A stretch of 64,000 bases of DNA from assembly GCA_038496445.1 (NCBI GenBank), contig JALMLS010000050.1, forward strand, positions 23,046 to 87,045, in the 5' to 3' direction. Made by a program: the position numbers and the translations under genes. Position 1 is the first letter of the stretch. Every line of letters starts with the position of its first letter. The notes under the pieces are model-generated. The model worked only from the letters and a program-made list of their open reading frames with translations. It was not told the origin of the DNA and made no database searches. This DNA is from Trichosphaerium sp. ATCC 40318. Its lineage: Eukaryota > Protista > Tubulinea. Shown here in pieces: positions 1 to 64,000 of this stretch.

Positions 1-377
1 TAGTGTTAAAATAAGAAATGAATACTATGGTAGCTAAGAAACCTTAGATTGAGACTTCCGTGGATGTGCATTAAGAACACAAAGTCTAACAAGTCCACTC
101 AGCAAGAATATCCACGAACTCTTTTCACTCCAAAACAACTGTACTGTTGTCTCCGTCAGACTTTTTGGAGTTCAAATGTTATCGTTGCGTACACTACCAC
201 ATGTAAACGAAGGTCTATGGATACTGTTATTGATTGGGAAAATAGTCACTATTTCTTGTAACGGTCGCGAAATCTCACCAACTTTTCAAATTTGTCAATT
301 TTCAATTACTTTTTTTAGGATAGCACGACGTAAGTAGCTCTTACGCATTTGTAGAATAGTCCAGTTAACACACAACC

Positions 378-1479
378 ATGATTAGTACAAAGGGAGCAGT
401 ATGGCGGTTTGAAATAGCGAAAAGTAGCCGGTACCGTTAGCGCTCTATGTTTTAATTACTGAAACAGTCTGCATCAGTTCTACGTGCTGTTGTTGTCTCG
501 AGTATATCGAGAAGGGAACGATTCGATACGGTAATACGGTAATTCGTTAAAACTTTATAACTATACGAATTGACGCTTAATATTGAATACAGAGCACTCA
601 ATCCAGTACTTGGTACCATCTTGGGTGTTTTCAGGATACTAGAGTTCGTTTACCATTGTATCACTACTACAACAACGACATTAAAACAGTGCGTTGATCG
701 TGAGCCCGCATAAGCTGTTTTAGCTTTTTTTGAACTAACAAGGAAACAAAAGGGATGGGATTTGCTTTCGGATAGAGATGTAGACTTAATGTCTAAGGCT
801 TCGCATGCAGCAGCTTTGGAATATGCACAAGGACGTAATTCTTCTGTAAGGCAAGGAATATTGAATAATATGAGAGCAGAAGAGGGTAGCTTAAAGTCGC
901 TAAAGGTGAGAATATTTTGAGTTTGGATTTTCTTTGAACTTTTTTTGAAGATACGCAAATAGTCTGTTATGAAGAACCTTAAAGTTTATGCCATCTATTG
1001 TAATATACTTCCTTTCCATACACAATTTTTTATTTCAAAATGCTGTCATGTATCACGGTTCTTATTTTTGAAAAAGGTTCTTTGTGCGGAATTTGTCATT
1101 AAGACTAAAATACCTTGGCAAGATCAACCTCTACCACAAAGTGTTATAGATCTTTTTAAAGAGTTGTCCTACTTCCAATATGAGATAGCACTAATACTAA
1201 AACAATATACAACAAAAGGACTTAAGACAATTCTGCAGCAATCAAGTAAGTGACAGGTTTTTTGTTTGATGCTAACTACCTTAAGAAATAAAAAGAAGTG
1301 GTAAACGTGTTGAGCTTGAAGACAGAGTAATAATGGGTCAAATAGAAGGAAAGATTACGAGAGATTATAAACCAGTACTAGTGCAAGAAGAGAAATCAAA
1401 AAAGAGAAACCGTAAAGTAGAAAAACAAAAACCAAATAAAAAACGAAAGAAAACACGTGCAAAAAAGGAGGCGACGTAG
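378..1479 (+). CDS. PARP-type zinc finger (zf-PARP) protein, no catalytic domain, multi-exon
   Basis: Spliced exons read WRFEIAKSSRSTCCCCLEYIEKGTIRYGNTSTQSSTWYHLGCF...GWDLLSDRD, matching the zf-PARP pattern E-x-AKS-x-RS-x-C-x2-C...I-x-KG-x2-R...W-x-H-x2-C. C-terminus is Lys/Arg-rich and ends TAG at 1477-1479. Confidence 0.75.
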
Positions 1480-2090
1480 ATCTTCTTAAATAAAACACTG
1501 CTTCCTATATTTACCATTTAATACCCTACACCATGTATAATATATGGTGTCGAGATAATGATCTCGAAACAAATTAGCGGATATTGGTAACAAGTAGATC
1601 TGTAAATCTGTGCTGTTGAAAAAACTATGTTGTGAGTTTTTTTAAAACAATACCAATGTGCCAATTTTAATCTCCACCAAATTAAAGCATCATGTTGCTT
1701 CCCCCACCACAATATCACGTGAGTGAAGTAGATCTTATATGCTCCACTTGAGTTAATCTACGTTCGGTTTTTACAACGTGTTTAACTACACTTTTCGAAC
1801 CATGTGAAGGCACAAAAACAAATCAAATCACAATAACTGCCTCATAGTAAGTTGACGTTTAACTCACAACATGAGTCTGGAAAATAAGATTTTGTAAGAA
1901 ACAACTTGTTTTAGCTTGCCTCTAGCTTTATTGAAACAGTCATTGCGTTCATAGTAGCGTGTATCAATGGAAAAAAGTATAGAAGATTTATATCTGTGTG
2001 TGGGTTTATAAACCCACTCTTACGCTAACCAAGCTTGAATATTTTTTTAAAATGTTAGCCTCCAGCAAAAAAAACCTGCTTATTCTTTCC

Positions 2091-2706
2091 ATGAACTTAT
2101 TTGTGTAAGATTTTGGGTTGGGTGCACATCATATACTATTTATCCTTCCACCAATCAATCGTTATCTCACGTGGTTACAAAGTGACTGTAGACTGTAAAA
2201 ATCTTTGTTCATCTTTTTTTTCGACAAAAGCACATTGTTTACTACAAGCTGCAAACAATAGTAGCGTTCCTGTTGATAACTCACACTGGTACAACAACCT
2301 AACGGTATTTGCAGAATGTGATACAGTGAGTGCTAGCGTAAAACTTTTCCATACACCACACATTCCTACAAAAATGACAACCGTTCACTTCCAATCGTTG
2401 CTGTCACACTGGAGATGTAAGAGAAGAACGCCAAATGCAGACGGTGGAGTACCGTTTAAATACAGCTTCAAGCTAAGGAACAAGCGAAAAGATTGCGAAA
2501 ACAGGGTACTACGTAAGCGTGCTACAAAGAGATTATTTGTTGATGCAAACATACCGTTTAAACCTTTCTTGCTTGCAGTTCCCTTCACACCTTCAAAACA
2601 TTGCGACGCAGCTAGAAGGGCACGTATGGAAATCATAAATACGTACCAAACCAAAACAGCCATAACGCCATCACCCAAAATGTCAATAGACTTCATTGTA
2701 AACTAG
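2091..2706 (+). CDS. Hypothetical basic protein (possible transcription regulator); 5' end uncertain
   Basis: 201-codon stop-free frame (2101-2706) in AT-rich DNA, with basic clusters and a C-terminal KMSIDFIVN. Confidence 0.4.
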
Positions 2707-3553
2707 CTAGAAGCAAACAACAAAAAGTACTGTCTATGGTGAGATTTTTCAGGTATTCTGTGCCTTCCTCTTTTCTTTATTGTCTAATGCACCCATAGAT
2801 GGATTTAACACAATGTAAACAAACATGTAACGAATCGGAGAAACTCTATTGTAATAAAAAAATAAAAAAAAACTAACTTTCTCACTAGTCCGTTCGACAA
2901 ATTGATATATCTTGGGTTGCTACATCACGTGGTGTAGTAGGTTTAACAAAATTTCCGTTAAGTTCACATTGAGGCCGAAAACCCCGAACTACTTCAGTTT
3001 GTAGCTACAGTGCACTCTTGCCTGCCGGAAATGTAAGAAAACTACAGCAGGAATGCTTTTCTAGCGAAAGATCAAACAAAAACTGGCTTCGTGCCTGGAT
3101 TATTACGGTTATTGTTCCACTAATTTGACAACCGTGTACTATGGTGATCTGCATAATGTAATCGCAACACGAAGAGTGCAGTCCTTGAATAAAAATAAAG
3201 TCATCAGGTCAGATTTTAACCTTTACTAAACGTTACAATCCAAAGTGTTTAATACCTTTTTGTCAGATAGGGACACATCTGTTTGGGCGTTCCCAAATAA
3301 GATCAGCTTTGTACCATTTCCTGAAAACAACCGTTATTTATTACGGGACATAACGTATTTGACAAATGAGCAGAGAAATAAAGTAAAGTTTAACCAAAAA
3401 AGCGTCAACTCCATTTTTCTGCAGTTTTTGAACACGTGCTTTTTTTCAGACGTTAAAAAACGCCTGCTGAGCTTTGATTGAACATTGCTCAATATTTATA
3501 AGAAGGATAAGTAACAATTAAACAATAATTTATCGGCTATTTTTTTAGCCTTC

Positions 3554-5959
<2,406 letters not shown>

Positions 5960-6454
5960 CTTTAACGTTTTAGTAGCTGGGAACTAATCGAGAAATAGTT
6001 AAGTTTCGTTTTAAGCCAGGCTGGCAGTCAGGTGATTACTCCACGTGATGAAGCAGTGGGACCTGTAAACCTTTTGCCAATACCCTGAATAAAGGCGAGC
6101 AAAGTGCTCCAGACACGATTGACTACGAAAGACTTGACATGCATTGATTGTGTAATTATTACTCGTGGGCCGAATTCTTTAAAAATACAAATACCCACAA
6201 CTGTAACGTTTATATACACCAAGACAGGTCATCACCACACCAAAAGGTACGCGTTACTCTGAGCATGAAGTATTTTAGAAACATACACCGATAAAAACAC
6301 ATAATTGTTGCGCTTTGAGTTGCTTCCACGCATTGAGGCAAAATTTGGTGGTATTTTCAACGATTTGTGCTTTCAGAGAGAAATTCGTTCCATAAGCCAT
6401 ACTAATACGCAAAACATAGGGTATGGGCCGTAAGAAAACTAAAGCACTACTATT

Positions 6455-9400
6455 ATGACCTCATGGAAAGGAAGAATCAACGAGCTTTGTATGAAACGCA
6501 GATGGGATTTGCCAAAGTACGTTGTTCTGGCTACTCGCACTTTCTTTTAGGCAGCTTTTTCAGAGCAGTTTCACAAAAAAATTGTGCCTCCGCCAGGTGT
6601 CGCGCTGTTCACACCCATCGCGTAAATACGGTGTTCTAATCGTCGTACAAGGTATTCAACCACAGCCGAAGGCCCACCTCACATGCCAAAATATTTTGCT
6701 TCTGTAGAGATAGATGGAATGGTATACAAGACGCTGCAACACGCTCGCACTAAAAAGGTATTCAAAGAACTTTTCGAAAAAATTAGATTTGTTTTTTTCA
6801 AGCACAGCGTTTTTCTAATTGTGCAAAATTTGCTCTAAGAGGAAACTCTTCTAAAACAACTACACACCGCCGATCATTCAGATCAATTTCAATTTAAGCA
6901 CGTGTCACGTTTAAGTAAGCTGTCTTTTTTTTTGCATTTTTTCTCTGAGAGGTCTACAAAAATTTTGGTGCCCAGCACCTAGCGTTGGGGTTCCTAAACA
7001 GGCCTATGGATCGTTTAGATGACTTGAGCTCCCCACCTTACGGCCTGTGGGTTTTACACGATCCTATGGAACTTATAGACTCTCAAACTAACGCTGGTAA
7101 GTTAGCACAACAACAAGCAGCTAAGGTGGCTTACCTCACAATTACCCAAGTACCGCAACCCACTGTACAGACACCAAGTAGCTATGGGAGCTACGGTAGC
7201 ACAGGTAAAAGTGCCAAGTCACTTTTGAACGAACACTGTCAGCGTCACAGGCTCCCCATGCCTCAAATTGATATCATTAAGATGCGTACGTTGTTTTTTT
7301 GTTCTCTGTAAACAAAACGGGATTTTCACCTACGTGCTCTTCCCAATTTACTAGTCACCTCTCTTATTAAAACTAAAAAGGTTTTACGCCTCAGTTTTTG
7401 TAGAGTAGCGTATTAACTTATTATTTTTTAATTTAAAGTCGGGTTCTTAATTTTCTCCCTTTTAGCTGTTTCGCCAAATAGTATACATGTAAATTACCAA
7501 GCTATAACGACATTTGAGGGTAGAAACTTTAGGTCTGATCCAAAAGCAAGAGTAAAAGAGGCAGACCAGGTAAGAAAAATAAAAAATTATTCAAGTTGGA
7601 AGACGAACCTGACATTTTCTGAGACTTTTGTGTTAGGATATAGCGTCTAAGATACTCACGTGGTTGATGAGACCGACGAGAGTAGATAATCGCGATGTAG
7701 ACCAAAAACCAACGCCGCGTCGTGAGTCACATCCTCTTGATCGAGAAATATCTCCTGGTGGGCTTAGAGGTGGTGGGTTACCTCGTCGTGGACGTACAGA
7801 TACTACTCATGTCGAAAGTAAAAAACCTAGAATGGAGGTACGAAGAAAATCGATTTTTTTGTAGTACTGGATCTAAAGGCGAGCTTAGGATCCCTATGGT
7901 GATGATTATGGTAGGGGCTATGGCGAGGTATTGTGTTTTTGATTTGATTTTGTGTTGCTAACAGGTTTTGTGTAGAATTATAATGCGAGCAGGGCTACTG
8001 ATTCGCGTAGAACACGAGAACGCAGGGTTGATTTTGTACGATAAGACTACTCAGCTGAGGGAGAAATTATTTACATTTTGATATTTAGGATGATTATGAA
8101 GAAAATACAATAGAGGCACGCAATGAACTCAAAGACCATAGACAGGTGAGGTTTTTGAGTATCTCTTTTTTAATTACTAACAGTTTCTTTTACAGCCTGA
8201 TCTACAGTTTACTACTCAAGCCAGGGCATCTCCATCGCCGGCGAATAGATCTCCTGGAAATAAGGACTTGCATGTAAAGATGCATGCAAGTCCTTCAGAA
8301 CGTGCTGCTCCAAAAAAATTAGGCGAACTGGAACTCCTTTCAGAAAATGTTGTAACTCCAAACCCGCGAAACTTTGTATCTCCTAAATTTTCTGACGACG
8401 AAGAAGATGTTCCTACGCGCCTCAATCGCCCACCACCAGCAGACTTTGTATCTTCCCCATACATGGAACCACCTCCACCTAATTTTGCGACTCCAAAAGG
8501 GCGCAACCCACCTGCTCCATTTTACGAAGACGATGAAGAAGCTCCTACGTTTCGTAATCGCCCACCGCCAATTAATAGACTAAGCCCAGAGAAACCTCAA
8601 TACCAAACTCGCCTTGACGATCTAACAAATCAAGAGACATCTGAACCTCGTTTACGACCTTCCTATGCAAAGCGACCAAACCAAGAGACTCCTGAATACA
8701 GTTACAGATCTCCTGACGCTTCTCCTTCTAAACGACCAACTCAACAACCTCCTCAATACCGCTATCCTCCTGACGATGCGCCTACGCGGCGACAACACCC
8801 TGGTTTCGCGGATACAGCACCACCAATACCAGCTGCATCACAGCGTAAACCGTCTCAGTCTGCAATATCCGAATTGAATGAGATGTGCCAAGAATGGCGA
8901 TTGACTCCTGTTATATACAAACAAGAAGGTAGAGAAGGTCCAGATCACGCTCCTTGGTTTCTATTTTCTGTGACTATCTCTGGACGCAAGTTTATGGGAA
9001 AATGGCAGCAAACTAAGAAGAAGGCAAAGCATCAATGCGCAAGTAAGGCATTGGCTTCTTTGAGAGTAGCTGGTAAAGAAAAAGTTGAACAGATGGCGAG
9101 GTAACATATTTTTCCGATTTTCTCTCAGAGACAATTTTTGAACTCAATGACTGACTCTTTTTTTGAAGTGAATCGATTTTCAACCCACCACCTACACCGT
9201 CTTATCAAGAACGTCGTAGACCACCAGTACATTCACAACACCCTGAAGATCGTTACGAACGGCCAGAACGTTATGAACAGCGTGGTTCGCAGTATGAGGA
9301 GTACCGTAGACCAGAGTATAGATATAAAGAAGAACAGGATAGGAGAGGAGACTATGATAGGTATGCTAGAAGACCAGATGAAGATAACTACCCACGACAA

Positions 9401-9826
9401 GATCGGAGATACGAACAGGGAGATTACGAGTACTATCCTCAACGTAGGGCACCTCCACCACAGCGGTATGATGAGTATGGCTACAGTGATTCTCATCAGA
9501 CACCATATACACAGCAGCGGCCTACTAGGCGGCGCTCTCCTCCGAGAGCACCAAGACCTGAATGGGATGATACGCCGCGCGATTCTCACACTCAGCAACG
9601 CAGAGCTACTAGATCACCTGCTACGCACTCCCCACCTCACTCACCCCATCCAAGCGGCCAAGCAGAGTTTCACAGCCCACAATCAGCTAAGCAATCTCCT
9701 AAAGCAGCATCTCCAAAATATGTTGATGTTAGTACAGCTGATCTTAATGCTGTCTTAAGCGCACTTGGAGATGACTTGTCACAAGCTCAGATTGAAAACC
9801 TTACTAGGCAGTTAGACAACATGTAA
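6455..9826 (+). CDS. Protein with three double-stranded RNA-binding domains and Pro-rich and Arg/Tyr/Asp-rich low-complexity regions
   Basis: dsRBD1 spliced: MTSWKGRINELCMKRRWDLPKYSTTAEGPPHMPKYFASVEIDGMVYKTLQHARTKKLAQQQAAKVAY. dsRBD2: KSAKSLLNEHCQRHRLPMP...YQAITTFEGRNFRSDPKARVKEADQ. dsRBD3: SAISELNEMCQEWRLTPVIYKQEGREGPDHAPWFLFSVTISGRKF...TKKKAKHQCASKAL. Confidence 0.9.
6946..7085 (+). ncRNA. Candidate structured intronic RNA element (nested stem-loop) in intron 2 of the dsRBD gene
   Basis: Nested complements: TGAGAGGTCTA 6946-6956/TAGACTCTCA 7076-7085, GTTCC 6990-6994/GGAAC 7068-7072, GGATCGT 7008-7014/ACGATCC 7058-7064, CCCAC 7032-7036/GTGGG 7047-7051. Lies in a 344-nt intron (6758-7101) directly before the ACTAAC branch point. 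Confidence 0.5.
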
Positions 9827-10125
9827 CTTATCCTCCTAACCAGTTAGGAAGATGTTGTAAATCTTATCACCTCCTAACTAAGGCGGTGGTGGTTGGATCC
9901 TTGAGCGTAGTGCCCTATGTCATGATGTGCAAAGTTAATATCATGACCGTAGGTCACTACGCCCATTTGTTCGCAATCACCACCGCCATAGTTAGTAGTG
10001 TGATAAGACGTATTGTTTAGCTGTCTGGGACTAAAATGAGCAAGACAAAACAATAATAATAAAGTATAATCATGTATAACGTAGTCTTTCGTGTTGCTAT
10101 ACTTTCCACAATCCGTGATCAATAC

Positions 10126-12888
10126 ATGGCAGTCTCTGTTATTAAACGACGTCACAATGTTGAGTACAACATTGAAGCTGTTTACCTTTTACGATTAAAA
10201 CTTGCTTTTTTTGGCGTAAGGCAGCAACGGTCAGCGAAAGTAATTGTAGAAAGCAGAAGTGACATTGTTGTAGCTTGTTGTATATGGCAGCGCGTTACTA
10301 CGCGACATTCAGTACCGATCAAGGTTCTAAAAGTACTATTTTGCGTAATTCTAAACGCGCTAGGTTTTAACCGCGGTAAAGTCGGCCAGGAATCATCACT
10401 TGGCTTTACCATAGGCGGAAGGTAGGCTTATATCGTTTTGGAAGGCACTAACCGGAACAGAAAACCAGGTGACAACATTGTAGCGAAAAAGCTACAATTA
10501 CAAATAACAGGGCCTGATAAGGTTAAAGTAAAATTATCTATTGCCAGTAATTGGGTAACAGCAAAGTACACACCACAAAAGGTATGTTGAGTTACATTGT
10601 ACACTATACAATGCTAATCAACCATAGCCAGGCAATTATGCTGTTTCGGTACAATATGAAAATACAAAATGCTCTCACGACCCTATAAACATAATAATAC
10701 TCAAGGATTGTGCGTGTACAAGGGTTCATAGCGCATAAATTAACTTTTGTAGCAAATACTCCTTCCAGTTCCCCACCTGGTTCAATATCGCCCAGAACAT
10801 CACCAAGGGGTCAGACTAAGCAACCCAAGCAACCTAAGCAACCAAAGCCGAAAAAAGAAAAAATCAAAAAAGCAAAAGAAAAACAAGAAGGAAGAAGCAA
10901 ATTATGGCTAAGCGTAAAAGGAGTATTCTCAACAGGACCTAGTGATGGCGAAAAGTCACCTAGACAAAAGTCAGCGAAATCTCCAAAAAAACAGAAAAAA
11001 GCCGAAAAAGCAGCCTTCAAGAAGAGCCAAAGAGAGGCAAAGAAGAAGAAAAAGAAAGGAAAAACAACAAAGAAAGCAATGATACAACGAGCTTCATCTG
11101 ATAAGCATCTGAGAAACAGAAATCCAGAATTCAATAATTTTCCTAAACGTGAAAACTTAGAATTTGATCTTGAATTTCCAAGCCGTAAAAACTCTAGACC
11201 TAACTGGCTTCAACAAAATGCAACTCCTCCAGTAAGTGTTAGACTTAGAGGAGAACAACAAGGTATTTTAAATGTACCACGTGTTTCCAGTATCTGACTT
11301 TTTTCAGAAGTTGCACCTCTACCTATTAAAACAAATGAAGCTGCGCCTCCACCTATAAAAACAAATGAAGTTGCACCTCTACCTATAAAAACTAATGAAG
11401 CTCCTCCACCACCTATAAAAACAGCTCCTAGACCACCAGGTCCACTTATTAGGCAACCACCTCCTGAGACATATAAAAGGCCAGCTTGGAATGCTACACC
11501 CAAAGCTACACCTACAATACCGACGACAAAACAAGAAAATAAACCCACTTGGCAACAACGACAACAGCAACAACGACAACAACAACAAAGACAACAACAA
11601 CTACAACAGCAACAAAAAGCTAAACCACAGGTAACATACCCATGAAATGATGACGTTGTTTATCTAACTTTTAAGCAGGTCAACAAACCTACGTATACTG
11701 TAGTAACACAACCTAATTCAACTGCAAAACCACAAAGAGCAGTACGTTTCAAAAACCGATACGAGCTATTACGGTTTGACTCACATGTTTTTTAGCCAGC
11801 TCCTAAAAAGAAAGTAGCTCCTACAACAGCCACTCAAAGCCCAGCAACTAGTCTTGTATGCTTTCATATAAAGAGTTTATTATAAAGCGCTAACGAACGT
11901 ATAGGCACCAACAAAGCCTGCAAAAAGACAATTCCGACGTTCAATGTAAGTGACATTTTGACACATTCCATTCAGAGAAAACGAAGACTCCACTTTTTTT
12001 TCTCTTCTTTCTTCTTGCGTTTCAGCCGCTAACTTCGTGTTTAGGTCTGTTCCTGCTCTTAATGTTACACAAGGAGATAAATGGCTAAGTCTTATGAACA
12101 AGAACAGGTACACCTTTAACAAAATGACAAGGTGCTAATACTTTTCTTTTTTTTTTCCAGACAAAACGAGCATAACGCTATAAATGCTGAATCAGATGCC
12201 CGAACAGCAAAGGGTGTTCAATGGGTTATTAGAGAAATGAAAAAATTAATTAAGGTCATCATTCAAAATGGAAAAAAAGGTACCAAGACCATGCAGGCAG
12301 CCGCTTCGTTTGGTGTTTTTTTTGCCTATTAATTTTTTTCTTCGAAGGGTCTGACGGAAAGTATCACATATCTTATGGTGAACTGTTCGAAAAGACTATG
12401 GACGCATTTGAAGCTCTATCTGGCACATTACGTGCAGCAAAAAAACAGAAAGTAGTTTCATACCAAGGAGAGATGTTACTACGTGGAGCGTCAAATAATG
12501 TTGACATTACGCTTCTACAAGAAACATTTGACGAGAGTCAAGCCATAAAACAAATACACAACACAAAGGTACTAAGAATCTACCTTGATATTTACTTATA
12601 TTAACACGTGTTTCACAGGTCACAAGAGGTGCAAAGAAGCCACTAAAGATACAAAAAGAGGAGAGCGTTTTCCAAAAAGCGACATGTTCGAAATGTCAGA
12701 AAACTGTTTATCCAAATGAACGGCTTGCAGCAAATGGACATATAAGACATAAGACGTGTTTTACATGTCATGTATGTAATAGCAAGCTACGTATTACAGA
12801 TTATGCATTTGCGAATGATCGTTTTTATTGCTTGCCTCATTACAAGCGTATAGTACAAGAAACTGGAGGTAACTATTCAGGTTTGTAA
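10126..12888 (+). CDS. Filamin(Ig)-repeat, Pro/Lys/Gln-rich, Costars (ABRACL-type) and LIM domain protein
   Basis: Filamin-like: GFNRGKVGQESSLGFTIGG...LQLQITGPDKVKVKL...TAKYTPQKPGNYAVSVQYE. Costars: VIREMKKLIKVIIQNG...ISYGELFE..MDAFEALSGTLRAAKKQKVVSYQGEMLLRGASNNVDITLL. LIM: CSKCQKTVYPNERL...HKTCFTCHVCNSKL...FYCLPHY. Confidence 0.85.
11307..11425 (+). repeat. Coding tandem repeat, 30 bp x ~4 (EVAPLPIKTN / EAAPPPIKTN)
   Basis: gaagttgcacctctacctattaaaacaaat followed by three near-identical units, in frame within the Costars/LIM gene. Confidence 0.85.
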
Positions 12889-13099
12889 AAAAGATAAGTA
12901 AGTTGTGTTATGTATGTAAGAAGATCAAAAAAAAACCTTCAGTTAAAATAAACTACTTGAAGTATTGTGTATCGAAAAAATTGATGTATTATTGTGTCAG
13001 TATTCATTATTTACAGGCACCTTCCTATGTAGAAATAAATCCAATAAATCTGGTATCAAATACAAATGTATCTTTTAGTCACGTGCTCAGCAACGACCT

Positions 13100-13281
13100 G
13101 CATAGGTTGTTTTAGCAACAGTATACACTTGCCGTAATACATGCAATAATACAACCCACAATAACAAGACGAGTAGCAAACCGTCACATGGGAACATGAA
13201 AGAAAAACGCAGAAGGAAAGCGAAAAAACGTACGAACAATAGCAACGGGTATTTCCCATGCAAGTTGATCCAGCTATTCAA
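13100..13281 (-). pseudogene. Decayed third copy of the small Cys-rich membrane-protein family
   Basis: Retains TACCCGTTGCTAT, the intron (gtacgttttttc...ttcatgttccc) and ...caacctatgca of the intact paralogs, but has indels and substitutions and no recognisable 5' part. Confidence 0.6.
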
Positions 13282-14024
13282 CTACTTTTAAGGGTCGTTA
13301 TCCAAAAAATGCAAGGTACCCTTCGCCTGTAAATCAATCAAGTAGCCACGTACATTATTGAAAGGAGGTTTCTATGTCTGATCAAACCAAATCCTCTAAT
13401 TCGTCATTAACGTCCTTGGTAGTACCTTAATTTATTAATACAAATAGAACGATACTTGTGAACAGTTACAATGGGTTTTCTTTTCTCGCTTTCTTTATAC
13501 TGCTGACTCCTTTTAGTTCTATTTTTTGGTGGTAGTATAACAATACAAAAATGCAGTACATTTGTTGGTATAAAAGGAGACCTCAAGTCACGTGCTCAAA
13601 AACGGAAAACATTTTAAGTTCATTCAAGTTTGTAAAAACCTGTTATTGGCCTATGGGAGTCAAGTTAGCTATTGCGGGTTGGCTGCCGCATGGCTCACTA
13701 CAACACAAATAAAATTCTGATGCAGACAATAAACTTCGTGTACACCAGATAACAGGATTTACCGTTGTAACTCCTGTTAAATTTTTTGCCAGTTCAGTTT
13801 TCTACCTAAACCATTTATCCGCGTATTTGTCCATACAAGCTTAAAGCCACGCGTTCCATACCCTGTAGACATAAACTAACCCACTCAGAAAAGGCTTTTT
13901 TACCGTTTATCTTTTTTGCTAGTGAGTGTGTTTCAGGAAGTGCACGAAATAGTTTTGTTTTTATTGAACCATTACATGAGAAAGAATTGTTTGTTATATG
14001 TATGAGACCTTCCTGTACGCAAAA

Positions 14025-14480
14025 TTAAGCATAGGTAGGTTGTTTCTTCTTGCGAGCAACAAGTACGCATCCAACAATGCATCCAATACAACAGCCCAAA
14101 AGAGCAATACCACCTAACAAATAGTCACGTGAGAACAGGAAACAAAAACAACAATGGGGAAGGGAAAGAAAAAACGTACCAATGATAGCAACGGGTAGTA
14201 CCCATTTCTTCAGACACGCTGAGCCAACGACTTGATCCGTACAACATTCTGCCATTATACCAGCATCTTTATTCATAATAGTGCCACTGCATGTACAGCA
14301 AAAATCCCAACCATTGTACTCAATAAACAACTCATTTGCTGGACAACTTGTATCTAGAGTTACTTCACAGCTTATGCCATCAGTATCTGGCCCTGACGAC
14401 ATTAGTTTCGTCTCTGCAAGGAACGTAGAGGCGCATAGGTATGCGAAAGATAGTATTAGGACGAGAGTAGTTGCTGTCAT
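14025..14480 (-). CDS. Small Cys-rich single-pass membrane protein, paralog A (one intron ~14114-14178)
   Basis: Signal peptide MTATTLVLILSFAYLCAS, Cys-rich ectodomain, TM WVLPVAIIG|GIALLGCCIGCIVGCVLV, basic stop-transfer RKKKQPTYA; near-identical neighbour at 15481. Confidence 0.85.
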   Translation of the reverse strand: MTATTLVLILSFAYLCASTFLAETKLMSSGPDTDGISCEVTLDTSCPANELFIEYNGWDFCCTCSGTIMNKDAGIMAECCTDQVVGSACLKKWVLPVAIIGTFFLSLPHCCFCFLFSRDYLLGGIALLGCCIGCIVGCVLVARKKKQPTYA

Positions 14481-15480
14481 TGTGGTGGAAGATAAATATG
14501 GGTGTAACTCACAACTTTTACTTCACGGAACAGGAGAAAAAAACGGTCCACCAAGCAAAAAAGCATACTATTGTTTATTGTCCATGTCATACAAGTTAGA
14601 AGATTTTTTGCCAGTTCATATTTCTCCGGAAAACTTGCAAGTTGCAAATTTTATCAAACCTTGCACGACTTTGCGAGATTGTTTATGAGTGTAGCACTGC
14701 ACTAGAGTACACACGCTAACCTGTTGAAGTATCCTTATAGAGTACAGTGTGATGTAGGTCCAGAAAGTCACGTGCTCATTACTGATTGTGAGTTACTTCT
14801 TGAAATAGCGTTATTTCAGGGCAACTTCAATGGATAGATTTGAAGTTTTCTGGAATGTAGACTTGAAGAATGAAGAAATAATTTTTGACAGTCTAAAATC
14901 TGGTCGAATTACAAAGTTGTCCTATGATGGAGTCGGTTAGTTTTTGCTTATTATTTTGCCTCCGATGCTTACTACAATACGAGCAAAGTGCTTTAGAGTA
15001 ATTTCACATGTCAGGTTTCATGTAAAACAAGGACATCTTTTGTTGTACTTCTTGAAATGGTACGGTAATTGGCTGTTTTACAGGACTTTGCGTTACCAAT
15101 CGCCCCTAAGAAAACTCATAATTTTATGCTCCTACAAACTTTTCTTTTTAGCCATCATTTGCTTTGTAGTTATCTGTGGGCGTAAGGTATTCATTACAAA
15201 AGTTCTTAGCCAAATAAAAATATCCCAGGTTTAAATGAAAGTCGACATGTAATAAAGTTAATAAAACCATAATTCTCCTTACCTCGTACCTGTAGCAACT
15301 CATCTTATAACCGTAGCTAAGTTAGTCGACATAGTCGAACGGATGAAAACTAATTGAAAAAACAAAATGTATGCGCTTTCTTTGTTAAAATAGTTTATTA
15401 TGAAACACGTGCAAAAGAGTTTCTCCATTGTATTGTTCGCACGTAACAAGTCAATCATCGAGACCTTGCTGTGCGTAAAA

Positions 15481-15933
15481 TTAAGCATAGGTAGGTTGTC
15501 TCTTCTTGCGAGCACAAAGTACACATCCAACAATACATCCAATACAACAGCCCAAAAGAGCGATACCGGCTAACAAACAGTCACGTGGGAACATGAAACA
15601 AAAAAGAAAGGAAAAGGGAAAAAACGTACCAACGATAGCAACGGGTAGTACCCATTTCTTCAGACATGCTGAGCCAACGGCTTGACCCATACAACATCCT
15701 GCCATTATACCAGCGTCTTTATTTATCCAACTACCACTGCATGTACAGCAAAAATCAAAACCACCGTACGACATAAACACTTCTTTTGGATCAGGACAAC
15801 TTGTGGCTTGAGTTTTTTCACAGTTTATGCCATAAGTATCTGGTCCTGACGACATTAGTTTTGTCTCTGCAAGGAATGTAGAGGCACATAGGCATGCGAA
15901 AGATAGTATTAGGACGAGAGTAGTTGCTGTCAT
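15481..15933 (-). CDS. Small Cys-rich single-pass membrane protein, paralog B (one intron)
   Basis: Same architecture and intron position as 14025-14480; shares upstream GATAAATATGGGTGTAACTCACAACTTT and downstream flank. Confidence 0.85.
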   Translation of the reverse strand: MTATTLVLILSFACLCASTFLAETKLMSSGPDTYGINCEKTQATSCPDPKEVFMSYGGFDFCCTCSGSWINKDAGIMAGCCMGQAVGSACLKKWVLPVAIVGTFFPFSFLFCFMFPRDCLLAGIALLGCCIGCIVGCVLCARKKRQPTYA

Positions 15934-16772
15934 TGTGTTGGAAGATGATAAATATGGGTGTAACTCACAACTTTTACTTCACAGAAATCCCAGATTTTAA
16001 CGACCGAGGAAGCGATTCTCGCGAAAATTCAAGCTAGCGCGTGCCTACTAACTATCGGATATCCGTTTACATTGTTAAAAGGTGCTGATTGTACGCTAGA
16101 TCTTTTTTTTTAACTTCAAGGGTTTCGAGAATCCTACTAACTGTATACCACCAAAACCTGTTGGTAACACGTGACAAATGGTTTTCTTCAGTGGTATTAG
16201 ATCGTGCACCACTAGCTTATGAAGAAGTGACTTCTCGCCATTTGTCGTGACAATTGTTTCTTGTTACGCTCATATTGCTGTGAAATATCTATTGCGTTCT
16301 AGCGTGCAGTTTCGCAGGTATTCGTGCAGCGAAACGCTAGGGATCATAAAAATAACATACTACGGTGTAGAGGAGTTACGTTTGTTTGAAACGATGAGTA
16401 TTGCGACACAGAATGAGAAACAATCAGAAGAGTATGATCAATTAAAAAAGTGATTTATCTGAACATTTATTCGAAACCTCATCAACACCGTTATGTATCT
16501 ATCAAAATAACGCAATATTAAGAAGGTCACATACTCTACATACTATAACCTTGCTATTGTAGTTCTATAACAGCTGTCGGGACAAAGGCACCTTCCGGTT
16601 AAATACCATCTGCTTGTGAATAGGAGAAATAACAGACGTCACTAAAGATAAGGGAGATTATAGTTTCTCAAAGTTGGTGATCTGTTACCATCAACACTAC
16701 AAGACGTTCAAACATTTGTTATGCTTTTCAAGCAATGAAAGAATGTATGAAAGCCGAAAATAATTCAATTTC

Positions 16773-17360
16773 TTAGCTGAAGACGTTGTATTTACAATTG
16801 TTGGTGCTATTTGTTGATGGATTTAGTGTTGTGGGAGGTAGCGTGTTGTTGTAGGATGAAGCGTTGTAGGAGAAGCTGTACTTGGTGGAGCCGTGAATGA
16901 AAACTCTGTTTGGTATAAGTTGATTTCCGAGAGCTTGTGGGCATACAAAACTAGAAAACAAAATGAGCAATGTAGGTATGAATAAGTGCGTACTGACGTG
17001 AATGATGTAATATTGAAACCAATACTAGTAGGTGATACAATGTAATTTGTGACGGAAGAGAAAATCCTACAAGGAGATAGGAAAAGAGGCAGTGTTGTTG
17101 CAGAAAAAACAACAATCAACAAAAAGTTTGTGGAATGATCATGCATGGTGTTGATTCTCGAAGTCAATTATAGAAGCCACCGATTGATTCAAAGTATTTA
17201 TAGAATGTATTCCTGTAGTACGCGAATATGCACAGGTATCGCCTTACCCTGGATGGGTAGTAATGACCATCTAAAACGTGGAATATCGCCAGTCTTTTTT
17301 GATAATATTGGTCAAGCCTCAATGCCGTTACTTCAAGGCCATTCAGGACAACAATACTAG
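16773..17360 (-). pseudogene. Possible frameshifted relic of a Thr/Pro-stalk surface protein
   Basis: TAPPSTASPTTLHPTTT switches frame to TLPPTTLNPST; stalk resembles TTLPPTT of the adjacent gene; no complete ORF. Confidence 0.3.
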
Positions 17361-17495
17361 AAAATGAAAAGTGAGTGTAACCGTGCGCAAGAAATTAATG
17401 GCTATGTAATGAAAAAGTGTTAATTTGCGGCAAGTAACAGCAGGAATTGGTTTTTTTATCTCATGATTTTTTTATTTTATTTTACTAGTACAAAT

Positions 17496-19919
17496 TTAAT
17501 CTTCTTGGTCTATAGCAGCTGATAGTCGTGGATCTTGTCCACTTTCCATCATTTTTACAAGCTTTTTTTGAGAATCACTATGAAGCTTCTTCTTTACTAC
17601 AACACCAACAATGATAGCAACGATAACGATAATTATTACGACAGCAACAATGATTGCAGCATACCATGTTTGAAAACCAGATGAGCTAGAAGTATCACAT
17701 GTGTTCTCAAATGAAATAAAAACAACAAAACTCTTCTCTCTATATTGTTGTCGTGCCGTTGCCTTTTCACAACTTACTCCATCGTGCCTTAAAATCAAGG
17801 TGTTAGAAAACCAAAAAAAGAAAAAAAGTTTGACACGATTAATTGATTTCAAACTCAAATACACGAGTCACGTGGTAAAAAATTTTGTGAAAGTTAGTTC
17901 TTGTAACCGTAAAACAAAATAGAATTGTTCTTTTGTTTTGATGTCGTACACATTGAGTGTAAGGTCATCGAATTCCGAGTTATCGTAACATTCATAATGA
18001 GCTATTTCTATTACTGTATCATTTCTTTGTATCTTTAAAACCAGTTCTCCGTCAAATGAAGCACATCCTTTAAGAAACGTATTAATTAACAACTACAGGT
18101 ATTGCTTATCTATTTTTTATTCGCACCTCTAATATGTAATGTCCCACCTCCATCTATTGTGAGTGTATTGTTTGTAACAAAGTCACCTACATTTGGTTAA
18201 AAAAAGTAAGAAAATAACAAGAAACAAAAGCTAAAACTCAGGTGTACTAACCATTCACTATTATGTCGTGTAGAACAGTGAAAGGTTCTTCTATGACCAC
18301 TGAATTTTGAAAAACCCAAACACCACCAACACAATCACTATTAGGTACAGGCGGTTCTGGACAAGGTATAGACGTTGGTTCAGCAGTTGGAGCTTCTGTG
18401 GGTTCTGCTGTTGGACTTGAAGTCGTTGGTGCTTCAGTGACCGGTGGATCTGTAACCGGTGGTGCTGTGGTTGGCGGTAACGTAGTAGGTGGTGCTGTAG
18501 GCGGTACTGGAGGGAGCTAAGCAAATAAGTATGGCGGGCACTTTGAGGGTTTTTTATCTTTTCTTACGTTAGTTGGTGTCCATACAACAAGCGGTCCTAG
18601 ATCGAGAGATTGATCGAATTCTTGTGCATTTGTTAAGTCTTTCTCAATTGAATAAATACCAAAGCCTTCATCCCAGAAATATATTAATGGACTAATGTGA
18701 TCAACTGAGATGCTTTTTGGGCTATCAAATCCGGAAGTTGATATTATTGATCCATCAGCTACATTGTATCGCATTATTGTACCATTATTGGGTAGCGCAA
18801 GATACAACAGCTTCGATGTTGAGTCTAAAGAAATACTAGCGCTGCTTGCATCTGATTGTTTGGTTAAGGTTTTGAAGTCAGACTTTTTTTGGCGCTTACC
18901 TGTGAATATTGTTTCTCTTGATGATATACCTACTGTTACATCAAGTCTAAAGACATCCGAGCTGTCAGAAGTCACAAAATACAACCAATCACTAAATTTA
19001 TCCTTTGACATGGCTATAAAACGTTGGTAAGCATCAATACAAACGAAAGAATAGAGGAAGAAAAGTTTAGTTTTGGTATGAAAAGGGCGGAAAAATTCCA
19101 ATCACTTTTCTTCCGTTGTAATGCCACTCCGTTGTCTAAGAAGCTTACCCCTTCGACTTTCAAAAAAAAAAACTATCTTAAAGGAGTGACGTGTTTGTGA
19201 ATTGTTTTTAAAGAATACTTACAGATAACATTAGGTATGAGAGCAATCGTTGTGCTTGTTCCTTCGCAGTCACTGAAGCCTATCCTGTATATCCTTGTAG
19301 AAGACGCATAATATAATAGCTTATCCTCATCATCGGCATCCACTGCGTTTAAGATACTTATGTCCCTGGAAGCGAAAGTATAAGGATTATTCTCTTGTCC
19401 ATCGTAATCAATACTAACAAAATTCTGTAAGCAAAAAAACAAATTTATCACGTGATAAAAAAGAAGCAAAAGCTCGAACAGCCTTATTTGGGCGAACAAT
19501 TATAAATGGACCTGAAACAACAATACCGTACTACGGAGTAGAAAATTCTCCTTAACCACCCTTGTTTTGCTTTACGTACCAGTACAGCACATCAGAACTC
19601 GAACCAGGTTTGCTCAACGCTAAAAAAAGTCTGTAATTATATCTGTTAACCGACACATCAGCAATAGAGTCCCCTGCGTTCTCATTTAGATCTAGCCAAT
19701 CATACGTGTATGCCTTTGGATCTATGGGAACCATTGATCGCATGTCCGAAATACCTTCTGCTCGCGTGTACGAAATGGATTGTTGTGCCTGCCTCAGATA
19801 AAACTTTATTTAGCATGTTTTCAAAAAGAATTACAAGTAAAAAAAAAAATTAACTAAAATCGCACCCATGTTGCGGTAACGGAAAGTAATAAAAATGCGA
19901 ATAGACTGGCTGTATACAT
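17496..19919 (-). CDS. Type I membrane protein with LDL-receptor class B (YWTD-like) beta-propeller, Pro/Thr stalk and Cys-containing juxtamembrane domain
   Basis: Signal peptide MYTASLFAFLLLSVTATW; propeller blades AVDADDEDKLLYYAS, SLDSTSKLLYLALPNNGTIMRYN, DSPKSISVDHISPLIYFWD; stalk PPTAPPTTLPPTTAPP; TM WYAAIIVAVVIIIVIVAIIVGVVV followed by KKK. Confidence 0.8.
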
Positions 19920-20818
19920 GAACTACCAAAAAGTCAATTCAAGGAGACTTTACTGCAAACGTGTTGTGTTCACAAGCGTAAATAGAAGCAAACAAAATGT
20001 AAGTTCCAAACAAGCCAGAATCGGATTGACTTTGTACAATAAAGGGACGATACAAACTGTGAGTTTTACTTTTAGTGGGCCTAATACCCATATGACTGAT
20101 CTCATACTTAAAATCAAAGTACTATCTCGAAGAATTATGAATTTTTTGTGAATTTCAGACAGTCCGAAGATCTACAAACCCTACGAGGGTTGAAATAAGT
20201 TATAGCGTGCGGTTGATCGAGAGACTGCTATATTCTGTTTTTACTTATTTTGTACACTTTCCTTATTTCCTATGAAGCCAACAACATCCTCGAAGGCCCT
20301 CTAGGTTGTCGCCAATCGTTTTATTAACAAATCAAGCTTCCGAAAGCAAATCTAGCTATGTCACGCGTATAATTATCCGCCCGTAAAGGTATGAGGTTGT
20401 TTTAACAACTCGCAAACTCTTCACGAGTTCTGAACAGTTATTTGGTCAATTTCATGCCAGATGATGGCGGTTTTATCAAGGCGAGGTAACTCAGTGCCAA
20501 AGCACCGCCCGCGCTCGCATAGAGTATTACCACACGCGGATTGATAAAATAACCAATGATCTTCAATGAAACCACGCATGGCGTTCAGCACAGCCTAAAC
20601 AGGTTTCTCGTCCTAAAATCACGTGACCGTACTTATTTTAACCTAAGTAAAACAAAGTAGCAATAATTGGTGTACTTACGTTTATGTAACGAAGGATTTG
20701 CCTTTAACCACGTTTGCGGGTCAAAAATGGATTGATACAGTTCACATGTGCTTTTTACTTTTTTTTTTCATTTCTACTGCATTTTTCATGCGTGTGACAC
20801 TTGAAGAACGCCAAAACA

Positions 20819-23800
20819 ATGGAAGTAAATAAGTTTACGCTACTTGGTGGTCCTCTAACCGGTAAATCGTATGCGTAATTTACCCTTTTTACTTCATCTC
20901 AAGTACTAATTTTCTGTTTTCTAAAAAGAGCTTTGGTTGAAAGGGTAAGAATATAAAGGGAAAAAGAAAACGTTTCACTCTTTCTGTCACGTTTTGTATT
21001 TTGTGACTTTGTTTATATCTTTAGTTGGTCAATAATACGTATACAGATCAATGGACTCAAACATTTGAAGGCGCGTTAATGTATATATAAGTATTTTAAA
21101 ACTTTTTCTAGATCATTTTCGTCATCCACTTGTTATTGGTGGTATAATTAATGTCATTGATATCACAGGTAACTTCTCTGTTCTTTTTTATTATTTCGTC
21201 CCGTACAATTGTAATAATTTATTACAGATGTTAGTGGTGATGCTGACGCACGTGCGCACATGGAAGGTGTTATAAGGCACGTGAAAATGGACCTCGACGC
21301 CAAAACCAAAAAAAAAAACTACCAAACATTCCGAATATATTTTCTTTTGCACTGCTTTCTCTCATTGTTTGTCTTTAGGGATAACTGGGCTTTCTTGTTA
21401 GTTTTCTCAGTTAAGGATAGAGACGGGTATGAATTGGTAAGTACACAATTTGAGTTGCCGTACTTGGTGTATCTAACCAAACAAACATTAAGATGATTCC
21501 ATATCATGACAAGTTGAAGGCTATCAAAGGTGACTTTCTTGAGGCGTCACTTTTCAATAAGGATTAAAATGAGATCTTTTTAGGACCTGCTGGGTTTAAA
21601 GTAGTTCTTGTTGGGACTATGAGTGATAGTAAAGATAGATGTATTACAACAGCTGAAGGAGAGAAAATTGCAGGGTTTGTGTGCTTTCAAATAACGCGTA
21701 TTTTTGGTGATCTTTCTTAGATATATGAAGTGTGATTATATTGAGACGTCTGCTAAGGGTGATGTTAATGTATCTACACCTTTTATAAATCTTGCAAAGC
21801 AACTTGAAGGATGGGAAATACCAAAAAGAAAAAACGCCCAAAAAAAAAGAAAAAAAGTAAAACATACTGTAAAAAACTTTACCGTACGTGATATGAGCCC
21901 ACGTGATTATAATTTTTGATTTTGATTTTTTGTAAGTATTAATTTTTGTTCACGTGATATTTTAGAAACCTGTTCATCGTAAACGAAAGCAACCTAAAAG
22001 AGCGAAACCATTGGCAAGAAAAGGTGTAAAACAAAGAAAGAAAAAAGGCTTTTTGAAAATATCTTTCTCAAAAAGAAAGCGCCGAAAAGATAATCCAATA
22101 ACAAGAGCAGAGTTAATGCTACCAAAACGTAGACAAGGACGTCATATAGCTTCTCAAGGTAAGTAAGAAACAATAGATACAGATACAGCTCAAAGATTTT
22201 CATCTCAAAAGAGATGAAAATAAAAAGAAATAGGGTTAACTTTCTTCTATGATTTTGGCACTTACACTTATTTAGGTATTGCATTGATACTACTTGGTAT
22301 GGGCTTAAATCCTTTGGGAATGGGTTCAGGTGAAAACAAGCAACCAGAAAGAAATTACAACACGTGAGGGTTCCTCCTTCTTTTAAACGAATTTTATCAT
22401 TACTTCTTACAATAATATAGAGCTCCTACGCCGCGCAAGCCACGGAAGTCTGTCAAAGAGACGTTCCCTTCTCCTAAGCTAAGAAAATTATCAAGGACAA
22501 ACACACAGCCAGCAATGCCAACCGTAAGTAAAGATAAGCCACTCTGGCTTTAACTAAAGTACTCTATTATTAGATGCTCAACTCAAGTTACCGAAATACA
22601 CGAATTGCCAGTATAAAAAGAAGAAAACATAGTAGCGCCAGAGGACATCGAAGAAATATGACCGAAGGTGTCTCATCGCAAGCAATAAAGAGGAATAGTC
22701 CTGTAGGCGTTGGTGGAGGCGATTTCTTGTCGGTGGGAACAAGACCACGAGCAAGTACGTGTCATGTTGTTTGTGCAGCCATTTTTCGATTGTAACACGT
22801 GTTAGCGAGTAAATCTAGGTTTGTGCCTCCACCGGACAGAAGAGCACTTATTGCTGCTATCACTGCAGAATTAATGTCTCCTCTCGTTGATTCATACTCA
22901 GAAGAGTCTTATACAGACGATGAGTACTCATACTCTGATGAAGAATACACTGACGAGTCCGAAGGTAACTGAAAATTATTTGCCATCCTGTTTTCCATTT
23001 GCCACTATTTCGATTAGTTTGCCCCTAATCAATGTTACTAGATATAAGTGCAGAAAACTCTTCTTTAAGTATGGAAAACGCGTCACAATCTTTGAAATCA
23101 GCCCCTTCAAGAATAGTTTCTCCAACACCTCGTGCATCTTCTCCCTTGGCTTCTTCTTTCTCTGCGCCAAGAATTGCAATCAAACATTCCTCACCACTAT
23201 CAGCTACACAACCACGTGTTGAGATCCGTAGACCTTCTGCAACAAGTGGAGACTTACCACCGCGCTTGCCAACGAGACCAAGTTTTGGAACACCACCTCC
23301 ATCTCCTAAAACAGCTCATAGATTTATAAACCCTCAACCTGCTGTCTTATCGCCAACTCCAAAAAGACCATCTCCTTATGGTAGGCCGTCTCTTAGGATG
23401 CCTACAAGTCGTTCTCCATCACCACCTGGAACCAGCCCAACGCCGAGCAGATCTCCTTCACCAACAGCAACCTTAACCACTTTGAGTACTTCACCTTATG
23501 GAAGTAGATCACCTTCGCCTCCGACAAGTCCTCTAGCAGTACCAATGAATGGGAGTAGGTCGCCCTCACCACCATCTCCTGTGTTACCTCGGGTTAATGG
23601 ACATGAGCAACCAGTATCCCATAAATACTCTGTGAATGGAGGAAGGAAACCAAGTACTGTCATCACGCCGGCGTATGATTCCTTTAATTTATATTAAAAA
23701 ACTGTATTTAACACTTCTTAGTCCGCCATCTCGAAAAAGCCAACAGCCCTCACTTACACCAAATCAAGGAATGTTGGCACGAGAAAAAGGAGAAAAAGGT

Positions 23801-25337
23801 AAATCTCGAACCCACAGCATGATATCACGTGCTATGACGCAAACAATGTATAAACCCTTTATTTTTAGAACGGCTAAAACGGATGTCTACAGTTTTAAAG
23901 AACAGAAATAGTGCATTACCTTACAAAGAGCTTGAAGCTCTTGTAGAAGTTCGTGAAGAGTCTACAGGAGAGATAATAAAGAAAGGAAGATGTACGAGTT
24001 TTAATAATTCTGGTATTGTTCAACAAGGATCTTACACTTGCGTAGGGCGTGGTATACTAGTAGTGGGCAAGATTTTGACTTCCTTTTTTTTCACGGTTGC
24101 TCACTTTTACTTTGCAGTTAAGCGGTTCGCTGGATTTCTTGATGGCGTTTCTCCGAGGCAAGAAAAGAATAGTTTGACACAGTTCAAAAGAGAATCAGCA
24201 TTTTTAAAATCCTTGAAAGGCCACACGAACTTACACATGGTACATAGTTTCATGAGTTAACCAAATTTTTCTAATGTTTTTTTGAAAGTTTGTTGGCGCA
24301 TGCATGCCTCCTGATCCGTTGTGTATCGTTATGGAGTTTTGCAATACAACACTAGTAGGTCACATGACAAAAAGAAGCACATTTTCTCCAGGTCATATTA
24401 TTGGAATTCTCAAAGGGATTTGCGCTGGTACAAATTGTTCTCATGTGGCATTTTTTATTTATTTTTTTTAGGAATGCTTCATTTGTCCTATGAGGACCTT
24501 ATTCATGTCAACCTTGGTAAAGTTCAAGAAGCTTTACCTTGTTTTCTTATTGTTAATAGCTGCACGAAATATTCTTATTGATGGCGGTGGTGTACCTAAA
24601 ATAACTGGGTTTTGTACGAGGAATCAAAGCAAAAAAACAGTTCTAAGTTTTCTTTACCACTAGCATTCCTTCGTAGAAAAAACGAAGATTTTTCAAATAC
24701 ACAAGCAAGGAAACCTATATTATTAAAGTGGTTACCACCAGAAGCACTAAGCAAAAAAAACTATTCTCTCAAAACAGGTATGCAAATCAAGAATCTTCTT
24801 TGTTTTTTTCAACAAGTTCAAAAACTTCAAGACTTGTTCAGTACCACTCACTTCGTAAGATTAATGCTGTTTTAGATATTTGGTCTTTTGGTGTTGTACG
24901 TTTTTGCTTGTTTGTTACTTGGCTCAAAAAACTTTGAGAGCTTCCCACACAAGAACTAAACTATGTAATGTAGGTACTTTATGAAATTTTTTGTGGCAGC
25001 GAGCCTTACCCTGCACTCAGCTCATCAAGGGCACGTGATAAAGTTTCCTTAACTTTTAAAAATCTGACACTTTACAGGCTGCAGAACTGGTTGAAAGTAA
25101 TAGTTTGAGACCATACATACCACCCATCTCTGGAGTAAGCAAAAACCTCTTTTTCAACTCGTTTATGTATACTTTGTTTTTGTTGACTTTTTTGTCTTAA
25201 AGGTTTCAGATATAATGAGAAGTTGTTTGGATTATGATCCACTCAAAAGACCTTCATTTGGAAATATACAAAACCAACTTGATAACTTGATACCAGAAAA
25301 TATACCAAAGCGTGTGGTCAGAGATCCAACATCATAA
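20819..25337 (+). CDS. Fusion protein: atypical Ras-family GTPase, basic/Ser-Pro linker and tyrosine-kinase-like pseudokinase
   Basis: G1 GGPLTGKS, switch I QTFED, G3 DVSGD, G4 GTMSD, G5 ETSAK. An intron at ~21884-21965 joins the GTPase in frame to KPVHRKRKQPKRAK... Kinase fold: VVKRF, FKRESAFLKSL, FVGACMPPDPLCIVMEF, HVNLAARNILI, KITGFS, KWLPPEAL, DIWSFGVVLYEI, CLDYDPLKRPSF. Confidence 0.8.
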
Positions 25338-25597
25338 TAAAAATTTGTATCATAAAAAAATTAAATGCGTTGATGGAGAATGTCTGTACCTCAAAATACA
25401 AACATGCGGTTCCAAAAAGTGATCCATTACTATTTTGGAATCACTGGATTACTATTTGGGATCGCCCCTGATTTCACACTTTAATTGTACGACTGAGCGC
25501 GAAAAGCGTGCTCTTGCTTAATTCGACGTATTAAGTCCGCTATTACTGTTGCACTTTGCGTAAACTCACAGGAATAAGTTGCAACACAGCTGCAACT

Positions 25598-27354
25598 ATG
25601 ATAAGGTCCCTACTAGCTTTATTATGTATCTTTTCAGTAGCGATTGCAACAGACGTACCCTCAAGTATTGATTCAGAGACTGTGCGTGTACTCTTAGCGT
25701 ATAAACGATATAAACTAACAGTTTTGATGTATGTAGTGGACAGAACAAAATAGCCCGTACAATGTGTATGGTACTACTGTTACACAGCGATTGATTATAA
25801 AACCAGGAGTTAAGGTTATTTGTCAGTATTACAAGGTAAACATTTGTTTATTTTGCGCAATGTCCAATGTTAGATTGAACCAAAACGTTGCTGGCGTGCT
25901 ATTCACCCACTTATCACAGTTTTTTGATCATCTACTTTTTTGTTATGTTTATTGACAATGGTACCACTATAAAATTAAAAAACAAGCCTGGCGGTAACTC
26001 CTCTGAACAAATTGTAAAGGAGTAATTCCAAAAAAAAACCAACAATATTTCCTGTTTTCTTCTTCTTTTTTGAGCCGCACATTTTTTTGTAACAACGTTT
26101 ATACCACATAAAGAGATAAGTCTTTATCTTTTCATACACTTGTTTCTAAGTATAAAGTAGTGTCTAGATATACAAGATGGTGGGCTCGTAGAATTTCAAG
26201 GCACAGCAGAAAAACCAATAACTTTCCAGGTATGTGCACTTAAAAACTTATTCATTGTTTTGGAATCTACCTAAATTACAGATAATGGGTAAAAGCTATT
26301 CAAAAATTGATGCAACGGAGGCTAGTGTTCAACTTATAGCTAATCATACTCGTTTTTTTGGGATTCAAATCAAGGGAAAGTACGAAAAAACACATTCCAC
26401 AAGTTTCTTGTTAACTTTTTGGTTTTTGTCAGTTACTATAACAGCCAATTTAAAGATTGCTTGTTTCGGGATAGTAAAGCTGCTTTGTCTTCAGGAGCTG
26501 TATATAACTCATTGTTTATCAATAATGACGTTGCAGGAGAAAAGATACAGGCCCATTCATCTTTTTTCATTGCCAACAAAGTTGGAGTAAGCAATTCAGC
26601 GATATTCAACTCCTACTTTGCAAACAATACTGCAGCAGTTACAGACTCAACTATGTACAACTCTGTGCTAGAACACAATAAGGTACCTTGATATACTTGT
26701 TGATAATAAATCCTTTCTGACACAATTAGGTTGCTTTAAAAAGCGGCGATACTGAAAAGCAGATTACTCATAATACTTTTCGAAACAATATCAAAAGTGC
26801 TGTATTAAGTCAGGATTCGTTTCGAGAAAATACAATCATTGGAGAGGATGGTTTTGGTGGCATTTATATGGCACCTAATAATGGTTATTCTATTGATATT
26901 GTAAACAACTACTTTGGCGGTATACCCGTATGGAAAGTATTCAAAGAGTGCGTTTTCTACTTTTCACTGAAAAAATGCAATTTGTCTTTTAACGTTCCTT
27001 CGTCTTAGCTTGATACACGACTCCAGAAATGATCCTGATGCTACAACACAATTCCTAGTAATGCCAATTTTGGATACAGTAGAGCCAACAACTCCACCAG
27101 TCTTAACATCAAAGTATTTGATGGATATTGTTGATGGTTTCACTACAGGCAATTACAAAAGTAAAAAAACTGATCTTCAAAAAGCAACTGGAGATTTACA
27201 TACACTAGCCATTGTTGCTATTGCATGTACTACAATCATAGGTAATATTTTTCTTTGCATAGTTGCTACTGTTATTTTCAGAATATACAACAAAAGAGCA
27301 AGTAAAAAGCACACAGAATACAGCCGTGTTGATACTTTCCCTCCTGAGCACTAA
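25598..27354 (+). CDS. Type I membrane protein with right-handed parallel beta-helix repeats
   Basis: Signal peptide MIRSLLALLCIFSVAIA; WTEQNSPYNV..LIIKPGVKV, FQGTAEKPITF; Asn-ladder repeats (YNSLFINN, FNSYFANN, YNSVLEHN, HNTFRNN); TM LAIVAIACTTIIGNIFLCIVATVIF. Confidence 0.75.
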
Positions 27355-27593
27355 ATAATAAAAACAAAGTTCCACCAAAAACCAAAGCATTTGTTAGTTT
27401 TCTCAGTTTACCACGATAATCAAATCAACATTATCGGTAGGAAGATTCCTACTTTCAGTGGAAGACAAACCTCTTGCAACTAATACATTCTGGTTGTCAA
27501 CAATGTAGTAAGTGTCATACGACATGCACCTTAGGAGGGCGTTTTTCTTTCTTACAACTTTCGCATTTCTTTCTGAACAGCAAGTACTTTTAT

Positions 27594-28495
27594 TTATTGT
27601 TTTTCAAAAACCAACATGAAATTATTCGCTGGCATTTCCAACTTGTCTACGAACTCCAATCCGTTCTTTTTTGCTTCAGATTGAACTTCTTCTAGATCGC
27701 GTATACCCCACTCTGAATTTCTATAACAAAAATCAATTACTATGACATTGACGTATTGAGGAGAGGATAGTTATTTTTTTCTCTTTCTTTTTTTTTTTTG
27801 ACATACCTTGATTTTAATGATTGATCAAAGCGCTCGTTACTCTCTGTAGTGCACTTCCCACCAATTTTAAATGGACCATAGATAAGTAAGTTACCTTTAG
27901 AGTTCAATGCAGCGCCAACACCACGCATAAGACCCTAAAGAAGCTGAGAAAAACGCAAACAATCGAGAGTAACTTTTTTGTAATCTTTAAAACTATCGTT
28001 TGACGTACTGGTAGCGTTGCCTTTGGCGCGATATGCAGCATGTTAATATTTATAGCGAGATCGAATGTGTTGTTTGGTAATTTCCAGTCTAGGTCTAGTA
28101 CATTCAAAAGAGTGGGCGGAAGTACGTTTTTAAGGCTGTATTTGTCAATGTTCGCTTGTATACTAAACTTTCGTTAATTGTGTTTTTTGTTTACGCCACT
28201 AACCTCTTTACTAATCTGTCTTCAATTTCCGTCGGTTGAAACGTGCAGTTAGTAAACGTCGTTGCAAACTCTCTTTTAAACTTATTAGATTGCCATTAAT
28301 GAGTTCCACACGCACTTAGTATGATATCCAGTGCCACTAGAGACCTCTAAACATTTCTTCGGCTTATCTGACCTAAAAACGTTTGTAAACGCATTCAATT
28401 GGCTCTGGACTCTTCACTTACTTGTTTATAAATGTACCAAGTACTTTAATAACATGTGGACAGTTCTTTATCGATGCTGCGTACGTTGGAATCAT
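27594..28495 (-). CDS. METTL26: Methyltransferase-like protein 26 (DUF938)
   Basis: CLEVSSGTGYH, FQPTE, ININMLHIAP, LLIYGPFKIGGKCTTESNERFDQSLKSRNSEWGIRD, EMPANNFMLVF. Confidence 0.92.
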
Positions 28496-29468
28496 TTTGT
28501 GTTTGAGTGTTAACCGAAAAAGAGATTTGCCACGCAAAAACTTCCGCCAGTTAGTGCGCCTCAAGTCGCTACGCCGAAGATATTTACTGAGGGTATTGTT
28601 GAGGTTCCTTACAACTGATTATCCGAATTTACAATACGTGTGATAGTCCAGTGCGAAGAAATTGAGCGTAAGCTTTTGTGACAATCAGCTATTGACCTCC
28701 TTAAACAGCCGCTGTCAGGACGCAAGCTATCTATTGCAACAAGGCTTTGAGAAACCGCAAGGTAGCTCTTTGCCCCATGTGACATTTCCTTCCGGTGATA
28801 TATACCCCTACTATCTTGAGCCCTATGTTATGAAATTCGCCAAGTTTTTTTGTGACAAATCAGTGATGATAAAGACAATCAGAATTCTTGTAATTGGCGT
28901 ATTATTTCTTGATGACTGACGCAGCCTTCTCGAAACAATAAATCCTGCAAGTATCTTTACATACGCCGTACCGCCAATAAAATACAAAAGCGTTCTACAG
29001 AGTAAAGATGAAAAAAATGAGAATTGTTTACACCATAAACATACAACAAAGCAACATTTAGCACGTAGTACATAAAATACTAGAGTCGTGAAGGCACAGT
29101 CTCCGATAGAAAAGGTTCAAAGCTGATAATCGCAAAATATGCTGCTTTGCTTACTCCACATTTACTTACTTACGGAGTGTATTGTGGGTAAAACTTTACT
29201 ATGTACAATTAGTTGTCAGTAATTAAGCGTAACAAGTGCGCCTTTTAAGTATAAATGAGCACTAAAGGGTATTCGTAGCGAACCATTATGTGTTTTCAAA
29301 GATAGAAAAGCGTCTCGCTTAGTTTTTCTTTACAGGTTGAATTTTGACTCTTGAAGTCCTTTTTTTTTTGTAGTTGTGATTTAAAATATCTGACCTTCAG
29401 ATAGCCATATATAACCACTACACATATTAGGTTATTCAAAAACGCACGTGATACAAATAAAAAGTCAC

Positions 29469-32012
29469 ATGGCTAAGTTAAGAGGTAAAATCGCCTTTCT
29501 ATCGTATCTATAATACATCTCTCGCGAAATAACAAGTCTGTATAGCGTTTTATTTAGTTGTGGCAATTATTTTGCTCACGAGATGTTATGCTGCTCAAGA
29601 CACTTGTAACAGAGAATGCGAAGGTGACTTATGTAATTTAAAGGCTACAGATTGTCCTTGCAGTGTATGCGTTGACACATGTACTGATGACGGCACTACA
29701 GCTGTCTGTGCCTGTGCTTGCCCAGATACTGGAAAAGTACGCAATCTCTTACAACAAACAACTCCGACGGTCTATATGTCTCATTTTATGCAAAGATTCT
29801 GATTGGAGACTTTGTTTTTCGCGATATAGAAGAATCAAATGGGGATCCAGATGGGATACAGAGTAAGATATAAAACTAATACCCGGACAGAACAAACGGA
29901 GCGAACATTGGCTTTTTTTTTTCTTTTTTTCAGAAAGATCTAGAAGTTTTTTGATGTTTTTTTGACGACCACGTGTAGATTTCGAACCTGGTATTCCTGG
30001 AGCTCGTCTTTACTTATACAATAGCGCTAATGTTAGTATTGATTCTAATGTAACTAATTTTGATGGTGAATACTACTTTGAAGTTGATCCAAATACACAA
30101 TACATGGTAATGATAAAAAGCTTTTCAAAATGAGCGAAAAAGATAATAATCACAAATTGAAATTCTCATTTTTTTTACACATAGATATGCGTCAGTGTCA
30201 ATTCAGTATCTTCGCCGAATATAATGGTACGGATATAATTATATGAGTTATTGTATTCTAATATTACAAACGTAGATACCAACTTTACCAAACGTTGGTA
30301 GCGATGGCACGTGTCAAATGAGAGAAATAAAACCAGAAAAAAAAAAAAGACCAATATTAATGTAAAATAGATACTATAGATTCTGATGGTATTCCAGAAC
30401 AACGTGATTTAGGAAATGGCATTGAAGTACGTTTAATAGAAAAATATTATAATCAATAGAGAACTGACTTAGCTTGTTTAATTAGAATGCTACTTGTGCT
30501 ATATTTGTTACACCAGACGCTTCCGTTGTAGTAGGTGGGACAGTTTTTTACGTTGTGTTTATTACTGATACTGTAAAGATTGGTCAATAGATTTCGGCTT
30601 CATACTTGCTCCTGCCGGGTGTGGAGACCGTGTGTGGTTAGATATGGACGAAGATGGATTACAAGGACCAAGCGAAGTCGGAATTCCAGGCGTACAATAG
30701 TTGTTTTTTGAAATGTTGTAAAATTGAATCTATTTCTAGCTTCTAGTATTGCTGATAGATCTCAATACTGGTATAGAGCTCCAAAGAACTGTTACAGATG
30801 AAGATGGATTATACTTGTTTAAGCTTGACGCAAGATCAGAAGTAGCAATATGCGTCGATTTCAAGTACAATCTTTTTTATCAAAGAACTTTCTTCTTTTC
30901 TTCCTATTGACTGTTCGTTAGTGATGCGATGTCCCTCCGTCCGACAATAAATGTGGATGGATTTCCTGAATTAAATTCTGATGGCGCTCTGACGCCATAC
31001 AATGGAGATGTACGGAACTTTGTCGTCAATACTCACCAAAATGACACAAGCTGACTCTTTTTTTTTTAAAGATACTTTCTTGCAATACGAGTAAAGCTGC
31101 ACCAACATATGGCGTGTATAATCTTGACATCGATTTCGGTTTTGTATTTGATGATGGCAGTCCTACGTCTTCACCTACGCAAGGACCTCCAACCAACCCA
31201 CCAACAACTATACCAACACCGCCACCTACAAGCCAACCAACATCAACGGTGGCTCCCCCAACGGCACAACCAACAGCAACCCCAACCGCTGTACCGACTC
31301 CAAACCCAACTTCAATCCCTTCCCAACCACCAACTGCCATACCAACAGCAACACCAACTGCTATACCAACAGCAACGCCAACTGCCGTAACGACTTCAAA
31401 TCCAACTTCAATCCCTTCCCAACCGCCAACTGCCATACCAACAGCAACGCCAACTGCTACGCCGACAGCAACGCCACCAGCAGACCAACCTGTAGCTCCA
31501 CCAACTAATGTGCCAACACCGAATCCAACCGTGCAACCTACAGCTGTAACATTGCCTCCACCGACTAGTCAACCAACAGCAGCTACAACAGCACCAACTC
31601 CACAACCTGTGTCGACTCCAACAGCTTCTCAAACAGCTTCACCTACAGCTGGTACTACAACGCCAGTAGCCACAAATGCCCCTGTTCCTGTTGTCACAGA
31701 CGCACCCCAAACTGCGCAACCTGTGGCTCCTTTTCCATCTAGTAGTTTTGTAACACTTGCGTGTCTTAACTTGGATGCATCTAGCACATGCCAGTACGCC
31801 TAAACCCTTTTTTCTTTCACTGAAAAGAAGTTTTGTAAACCAAACACCTTCGCTGAGTTTGTGTTAGGTGTACTAGAGTTGCATGTGATTGCGACGGAAG
31901 ATTTGGTCCATGTCAATGCACAAGGCCTCCTGGAAATTTCTTGACGTGTATTACAGCTTATTTTGACCAAGATGTATACTTAGGAAGCATTTTTTGTTGT
32001 GCTGGTGCATAA
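29469..32012 (+). CDS. Secreted protein: Cys-rich N-terminus, two SdrD B-like (Cna-B-type) domains, Pro/Thr mucin stalk, Cys-rich C-terminus
   Basis: IGDFVFRD...DGIQ..EPGIPGARLYLYN...TNFDGEYYF...DSDG...IDFGF, then GDRVWLDMDEDGLQGPSEVGIPG...TVTDEDGLYLF...NSDG...DIDFGF; PT-rich ORF 31114-31803; last exon CTRVACDCDGRFGPCQC...FCCAGA*. Confidence 0.85.
31300..31478 (+). repeat. Internal ~96-bp coding duplication in the mucin stalk (NPTSIPSQPPTAIPTATPTA x2)
   Basis: ccaacttcaatcccttcccaacc(a/g)ccaactgccataccaacagcaac occurs twice, 96 bp apart. Confidence 0.8.
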
Positions 32013-32343
32013 GTTTTTTTTTTGAATGCACAAACAAATTGTATTCCAACAAACAAACCAAGAAAAATTTAATAACAATAAAAAACACGTGTTTTAGTAG
32101 TTCACTCACTCCACAATCAATCCACGTTTTTTTTTTTGTGTCACTGAAACTGACAAAAGTCATATTGTTGAATCGTACTACCATTGATGTACGATTCTAT
32201 ATAAACACGTGCGAGTTGGTAATAGAAAATATGGTTTAGACTGCTACAACTTGCATACAAATTTACGTGTTCGTAATATGTGTGCTTATTAGTTAAAGGT
32301 TAGGCTACGCTACCCCTTTTTATTTATTTTGATGCTGACGTTC

Positions 32344-33484
32344 TCATTCTTGTGGTTTCTCAACAACAACGCAGAAGTCACGGTTGTAGTATATGTTTTG
32401 ACCACCTACCTTTGATTCTTTTACAATCTTCAATCCCGCACGGCTTATTAGCGTACGTACAATATCAGGGCTAACAAAATAGAAACCACCTACAGTGTAC
32501 TTGCTTTGTTTCTCAAATCTTGCCCATCCTTGAGGAGCTGTCAAGTTTGCTGTATGTATGAATGCTTTACATCCTAAAAAATGTGTTAACAAGCTTCAAG
32601 TGTGAACGTAAATCGCGTGTATTTGTGTGGTTATTTACGAGTTGACTCGTAAAGCATGTAATGATAAGAGGTACCTGGTTTGAGGACACGTTTTATTTCT
32701 TGAACGTATTTCCAAATTGTGTGTAAATCCACGTGTGGTAGTACATCAAAGCTGTAAATAAAGTCTAAAGAATTGGACATGCTATCAGGTAAACTGCTAC
32801 TTTTTAGTAAATGAAACTCAGCATCTAAACAACAATCAGAAAGCAAAATTCAGTGAACGCAAAAAAAAGCATCATTGAAGTGAAAGAGAAAATAAAAAGG
32901 TCTTGTAAGAGCAAGTGTTCGGAGTCCCCTCTCCTAACACTTTCGAAAGTAATACTGATAAGACCTTTACCATGTCTGTTGTACTTACTTTCATTCTCTT
33001 TGAGGGCTTCTTTGGCTTTTTTGAGCATGCCAGGTGATATGTCAAAACAATGCAATTTTGAAACTTTTTTAACGGTTCTTGACGCTACTCGGCCACCACC
33101 ACTTCCAATTTCAGCAACAACGCTCTCAGGTGTAATATACTCAAACAAGAACGTATCAAGCACTTCTTCAAGAGATTTCAAGTCGGACCATTCATCACCA
33201 ACGTGCTGGAGCTCTCGCTTGCCTGAATACGTTAAATATATACGTTTACGCCTATTGCGCGTACCATTTGGTAAATTGTTGTTCATCTTTTCAACAAAAT
33301 CGGCTTCAGGCTTCCAATCTGCAGCATACGAATCCCTATACGTTTATTTTAGCAACAAGTAACAATCCAAGCGATTAGTTCACCATAGCTTTCTGTTTGT
33401 ATCAAAATTGCTTGATTCTGTGTATACTATAGCTTCAGAAAGTGTTTGTACTAATGAGAGTATTGGATTGTTCTTTTCAGCCAT
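32344..33484 (-). CDS. Class I SAM-dependent methyltransferase
   Basis: Motif I VAEIGSGGGR, LHCFDISPGML, LDFIYSFDVLPHVD...EIKRVLKPG; multi-exon. Confidence 0.88.
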
Positions 33485-33995
33485 GGTTGTAAATGTTTGT
33501 GAAATACAGCTTTGACTCGGATTGAAAATGGAAAAAGCAGATTTAGTTCATCTTTTTTATCGATAATCCGATTCAACTCGTTCGTGAAATAACTTCATTG
33601 CAAAGAAGCTCTAGGTAGCTTTGATAAGGATCATGTCTAAAACTTTAGTTTGCAAACTTTTGGAATAATGCTTCCCCCGTGTAACCCTATGCAAGTAGAT
33701 TGCTTAAAGAAACTCACTTACAAGAGTTGGACTCACTATTGTTAGGGCCTTGAATTTCGCTACTATGAGTGTTTACCGAAGAATTTACCTAGGATGCTGG
33801 CACTAAATCGAAAGACATCCTAACTTATCATTGTGTGCTGCAAGAAAGGCAGTGATCCGCTACCACACGACAGGTATCATTTCAACCTCAACGAGTTATT
33901 TAAACTTCGTAGTTCAGTTTTGGCTCTGTGTTTAGTTTCATGTCTTTATCAAAAAAGTCAATTGTTTTACGCACTGCTTACACGTTTTGTGCACA

Positions 33996-36900
33996 ATGGC
34001 GCTTTGGTATCTCACCGTAGTTGTTATGGTTATACAACTCTCATTATTTGTTTCTTGTTCAACTGAAATACTTGGACAAAATTTAAGATTAGAGCCTCCT
34101 CTTTACATAGGTACGAGGTGGTTAAACTGAAAATACCTACGTCAAAAATTGAAGGTCTTGTTCGAAATACAAAAAAGTTTTCTGCGCACGTGTTTTAACT
34201 GGTGTCACTAGGAGGCGCTATTGTATACGTTGCGGACGAATTTAAACTACTTGTTAAATTGGAAAAAGCTTCACGGAGCGATGTTATCGTTATTATTGAT
34301 GGCAATCACGTGTTTGAAGCGACCAATGGTAGTGCCACTTTTTTTTAACACCCTTTGTTTTAAAAAAGCCGTTTAGATGATTGTAAGTATACAGAGAATG
34401 AAAAAGAATGTCTATTGGATATGAGCAGTATGTTGTCATTGGGTATACACATCATCGCAGTGTACACAAGAGAAAACGATGTAAAAAAGCAAGTTTTCTT
34501 TAAGGTTTTTTTACATTTTTAGGCCTACACGCTACAACATCCCTCTCCTATTACAGTCAACTATACCACACCATCTCAGAACATCATGTAAGAAATTTTT
34601 GTGTGCCTCATGTAGCACTTACATTGCTTTAGGGAACGAACTCACATTGGCTTGAATCATCAAGTCGGTATCTACTATACAACTTTAAATCAGCCTTCCG
34701 CATACGTGACACAAATGGTAACAGAGAAACTACACGTTCTTCAATTGACATGAATAAAAGGTATCTAAATATCTGGGTCACCCTGCATACACTGTTGAAG
34801 ATGTACTACGGTCAGAAGGAAAGCTTAATATGGCTGATGTACTAGAAAAATGGAGTACCAAAATAGACTTTGGATGGCCTCTGAAGGAACTCAACTGGTA
34901 TCAAGACCGACCAGACTTGGTACATGGAATATTTACTACACACGTTCTAATTCTATAAATTTACTTAGGGATACTATTGTTTGTACAGAAAACGTCCTGG
35001 AGAGAAGGTAGTACAAGCCCATTTTTTTCTTTTCAATTTCTTATTTTTCGTAGGGCATAATTCCGGATTGCGAGAACATTACAGAGACTCTTGAGGTTAT
35101 CTTTTTAGTGCACCTTAAAGTCTTATCTTGATTATAGAAACATGCATCTGAACTGACATCTGCTGGCGTGGATTATATTGTCTTCGATGCAACCAATGTA
35201 TGAGATAGTACTTAACACAAACATCTAATAATCCTAGTCTGATCAATGGCCAAGTGACGAGTCAGACGTAAGGTACAGCGTTTTACTTTATTTAAGACCC
35301 CTTTACTCACGATACAAGAACGCTCCGACCTATAGAGGTAGTATTTGAGGAGTGGAAGAAGCTCAGAGATCGTGGAATCAAAACGCCACAGGTACAATAC
35401 ATATTTGTTTCTTGTCTAATGTAAGATAGTTGGCTGTGTGGAACCAAGTATTCAGTATGTACACTAGCTTCGGTTAATTTCCTTCTGTTAAAAAGAGGTA
35501 TAGATGGAGGAACGCTGTGGAAGCAGTTTTTGAGCCGCATTTACAACAATCCTGATTATGAAGATATGATTTGGAAGGATCCTAAAACAGGTTAAAGAAA
35601 ACTATTCTGAACGACTGCTAACACACCAAAAAGGCAAGAAAGTGTTCGTGCTTGTGTGGAGAGAGTTGAATAATATTAATTACACTGCTGTCGACGAGAT
35701 TGCTAAGAATGGAGGTATGTGAAACAGACATTAACAAAATCCTTAGAATTTATCACGTGTAGGTAAAAATGATATTGTAATACTAAAAGCATGGCAAACA
35801 CCAACTTATGACACGAAATGGTTTGAATCCGGACTGTGGACGTACCTTAGCCCTTGTGTTGCTAAAGTACCTTTTGAGCTCTTAACTTTATAACTCAAAT
35901 ATATACTAATGTACTCAATAGAATGGAGAGTTTCTTAACTTTACTACAAGCGTACATCCTGATGTACCTTGCAACCACTTAAAAACAGTAAACAGGTTAG
36001 TACATATTTAACAATCCTGATCTAAGGTTGTTCTGTTTTCGCAGCCCTCTTGGTTCAAGTTGGACAGTCAGTATGCAATTGGCTATTTGTAATATACCTT
36101 TTGCAAGCCCTGGTAAATTAAACGGCTTGTGGTTTAAAAAACAAATGGAAGATGTTTTCAAAAGCCCAGGTACAATTTTTAGTGCAATCTTGTTTTGCGT
36201 TACACTTATTTGTTTTTTCTCTCAAGCGGACCAGTTGTTCATGCCTTCTTGGAATGAGTTCGAAATACGTACCACTAGAAGATATAATACTAGTTCTTAT
36301 ATTGTTGCTTTACATAGGACCTATGACGATGAAACAATGGCTGTTAAATAACACTTATTTCCATGGCATGGTACGTTAAGCAGCTGAGATAAAGTACACT
36401 CCTAAGGGCTTGCCTTGAAATACTCGAAACTTGTGGCTATGTTTACCTAATTGCTGTTTAATAGGGTGCAGATGGAGATGCTAATGGTTACTCGTTCTTT
36501 TTGGACGGTTATGGAAGCGAACGCTCAAGAACTGTAGAGCCAACCGTCACAGTAAACTCAACAAAAACAACATAGTCAATTGCTCAATTCTTTGTTTTTC
36601 AGGACAATGGCAAGTATTATGAATTAATGGCAAGTTGCCTTCGTGTTGCTAGATTAGGAGTGAAAACGTGTAATGTTAAAGGCGGTAAGGATGGTTTTAT
36701 CTTCAAACTACTTACTTTTTTTTTTTCAGAACCTTGTTGCGAAATTGGTCCAGGTGCCACTCAAAGGATTGTGATTGACACTTAACATCCTTAGATAATC
36801 ATTTTGCATCCATATCCAGCCTTGAGCGCATTGATAGGACTGATACTCTATTAACAAACAACGAACAAGAAAAAAATAGGATTCTTTCAAACACGTACAA

Positions 36901-37482
36901 ATAGTGATCCACTTTAAAGTTTAATGTTCCTCACAAGGGACTGGATAGAGAGATGTAATCCTTTCAGTGGCCCTACAGACTTTTGTGCTAATCAAAGCAT
37001 GCCGTGGTATGTAAAGCTCACAATTTTAGTTTTTCTCATAATTTTCTTTAACATAAATTAACAATAACCAAGGCATCCTTGGGACAATTATAACGTTGTT
37101 CGTGGACCGTTCATGATTTATGCAAATACTACGACATCAATGGAACATACTTTACCACTTTACAGGTCCACAAGAAATTACTTAAGCCAGTGAAGACTTA
37201 GAACTGTTTTAGGTGTTTAAGGAGTTCAGGAAAGCATCTTTTTTCTCTTCGTTCTGATTGTGAAGGATACGGTTCTGTAGAGTACACTCTTGGATATATA
37301 TCAGAAGTCAAATCTTCACTGTTTCCGCGAACATTGGAAAGATGTTACAAGTACGTCGTCTTATCATGTTCAAGTACTCTAAAACAAAGTACAGTGCAAA
37401 AAGAGATGAGTTTTATCATGCTGGAGATGAAGCTTGCAGACAGGGCGACGAACTTGATGGAAGTGTTGGGTTTGTAATGTGA
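33996..37482 (+). CDS. Secreted GH99/GH71-like glycoside-hydrolase-fold protein with C-terminal PLYRC/CEG (DUF5648-like) module
   Basis: Signal peptide; PDLGYYC, KHASELTSAGVDYIVFDATN, QLFMPSWNEF, DGYGSERSRTVEP; C-terminal LPLYRCLRSSGKHLFSLRSDCEGYGSVEYTLGYI; more than 20 short introns. Confidence 0.65.
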
Positions 37483-37776
37483 CCTAGAAACTGATCAAAT
37501 ACATTTCCTCATCGTTTCGCACCCGGTTGTTTTAAAGATTTTTCGATGGTTTTTTTGTGGTTGTAGGTTATCACGTGATTCTTGGACGCTTTGATAATTG
37601 AAGCTATCAAAGCAGTTATAGACAATTGATTTAGGTACATAAAAGTAAGATAAAGGGAAATAGAGGTGGCACATGAACGGATTACACTCACGTGGTTAAA
37701 ACACCAAGTATTAATTTGTTGCAGAGTATAACAGACCTGGTTTGTTATGTATTGGTACAGTTTTTGTCCACTTTTA

Positions 37777-38825
37777 TTACAACCTTTTGGGTGTGTCTTT
37801 CTTAAACATGTAACCAGAGAATTGTTTCTCACCTCGTTCATTCCAAGAACTAATCTGACTACGTAATCCATTCTTTATTTTGTAACTTTTCTTCATTTGG
37901 CCATTACTGTACCACTCAGTATACATCTTATCTATAATACCTCTGTTATAAAAACAACATATCTTGGGTTTCCCAGATGCATACCACTCCCTGTACTCTC
38001 CATTAAGTTTACCATTCGAAAAATTTTGTTTTTTAATCAAGGTTCCTTCAATGGACCATTCCTTTGCTTCTCCTTCTAGTTTACCCTTATTATTGTAATT
38101 CTCCTCAAATCGAATGTCATTATGGCGACAACCTTTCCAAGATCCTTGCTTCTTACCATGATGGTAGTAACCCTGACAAACTATACTTTTTCTGAATCCG
38201 TACTCTGTATAAAACCCATGCTTAACACCATTTACACAAGTCACTTCTTCATTACCAATTGTACATAACCCTTCTAACAAACCATTTTTATAAAACAGCT
38301 TCTTTTTAAGACATTTCCATTTATCCCACTCTTTGTACAGTCCTTGTAATACATCATTGTTATAGTTGCAAACTATTTTTTGTTTTGTGTCTTCAAACCA
38401 TTCAGAGTACTTTCCATTGAGTTTGTCGTTGTTGTAATGGCATACCTTTCTACAGTTTCCGTTTTTATACCATTCTTTTATTTCACCATGGCGTGTACCA
38501 CCGCTGTAAATGATTTGACTTTTTAGGTTTGAAGAAGGGCCACTACCACGCTCAGCTGGGTACCAATACGACCAACGTCCTACCTTGCACAAGTCCGCGT
38601 TGTAGTGCGTGAGTTTAGCTGCTGTTTTGGACAGTACGTGGTACTTACAAAATATTATTTTGTCAAGTTCGCAAATATCCTGCTGAAGCTCTGGAGGTAA
38701 GTCTAAAAGCGCAGTAGGCAAATCACCTAATAGTTATTACATAGTGGACGCTTTTATAGTGTAACTATACCGTGTAGGTGTTCGTAGGCTCTTGATTTGC
38801 TTTTGCGGTGGACAGAACGACTCAT
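37777..38825 (-). CDS. F-box-like + MORN-variant (YwqK-type) repeat protein
   Basis: LLDLPPELQQDI N-terminus, then repeats such as HGEIKEWYKNGN, NGKYSEWFED, NGEYREWYASGK. One 44-nt 5' intron (~38727-38770) followed by a ~950-nt exon. Confidence 0.85.
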
Positions 38826-38978
38826 TAGGCTAGGGGCTTGGTGAAATTGTATGATCCTGTGTAAACTAGCGCCCACGTATTGCCACAACTATCTTGTGTT
38901 GCTACGAGCAATTTGTAAAAGTGTACTAACGAACAGAAAACAGAACTTAACCGAGAATTCATTGCGTTTCTCAGGACA

Positions 38979-41900
38979 ATGAGCAACACACCAGAAGGTA
39001 GTGACGGCGAACAAGAGGAGGAAAAACCAGTCAATTTGCCGTTTGGTATTGATAAATCACAATTACAAGACAATTCGTTAGATGTGCGTTTAAAAATGAA
39101 GAAACTATTCTCACTGTACGCAAGGGGATCAATGTAGAGCGATTAAAACAACAGAACTTGAAAAAAAAGAAAAACCCATTCCAAGCCCACAAACAAGCCA
39201 AACAGCGCAAAAAACTGGTATGTTTACGCGTTAATTGCTATTGTTTAGCCTTTATTAGGAGGAAGAAGCTCAAGCAAAGGCAGTGTTAGAAGAATCTCTC
39301 AAGTACTTCACCGATGATACACCAGCAGGTTTATGGCGATAATTTTTATAAATGCTTCATAAAATCAACTGAAAACCACCTAAACGCGCCCAGGTCAAAC
39401 ATTTGTGCGTGGTGGAACCATAGTACAAACGGACACGAAACAAATTGAGGTGACACCGGAACAAAAAACAAAAAACGCTCTAAACCGTTACCACAGGTGA
39501 AAGGAAACGCGTCAGAGTACAAACTGGACGCTACAGGGTCACAAAAGAAATCTAAACCAAAATCAGCAGGACTACGCGAAAACGCGTTTAGTACTATGGT
39601 AGCCAACTCTATAAAGACACCCAAAAGGAAGAAGGAAGCTAAGAAAACAAGAGTCATAGATACACTCGTAGATGAGCTCAAACGGTACGATAAAAATGAG
39701 AAATCCTTCACCCCGAACATTTTGACACTTAGAACCTTGAGTGGTTTTTTCTCCTAAAATGAGTGTAACTGTTACTAATGAATTAAAAACAGTACTCAAG
39801 AACTAAGAGAGAAACAAAAAGAACTATACAAGGTAGATAGACGCCAGATTTAAAAAAGTGACATTTTATTCCAAATTCGTAACTGTTTTAATCACTCTCC
39901 TTAAAGAAAATTGGACGTGCTGCAATGGATTCAGAAGGATCAAATTATGATGATCCTGCAAGCTGTAACCTTTATCTATCAAACCTATCCCAAGAAGTTA
40001 CAGATGAAATGTTGTATAAAGTGTTTAGAAGGTACTGTTTTTAAACTAGCGCCAACTTTAGTTGATTTACTATGAAATTTAGATATGGACAAATAGCCAG
40101 TATTAAGATAATGTGGCCGAGAAACGATGATCCTGATAGACCTAGAAGAACCAAAAATACTGGGTTTATCAATTTTACTACACGCCATGATGCTGAAGGC
40201 GCTAAAAGAGCTATTGATGGCACTATATTATGTGGTAGTGACATACGTATAGGTACATACTTTTATATTAATTACCGATGCTGTTTTCTTACATGGTACA
40301 AAGGTTGGGGCCGTTCAATACCTGCTCGTGGTCGTATATATGTACCGCCATCGTTACAAGGCCAACACGGTCATACTTCACATCACACACCAATCCGCCA
40401 AGCAAGGCAACCAGCACCTCAAGCTGCTGTACGTTTATGAGCTTGTTTTAGTTTAAAATATTTACTTTGGTTATAGAGCGCACCAGTCTCGTTACCTCCA
40501 AATATACCTCAAATTAGAGTTCAAGTTCCTTCGTTGGGAAGTAAAGAAATTATAGATGCACTGGCGCAGCAGATTATACAACACGGTTTCAGATTCGAGG
40601 TAAAGCTATTATCATGTGCTCTTTTATTAAGGTTCTTTGCTAGCAATATTTGTGCGAAAAGGTAGCACAGCAACAACCAGAGCTCAGCTTTTTGTTTCAA
40701 TATGGCTCTCCTGATAATATGTATTATCGCTGGAGAGTATATTCTCTCTATCAGGTAAACTCTTTCATTATTACTGTAAACGCTCACAAATTAAGGGTGA
40801 CACGTTGACAAAGTGGAGAACATCTCCCTTTCAAATGTTTAGTGGCGGCGCATTTTGGATACCACCTCCACCGCCTTTAGACTCTTCTACTTCAAGCCAA
40901 GCAGCAAATAGCGTAACAACAGCTACTGATTACGAACTACAAGGTAAGTAATATAATAACAGGTAAGTTCTAATCATCTCAGGCGCCGAGTTCTTCCGTA
41001 AATATGACGGCCGTTATAAACCGCTATCTGATGAGGTAACTACAGCCTTACGTGTTATTATCAACCTAATTGTATAATAGGAACGAGATATACTCACTGA
41101 CGCTCTACGAGATCTTACTATGTCAAGAAAACGTATTAAAAGCCTTATGGGTTTTTGCATTGATCACTCTGAGTCTGCGCCTGAGGTAAGCTTTTACTAT
41201 TTTTTTGTTGTTACTATCTCACTTTATTCTCAAACAAACGTTTATAGATTGTTCAAGTTATTACAGACTCTCTACTGCTCTTAAAAACTTCCTTATCATT
41301 GAAGTTGAGCCGATTGTTCCTCATTTCTGATGTACTCCATAACAGTTCAGTAAAAGCAGGTGCTTCACTGTTCAGAACAGGGTATGCTTGTTTTCGGTTA
41401 CTTTTGATACACTTTTGATGTGACGTATCTAGCTTCCAAGAGACGCTTCCACAAATTCTTGAGAGCTTCAACAAGCGATGGCGAAGTATTGTGGGTAGGA
41501 TGACAGCCAACAATCTACAGGTAAGCAGGTTTTTTTTGTCGAAAACAAAAATGATAGTTGTCGTTTGCAATAAGTTTGTGTTTAACCATTTTTCTCTTCT
41601 ACTTAGGATCAAATTACTCAAATAATAAAAATATGGGAAAACTGGGAGTTGTATCCACAAAAAATAACAGATCAATTTAAAAAAGTGTTTATGAATAAGG
41701 TACAAGAAACTACTTCTTTTCTTTGCTTTTTTGTTAAGGTTGCATTATTTTGAAGAAAAATACACGGAGAGGCGGACTGCGAGCAGCTGTTCCTTCAAGA
41801 CCTTCATTCTTCTGTCATTTCTAGTGTCTTACTCATTCTTCTTTTAGGAACCTAAATCTGTTATCAAGTTTATCCCTCCTTTAGGAGTAAAAATGTCTGC

Positions 41901-42553
41901 ATATAAGCCATATCTTAACCGTCCACTGTTTTCTGAAGAAAAAGAACAACAAGCACCGCCTCCAAGACCAATAATTGATGTTCCTATGCCACAAGCACCA
42001 CCTGTTCAACCAAAAGACGAAATAACGGGAGAAGTGCTCTCAAAATTGAGGCAAATTGAAGTAAGTCCTTTAATTAACTCCACTTATTCTTAATGCATCT
42101 TGTAGCAACGCATGTCGTCCAAAAAAGAACCGTACGTCTCCAATGTGTAAAGCTTTTGGTGTTACTCTTTGCATAGCGTTTATGTTATACATCGCTAACG
42201 ATACCATAGGAACCCTAGTGTATCCAGAGGCAGAGCTAGGTGCGCTACTAATGAATTATTTTCGTGTTCAGCTGGCTGACATACTATAAGATCTCCAAGG
42301 AGACGAGAAAGATCACGATCAAGAAGCCCTTCCAGCAGCTACTCATCCTCTTCACGATCACGCAGTCCAAGTAGGTCCTCACGCAAACGAAGTCGCTACA
42401 GATCTAGTTCACGATCGAGAGAACAGAGAAAGCGACGGTATAGATCAAGATCTAGGTATGTGATTTCGTTTCTTGAGCTAAGGGTCATAACGCACTAATA
42501 GGTCGTCATCTTATGACAGAAGAAAGCGTAGACGCCGTTCTCGTAGCCGATAA
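38979..42553 (+). CDS. U2SURP: U2 snRNP-associated SURP motif-containing protein (SR140)
   Basis: RRM (NLYLSNLSQEV..YGQIASIKIMWPR...GFINF...IGWGR), SURP (IIQHGFRFE...YYRWRVYSLYQG), CID (LSRLFLISDVLHNS) and RS-rich C-terminus. Confidence 0.92.
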
Positions 42554-42767
42554 ACCAAGCTTGTTGTTATTAAAATGTAGAATTCGTTTGATCAATGTTT
42601 ATTATTTGGTGTACTTGTGCGCTATTTCGCCTTGTGGACAAGCAAGATATCATGGTAAAATGCGAGTTGCGTTCATTAAAATATGTCGGCTTTGAGCAAG
42701 TTTGACGGTCAAAAAATGCAGTTTTGCTAGTTTTACTTTTGCTTTACTGCAACGGCGAATACATACT

Positions 42768-43124
42768 ATGTCTTCCAAAACAAAGAAGTCCAGTAAAAAG
42801 AAGAAGACACCTAGAGCCTCAAAAAAGGCAAATTCTAACAAAACGCGACACCAAGTCGATTGGGAGCAGCGAGAGTGGATTCAAAACGCCCAGAACAATA
42901 TTGTTAAGATTACTGAGTTTTTGAACAAATTTGGTACGAGAGCAACGCTGTGCGCGTGTAAATACTAATGTGTATAGAATTATCCACTCGATCGCGATTA
43001 TCAAAACTGAACGAAAAATTAAGCTTCCTAGAGCGCCGCATGGTACACTAATAAACCTGAGCGCTACTAACGCTAAATGTAGACTTTTTTGGAAGCTCAA
43101 CTCGAAACCCTACCTGACGCTTAG
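42768..43124 (+). CDS. BRK1: BRICK1/HSPC300 subunit of the SCAR/WAVE complex
   Basis: DWEQREWIQNAQNNIVKITEFLNKFELSTRSRLSKLNEKLSFLERRMTFLEA after removing two introns. Confidence 0.93.
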
Positions 43125-43488
43125 GTCTCTACTACTGCACCTCCTTGCTTCTCCGTCACATTAACTTAATAGCGTAATCGCTGTAATCCTGTAATAGCGA
43201 CGTAATTGTCGTTTCTATGTACAAATACTAACAACAAAAAAAAATTTGATCAAACTGCCTTCTGACATTACCCTTGGACACTCACAGAGCTAATATTAAC
43301 GCCTACCGAACGGTGAAAAACGTTAAATGACTCAAGTCAGAAACAATTGAAGGCGTTCTGTCTGTATATCACAATAATTGTATTTTAACATAGCAACGTT
43401 GATTTTCTGCCGTTACAACGCCGGTTGTTTACAACAAAGAACTTGACCGAATGTGACTTTGAACAGAATTGACACTTGATACGTAATA

Positions 43489-44044
43489 ATGGCTGAGGTT
43501 GCAACACCTGTGCCTAAAGACTGGGTGTGCGTGTATCCAGTATATATTAACTCTCAAAAATCGCAAACAGCAGGCAGAAAGCTTGCCAAAACAAAATGTG
43601 TAGAAAATCCAACACTAGAAGAGATGTATGGTAGTTGTCAAGAAATTGGCGTCGAATGTAGACCTGAAGTACGTGGCAACACCAATATCCGTTCCAATGT
43701 CGTTCTCTACGCTTTTATTAACGTTATAAACACAATAGATACAAAAGGTTCATCCAAAGGATTTTGCTTGCCCTGGGCGTATGCGTGTTCGTCTATTCAA
43801 CGATAAAAAAGAGCCAATACACCCTTTAATCAAGACAAGTGCGTACAATTTACAGAAAAACGCTTAACAAATTCTTACGTCTTGAAACTCTCACCTCACG
43901 CTTTGCTACTGCGTAAATACGCTGTTTCTAACTTTTTTGACAGGAAATCAGCTTTTTGAAGCTATATCACAAAACATTCCTGCTGTTCGTGCTAAGAAGG
44001 CTAAATCAGGTGGCCGTAGAAGGAAACGCAACAAGAAAAATTAG
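43489..44044 (+). CDS. SRP19: Signal recognition particle 19 kDa protein
   Basis: WVCVYPVYINSQKSQTAGRKLAKTKCVENPT...KVHPKDFACPGRMRV; basic C-terminus. Confidence 0.95.
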
Positions 44045-44276
44045 GTTGGTTGTAAACTAGTCACATAAAATCCACAAATGTACATTTTTTTCAAAATCCT
44101 TTGTTTTTGTTGTTCCGCTTGTTACTCCCTTCATACCACATCAAAACATTTGATGCGCAATATGTTTATGTACAGCTGCATATACAACATACGTGAGCGT
44201 GTCTTAATACTGCTTTTATTAAATCTCTATTTTTCTCAAACAAAATGACGTTGGATTCTTTTGCCTGCCTTTCTAA

Positions 44277-47200
44277 CTACTTTTTGCTCCTCTTGGCGCA
44301 TAATTTGCGGTGTGCTTGCTGGACTTTTGCGTATTGTTCTTTGAGCGTCTCGTCTCTATTTCCTTTTCCTTCAAGCAACTTGACACCTTCAGCAAGAACG
44401 TCCATTTGCACTGACAAAGCCTTTTTCAAGATTCTCAGATTTTTCTTGCGGCGTGTTACATCAACGTCTGCTGTATCAAAGAATGTCTCATATGTTTTAA
44501 GGCGAGCAAGAGTAGTCAATACTTCACCTACATATTTATAAGTAATGAACCCACGTGATAAAGAGAACGAGAAACAAAATTTTTTTTTGAGAATGTTCAT
44601 CTTGATTTGAAGCTAACGGTTGTTGTGTACCTCTTAAAATAAGCGCAAATGATTCAAGAGCATCAGCACTATCTAGTTGAGTGTACTTCTGAACTGTATA
44701 CCTTAATCCTTCCGTCTTAACAAACACTTGATGAGCAGCATTCTCGATGCTGTCCAAATCGATCTAAAACAAATATCAAAAAAACAATAGAATGCTTGGA
44801 CCTTTTCGTTTTCCTTTTCTGAAAAACTTACCTGCTTCTCCTCAACAACAAGATTTCTTGTGAAAATATTAGGAAATTTCTTCTCAGTCAAGAAATAGTG
44901 TCTAGTACAGACAGTGTTTCCTTTAGCTTGTTTAGAACTTTTTGGTGCTGTACAAGAGAATGTTGAGTATGTCCTATCAAACGCCCTAAAGATCATGATT
45001 AACCCAATGCCTTGTAACTTTCATCATAAGCTAGATGGTTTACCTTGTCTCTTCGATAAGAACGCGATCTTCATCCACTAACTTTTCGGTTGTTGGATCA
45101 ACAGGACAAATCTGAATAACTGAAAAAAACCCATTAAATGAGAAACAGAACAAACGGCGAACCGCCTCATAGACTGTCTTTTCAAAGTACCTTGCTTGCT
45201 GCTACGGGCATCTACCGGAGCACTGTTCGCAATACCATCATGAACTGCCTCAAAGAAGCTGATAATCTATTCAAGATTAAGCAATCTAATTTCAGGTATT
45301 AAATGATCGTACCGTTGCTCTTGGGAATCTTCTTTGTAGGTAATTCTTGAAAAGAGATAAACTCTCTAATGCATGTCTTCTATATATATAACGCTTATCT
45401 CTATATGAAGCATCAAATCCATCTCCATAAAACCCAGCACAGAAGTATTCACTGTTGAACCTAAAATCAAAACTAGTTAGAAAAAGAATTTCTGGTGTGA
45501 AGCTGCTGTGTACCTCTCTTTGTCAAGAATTTTGCTGTAGAACTGAGATTGTTGAAGCTATTAATATCGGTTAGTAGAAATAATCTTAAAGGTGCGTCTG
45601 AGCGTGCCAAGATTGAGCTTATTAATCTGAGATTTCTTTGTTTTTTCTTTAAATGTCTATGAACGTCATTTAGTAATCCAATAGCGCTTTCCCACAAGAA
45701 ACCATTGTCAAAGTTCTGTATGGCAGTTTGAATGATAGTAAGCTAAACCAAAATCATTAGAACGAGGCACAAACAAAGAGATAATCCATAAAACAATAAT
45801 TTACTTACCTTCCTCTCTGCTCTTGTAGCAGAAGGTAATCCAAGAGTAGGGTCAGCAGGCAACTCAACATTCTTCCAGTCAAGCATATTGGCTTAAAATA
45901 ATTGTTAAACATTAATTAATCTTCAAAAGCATGTACCATGAAGAAGCAAGGCGTGTGCAGCCTCTGCATAATTTCCTAGACGTGCGTGCCTAAAATTTTG
46001 TAATTGACCAACTCACACGTGTTTTTACTAGATTTCACGTGATGAAAAAACAAGAAAAAGTACCTATCAGCTAGTTGATGACAGTAACGTATGTACAACT
46101 TCGTCCTATTCGTTTCCTGCAAGTGATTCTTTTTGAACGCAAACAAGTTAGTGCTTGCACTCTTCATGTTTTTTTTCAAAACAAGCATTTAATCGTACAA
46201 GTAGGTCTATGAATGCATCTGTCTTATCATCACTGTACTCAGGTGTCATTGGGATACTTTTGAACTTAAATAATAAGTCCATCAAAGCTACGAGTTGTAG
46301 TAGAAAAGTGCCAAGGAGCTTTTTAAGTTCACTGCTTGTGATATCATCAACAAATGGTTGAAGCCTTTATTGAAAAAAAGTTAGTTTGTCATCAGGATAC
46401 TTTCTTTAGTTAACGAACTCTGTAGCAAAGAATTTGGAGAATTCCTCGTCTAAGTGACCTACATCGAATAACGCAGCAACTTGATGCATGACTGATAGGA
46501 AAAAAGGTCAGGGACAGCAAACTGGTAATATAAACTTGCCTTGACTTGATATTTCCCTTATGGATTTACTGTACTTATATTCTCCTGTTTGAGTCATGTT
46601 AAAGGGAGATGGATACGATTAATAACGTGTAAATACCTTGAATAAGACCAAAGAATAAATCCAAGCCGACACGTTTAACATCACGTTGCTTAATCTGAGG
46701 CAATTATCGTAAGCAAAAAAAACCTTGGGATTAAATGATGTGCGGTTCTATTCGTTCAAATCCTACTTTTTTTCCTCCACCCCACAGAAACAACTTACGT
46801 TTTATTTTGATAACAACAATAGTATGGTAAGTGATGTGGAAAAAAAGCGAGAATTTGACCGATCCGAACTTGTAATTTCGTACCAAAAGTAATTCGATAG
46901 ATTGACCAATCAAGTGAGATCGGAAGTATACTTGATGCTTACCAAGTGCTTTCCAAAGGTTCCCAAATAAAGTGCAAACATCAACACGCATATCTCCAAA
47001 GAGCTATTCATAGTTAAAAATAAAAAGCAAAGTAAGAAAAAAGACAGAAATGGTGTTTACCCTTCGAATGACTGTTGTCTTCTCTGGACTAAACCCTTCA
47101 AGTGCAAGTGTCTTAGACCGTAGAAAAGCCATAGTTAAAGATGTGAAAGCTTTTAATATCTTCAACTCATCACCAGATATACCATGAACAGCGTTAGAGA

Positions 47201-50200
47201 TATCATTCTCAGAAACAGAAGGTTTCGGTATTTTTTTGAATGCACCGCTAAATGTACTTATCAGAACAATCACAGAAATTCACTACCACGTGCAAGTATT
47301 ATTGCGTTTACTTCTCAAGTTACCTTGAGTTAAAATCCACAACTTGAGAAGTAAACGCAGCGCAAAAACAAAAAAAATTCTAGGCGTTTTGGAAGATACA
47401 CATTGTATCCTGCAGGTATCACATGATTTGTACGTACAGTTTTGGTGTTCCATTAAATACAACTGTGTAACGCATTCCCTTTTTTGCACGTTTTGTTGTA
47501 CGTCTGCGAGGTTTAATAGGATCCATACGTGATGGTGGAGGAGTTTCCGCTTGGGATTCATCTATTACAACGCCTGGACCAGCCACAGCTACAGTCTTAG
47601 ATCTCGTACGTTCTCTACACAAACAGACATTAAGACAAAGAAAAAACAAGGAAAGGAAGGCCAACATGAATACGGGAGCGAAAAACAAGATTCAAAAAAT
47701 AAACCAAAAGAATGTCTTGCCTGTGCGTTGACATGAAGTTTGAAGACTTTCCACCTTCGTTACGAGGTTTTGAAGGTTTATAAGGTTCTGAGGATCTTGA
47801 AGTTGTCGATGTAGCTGTGTATCGGCTTGCTACCATTGGTGTTCCTACTTCAAGTATGTAGAGAATAGTAGAGAATTGAAACATTAAGACTGTAAGCCAT
47901 TCATCAGGGAATATTGTTGATGAAATCAATTGTTGTAGCAGTTCAAATAACGTTGCAATAAATGGCTGTAATAATCAGTTACTTACTTCTAAACTGTTAA
48001 TAAAGTCTTTAAGTAACGTACAGGCTTGTCTTCCTTTGTGGCGACTTTAATAAAATCTTCTTTAGATATCAACTATAGGAGGTCAGAAGAAAGTTGACAT
48101 TGAAATAAAAACACATGCACAGATGACACCAAAAAAAAAAAAGTAGAGGATACTACACGTGTATTTATTCCAGGCGCATCAAGGTAAAGGTGATAGAACA
48201 AAGGTAGAAATTGTAATTGAGTAATAAAATTGGTTGCTTTCTGTGATGTGTGGTTTTCTTTTTTTTTGCCTCGTACCTTGATTATGGCGAACATTACGTA
48301 AACAAGAGTATCGATAGACTTTAAGTCATCCTTAAACTTACACACAGATTTAACCACATCCCTTAGAAGTGGTGCGAGAATACCTGGGTCAATACCCTAA
48401 GTTTAGTAAGCACACTTGTTTAAAGAACACAGTTGAAAAAGAGATAATCAAATAAGAGGTGTACCTTATCCTCTGCAATAGCTAGTAGCGTCGATATTAC
48501 ATAACTGCATTGAAGAATTTCTTCCTTGACTGTAGTATCCAAATGAAGGCTTACATTCCTTATAATGACAGACAATAACGTTTCACCTACAACACTTTTT
48601 TAGGAAGAACAAGCCAAAAAAAAATCTGCTTGACCTGTTCTTAACATTGGATCAGAGGCCAGTTGTTGCATTAAATCAAGTTTTTCTACATTAGAAAAAG
48701 CAAGGTCTGTTGAGTATGGAATATTCTCTACAAAGCTTGCAGCAAGTACTGATGTGTCTTCAGGACCCATGTAATCCTTCAACGCAGAAAGAATGCCATA
48801 AAAAGTCTAAGAAAAAATATGTCAAAAAAATCCCTTACTGACAATAACGTACCCTTATGGCTGTTGCTGTAAACCCTGCCAACAAAGCAGACTAATAATA
48901 TCAAAGTTAAAAAACCTGGAGTGAGTTCACAAAGCGAACCTGTTTAGCCATCATTATACCAACATCTGTTACAAACTGCATTATCATTCTCTTTGTTTGA
49001 TCTTCATCTCCAGCTCTTGCTGCTGAAGAGGCTACAAGCTATACGTAACATTAATATCACAAAGAAAAGTATGGTTTTGTAACATACCCTGAATAAGTGC
49101 TTTGTAGTCTAAACCGAACAATAAGTAAGCAAAGACAAAGACAAAGAAACAAAACCGTGCCTTTAGAATATTTATTGCAAATGACGGATCTTCTTGAGCA
49201 TTTCTTATTGCTGCATTTATTTTTGGCATTAAATGCAAGTGCGCAGTTTTACTTTTAAATATACGCGTTACATATAAATCAAACGCTAAAAAATTATCAC
49301 GTGTTGGTAAGAAGGAAAAAAGCGAGAAAAAAAAGTTTCTTTCAAAAAAACTTACTTGAAGCAAAAACAGTTCTCTTTTCGTCCATCAACTTCGTTGTCG
49401 TACTAAGCACATACACCAAAGCATTTATTCTAGTGTTGTTAGAAAAATTTAATACACACATGTGGACCATATTGGACATACACTAAATCCTGTACTTGAT
49501 GAGATTTGAGATCAAACTTGTTTTGATGAGCGCTTTCTAATATATTAAACAAATTATCAAAGTTCTCTGGAATGAACTATAAAAAACCGTGTAAGTGCAC
49601 TGACATACAGTTCTAACTTATTTATGTGCGTACTTTCATAAGCTCTACATCAGTTAATTTATGTGTAAAACATTCCAACACAGAAACAAGATCGTCAGGG
49701 TTACAATTCCGCCAGTTGAAGAAGCTCAAAAGAGTCTCTGATAAAGAAGTTACATAAAACGAAAATAGGTTCGGTCTTCATACCGTTTTGAGTGAAGTAT
49801 GTAGATATCAACTCACTCTTGAATTGGATATAGTCCTTTGATTTACGAGACTCATCTCCTTTTTTCACAAAGAAATTAGTTTGTACTATTGTTAGTTCTG
49901 TGAAATTATACCCTCAACAATATCTACGAACATGATAGACTTTGAACGGCATAAGTACTCCTGGTGTACACCATCCGCTAAAGCCTTACACATGCCAGTA
50001 ACTAATGGAATAAAAGTCTTGAGACAATCCTTCTCCTGACCTAACATTGAAAGTTAGACTATTTTTGAGGATGTCATGTGATTGAATTGAACATACGCTC
50101 AGAGGAAGTACAGTTCCTCACAACAATCTGTAAATGGCACATTTTAAAGTCATCTGGATCTAGAGATATCTTGAAAGTCTCTTCATACGATGGGTTCATG

Positions 50201-52926
50201 CAATGATACAGAAGAAAACTCCTAAAAGCAAAGTTACACCTTTGCATACACCAAAGTGTATAGTACCTATACTCTGAGACAGGTTTCCCATTACCACCAA
50301 TCTTAATGCAACCCTAGAACGCTTTTAGAACGACTAGCAATGCTATATGTGTACCTCAATTGGCTTGCTAGTCAAATTGTTGCACACATTAATTACGACT
50401 TCCCATGATTTTTCGCTCTTGTGTGTAAAGTGTCCTAGTAAACTTGTGATTACTAGTGATACCATAATTATACAATAAAGCAATTAATTACCTTGTTGAA
50501 GTGTTATGAACAGCTCATTTCTAGTCGATGTTGGATCGGTTATCTAATCGGATTGTTAGAGTGCTTCAAACAATGAAGAGCCATAAAAAAAAAGCATTCG
50601 GGTTCCATACCTCAGGGCACCCTGGTTTAAATATGGGTATGACTTGGCGTAAATGAGGATATGCCAAACGAAGAGAAGAGTAAGTCCTAGCACGCGAATG
50701 ACGAAAAACTCAAGAAGGTAAGCTTCAAACGCACCCAGAAAAAAGACCAATAGCAAACACCACTTTATTGTTTGTTTGTTTGTTTTCGAGGTCTATCTTA
50801 TTCTCAAGTATCATTTGTGGTACCTTGCTAAAGTAGTTTTCTGAAGGTCCAGATACAGTTAATACATCAGCAGTGAACTCATCCATAACACCTCTCTTGT
50901 CCTAACAACAAAAAAGTAAGAAAATACGGAGAACTTCCAAAACAGATATTTTATGTTACTTACAAAGTCGATGCCTCGGAATACAGCAACGCCATATGGT
51001 CTCCTGTATGTTAGTCCAGTACTCTGGTTTTTCTTCTTCAATTTTCCCTTGGCGAAACATTAAGAGGCTTTGTTGTTGTGGTGAAGAAGTAAACAAACCT
51101 TTCTTATTATACGACAAACAATGCATAAATCAGAAGAAAAGTCAGCAGCAGAAATATCTCTGAAAAGTGCTGTTTGAAGACCACCTTGAAGCAAAAAGTT
51201 AAACCCACGTGATTCATGATTGTTACGTGTGATTTTATATACCTTGTTCAAAACTAGCGGCTAGTCCATTCACAGTAACAGAAACACAATACTCTTCAGT
51301 GATGAAGGTCTTTAGGTGCGTACTAACAAAAATGAGAAATCAAACATGTTGGACTGTCATTCTCACCTGAAGAGGCTGAAGTAGCATTCACTCTCTTCTC
51401 CACCGACCTAAACAGTGTTAGATATTCGTTTGTTGATTTACAAATAATATGTAAAGACGCACATCACATATTAGACACCTGAAACTGATGGCAATTTGAG
51501 TAAAGAAGTCGGATTTTGCAGTTTTTTTCTGGATTATCGCTTGTAATTTTTCACGACCCATACTGTCTGATCGTTCTCTTTGAGTACGCATCCTGCCTTC
51601 CCTCTACACCCCAACAGTCAATTAACCAATATAAAGCAAGTATAATCTTAATCATACCAAATGACTTATAAGTCTAGCACGTGTCCTCAAGTAGCTCTTC
51701 TCATTCTTGATATCTATCTTATTGTTTGCATGCTTTGAAAAAAAAGTTAAACGCAAAACACATCCAACTTATTCTTTTTTAAACCTTGGCGTATAATTCC
51801 ATTAAAGGCATCCTATCGCAATGTCAGAGTCTTGTTTTTGTTTTAAAACCAGTTTATTAGTACGTGTTATGTGTGAGTACTTCACCCTTTGCATTCCTCA
51901 GTAACTTGTAAACACCAAAACGTCTTCGACACTCTTCTATCTTTTCTAGCGCAAGTTGCTTCAGTTTTTCTGTTGCTTGTTGTCTCTAAAGGGGTAGCCA
52001 AAATGAGATGTAATAGGATCAATATATGATTACTTGATTGCCACCAGTAAGCTTGGCATGTATACTCAAGAGTTCTTCGATAGTTTTCTTCAAATAATGA
52101 TACTGCACGTGTTTGCCGTCCAGAAAATACTTGCGAAGTTCTACAACCCATTTTCGCAAGGCCTTTATTGCGTTAGGATTGAACACGACAGTATTCATCA
52201 CATACCAGTCTTAGCTGAGCGATAACACCATCTTTCTTCTCCTCTTCAAGTATGTGTACAAAACTAGCAGGGAAAATACCAATACCTAGCGTCACAAACA
52301 GTTAACGAGACGAAGAAAACTTTAGAAATAATAAAGACTTTTGACCTTGGTTTGGTTTATGCTTTATCGACCCTCTATACCATTGTTGTAAAGGCATGAA
52401 CGCATGAGTAATAACAACAATATCTCCTTGAAGTAAAGTATCAATAAAAGTTTTTAAACGTTAAATCACGATTGCATCGCAGACCACTAAGTAACATCTA
52501 AAACCACCTTTCATTTCACCCCACGTGATATTTTTTTTTGATCAAAAAAAGACGATGATAAAAACGTACCAAGTTGTAACTGTAGGTTCTTTGGTGCGTT
52601 ACCTTCGAAATTGCATATAGCTTGGATAAAGAAATTACGATAGGCACGTCGTTTACAGCAGTCAAGACATTTGAAACAAAAATCGCTTACCCACAGCGCG
52701 AAGACTTGTTGAGCACCATCTATCTACCTCTTTCTTTGGTTTTTTCTTCTTTTTACCTGGTTTCCCAACACCAAGTACTGACACGCTTATTATGTATTAG
52801 ATAGACTCTATTATACGCTATTTTATACCGTTTTGTTAGTTTTGGAGTATACACAGACGCTCCTCTTTTCCTACTGCCCTTATCGGCTGTATCCTTCTTT
52901 TTCTTGCTTGGCTTTTTGTATTCCAT
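44277..52926 (-). CDS. DOCK-family protein (SH3, DHR-1/C2, ARM, DHR-2; DOCK-A/B-like)
   Basis: SH3 (RW..SLRAVA..NFEG...GDIVVI...WYRG...GIFPASFVHI), YRRPYGVAV, RTKLYIRYCHQL..H...NYAEAAH, WESAIGL, YFCAGFYG, KFPNIFTR; about 45 introns. Confidence 0.92.
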
Positions 52927-53215
52927 TGCCTTGAGCAAGTTTCAAGCACTGTTCTAAACGTACAAGTACACATTTTGCAGGAGATCATTTGGTACTCTTA
53001 ATCCCTAGTCACAATTTAACTGTAAATAGCGTACAGTGTACGCTTACAGCTAGTGTTCAAGAATATTTAAACTACTAACAGTCTTACACTGACGTGTTAA
53101 ACAACGAAATTTCATTTTTATCTCGTCGACAAGAAAAAAAAAGGTTTTGACTTATTTTGGCTGTACAATCTCCTTATAGCTAGTGGCACCAACTGTACTT
53201 CTTGCAAACTCACAA

Positions 53216-55502
53216 ATGCAATTATACACAGTATCGTGTGTGCTTGCGATTTTACTTGCGTATTGTACACAAAACAACAATAAATCGTTATATAACCGTT
53301 AATAGGCGGTGCACAGATCATCCCAGCGTCGTTTGATCTAAATGATTATAAGTACGCACTTGCACAAACAAATGGTACTCTAGGGAACCCATTCATGCGG
53401 TACACAAGCAATAGATCAATTAAACAATCTATCTAATACGATAAACGTTAGTTTCGATGCGTATGTCGGTAGACCGCTACTACTTGTTGGCAGAGCGCTC
53501 TACGCAAACGGAACTGCCTACGAGGGCGTAACATTTTATTGGGCGTGGAACACTTGGGTCGAAAAAGATCCTCAGGTATGAACGCAGTCACCCTACCAAT
53601 GCCATCACAAATGCATTAAACTACAATAACCAAATTTGCGTTAACTTACCATACTAGGGTAACGTAGTGAGGACATTTCCTTTTGATGAGCGTATGACTG
53701 TTGAGACTACATATACGGACTATCAAGGTGTACCAAGAGAAGATATGAGTATAACAGGGATAATAGATAATACAACAGTAACCGTGAGGGTATCCAAATT
53801 CGCAGAGTAAGACAAACTAGAAAACGGATCGAAAAAAACAATTTGAATATAATTTCTTTTTTCGGGTATTTTCTTATTTGCTTAACCACTACCTTTTTAG
53901 GGATATAGAGTTTTTGTTTGATTTTATAAATCGAAATGATACTATAAGTATACACCAACTGTACGTTGTGAATATATTTGCGTAAAAGGTGTTTTATTAA
54001 CACTATCTTCAAGTGCAAATGCTCTTAAAATATCTGTTGATGTTGAAAATTGGCAGAAACAACATCCTGCGAATATTATTGAGCGTACGACACTCCACGA
54101 AAGACTTCTTTTTTTGTATTATTCAATATTTAGCTAACACGTGGTTTGTAGTAACTTCTGACTTTTGGGCTGCTTTACCTGTGTCCATGTTAGCTAATAT
54201 ATCAAATATCAATGCAACATCAAAAGATTCTAAAGTACGAACTTGATACGCTTCTTGTTTTTTCTTAGACCTTTCTTGCTTCTTGCTTTATTATAACAAG
54301 TTTTGTAGTATGATACAATATACACTGTTGATATTCCAAATGAGATTTTTATTCAAGTCAGGCTTTTAAGATTCGGTTCTGTAGATAGAAACACTTTCAC
54401 CAGAGTTATATTTGACGAAGATAAAGATCAGAGTGAGCACAAAAAAAAAATCTCCAAACAAAATCAGGGTAATTGCCTTCTCCTTACTGTTTGTTTCTAG
54501 TTCGTGTGTGTAGCTTGCTTAATGGCGAACTTTCTGTTTGTGTTGGTACATTTGCTTACTTTGGGTTTAATATCACTGGAGAGTAAGTAAAGTTAAAACA
54601 CCTTAAAAGGGTTATTCCCTTTTTCAACAAAATCTAAACTACATAGTTTGTTCTACGATCCTGATTTGACTCTCCTGCTTGATCCAAACATATACGGGGA
54701 TGTACCTGTAAGAGATGCAGATGAGGAAGAGCAAGCCACAGTAACCTTATATTACTACATTGGTGGTGGTGCTGGGGTTAGTTCTGCAACTAGTTTCTTT
54801 CATTCCATTCAAAACTACTTCACTTTTTGAAAAAGGAACACCCTGATTGACTCTGTTATTTAATGATCACTAATGTATTTTCAGGCAGTATTCTTTTCTG
54901 TAGTAGCTACCACTATAGTGTTTTTATATCTAAGACATAAAAGAAGATCAGTGTCAAAAGAAGTTGAAGAGAAACTAGCAAAATTTAAAAAGAGCAGAGC
55001 TGGTTCAACTACAAGATTTATGTTTGGTCTACCTGGAGAAGTAGATTCATCGAACCTTCCGAAGCCTTTACCAGAACCTCCTAAGACCGGATACTTCATA
55101 CCAATGATGAATCAAACAAAAGAATCAAGTGATTCTAGTGACATTAACCGACAACTTCCAGTACTTGCAAGACCGCTAGAAGATACCCCCATAGCTATAG
55201 GAGGATTTTTGATACCTATAGAAGGCTCTGAAGAGACAACAGTCCCTGAACTTCCACCACGGCCACTAGCGCTTTCCATGAATACAACAGAGGATAAAAG
55301 CGAGCTTAAACCACCAAAAAAGATCTCGATGCCACCTCCACAACTAGGTCGTTTTCATATTCCTGGTGAGGACCATTCAAGACCTGATGTCAGAGTTGAT
55401 GGACCACCAGTAACTTATGCTTCACCAGTAATGCTTGGTGACACACAAGGACGTATCTATTCGGCAGATAACCTCGAAGTTGCAAACACTTACCAGAACT
55501 AA
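53216..55502 (+). CDS. Type I membrane protein with ComC-supersandwich-like juxtamembrane domain and Pro-rich cytoplasmic tail
   Basis: Signal peptide MQLYTVSCVLAILLAYC; juxtamembrane LFYDPDLTLLL motif; TM YYYIGGGAG|AVFFSVVATTIVFLYL-RHKRR; tail with PKPLPEPPK and PELPPRP. Confidence 0.7.
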
Positions 55503-55644
55503 GTAGCTAACAAAAAAACCAATTCTTTAAACTATGTACAATAAAATAATAAATACAATACAACAACCCTATTTTTCGATCAATTTTTTTTTATTCAATC
55601 AACAATTATGTAGAATCTATGAATAGTACAAGAGTAAGACCAAC

Positions 55645-56277
55645 TTATATTATACTTTTAGACGTTGATAAAGAAATATTAGTCAAGATTGACGTCTCTT
55701 TTCCAAACTGAAAAACTTTATGCTCAAACAAAGTTCCCGTTAAAGTATACCACATTGATTCACCATGTCTCTTTCCATTATCATATGTAAATACAGTCTG
55801 AAGCATACCATTACCATGCCAATACCTAAACTCACCATGTGGTATATTATCCTTGAACTGTAGATGATACCTCATCTGTCCATCTTCATACCAAGTTTTT
55901 ACATCTCCATTACGCACACCATTATCATACATGACTTGTTTCTTCATTTTCCCATTATCGTAATGAGATGTATACAATCCATGTAGCTTATTGTTGTTAT
56001 AAGAGCATCTTGTAAGTGTTTGACCAGAGTCATTCATCTCAATGTACTTCCCGTGGAGCAAACCGTTTTTGAAGTAACATTTTATTTTTAACCTGTTTGA
56101 CGAGTCATACCTTCTGAAACATCCATTCTTTTCCAATGAATCGTTAAATCTACTAGTCTTTGCTGCATACAAACAAAGTGAAGGCCATTTTATGAATATA
56201 TCTCCACTTGTCTCAAAAATGATATGTTGAAGCTCCAACGGCAATTCCATAACACACATAGGCGTCTGGTAGGCCAT
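55645..56277 (-). CDS. Intronless F-box-like + MORN-variant (YwqK-type) repeat protein
   Basis: VMELPLELQHIIFE, then LHGKYIEMNDSG, LHGLYTSHYDNGK, NGDVKTWYEDGQ, HGEFRYWHGNGM; single 210-aa ORF. Confidence 0.88.
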   Translation of the reverse strand: MAYQTPMCVMELPLELQHIIFETSGDIFIKWPSLCLYAAKTSRFNDSLEKNGCFRRYDSSNRLKIKCYFKNGLLHGKYIEMNDSGQTLTRCSYNNNKLHGLYTSHYDNGKMKKQVMYDNGVRNGDVKTWYEDGQMRYHLQFKDNIPHGEFRYWHGNGMLQTVFTYDNGKRHGESMWYTLTGTLFEHKVFQFGKETSILTNISLSTSKSII

Positions 56278-56726
56278 ATTCTAATTTTCGGCCAAGTGTT
56301 AAATTATGCGTTTCAAATAAATGTAGATTGGTTACCTGTAACGTATTAGAAGTGTTTTATAAGATTCTGAGATCAGGTGCGAACGAAACGTTTCTTGGTT
56401 CTTTTTTAAGAGCAAATAACACCTTAAGTCGCTGAAATGGTTGTCTAAGGCCGTATTTTGCAATTGAGGTAGCAAAAGGCAGGTCCTTAGAACGATCTAT
56501 TGGTCTAGTATCGTATAAGCAAAGAATTGAAAAAAATTATTGAGAACGAATCTCATGATTCTCACGTGAGGAATCAGTACCAAAAGGAAAGATCTTGATT
56601 TGTTAAAGTTTTTTTTCCAACCATCACTATCACAAAGATTTTGTTTTAAAAGTTGCTGCAACAATTAAGCTTGCAAAGATCACGAAGAGTGTATGTGTAA
56701 ACGTTTTTATTGGCGTAGGAGCTGCT

Positions 56727-58683
56727 CTACAGGCTCGCTTTTAAAGAGAAATCAATAACAATCTTTCCAAAGTGTTCACAATTCTTTAGTCTTTCATGAG
56801 CTGCTCCAGTACGTGAAATAGGTATTACACAGTCAAGATGAGGATGTATCTTATGGGATACAACAAACTTTACCATATTTTCAAAATCCCTTTATTACAA
56901 CTAGTGTCAGAACAGAATGAAGCGAAAAGGAACAAAAAAAAATAAGCACAAAAAACTTGACTTCGAATCCTATTTTAGAAGTACTTACCTATCTGATCCC
57001 ATAGTAGATCCTATGATCCTTAGTTGTTTCAAAAAGAGACGCGGTAGAACAAGTTTATTTGGATTAAGCGCTGTGGCGCCATACCTATTAACAGAAATTA
57101 GAAATAAACCGCAGCTTCCGTTCAAGAAAAGAAGTTGAAGAATTCTTTGATTCAATTGTTAACTTACGAAACAATGGTACCACCCAACTTTGCTATATTC
57201 AATAATTTATTGAACCCTTTACCACCAGCACCGTCTATAAAATTAACATAAGAAGCCGCGTTTTATCGAAATAATAGAAAGGTACCAATGATAAGATCAA
57301 ATGGTCCTCCAGCCAACTGAACTAACTACATGACATTTTGTTAAAAAACTTCACCTGACATGAAGCAGCACGTGTACCTTTCGTCTCCATTTCTACGTAA
57401 ATATGAGATACCACTTTGTAGTAATCGTAAATTATTACCTTTTCATTGTAGTTCGCTCCGTCTTTGACACCAAACAGCTTCTTGCTCCGCTCAATTTTTT
57501 CTTGCGAACCACTTGTGACCTTTTTAATTTAATCAATACTTACAAAGTACTACTTTCTCTTACGTAGACATTGGCGCCTGCAGCACTGGCAAACTGCGCT
57601 ACATATTGCGCTACACCTCCACCAATACCTAGAATACGCTGAGCACGACATGAAAACCCAATACTATTTGGTAAATCTAAGCCTACCTGTTACGAGAACT
57701 CTATCGTTGATCTGACAACCTCCTTGCACAAACAAAGCTCTATTATTAATGTAAGAGAATAAATTAGATCTTCAATATTTTACCTATATGCTGTTACACC
57801 AGCAAGAGGTAATGCTGCTGCAGTAGTATGACTTAAATGTTTAGGCATTCTGTGAAGTCTACACACAAAATGAGTTTGCAACACCGTGAAATATTACTTT
57901 ACATACTGCTTAACAGGAACTCTAATATACCTAAAGAAATAATCAATATATGAAAAATGCCTACAAGTGCGCATTTTGCAGTATTTATGCATATAAACCA
58001 CGTGCAGAACAATGTCAAATAAAACATGTTTTTTGCCTTTTTTTTTTTTTGAATGCTTGACTTACTCTGCAAAGGTTCCGTCCACAGGCATACCAAGTAT
58101 CTTAAATCGTTTTGACTGCACTCTTTCATCATTACCCCAGTTGAAGGACGGGTTTATAATAACTCTTTCGCCAAGCCAATCTAGTGTTGGTCACTATTCG
58201 CAAAACAGTGTCAAAAAGCAACGGACGTTTGTCTTTGTTGGATCCAACCTTAACTACTTCACCTGAGCCATCAGAACCGAGTATTGACGGCGTCTAAAAT
58301 ACAATTTGTAAGGAAGTCGTGAATTGAAGTTGAGGATAAGATGACACGCATGGAAATAACGGTTTCAGAGCGACAATAGTGAAGTAACGACTTTCACGTT
58401 GGTATTTCATTTATTACCTTGATGCCCGGGTAAAGTCCTAAAGTCATCCAAAAATCTCTCCTAGAGTTGTATTTAGTTACATACGATGCATAAATTACAA
58501 TTTGCCAACCTGTTAAACGCAGCTGCATGTATTTTCACCAGCGCAGTCCCCTGTCTTGATTAACTAGCGTTAGAAGCAATGCATAGACATTTTAACGATA
58601 AATGGCCAAACATACACTACTTCAGGCTTTGGTACCGTTGTTACCTCCCATTTGAGGGCTTTGTTGAGTACAAGCGCTCTCAT
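56727..58683 (-). CDS. Medium-chain dehydrogenase/reductase (quinone-oxidoreductase-like, no Zn ligands)
   Basis: VKIHAAAFNRRDFWMTLGLYPG, ILGSDGSG, GTFAEY, AAALPLAGVTAYRAL, VLVTGIGGGVA, IIGSTMGS, HFGKIV. Confidence 0.92.
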
Positions 58684-58928
58684 TGTGCGTTATGAATTTT
58701 AAATGTCACATTTGTTCCTTAACGGCTGAAGATGCATCTAAATGTCACAACATTCAATGTCACTCGACAAAGCATAAAAACAATAGTATTCCACTCAACT
58801 ACGCGTTAAACTATTACATCAACAACTTTTTTTTTTTGATTCGTAAGTTATTTACAACGACCTCATAGCAGTGTGCCGTTATCTTGACAGTTTTGTTTTC
58901 AAAGACGAACTGCACAAAGATGATATAA

Positions 58929-60455
58929 TTAATTTCCTTTATTCCACGCCAAGTAACGTGTATCACCCAGTTTTCTATAAATGCAATTGGTAAGTACTCT
59001 ACAAAAACACAAAAAAAAGTGTCACACTTTTCTTTTCTTTAAAAACGGAAAACAAACAGTACCTTCCGTTAATTAAGTGAGCAATTAAAAATACTATTGC
59101 TTGTAAAATAGCAAGACCACCAACTACCAAGTAAGCAATACCCAAGAATTGGTTCTTTCCGCCAAGGAAGGAAGTCTCAGATAAAACAACAAACTTTTTA
59201 CCCTTGAAGCCTTCAACAGGATAATCTTGAATATTGTAAAGGAATCATAAGACTAATAACACGTCTAAAAGAGACCCGACGCTGGCCATTTAAAAGAAAA
59301 AAAAGGATACTGTTCATGATCATTAGAGTAAAGTTACCCTTTAGCTCAACATCTATGATTCTACAAAGCGTATAAGTACAAAACACATAATACCAATTGT
59401 GTTATAACTACTAAGCGTGCCTATGTAGTTTCTTGAATGTTGGTAGAGCAGCAACACGCATCCAAACGATAAAATCTTCATTTTCAAAGTCTGGAATAAC
59501 TCTAACGGCGCCTATGCTGCTAGCACCAGGATTGTTGAACTAGGCGTATAAGAAACACAAAAATAAATAAATAAAAATCCTTGCGCGTGTACCTTTCTGT
59601 CAACATCTGATTTCCAGGCTATACCCTTAGATCGCAAAGGTACTGCAGTGCCATTGGCATCATGCATCATAAAAGAATCTAGAAAACGACACATAAACAC
59701 AATTAACTTTTTGTGCTCTCTGGGCAAACGTACCATTGAACTGGCTATTAGCAATGAGACCACAAGGAAGGATTGGTCTATTGTTTATCTTATCTAAAGG
59801 TGAACAGTCGCTTAAAGAACCAGCAGAGACATCTGCATCACCGGCAAGCTGAGCATCGTTTCTAGATCTGACATATCTAGAATATAAAGTGTCAAAGCCA
59901 GGCATTCACTAAATATTTCAAGCGTTACCTTCTGTGGTTTTGAAAGAAGTTGGTTAATTTGTAGTAAAGGTATACAGGTGGCTTCATGTCTAGGTCGTCG
60001 AAAGTAATGACACACGGCTCTGTTGTATTTGGATTTGGTGCTCCGCAAATATCATCATAGCGAAGCTCAGTCTCTTGCACCTTGTAACCATTAGAAAGAT
60101 GTAAAAGGTAACGCATGCAATTTTTTCTTGATTATTTGCGAGGGTATTTAATCTTAGGCAAGTGAGAGTGCCGAGGAGCGCGTTAGAGCGATTTGGAGAG
60201 AAATACAAAAAAGATAAAAAAGCTGTTGGTAATACTTACACCGTCTGATGTGATATAAAACGCAACACCGACCGGAATAAATATGATGCCAATTACAAAA
60301 AACGCAATAATCACTGTTCGTGGCGTTAGGATAGGCTGCCACGCTGGGAGCTGTTGTTGCTTAAAGCGCGACTCTAGTTGAAGGCATTAGCTACAAAACG
60401 GACGCGATTGAAGCCACGCACTCCCAGGCTTTTTAGAATTTGCTACTAGTTTCAT
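58929..60455 (-). CDS. CDC50: CDC50/LEM3 family P4-ATPase (flippase) beta subunit
   Basis: [82 protein letters not shown]. Confidence 0.96.
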
Positions 60456-60641
60456 TGCGTATGCGAAACCTGTTGTGTGAGTATCGCGACGTTAAGACTT
60501 AACGCAATCAGGCTAAGCACTTTCTCAAAGCACGCAAAATGATGCCAATTACATGTACAACAAACCAATCCTCTACACGTCAGATAACAATACAAATGAA
60601 ATAGAAATCAAGCATTTTATGTACAAGGCTTTTTTTTTATT

Positions 60642-61155
60642 TTACGATCGGAGACCGAAAACCTCTGGATAACGCTGTGTTAGATCAGTGAGATCGTTGT
60701 AAAGCTTCATGTCTGCAAAAGAAATTAGCTAGCAAGAACTATGCATAAAGTTTTTGGCGGGTTTGTAAAAGTAATACCAAATTTGTGACCACGCTCTTCT
60801 AGATACGCTGGCATGGCGCCACATTCTTTTACTTCTCCAGTAGGTTCTACTTTAACCAATAGCTCGAAAACAGTACCCTACAGAAAGCTTAGTGCGCGAT
60901 ATTAGCATCACAACATACCACTGAATAATCTGTGCCTAATAATTTGACATTTACTACAACCTACGCCGCATTTAATAACCGCTCATAATTTTTCAATCGT
61001 ACGCCATCAGACGCCAGTATTTCAACGCTACCAGGTGCTTTCTTTTGTACAGTGCCCACTAAGCGAACAATGTTGTGTGGGGGGTTGCGATAGTTTTGGA
61101 TTGTAGATCCGGTTACGCGAGGAGTAGGGGGCATTTGAGATTCTTTTTGAGCCAT
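60642..61155 (-). CDS. RPA3: Replication protein A 14-kDa subunit
   Basis: PTPRVTGSTIQNY...IVRLVGTV...LASDG...FDMKLYNDL...YPEVF; OB-fold size; three introns. Confidence 0.8.
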
Positions 61156-61230
61156 GTTGTTTTAACGCTTACAAGAATTTTTTAACTAGCCTTAACAAGT
61201 GCTTTATTAAGTCTCTATGTGTCAATCAAT

Positions 61231-61836
61231 TTACGCGCGTGTAAAAGTTCTACAACAACATGCGCAGCAACCACAACAGCAACAAATAAACAACAATAAA
61301 CCTAATGCGAGCAACAGAGCTACACATCCTGCCACAATGATCGCTATAAGTACAATCCTGTTTGGTGTACCACAAGTTGCCTTGTAAGCCTTGTATCTAA
61401 TGTCAAAGCTGGACTGAGAACAGGCTTTATCGAGTGTCTAAGATGGTCAGCTTTCTTAACAAATCGGTTAATTGTTACCGTTGAAGTATGTTGTAGATTT
61501 TCACAATCAAGTCCAAGGTACGCGCGTCGAGTAACCTGAGACTCGTTAGATACTGTTGTTTCAAGAGTCACAAGTCCAACTCCGAAAAGTGCGCACCAAG
61601 CCAAAACCACAGTCATATTTGAAGCTTTGAGGTAACGCTGTATCGTTGATGTTGTAGCACTGATTTTCGATGTATGTCTCTTCTTGTGTTGCACTAGTTT
61701 TGCAATTGGCTGTATCATTCCAATATGATACTGTAACATTGAATTAGGTTCGTTTCCAGGTTAGCTACGTGCCTTTAATATCTTTGCAGTAACACACCGT
61801 TGCTAGTAATGCGCATAATACAACGTATCGCATCAT
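61231..61836 (-). CDS. Small type I membrane glycoprotein with cysteine-string tail
   Basis: Spliced: MMRYVVLCALLATVCYCKDIKVSYWNDTANCKTS...CYNINDT...ATCGTPNRIVLIAIIVAGCVALLLALGLLLFICCCCGCCACCCRTFTRA*. First intron is GC-AG (61731-61772). Confidence 0.75.
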
Positions 61837-61927
61837 GATGTTAATGGGAGCGTTTTACGCGGTTATGTTAAGATTTACGTTTGCTTAATCAAAACGAACT
61901 TTGTACCAACGCTATTTCACTAACAGC
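61837..61927. promoter_or_regulatory. Very short putative bidirectional promoter
   Basis: Only 91 bp between the divergent start codons at 61836 (-) and 61928 (+). Confidence 0.5.
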
Positions 61928-63663
61928 ATGTCACTACAAGGTAAAACAGAATTGGAGCGCGTGCAAAGTGCCGTGCTAGTAGAATCAGAGATGCCAGAGG
62001 ACTTGAAAGTACGACAGCATTGATAAATGTATCATGTAATTGTAATAGGGCGCTGAAGTACGTGGGTATACATGGGACACCAAAGAAGTAGATTATGACG
62101 CTTTGTTCAAATCATACCTTACAGCAGGCTTCCAATCGACTAATCTTGGCCGCTGCATCGAAGAAATTAACGACATGGTAAAAAAAGTGTATGTGGCCTG
62201 TTAAGAATTTTTTAGTTAAAATGGCGTCAAAGCGACGAAGAGATCACAGAAGATACCCCTCTAGACGAAAGGTAACGCACGCTTGTTTTCTACAATGTAC
62301 AACTGAAGAATTTTTTCAGAGACCCTGAGAAGCGTAAAAAGACACGCACAAAGATATTCTTTGGCTACACATCCAATCTGATCTCTTCAGGTTTGAGAGA
62401 AACAATTGTTTACTTGGCCAAGAACAAGATGGTACCATAACCCAGTTTGTAGCTGTAAATGTCATTAACTCACTTGTAGATTGACTACATTGTAACAACT
62501 GCTGGTGGCATTGAAGAAGATTTCATCAAATGTCTTGCCCCAACGTACATTGGAGACTTTAAACTCGACGGTGCTACCCTCAGGGATAAAGGTACCAAAC
62601 AACTGGTTCATTTCAAAGAAATCTAAACAACAGAATCAACCGACAGTTCCTCAACAAATGACCCTAAAAAAGCCAAAAACGTTTTTTTTGACAAACTCCA
62701 CAAATAATTTTTGTAAATTCTTTTCTCAGTTCGTAATATTCTTTGAATACTAACTGATTCAGGTGTGAATCGTATTGGTAACTTGCTTGTACCTAATAAC
62801 AACTACGGTAAATTTGATGACTGGATAATGCCAATCCTTGACCAAATGGTTATTGAACAACAAGAAGCAAGTAACATATTTTTGAGTATTGTACCTCGCG
62901 TGTGGTATTAACACTTAGATTCTAGGGTACTGTATGGTCACCATCTAAAATGATCAAGCGCTTTGGTAAAGAAATCAATGACGAGAGATCAGTTTACTAT
63001 TGGTGCTGGAAGGTACTATTCAAATCTTTTTCTGTTTTTTGTTCCAATACAATGCTGACAAGTAATTCAAGAATGACATTCCAGTTTTCAGTCCAGCTAT
63101 TACTGATGGTTCTATCGGTGATATGATCTACATGCACACCTTCAGAAACTTTGAGGGTAAGAATGGAGTCAATCTTATCGTAGATATTGCTCAAGATATT
63201 CGCAAAATAATCAACTTGCTGTTTTTGCTCCACATACTGGCATGATTCTATTGGGTTAGATTTAACTCATGTTCAATAATATACTTACAAACATGTAGGT
63301 GGTGGTTTAATTAAACATCATATTTGCAATGCCAATCTGATGCGTAATGGTGCTGATCACGCAGTGTTTATCAACACAGGTACTTTATTACTTGCTTTTT
63401 TATCTGACTTTTTTTTCTAGCGCAAGAATTTGACGGTTCTGATGCCGGTGCGAACCTGATGAGGCTGTATCTTGGGGTAAAATCAAGAGTGGCGCTAAAT
63501 CTGTCAAGGTATGATTTTCGCGTTTTTTGAAAAAATTCTTTGCAATATTGTCTTGGGCTTATCCGTCTTTTAGTTGTACGCAGAAGCTACGCTCGTATTT
63601 CCTATTATTGTAGCCCAAACATTTGCAAAGAATTGGGTACCAAGGGATGATCTTAAGAAGTAA
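61928..63663 (+). CDS. DHPS: Deoxyhypusine synthase (two apparent 1-bp deletions, probably assembly errors)
   Basis: [98 protein letters not shown]. Confidence 0.95.
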
Positions 63664-63732
63664 AAAAAGACATATGAGTCAAGCAAAAAACAAACAAAAA
63701 TTGAAAATAAACAATTTATTTTTTTGAAGTAA

Positions 63733-64000
63733 TTATTTTGGGTTCAACCATAAGTCATCAAGAAGCTTTAGTGTATCAGCAGGGCACTTGACGGTATGTC
63801 CAATGGTAGTAGGGTCTTCAAATATCTCATAGTCGTTACCACCCTACTCTGGTATCAGCAAAGTGCGATCATATCGAAAGAGATCAAAAAAAAAAAAAAA
63901 GAAACAATACCTTGTATGTTTTATCACCGAAGAAGTGAATTTCATCAAAACCTTCAAGGTGTTGCAAGCAATATGTTTTATCCCAACCTAGTCATCAAAC
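63733..64000 (-). CDS. PMM: Phosphomannomutase (HAD-type, Sec53/PMM), 3' end only
   Basis: [26 protein letters not shown]|[18 protein letters not shown]; continues beyond the window. Confidence 0.93.

Follow-up and report, generated by a model that had tools for sequence, protein, structure and literature searches.

A Ras-type GTPase and a kinase-like domain lie head to tail on the forward strand of the 64,000-nt window of Trichosphaerium sp. ATCC 40318 DNA analysed here, which raises the question of whether they form one protein or two. Read from the sequence, an exon chain from ATG 20819 to TAA 25335–25337 is open throughout, with 27 exons and 961 codons, and each of its boundaries is GT-AG or GC-AG, the latter in 4 of 26 introns (Table 1). 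The original prediction had described this chain as running through a Ser/Pro-rich linker to a kinase fold, and it does read open to the stop. The motifs and the candidate intron on which that prediction was built were likewise recovered; RNA for the splice joining the two modules was not. A Ras-type switch and a dead kinase-like domain can be joined as a 961-residue protein, a fusion that is plausible but unproven. The TAA stop overlaps an AATAAA at 25336, and the next gene is ∼260 nt away, intergenic gaps being short here.

We favor, at a probability of roughly 0.48, a single long ORF that runs from Ras through the linker to the pseudokinase and has an internal start nested within it, while two separate genes are a serious but lesser possibility. 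The long product would consist of a Ras-family domain, a ∼500-residue low-complexity linker that is in turn polybasic (167–254), basic, acidic and Ser/Pro-rich, and a C-terminal TK/TKL-type pseudokinase. The nested start at ∼22803–22807 would yield a Ras-less mRNA with its first AUG at 22874, encoding residues 401–961.

Table 1. Features of the Ras-pseudokinase locus (window coordinates)
Feature	Position	Strand	Remarks
Ras-family GTPase domain	20819–21883	+	nine exons, residues 1–189, start of polybasic tail included
Ras exons 1–5	20819–20868, 20929–20944, 21025–21070, 21112–21168, 21228–21276	+	RNA contigs
Ras exons 6–9	21379–21436, 21493–21529, 21584–21674, 21721–21883	+	RNA contigs
A-rich tract (A5GA6...A9GA7)	21820–21856	+	inside last Ras exon; encodes KRKNAQKKRKK
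Candidate 82-nt intron	21884–21965	+	GTACGTGATA...TTTTAG (GTACGT start), phase 0 both sides; not in RNA
Polybasic exon	21966–22158	+	residues 190–254; no RNA coverage
Candidate 117-nt intron	22159–22275	+	GTAAGTAAG...CTTACACTTATTTAG; not in RNA
Basic linker exons	22276–22363, 22421–22523, 22574–22754	+	residues 254–378
Candidate 51-nt intron	22755–22805	+	GTACGTGTCA...CACGTGTTAG; splice not in RNA
Acidic exon	22806–22964	+	first ATG of short transcript, 22874 (M401)
Ser/Pro/Thr-rich exons	23042–23672, 23722–23798	+	49% S/P/T
TK/TKL-type pseudokinase domain	23869–25337	+	eleven exons
Kinase exons 1–6	23869–23991, 24046–24066, 24118–24239, 24289–24427, 24472–24516, 24560–24613	+	
Kinase exons 7–11	24664–24777, 24876–24895, 24974–25030, 25078–25134, 25203–25337	+	
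HVN and GFS codons	24504–24512 (HVN); 24607–24613 + 24664–24665 (GFS)	+	
GC-AG introns	21071–21111, 21277–21378, 24067–24117, 25031–25077	+	25031–25077 inferred from a 136-letter gap in X1 and X4 contigs

All eight Ras introns are present as joints in RNA contigs (X2, X3 and X4), and cDNA 5′ ends at 20776 (X3) and 20813 (X4, with the template-switch oligo) indicate short 5′ UTRs of 6–43 nt. The domain can be numbered as H-Ras without indels: P12, L13, T35, D57xxG60, D61, T116-M-S-D119 and S145-A-K. With exons 1 and 2 joined as the RNA shows, the P-loop pattern GxxxxGK[ST] of G1 reads GGPLTGKS (residues 10–17). The switch I Thr is T35 within TQTFED, the G3 motif DxxG is D57-V-S-G60 (DVSGD, 57–61), and G5 is ETSAK (SAK, 145–147). 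G1, T35 and G5 are intact, as originally proposed, but the G12 and G13 equivalents, which the proposal did not list, are replaced by Pro and Leu. The two substitutions that it did list are also present: the Q61 equivalent is Asp, in RNA-confirmed exons with zero base differences, and NKxD of G4 is TMSD at 116–119, in which the Asp alone is kept and which aligns on the NKSD of Sec4 in a solved-structure alignment. Profile and structure searches were run exon by exon; the last Ras exon alone matched positions 134–160 of Pfam Ras (E=0.0086, 16.1 bits, under the 21.6 cut-off) and RalA (E=0.0023), a further single-exon match was to M-Ras, and the shorter exons searched singly gave zero matches. The expected absence of a CAAX box was borne out at either possible C-terminus (...SPRDYNF if unspliced, ...RDPTS if fused), and residues 140–400 are free of Cys. 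From these substitutions, this is probably an atypical, hydrolysis-impaired Ras-family domain.

Joints for the kinase introns were found in X1, X3 and X4 contigs, and nearly all of these introns are RNA-confirmed, including the GC-AG intron 24067–24117. HRD is changed to H813-V-N815 (HVNLAARN, 813–820) and DFG to G833-F-S835, assignments based on the conserved neighbors LAARN and KIT-x-F together with established knowledge of kinase subdomains. The Gly loop is degenerate (STGEIIKKG; 696–710); the β3 Lys K716 (VVVK) and the αC Glu E740 are kept. A pseudokinase is a kinase fold that lacks at least one of the β3 Lys, the HRD Asp and the DFG Asp. Here both aspartates are replaced and the Gly-rich loop is missing, as the original prediction had it, and the HVN and GFS codons are unchanged in X1, X3 and X4 RNA contigs. 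Three exons gave collinear matches to PF07714 (PK_Tyr_Ser-Thr) at 66–110, 154–184 and 234–258, with 11.9, 13.5 and 16.6 bits, each below the 23.1 cut-off. By exon, the PDB matches were KSR, ITK and VEGFR2; CSK and Src; and JAK JH2, KIT and TYK2, all of them TK/TKL kinases; both kinds of match are to single exons. We classify the domain on its sequence as a TK/TKL-type pseudokinase with both catalytic aspartates replaced, which would be expected to be inactive. Because the DVSGD, TMSD, HVN and GFS codons show no differences in RNA contigs, they are not sequencing errors, an origin that had been considered for HVN, GFS and TMSD and is ruled out. Both modules are transcribed and spliced, and their degenerate codons are real.

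RNA evidence on whether the modules are joined comes from the contigs of four runs, X1–X4, none of which crosses 21883>21966, 22158>22276 or 22754>22806. We infer these three joining splices, as we do every functional statement made here. In X1, X3 and X4 depth is zero over 21827–22792 with both flanks expressed, a coverage hole that by itself proves nothing. Ras and kinase depths are uncoupled in X3 (50 versus 8) and X1 (0 versus 9–18). In X2, the deepest run and the only one to cover the linker (depth ∼3), depth is similar over the Ras, linker and S/P regions (∼3–6).

Downstream, X1–X4 contigs cover the exons of 22806–23798, with joints 22964>23042, 23672>23722 and 23798>23869. Kinase-only cDNA 5′ ends fall at the 3′ edge of 22755–22805, at 22803 in X1, whose contig contains three intronic letters (TAG), and at 22807 in X3, whose contig is preceded by the template-switch oligo. 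Because these ends occur in two independent libraries, a kinase-only mRNA certainly exists. The internal transcription start sits at an intron-exon boundary. A separate kinase start, which these 5′ ends show, had been named beforehand, together with polyadenylation after 21919, as evidence that would count against the single gene first proposed; of the proposed non-Roco GTPase-pseudokinase scaffold, the module identities and the lack of COR and CAAX stand, and the single gene lacks RNA for a joining splice. The segment 22808–22873, upstream of ATG 22874, is coding-like (+12.7 versus −7.7 and −17.5, P=0.001), which suggests that a longer isoform is the coding form. No relatives of the acidic and Ser/Pro/Thr-rich region were found among 1.8 billion representative proteins, and it matches no Pfam family.

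At the Ras-linker junction, the Ras ORF appears to stop, as originally noted, at TGA 21917–21919, which lies inside the candidate intron 21884–21965. Left unspliced, this segment gives a 201-aa Ras-only product. The TGA may mark the end of a separate gene for a CAAX-less Ras-like protein, with 21884–21965 supplying the last codons and the 3′ UTR. In that case another gene would start within 21920–22115, use ATG 22116 to encode linker and pseudokinase (∼722 aa), and have a second, stronger promoter at ∼22805. We consider this arrangement unlikely. The closure of the ORF at 21919, the lack of RNA across the proposed splice, the uncoupled depths and the independent kinase 5′ end all fit it, as do the short intergenic gaps (∼260 nt to the next gene). 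Additionally, 21895–22115 is ATG-free like a 5′ UTR (P=0.04 in shuffles), and the T-rich/CACGTG/TAG arrangement before 21966 resembles that before the proven 5′ end at 22803–22807. However, the composition of 21884–21965 is intron-like: its T content is 49%, versus 39% in pooled confirmed introns and 26% in exons, and no frame scores as coding. Its donor GTACGTGATA is in phase and of the locus's confirmed type, matching GCACGTGATA (25031) and GCACGTGAAA (21277), both called RNA-confirmed; an in-phase G[CT]ACGTG within the last 36 nt of the Ras ORF is expected ∼0.3% of the time. Neither AATAAA nor ATTAAA occurs within 300 nt past the stop.

The ends of the Ras contigs bear on the same point. 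These contigs stop at 21777 (X3), 21739 (X4) and 21816 (X2); those of X3 and X4, at depth 33–50, end before the A-rich tract 21820–21856 with nothing after it, and thus fall short of the stop codon; a poly(A) tail lying ∼100 nt past the tract would make this surprising. Such ends would be easier to reconcile with priming inside a long mRNA than with a tail close by, and the tract may be a site of internal oligo-dT priming or of assembly breakage that hides what follows. For the proposed intron into a polybasic exon, then, the boundaries, phase and composition agree with the original prediction and RNA crossing 21883>21966 is lacking.

The polybasic exon is open in the chain frame, as in 1.7% of dinucleotide shuffles (P=0.017), and the other frames hold 5 and 4 stops. 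Scored by codon usage, it reaches a log-likelihood of +29.4 bits for the chain frame (P=0.0004) versus −20.1 and −13.7 for the other two, and in leave-one-out scoring its 0.46 bits per codon equals that of the RNA-confirmed linker exons. The polybasic character is continuous across the proposed junction, with 42% K/R and interspersed F/L/I over residues 167–254; this stretch and the Ser/Pro-rich linker after it agree in composition with those first described. Against a boundary right after the Ras stop, the 50 codons 21966–22115, which all precede the first ATG (22116), stay open and are coding-like in that frame only (+20.6 bits, P=0.003; P=0.07 given the open frame). Because this stretch starts directly after an in-frame TAG and holds no ATG, only the Ras exons could supply its start codon.

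The coding signal of the polybasic exon would also be accounted for if the boundary between two genes lay inside 22159–22320. The Ras-polybasic product (∼255 aa) would then end at TAA 22164–22166, its mRNA using the AATAAA at 22219, and the pseudokinase gene would start near 22300 with ATG 22299 or 22320. The latter would give an MGSGENK N-terminus, which resembles a myristoylation motif and has basic residues behind it, like the anchors of the Src type. The AATAAA at 22219 is 53 nt past this TAA and is the only one between 21563 and 22684, and 22159–22275 is A-rich (42%), which is atypical of introns here. The X2 linker contig begins at ∼22319 (estimated from bin depths), one base ahead of ATG 22320, in a locus with 5′ UTRs as short as those of Ras. 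Nevertheless, the stop would fall inside the perfect consensus donor GTAAGTAAG (GTAAGT); the segment closes with a branch-like CTTAC and TTATTTAG, nearly the same as the end of the confirmed intron 23992–24045; and splicing would enter the following exon in a compatible phase. At an X2 depth of ∼3, low coverage may have broken the contig at 22319, and the polybasic exon has zero depth in X3 and X4 despite Ras depths of 33–50. We judge this boundary to be slightly less probable than one right after the Ras stop.

One X2 contig joins ∼22319–22363 (this piece again from bin depths), 22421–22522 and 22574–22723, confirming the splice 22523>22574. The basic linker exons are each coding-like in the chain frame only, and both variants against X2 within them (22523 C>A and 22649 C>A) are synonymous; over all exons 6 of 8 variants are synonymous and one is a 3-nt in-frame deletion. 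It is very improbable that two otherwise independent genes give rise to the fused transcript only rarely, by read-through or conjoining, and that it has no function of its own. Linker coverage confined to X2 at depth ∼3 and the dominance of the independent kinase start in X1, X3 and X4 would suit such a by-product, but the coding-like linker exons with only synonymous variants do not, and the coding signal ahead of each internal ATG speaks for translation of the long form and for selection on it. COR, predicted to be absent, was not found, nor was any other Pfam family at E≤1, when every exon of the ∼500-residue linker was scanned singly; LRR, ankyrin and WD40 repeats were not found either. 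A search for an orthologue or own-genome protein model in which conservation of the architecture could be followed found none. Overall, the coding signature upstream of the internal ATG, the intron-like 21884–21965 and its G[CT]ACGTG donor put the chances of a fused long isoform at about even.

With one long ORF and a nested start, we propose, tentatively and at a little under even odds, a non-Roco switch coupled in cis: a hydrolysis-dead, anchor-less Ras domain and a doubly inactivated TK-like scaffold, connected by a polybasic, phospho-regulatable disordered linker without COR, plus a nested promoter that releases a Ras-less scaffold isoform. Guanine nucleotide binding should persist, since the P-loop Lys/Ser, T35, DxxG, D119 and SAK are all retained in the Ras domain. 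P12, L13 and D61 should abolish both intrinsic and GAP-assisted hydrolysis, and with T116 and M117 the base pocket should be looser and exchange faster. Thus, the domain would be mostly GTP-loaded or would serve as a conformational module only. Without a prenyl anchor, the polybasic/hydrophobic stretch would direct localization to acidic membranes or the nucleus; it could equally be a nuclear localization signal. The suggested GTP-locked state and retention at membranes are both best read as conjectures. The Ser/Pro-rich tract would offer sites for proline-directed phosphorylation and SH3/WW docking. Because the kinase fold lacks the catalytic Asp, the Mg-binding Asp and the Gly loop, it would act as a docking or allosteric scaffold and not as an enzyme, and promoter choice could tune the share of scaffold under GTPase or localization control.

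Should the long isoform exist, it would couple a Ras-type domain to a kinase fold on one chain without the COR dimerization device that defines Roco proteins. With both catalytic centers decayed, this would be a natural GTPase-kinase pair acting purely through conformation or scaffolding, which bears on the evolution of LRRK2-type cross-talk and of Ras-KSR/RAF scaffolding. If there are two genes, the locus is ordinary and merely adds another atypical CAAX-less Ras and another pseudokinase of the amoeba type; kinases predicted to be inactive already make up ∼11% of the Dictyostelium kinome (PMC1420674). In both cases, GC-AG introns confirmed by RNA are unusually frequent in the locus, and transcription also starts internally where an intron meets an exon.

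Several known systems resemble parts of this locus. A Lys/Arg-rich stretch with Phe/Leu/Ile, here directly after the G domain, is found in Ras-family tails that are polybasic or lack CAAX (Rit/Rin, the K-Ras4B hypervariable region and the RalA tail) and in the MARCKS effector domain. The RalA tail could be aligned to the beginning of the stretch. Electrostatic membrane binding is an established role of polybasic tails. In contrast to these examples, the tract here spans ∼90 residues, has no Cys and is equally like a classical nuclear localization signal. As in the hydrolysis-deficient small GTPases Rnd1–3 and RhoH, the equivalents of G12, G13 and Q61 are substituted with the P-loop Lys/Ser, switch I Thr and DxxG intact. 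Such substitutions with an intact core are hallmarks of constitutively GTP-bound, GAP-insensitive GTPases. Unlike Rnd1–3 and RhoH, the domain here belongs by its exon matches to the Ras subfamily, its NKxD is damaged (TMSD) and it has no lipid-modification motif. The concept of a pseudoGTPase class has been described (PMC5593906).

If the fusion is real, a parallel in architecture would be the Roco proteins (LRRK1/2, DAPK1 and Dictyostelium Roco/GbpC/Pats1), which likewise carry a Ras-like GTPase and a TKL-type kinase on one polypeptide. The defining feature of Roco proteins is a Roc with a COR right behind it; COR mediates dimerization and couples the GTPase to the kinase. Here, in contrast, the domains are separated by ∼500 low-complexity residues without a Pfam match, the matches of the GTPase exons are to Ras, Ral and M-Ras and not to Roc, and the kinase is predicted to be dead. 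In the Dictyostelium kinome, Roco is the family described with a ras-like domain (PMC1420674). KSR1/2 and JAK JH2 are TK/TKL folds whose role in Ras-linked or receptor signaling is non-catalytic or allosteric, and the best solved match of the hinge exon is KSR and that of the C-lobe exon JAK JH2, both weak and single-exon (E 0.85 and 7e-4). More of the catalytic machinery survives in KSR and JH2, which bind ATP, and neither has a GTPase domain of its own.

We tentatively read the locus, at a probability of about 0.48, as a long ORF that fuses a Ras-type GTPase to a kinase-like domain and that contains a nested, kinase-only start. Starting from the ATG at 20819, we rebuilt the exon chain on the forward strand and corrected its boundaries against RNA joints, which gave 27 exons, 2,886 coding bases and 961 codons ending at the TAA at 25335–25337. 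The locus is intron-dense and eukaryotic, with a GC content of 37.6%, introns of 41–117 nt and GT-AG or GC-AG at every boundary. The original prediction had correctly placed the stop of the Ras frame (TGA 21917–21919), a phase 0 GTACGT at 21884, a TTTTAG ending at 21965 and the open frame following from 21966. RNA evidence consisted of assembled contigs only, from four runs (X1–X4), and a hole in contig coverage proves nothing, a warning that comes with this method. Eight of the eight Ras introns are backed by joints in X2, X3 and X4 contigs. In the kinase part, joints in X1, X3 and X4 back the introns 22965–23041, 23673–23721, 23799–23868, 23992–24045, 24067–24117, 24240–24288, 24428–24471, 24517–24559 and 24614–24663, while the last four are implied by contig pieces.

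GC-AG introns usually account for roughly 1% of introns in eukaryotes. Here their share is 4/26 (about 15%), far above that norm. The last of them was read as GC-AG because 136 letters separate 24775 from 25203 in the X1 and X4 contigs; a GT-AG intron with donor 25035 and acceptor 25084 predicts 133 letters and was rejected. Unspliced contigs also occur beside spliced ones at 21226–21399 and 20884–21053, and introns 1–2 are unspliced in X4. In X2 the 102-nt intron 21277–21378 is also found retained, about as deeply covered as when it is spliced out; its length is divisible by three and its frame stays open, and retention would add 34 residues after switch II. The resulting ORF (21230–21436) gave chance matches only.

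Positions of introns, micro-exons, palindromes, domain motifs and linker tracts at the locus
Feature	Position	Strand	Detail
GC-AG intron	21071–21111	+	donor GCGCGT; RNA joint
GC-AG intron	21277–21378	+	donor GCACGT; RNA joint
GC-AG intron	24067–24117	+	donor GCAAGA; RNA joint
GC-AG intron	25031–25077	+	donor GCACGT; implied by letters in X1/X4 contigs
Micro-exon, 16 nt	20929–20944	+	RNA-confirmed; letters between two sides of joint
Micro-exon, 21 nt	24046–24066	+	RNA-confirmed
Micro-exon, 20 nt	24876–24895	+	
CACGTG, examples	20620, 21249, 21278, 21900, 21951, 22361, 22796, 23213, 23826, 25032		
P-loop	H-Ras 10–17		here G10-G-P12-L13-T-G15-K16-S17
Switch position	H-Ras T35		here T35
DxxG and following residue	H-Ras D57xxG60, Q61		here D57-V-S-G60-D61
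NKxD	H-Ras N116-K-x-D119		here T116-M117-S118-D119
SAK	H-Ras S145-A-K147		here S145-A146-K147
Linker	residues 167–254		42% Lys/Arg; scattered Phe, Leu, Ile
Linker	residues 254–378		basic
Linker	residues 398–431		41% Asp/Glu
Linker	residues 431–667		49% Ser/Pro/Thr

Residues 1–147 can be numbered exactly as H-Ras without indels, the positions at the locus being read from the sequence. When single exons were used as queries, the last Ras exon matched RalA (E=0.0023), M-Ras, Di-Ras and Pfam Ras positions 134–160, and in an exon-level solved-structure search the G4 exon aligned TMSD on the NKSD of Sec4. These matches point to a GTPase of Ras/Ral type rather than Roc. Very short exons gave no Pfam match, their length being insufficient for the HMMER filters. 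Loss of G12, G13 and Q61 in Ras removes intrinsic and GAP-assisted hydrolysis, substitutions at N116 and K117 raise nucleotide off-rates, and D119 keeps guanine specificity. The domain is predicted to bind nucleotide without hydrolysing it and may exchange it quickly. A CAAX box is absent from both possible C-termini.

The kinase-like domain spans residues ~680–961. An exon-by-exon scan matched three of its exons collinearly to PF07714 (positions 66–110, 154–184 and 234–258), and all solved-structure matches by exon were TK/TKL: KSR, ITK and VEGFR2 for the hinge exon, CSK and Src for the P+1 loop exon, and a JAK JH2 segment, KIT, TYK2 and JAK2 JH2 for the alphaH-I exon. The catalytic-loop exon with its intron flank had no match in this search. 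VVVK716 and E740 are kept. Along with a degenerate Gly loop, the domain has H813-V-N815-LAARN as its catalytic loop, G833-F-S835 in place of DFG and PPE in place of APE. Because both aspartates are lost, the domain is by definition a pseudokinase. The motif changes named in the original prediction are real and RNA-backed, as the contigs list no genome differences at the DVSGD, TMSD, HVN and GFS codons.

Between the two domains, no Pfam family, COR included, matched the linker exons in an exon-by-exon scan. The 222-residue Ser/Pro exon had no match in a word-indexed protein search, and HMMER against 1.8 billion representative proteins found no relative, returning two weak low-complexity matches only, so neither this genome nor any close relative is represented in the searched protein libraries. 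Scans of metagenomes and metatranscriptomes yielded no match to the exact 22-mer just 3' of acceptor 21965 or to an N-lobe peptide. One X2 contig joins ~22319–22363, 22421–22522 and 22574–22723, and thus linker exons are transcribed and spliced. Eight variants fall in exons, and six of them, among which are the two in linker exons, are synonymous. Within the Ser/Pro-rich exon, X1, X3 and X4 all show a P>S change at 23611 and an in-frame deletion of 3 nt at 23613; the differences at 23611–23615 are strain or allele differences relative to the RNA runs.

That the locus is a single gene, as originally predicted, is plausible but unproven: the chain is open and coding-type, but no contig from X1–X4 crosses 21883/21966, 22158/22276 or 22754/22806, which counts against fusion. 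The polybasic exon, 21966–22158, has zero RNA support. Favoring fusion, it is open in the chain frame alone (1.7% of dinucleotide shuffles are as open), and its codon usage is coding-type in that frame only (+29.4 versus −20.1 and −13.7 bits, P=0.0004), with 0.46 bits per codon, equal to the RNA-confirmed linker exons in a leave-one-out comparison. The proposed intron before it, 21884–21965, lacks coding signal, is 49% T (versus 39% in confirmed introns, 26% in exons and ~30% in flanking intergenic DNA) and begins GTACGTGATA, which closely resembles two confirmed donors, GCACGTGATA and GCACGTGAAA. The expected frequency of an in-phase G[CT]ACGTG within the last 36 nt of the ORF is about 0.3%, although this heptamer is not always a donor.

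A gene boundary directly after 21919, with a second gene from ATG 22116, is an unlikely alternative that the same region bears on. ATG is absent from 21895–22115 (P=0.04), which would also suit a 5' UTR, and the coding signal of 21966–22115 has a P of only 0.07 conditional on an open frame. In favor of fusion, the 50 codons upstream of 22116, the first ATG, score +20.6 bits with signal in both halves; their frame opens directly after an in-frame TAG and is free of ATG, which leaves the Ras exons as the only source of a start codon. Additionally, neither AATAAA nor ATTAAA occurs within 300 nt after the Ras stop, and an AATAAA overlaps the kinase stop. Slightly more doubtful still is that the Ras and polybasic exons end together at TAA 22164 and a second gene begins at ATG 22299 or 22320 (MGSGENK, myristoylation-like). 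An AATAAA at 22219 lies inside the proposed 117-nt intron and argues against fusion, whereas the perfect GTAAGT donor of that intron (22159–22275) and its CTTACACTTATTTAG end, which mirrors a confirmed intron, argue for it.

The original prediction had named a separate kinase start among the evidence that would count against a single gene, and one was found. An X3 contig carries the template-switch oligo immediately before 22807, and an X1 contig, which comes from a different study, has its 5' end at 22803 and so contains the TAG of the intron; therefore a kinase-only mRNA is real, with its first ATG at 22874 and 561 residues. We rejected a branch-point/lariat artefact or template-switch strand invasion because only 2–3 nt separate the ends from the 3' splice site, GGG does not occur nearby and two libraries agree. 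Also against fusion, X1, X3 and X4 have zero depth over 21827–22792, and Ras and kinase depths are uncoupled (50 and 8 in X3, 34 and 9 in X4, 0 and 9–18 in X1). Ras contigs end at 21777 (X3) and 21739 (X4), just 5' of an A9GA7 tract at 21820–21856. Oligo-dT priming there would leave the Ras part alone in SMART-type libraries and would lose the whole stretch of a long mRNA from this tract to its true tail, a pattern that matches the data. In X2, by far the largest run, linker depth is similar to Ras depth. That the fused transcript is non-functional read-through seems very improbable; 22808–22873, 5' of the first ATG of the short transcript, scores as coding (P=0.001), and therefore a longer isoform is the coding form.

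In the 64-kb window there are 56 copies of the palindrome CACGTG, versus 5–16 for palindromes of comparable composition, and GCACGTG donors, backed by RNA for two introns of the locus, account for this excess only partly. Ten copies fall within the 4.5-kb locus, where exons, introns and donors all carry the motif, and a role as promoter mark was rejected on that ground. Across the window, G[CT]ACGTG shows only a weak association with shifts from exon to intron composition (p=0.047); given this and the spread over feature types, we counted the motif as local support only. Elsewhere in the window, tandem paralogous minus-strand ORFs of 150–151 residues (14025–14480 and 15481–15933) are nearly identical in a signal-like segment at the N-terminus and a Cys-rich hydrophobic one at the C-terminus, and look like the products of a recent tandem duplication of a gene for a small membrane protein. 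Two long minus-strand ORFs (37777–38721 and 55645–56277), with an F-box-like N-terminus followed by MORN-like repeats, are intronless, an exception in an otherwise intron-dense window. A 229-residue Pro/Thr-rich repetitive ORF at 31026–31803 (PTxxPT repeats), overlapped by an antisense Gly/Val-rich ORF, is probably an exon of a mucin-like surface protein.

If the long fused ORF with its nested start is correct, the protein could serve as a non-enzymatic signalling scaffold. Its Ras module would be GTP-loaded or purely conformational, the polybasic/hydrophobic tract might bind acidic membranes or else act as a nuclear localisation signal, and the Ser/Pro tract might receive proline-directed phosphorylation and dock SH3/WW domains. 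The dead TK-like fold would offer a docking or allosteric surface, and promoter choice would set whether the scaffold bears the Ras and polybasic head. Of the kinase domains in Dictyostelium, about 11% are predicted to be inactive, and Roco is the only family there whose kinases are described as carrying a ras-like domain (PMC1420674). Roco proteins, as a GTPase-kinase pair, are the closest working likeness, but the locus does not belong to that family, having no COR, a GTPase that appears to be of Ras/Ral type and a kinase predicted to be dead. It may instead be likened to the Ras-KSR relationship made in cis.
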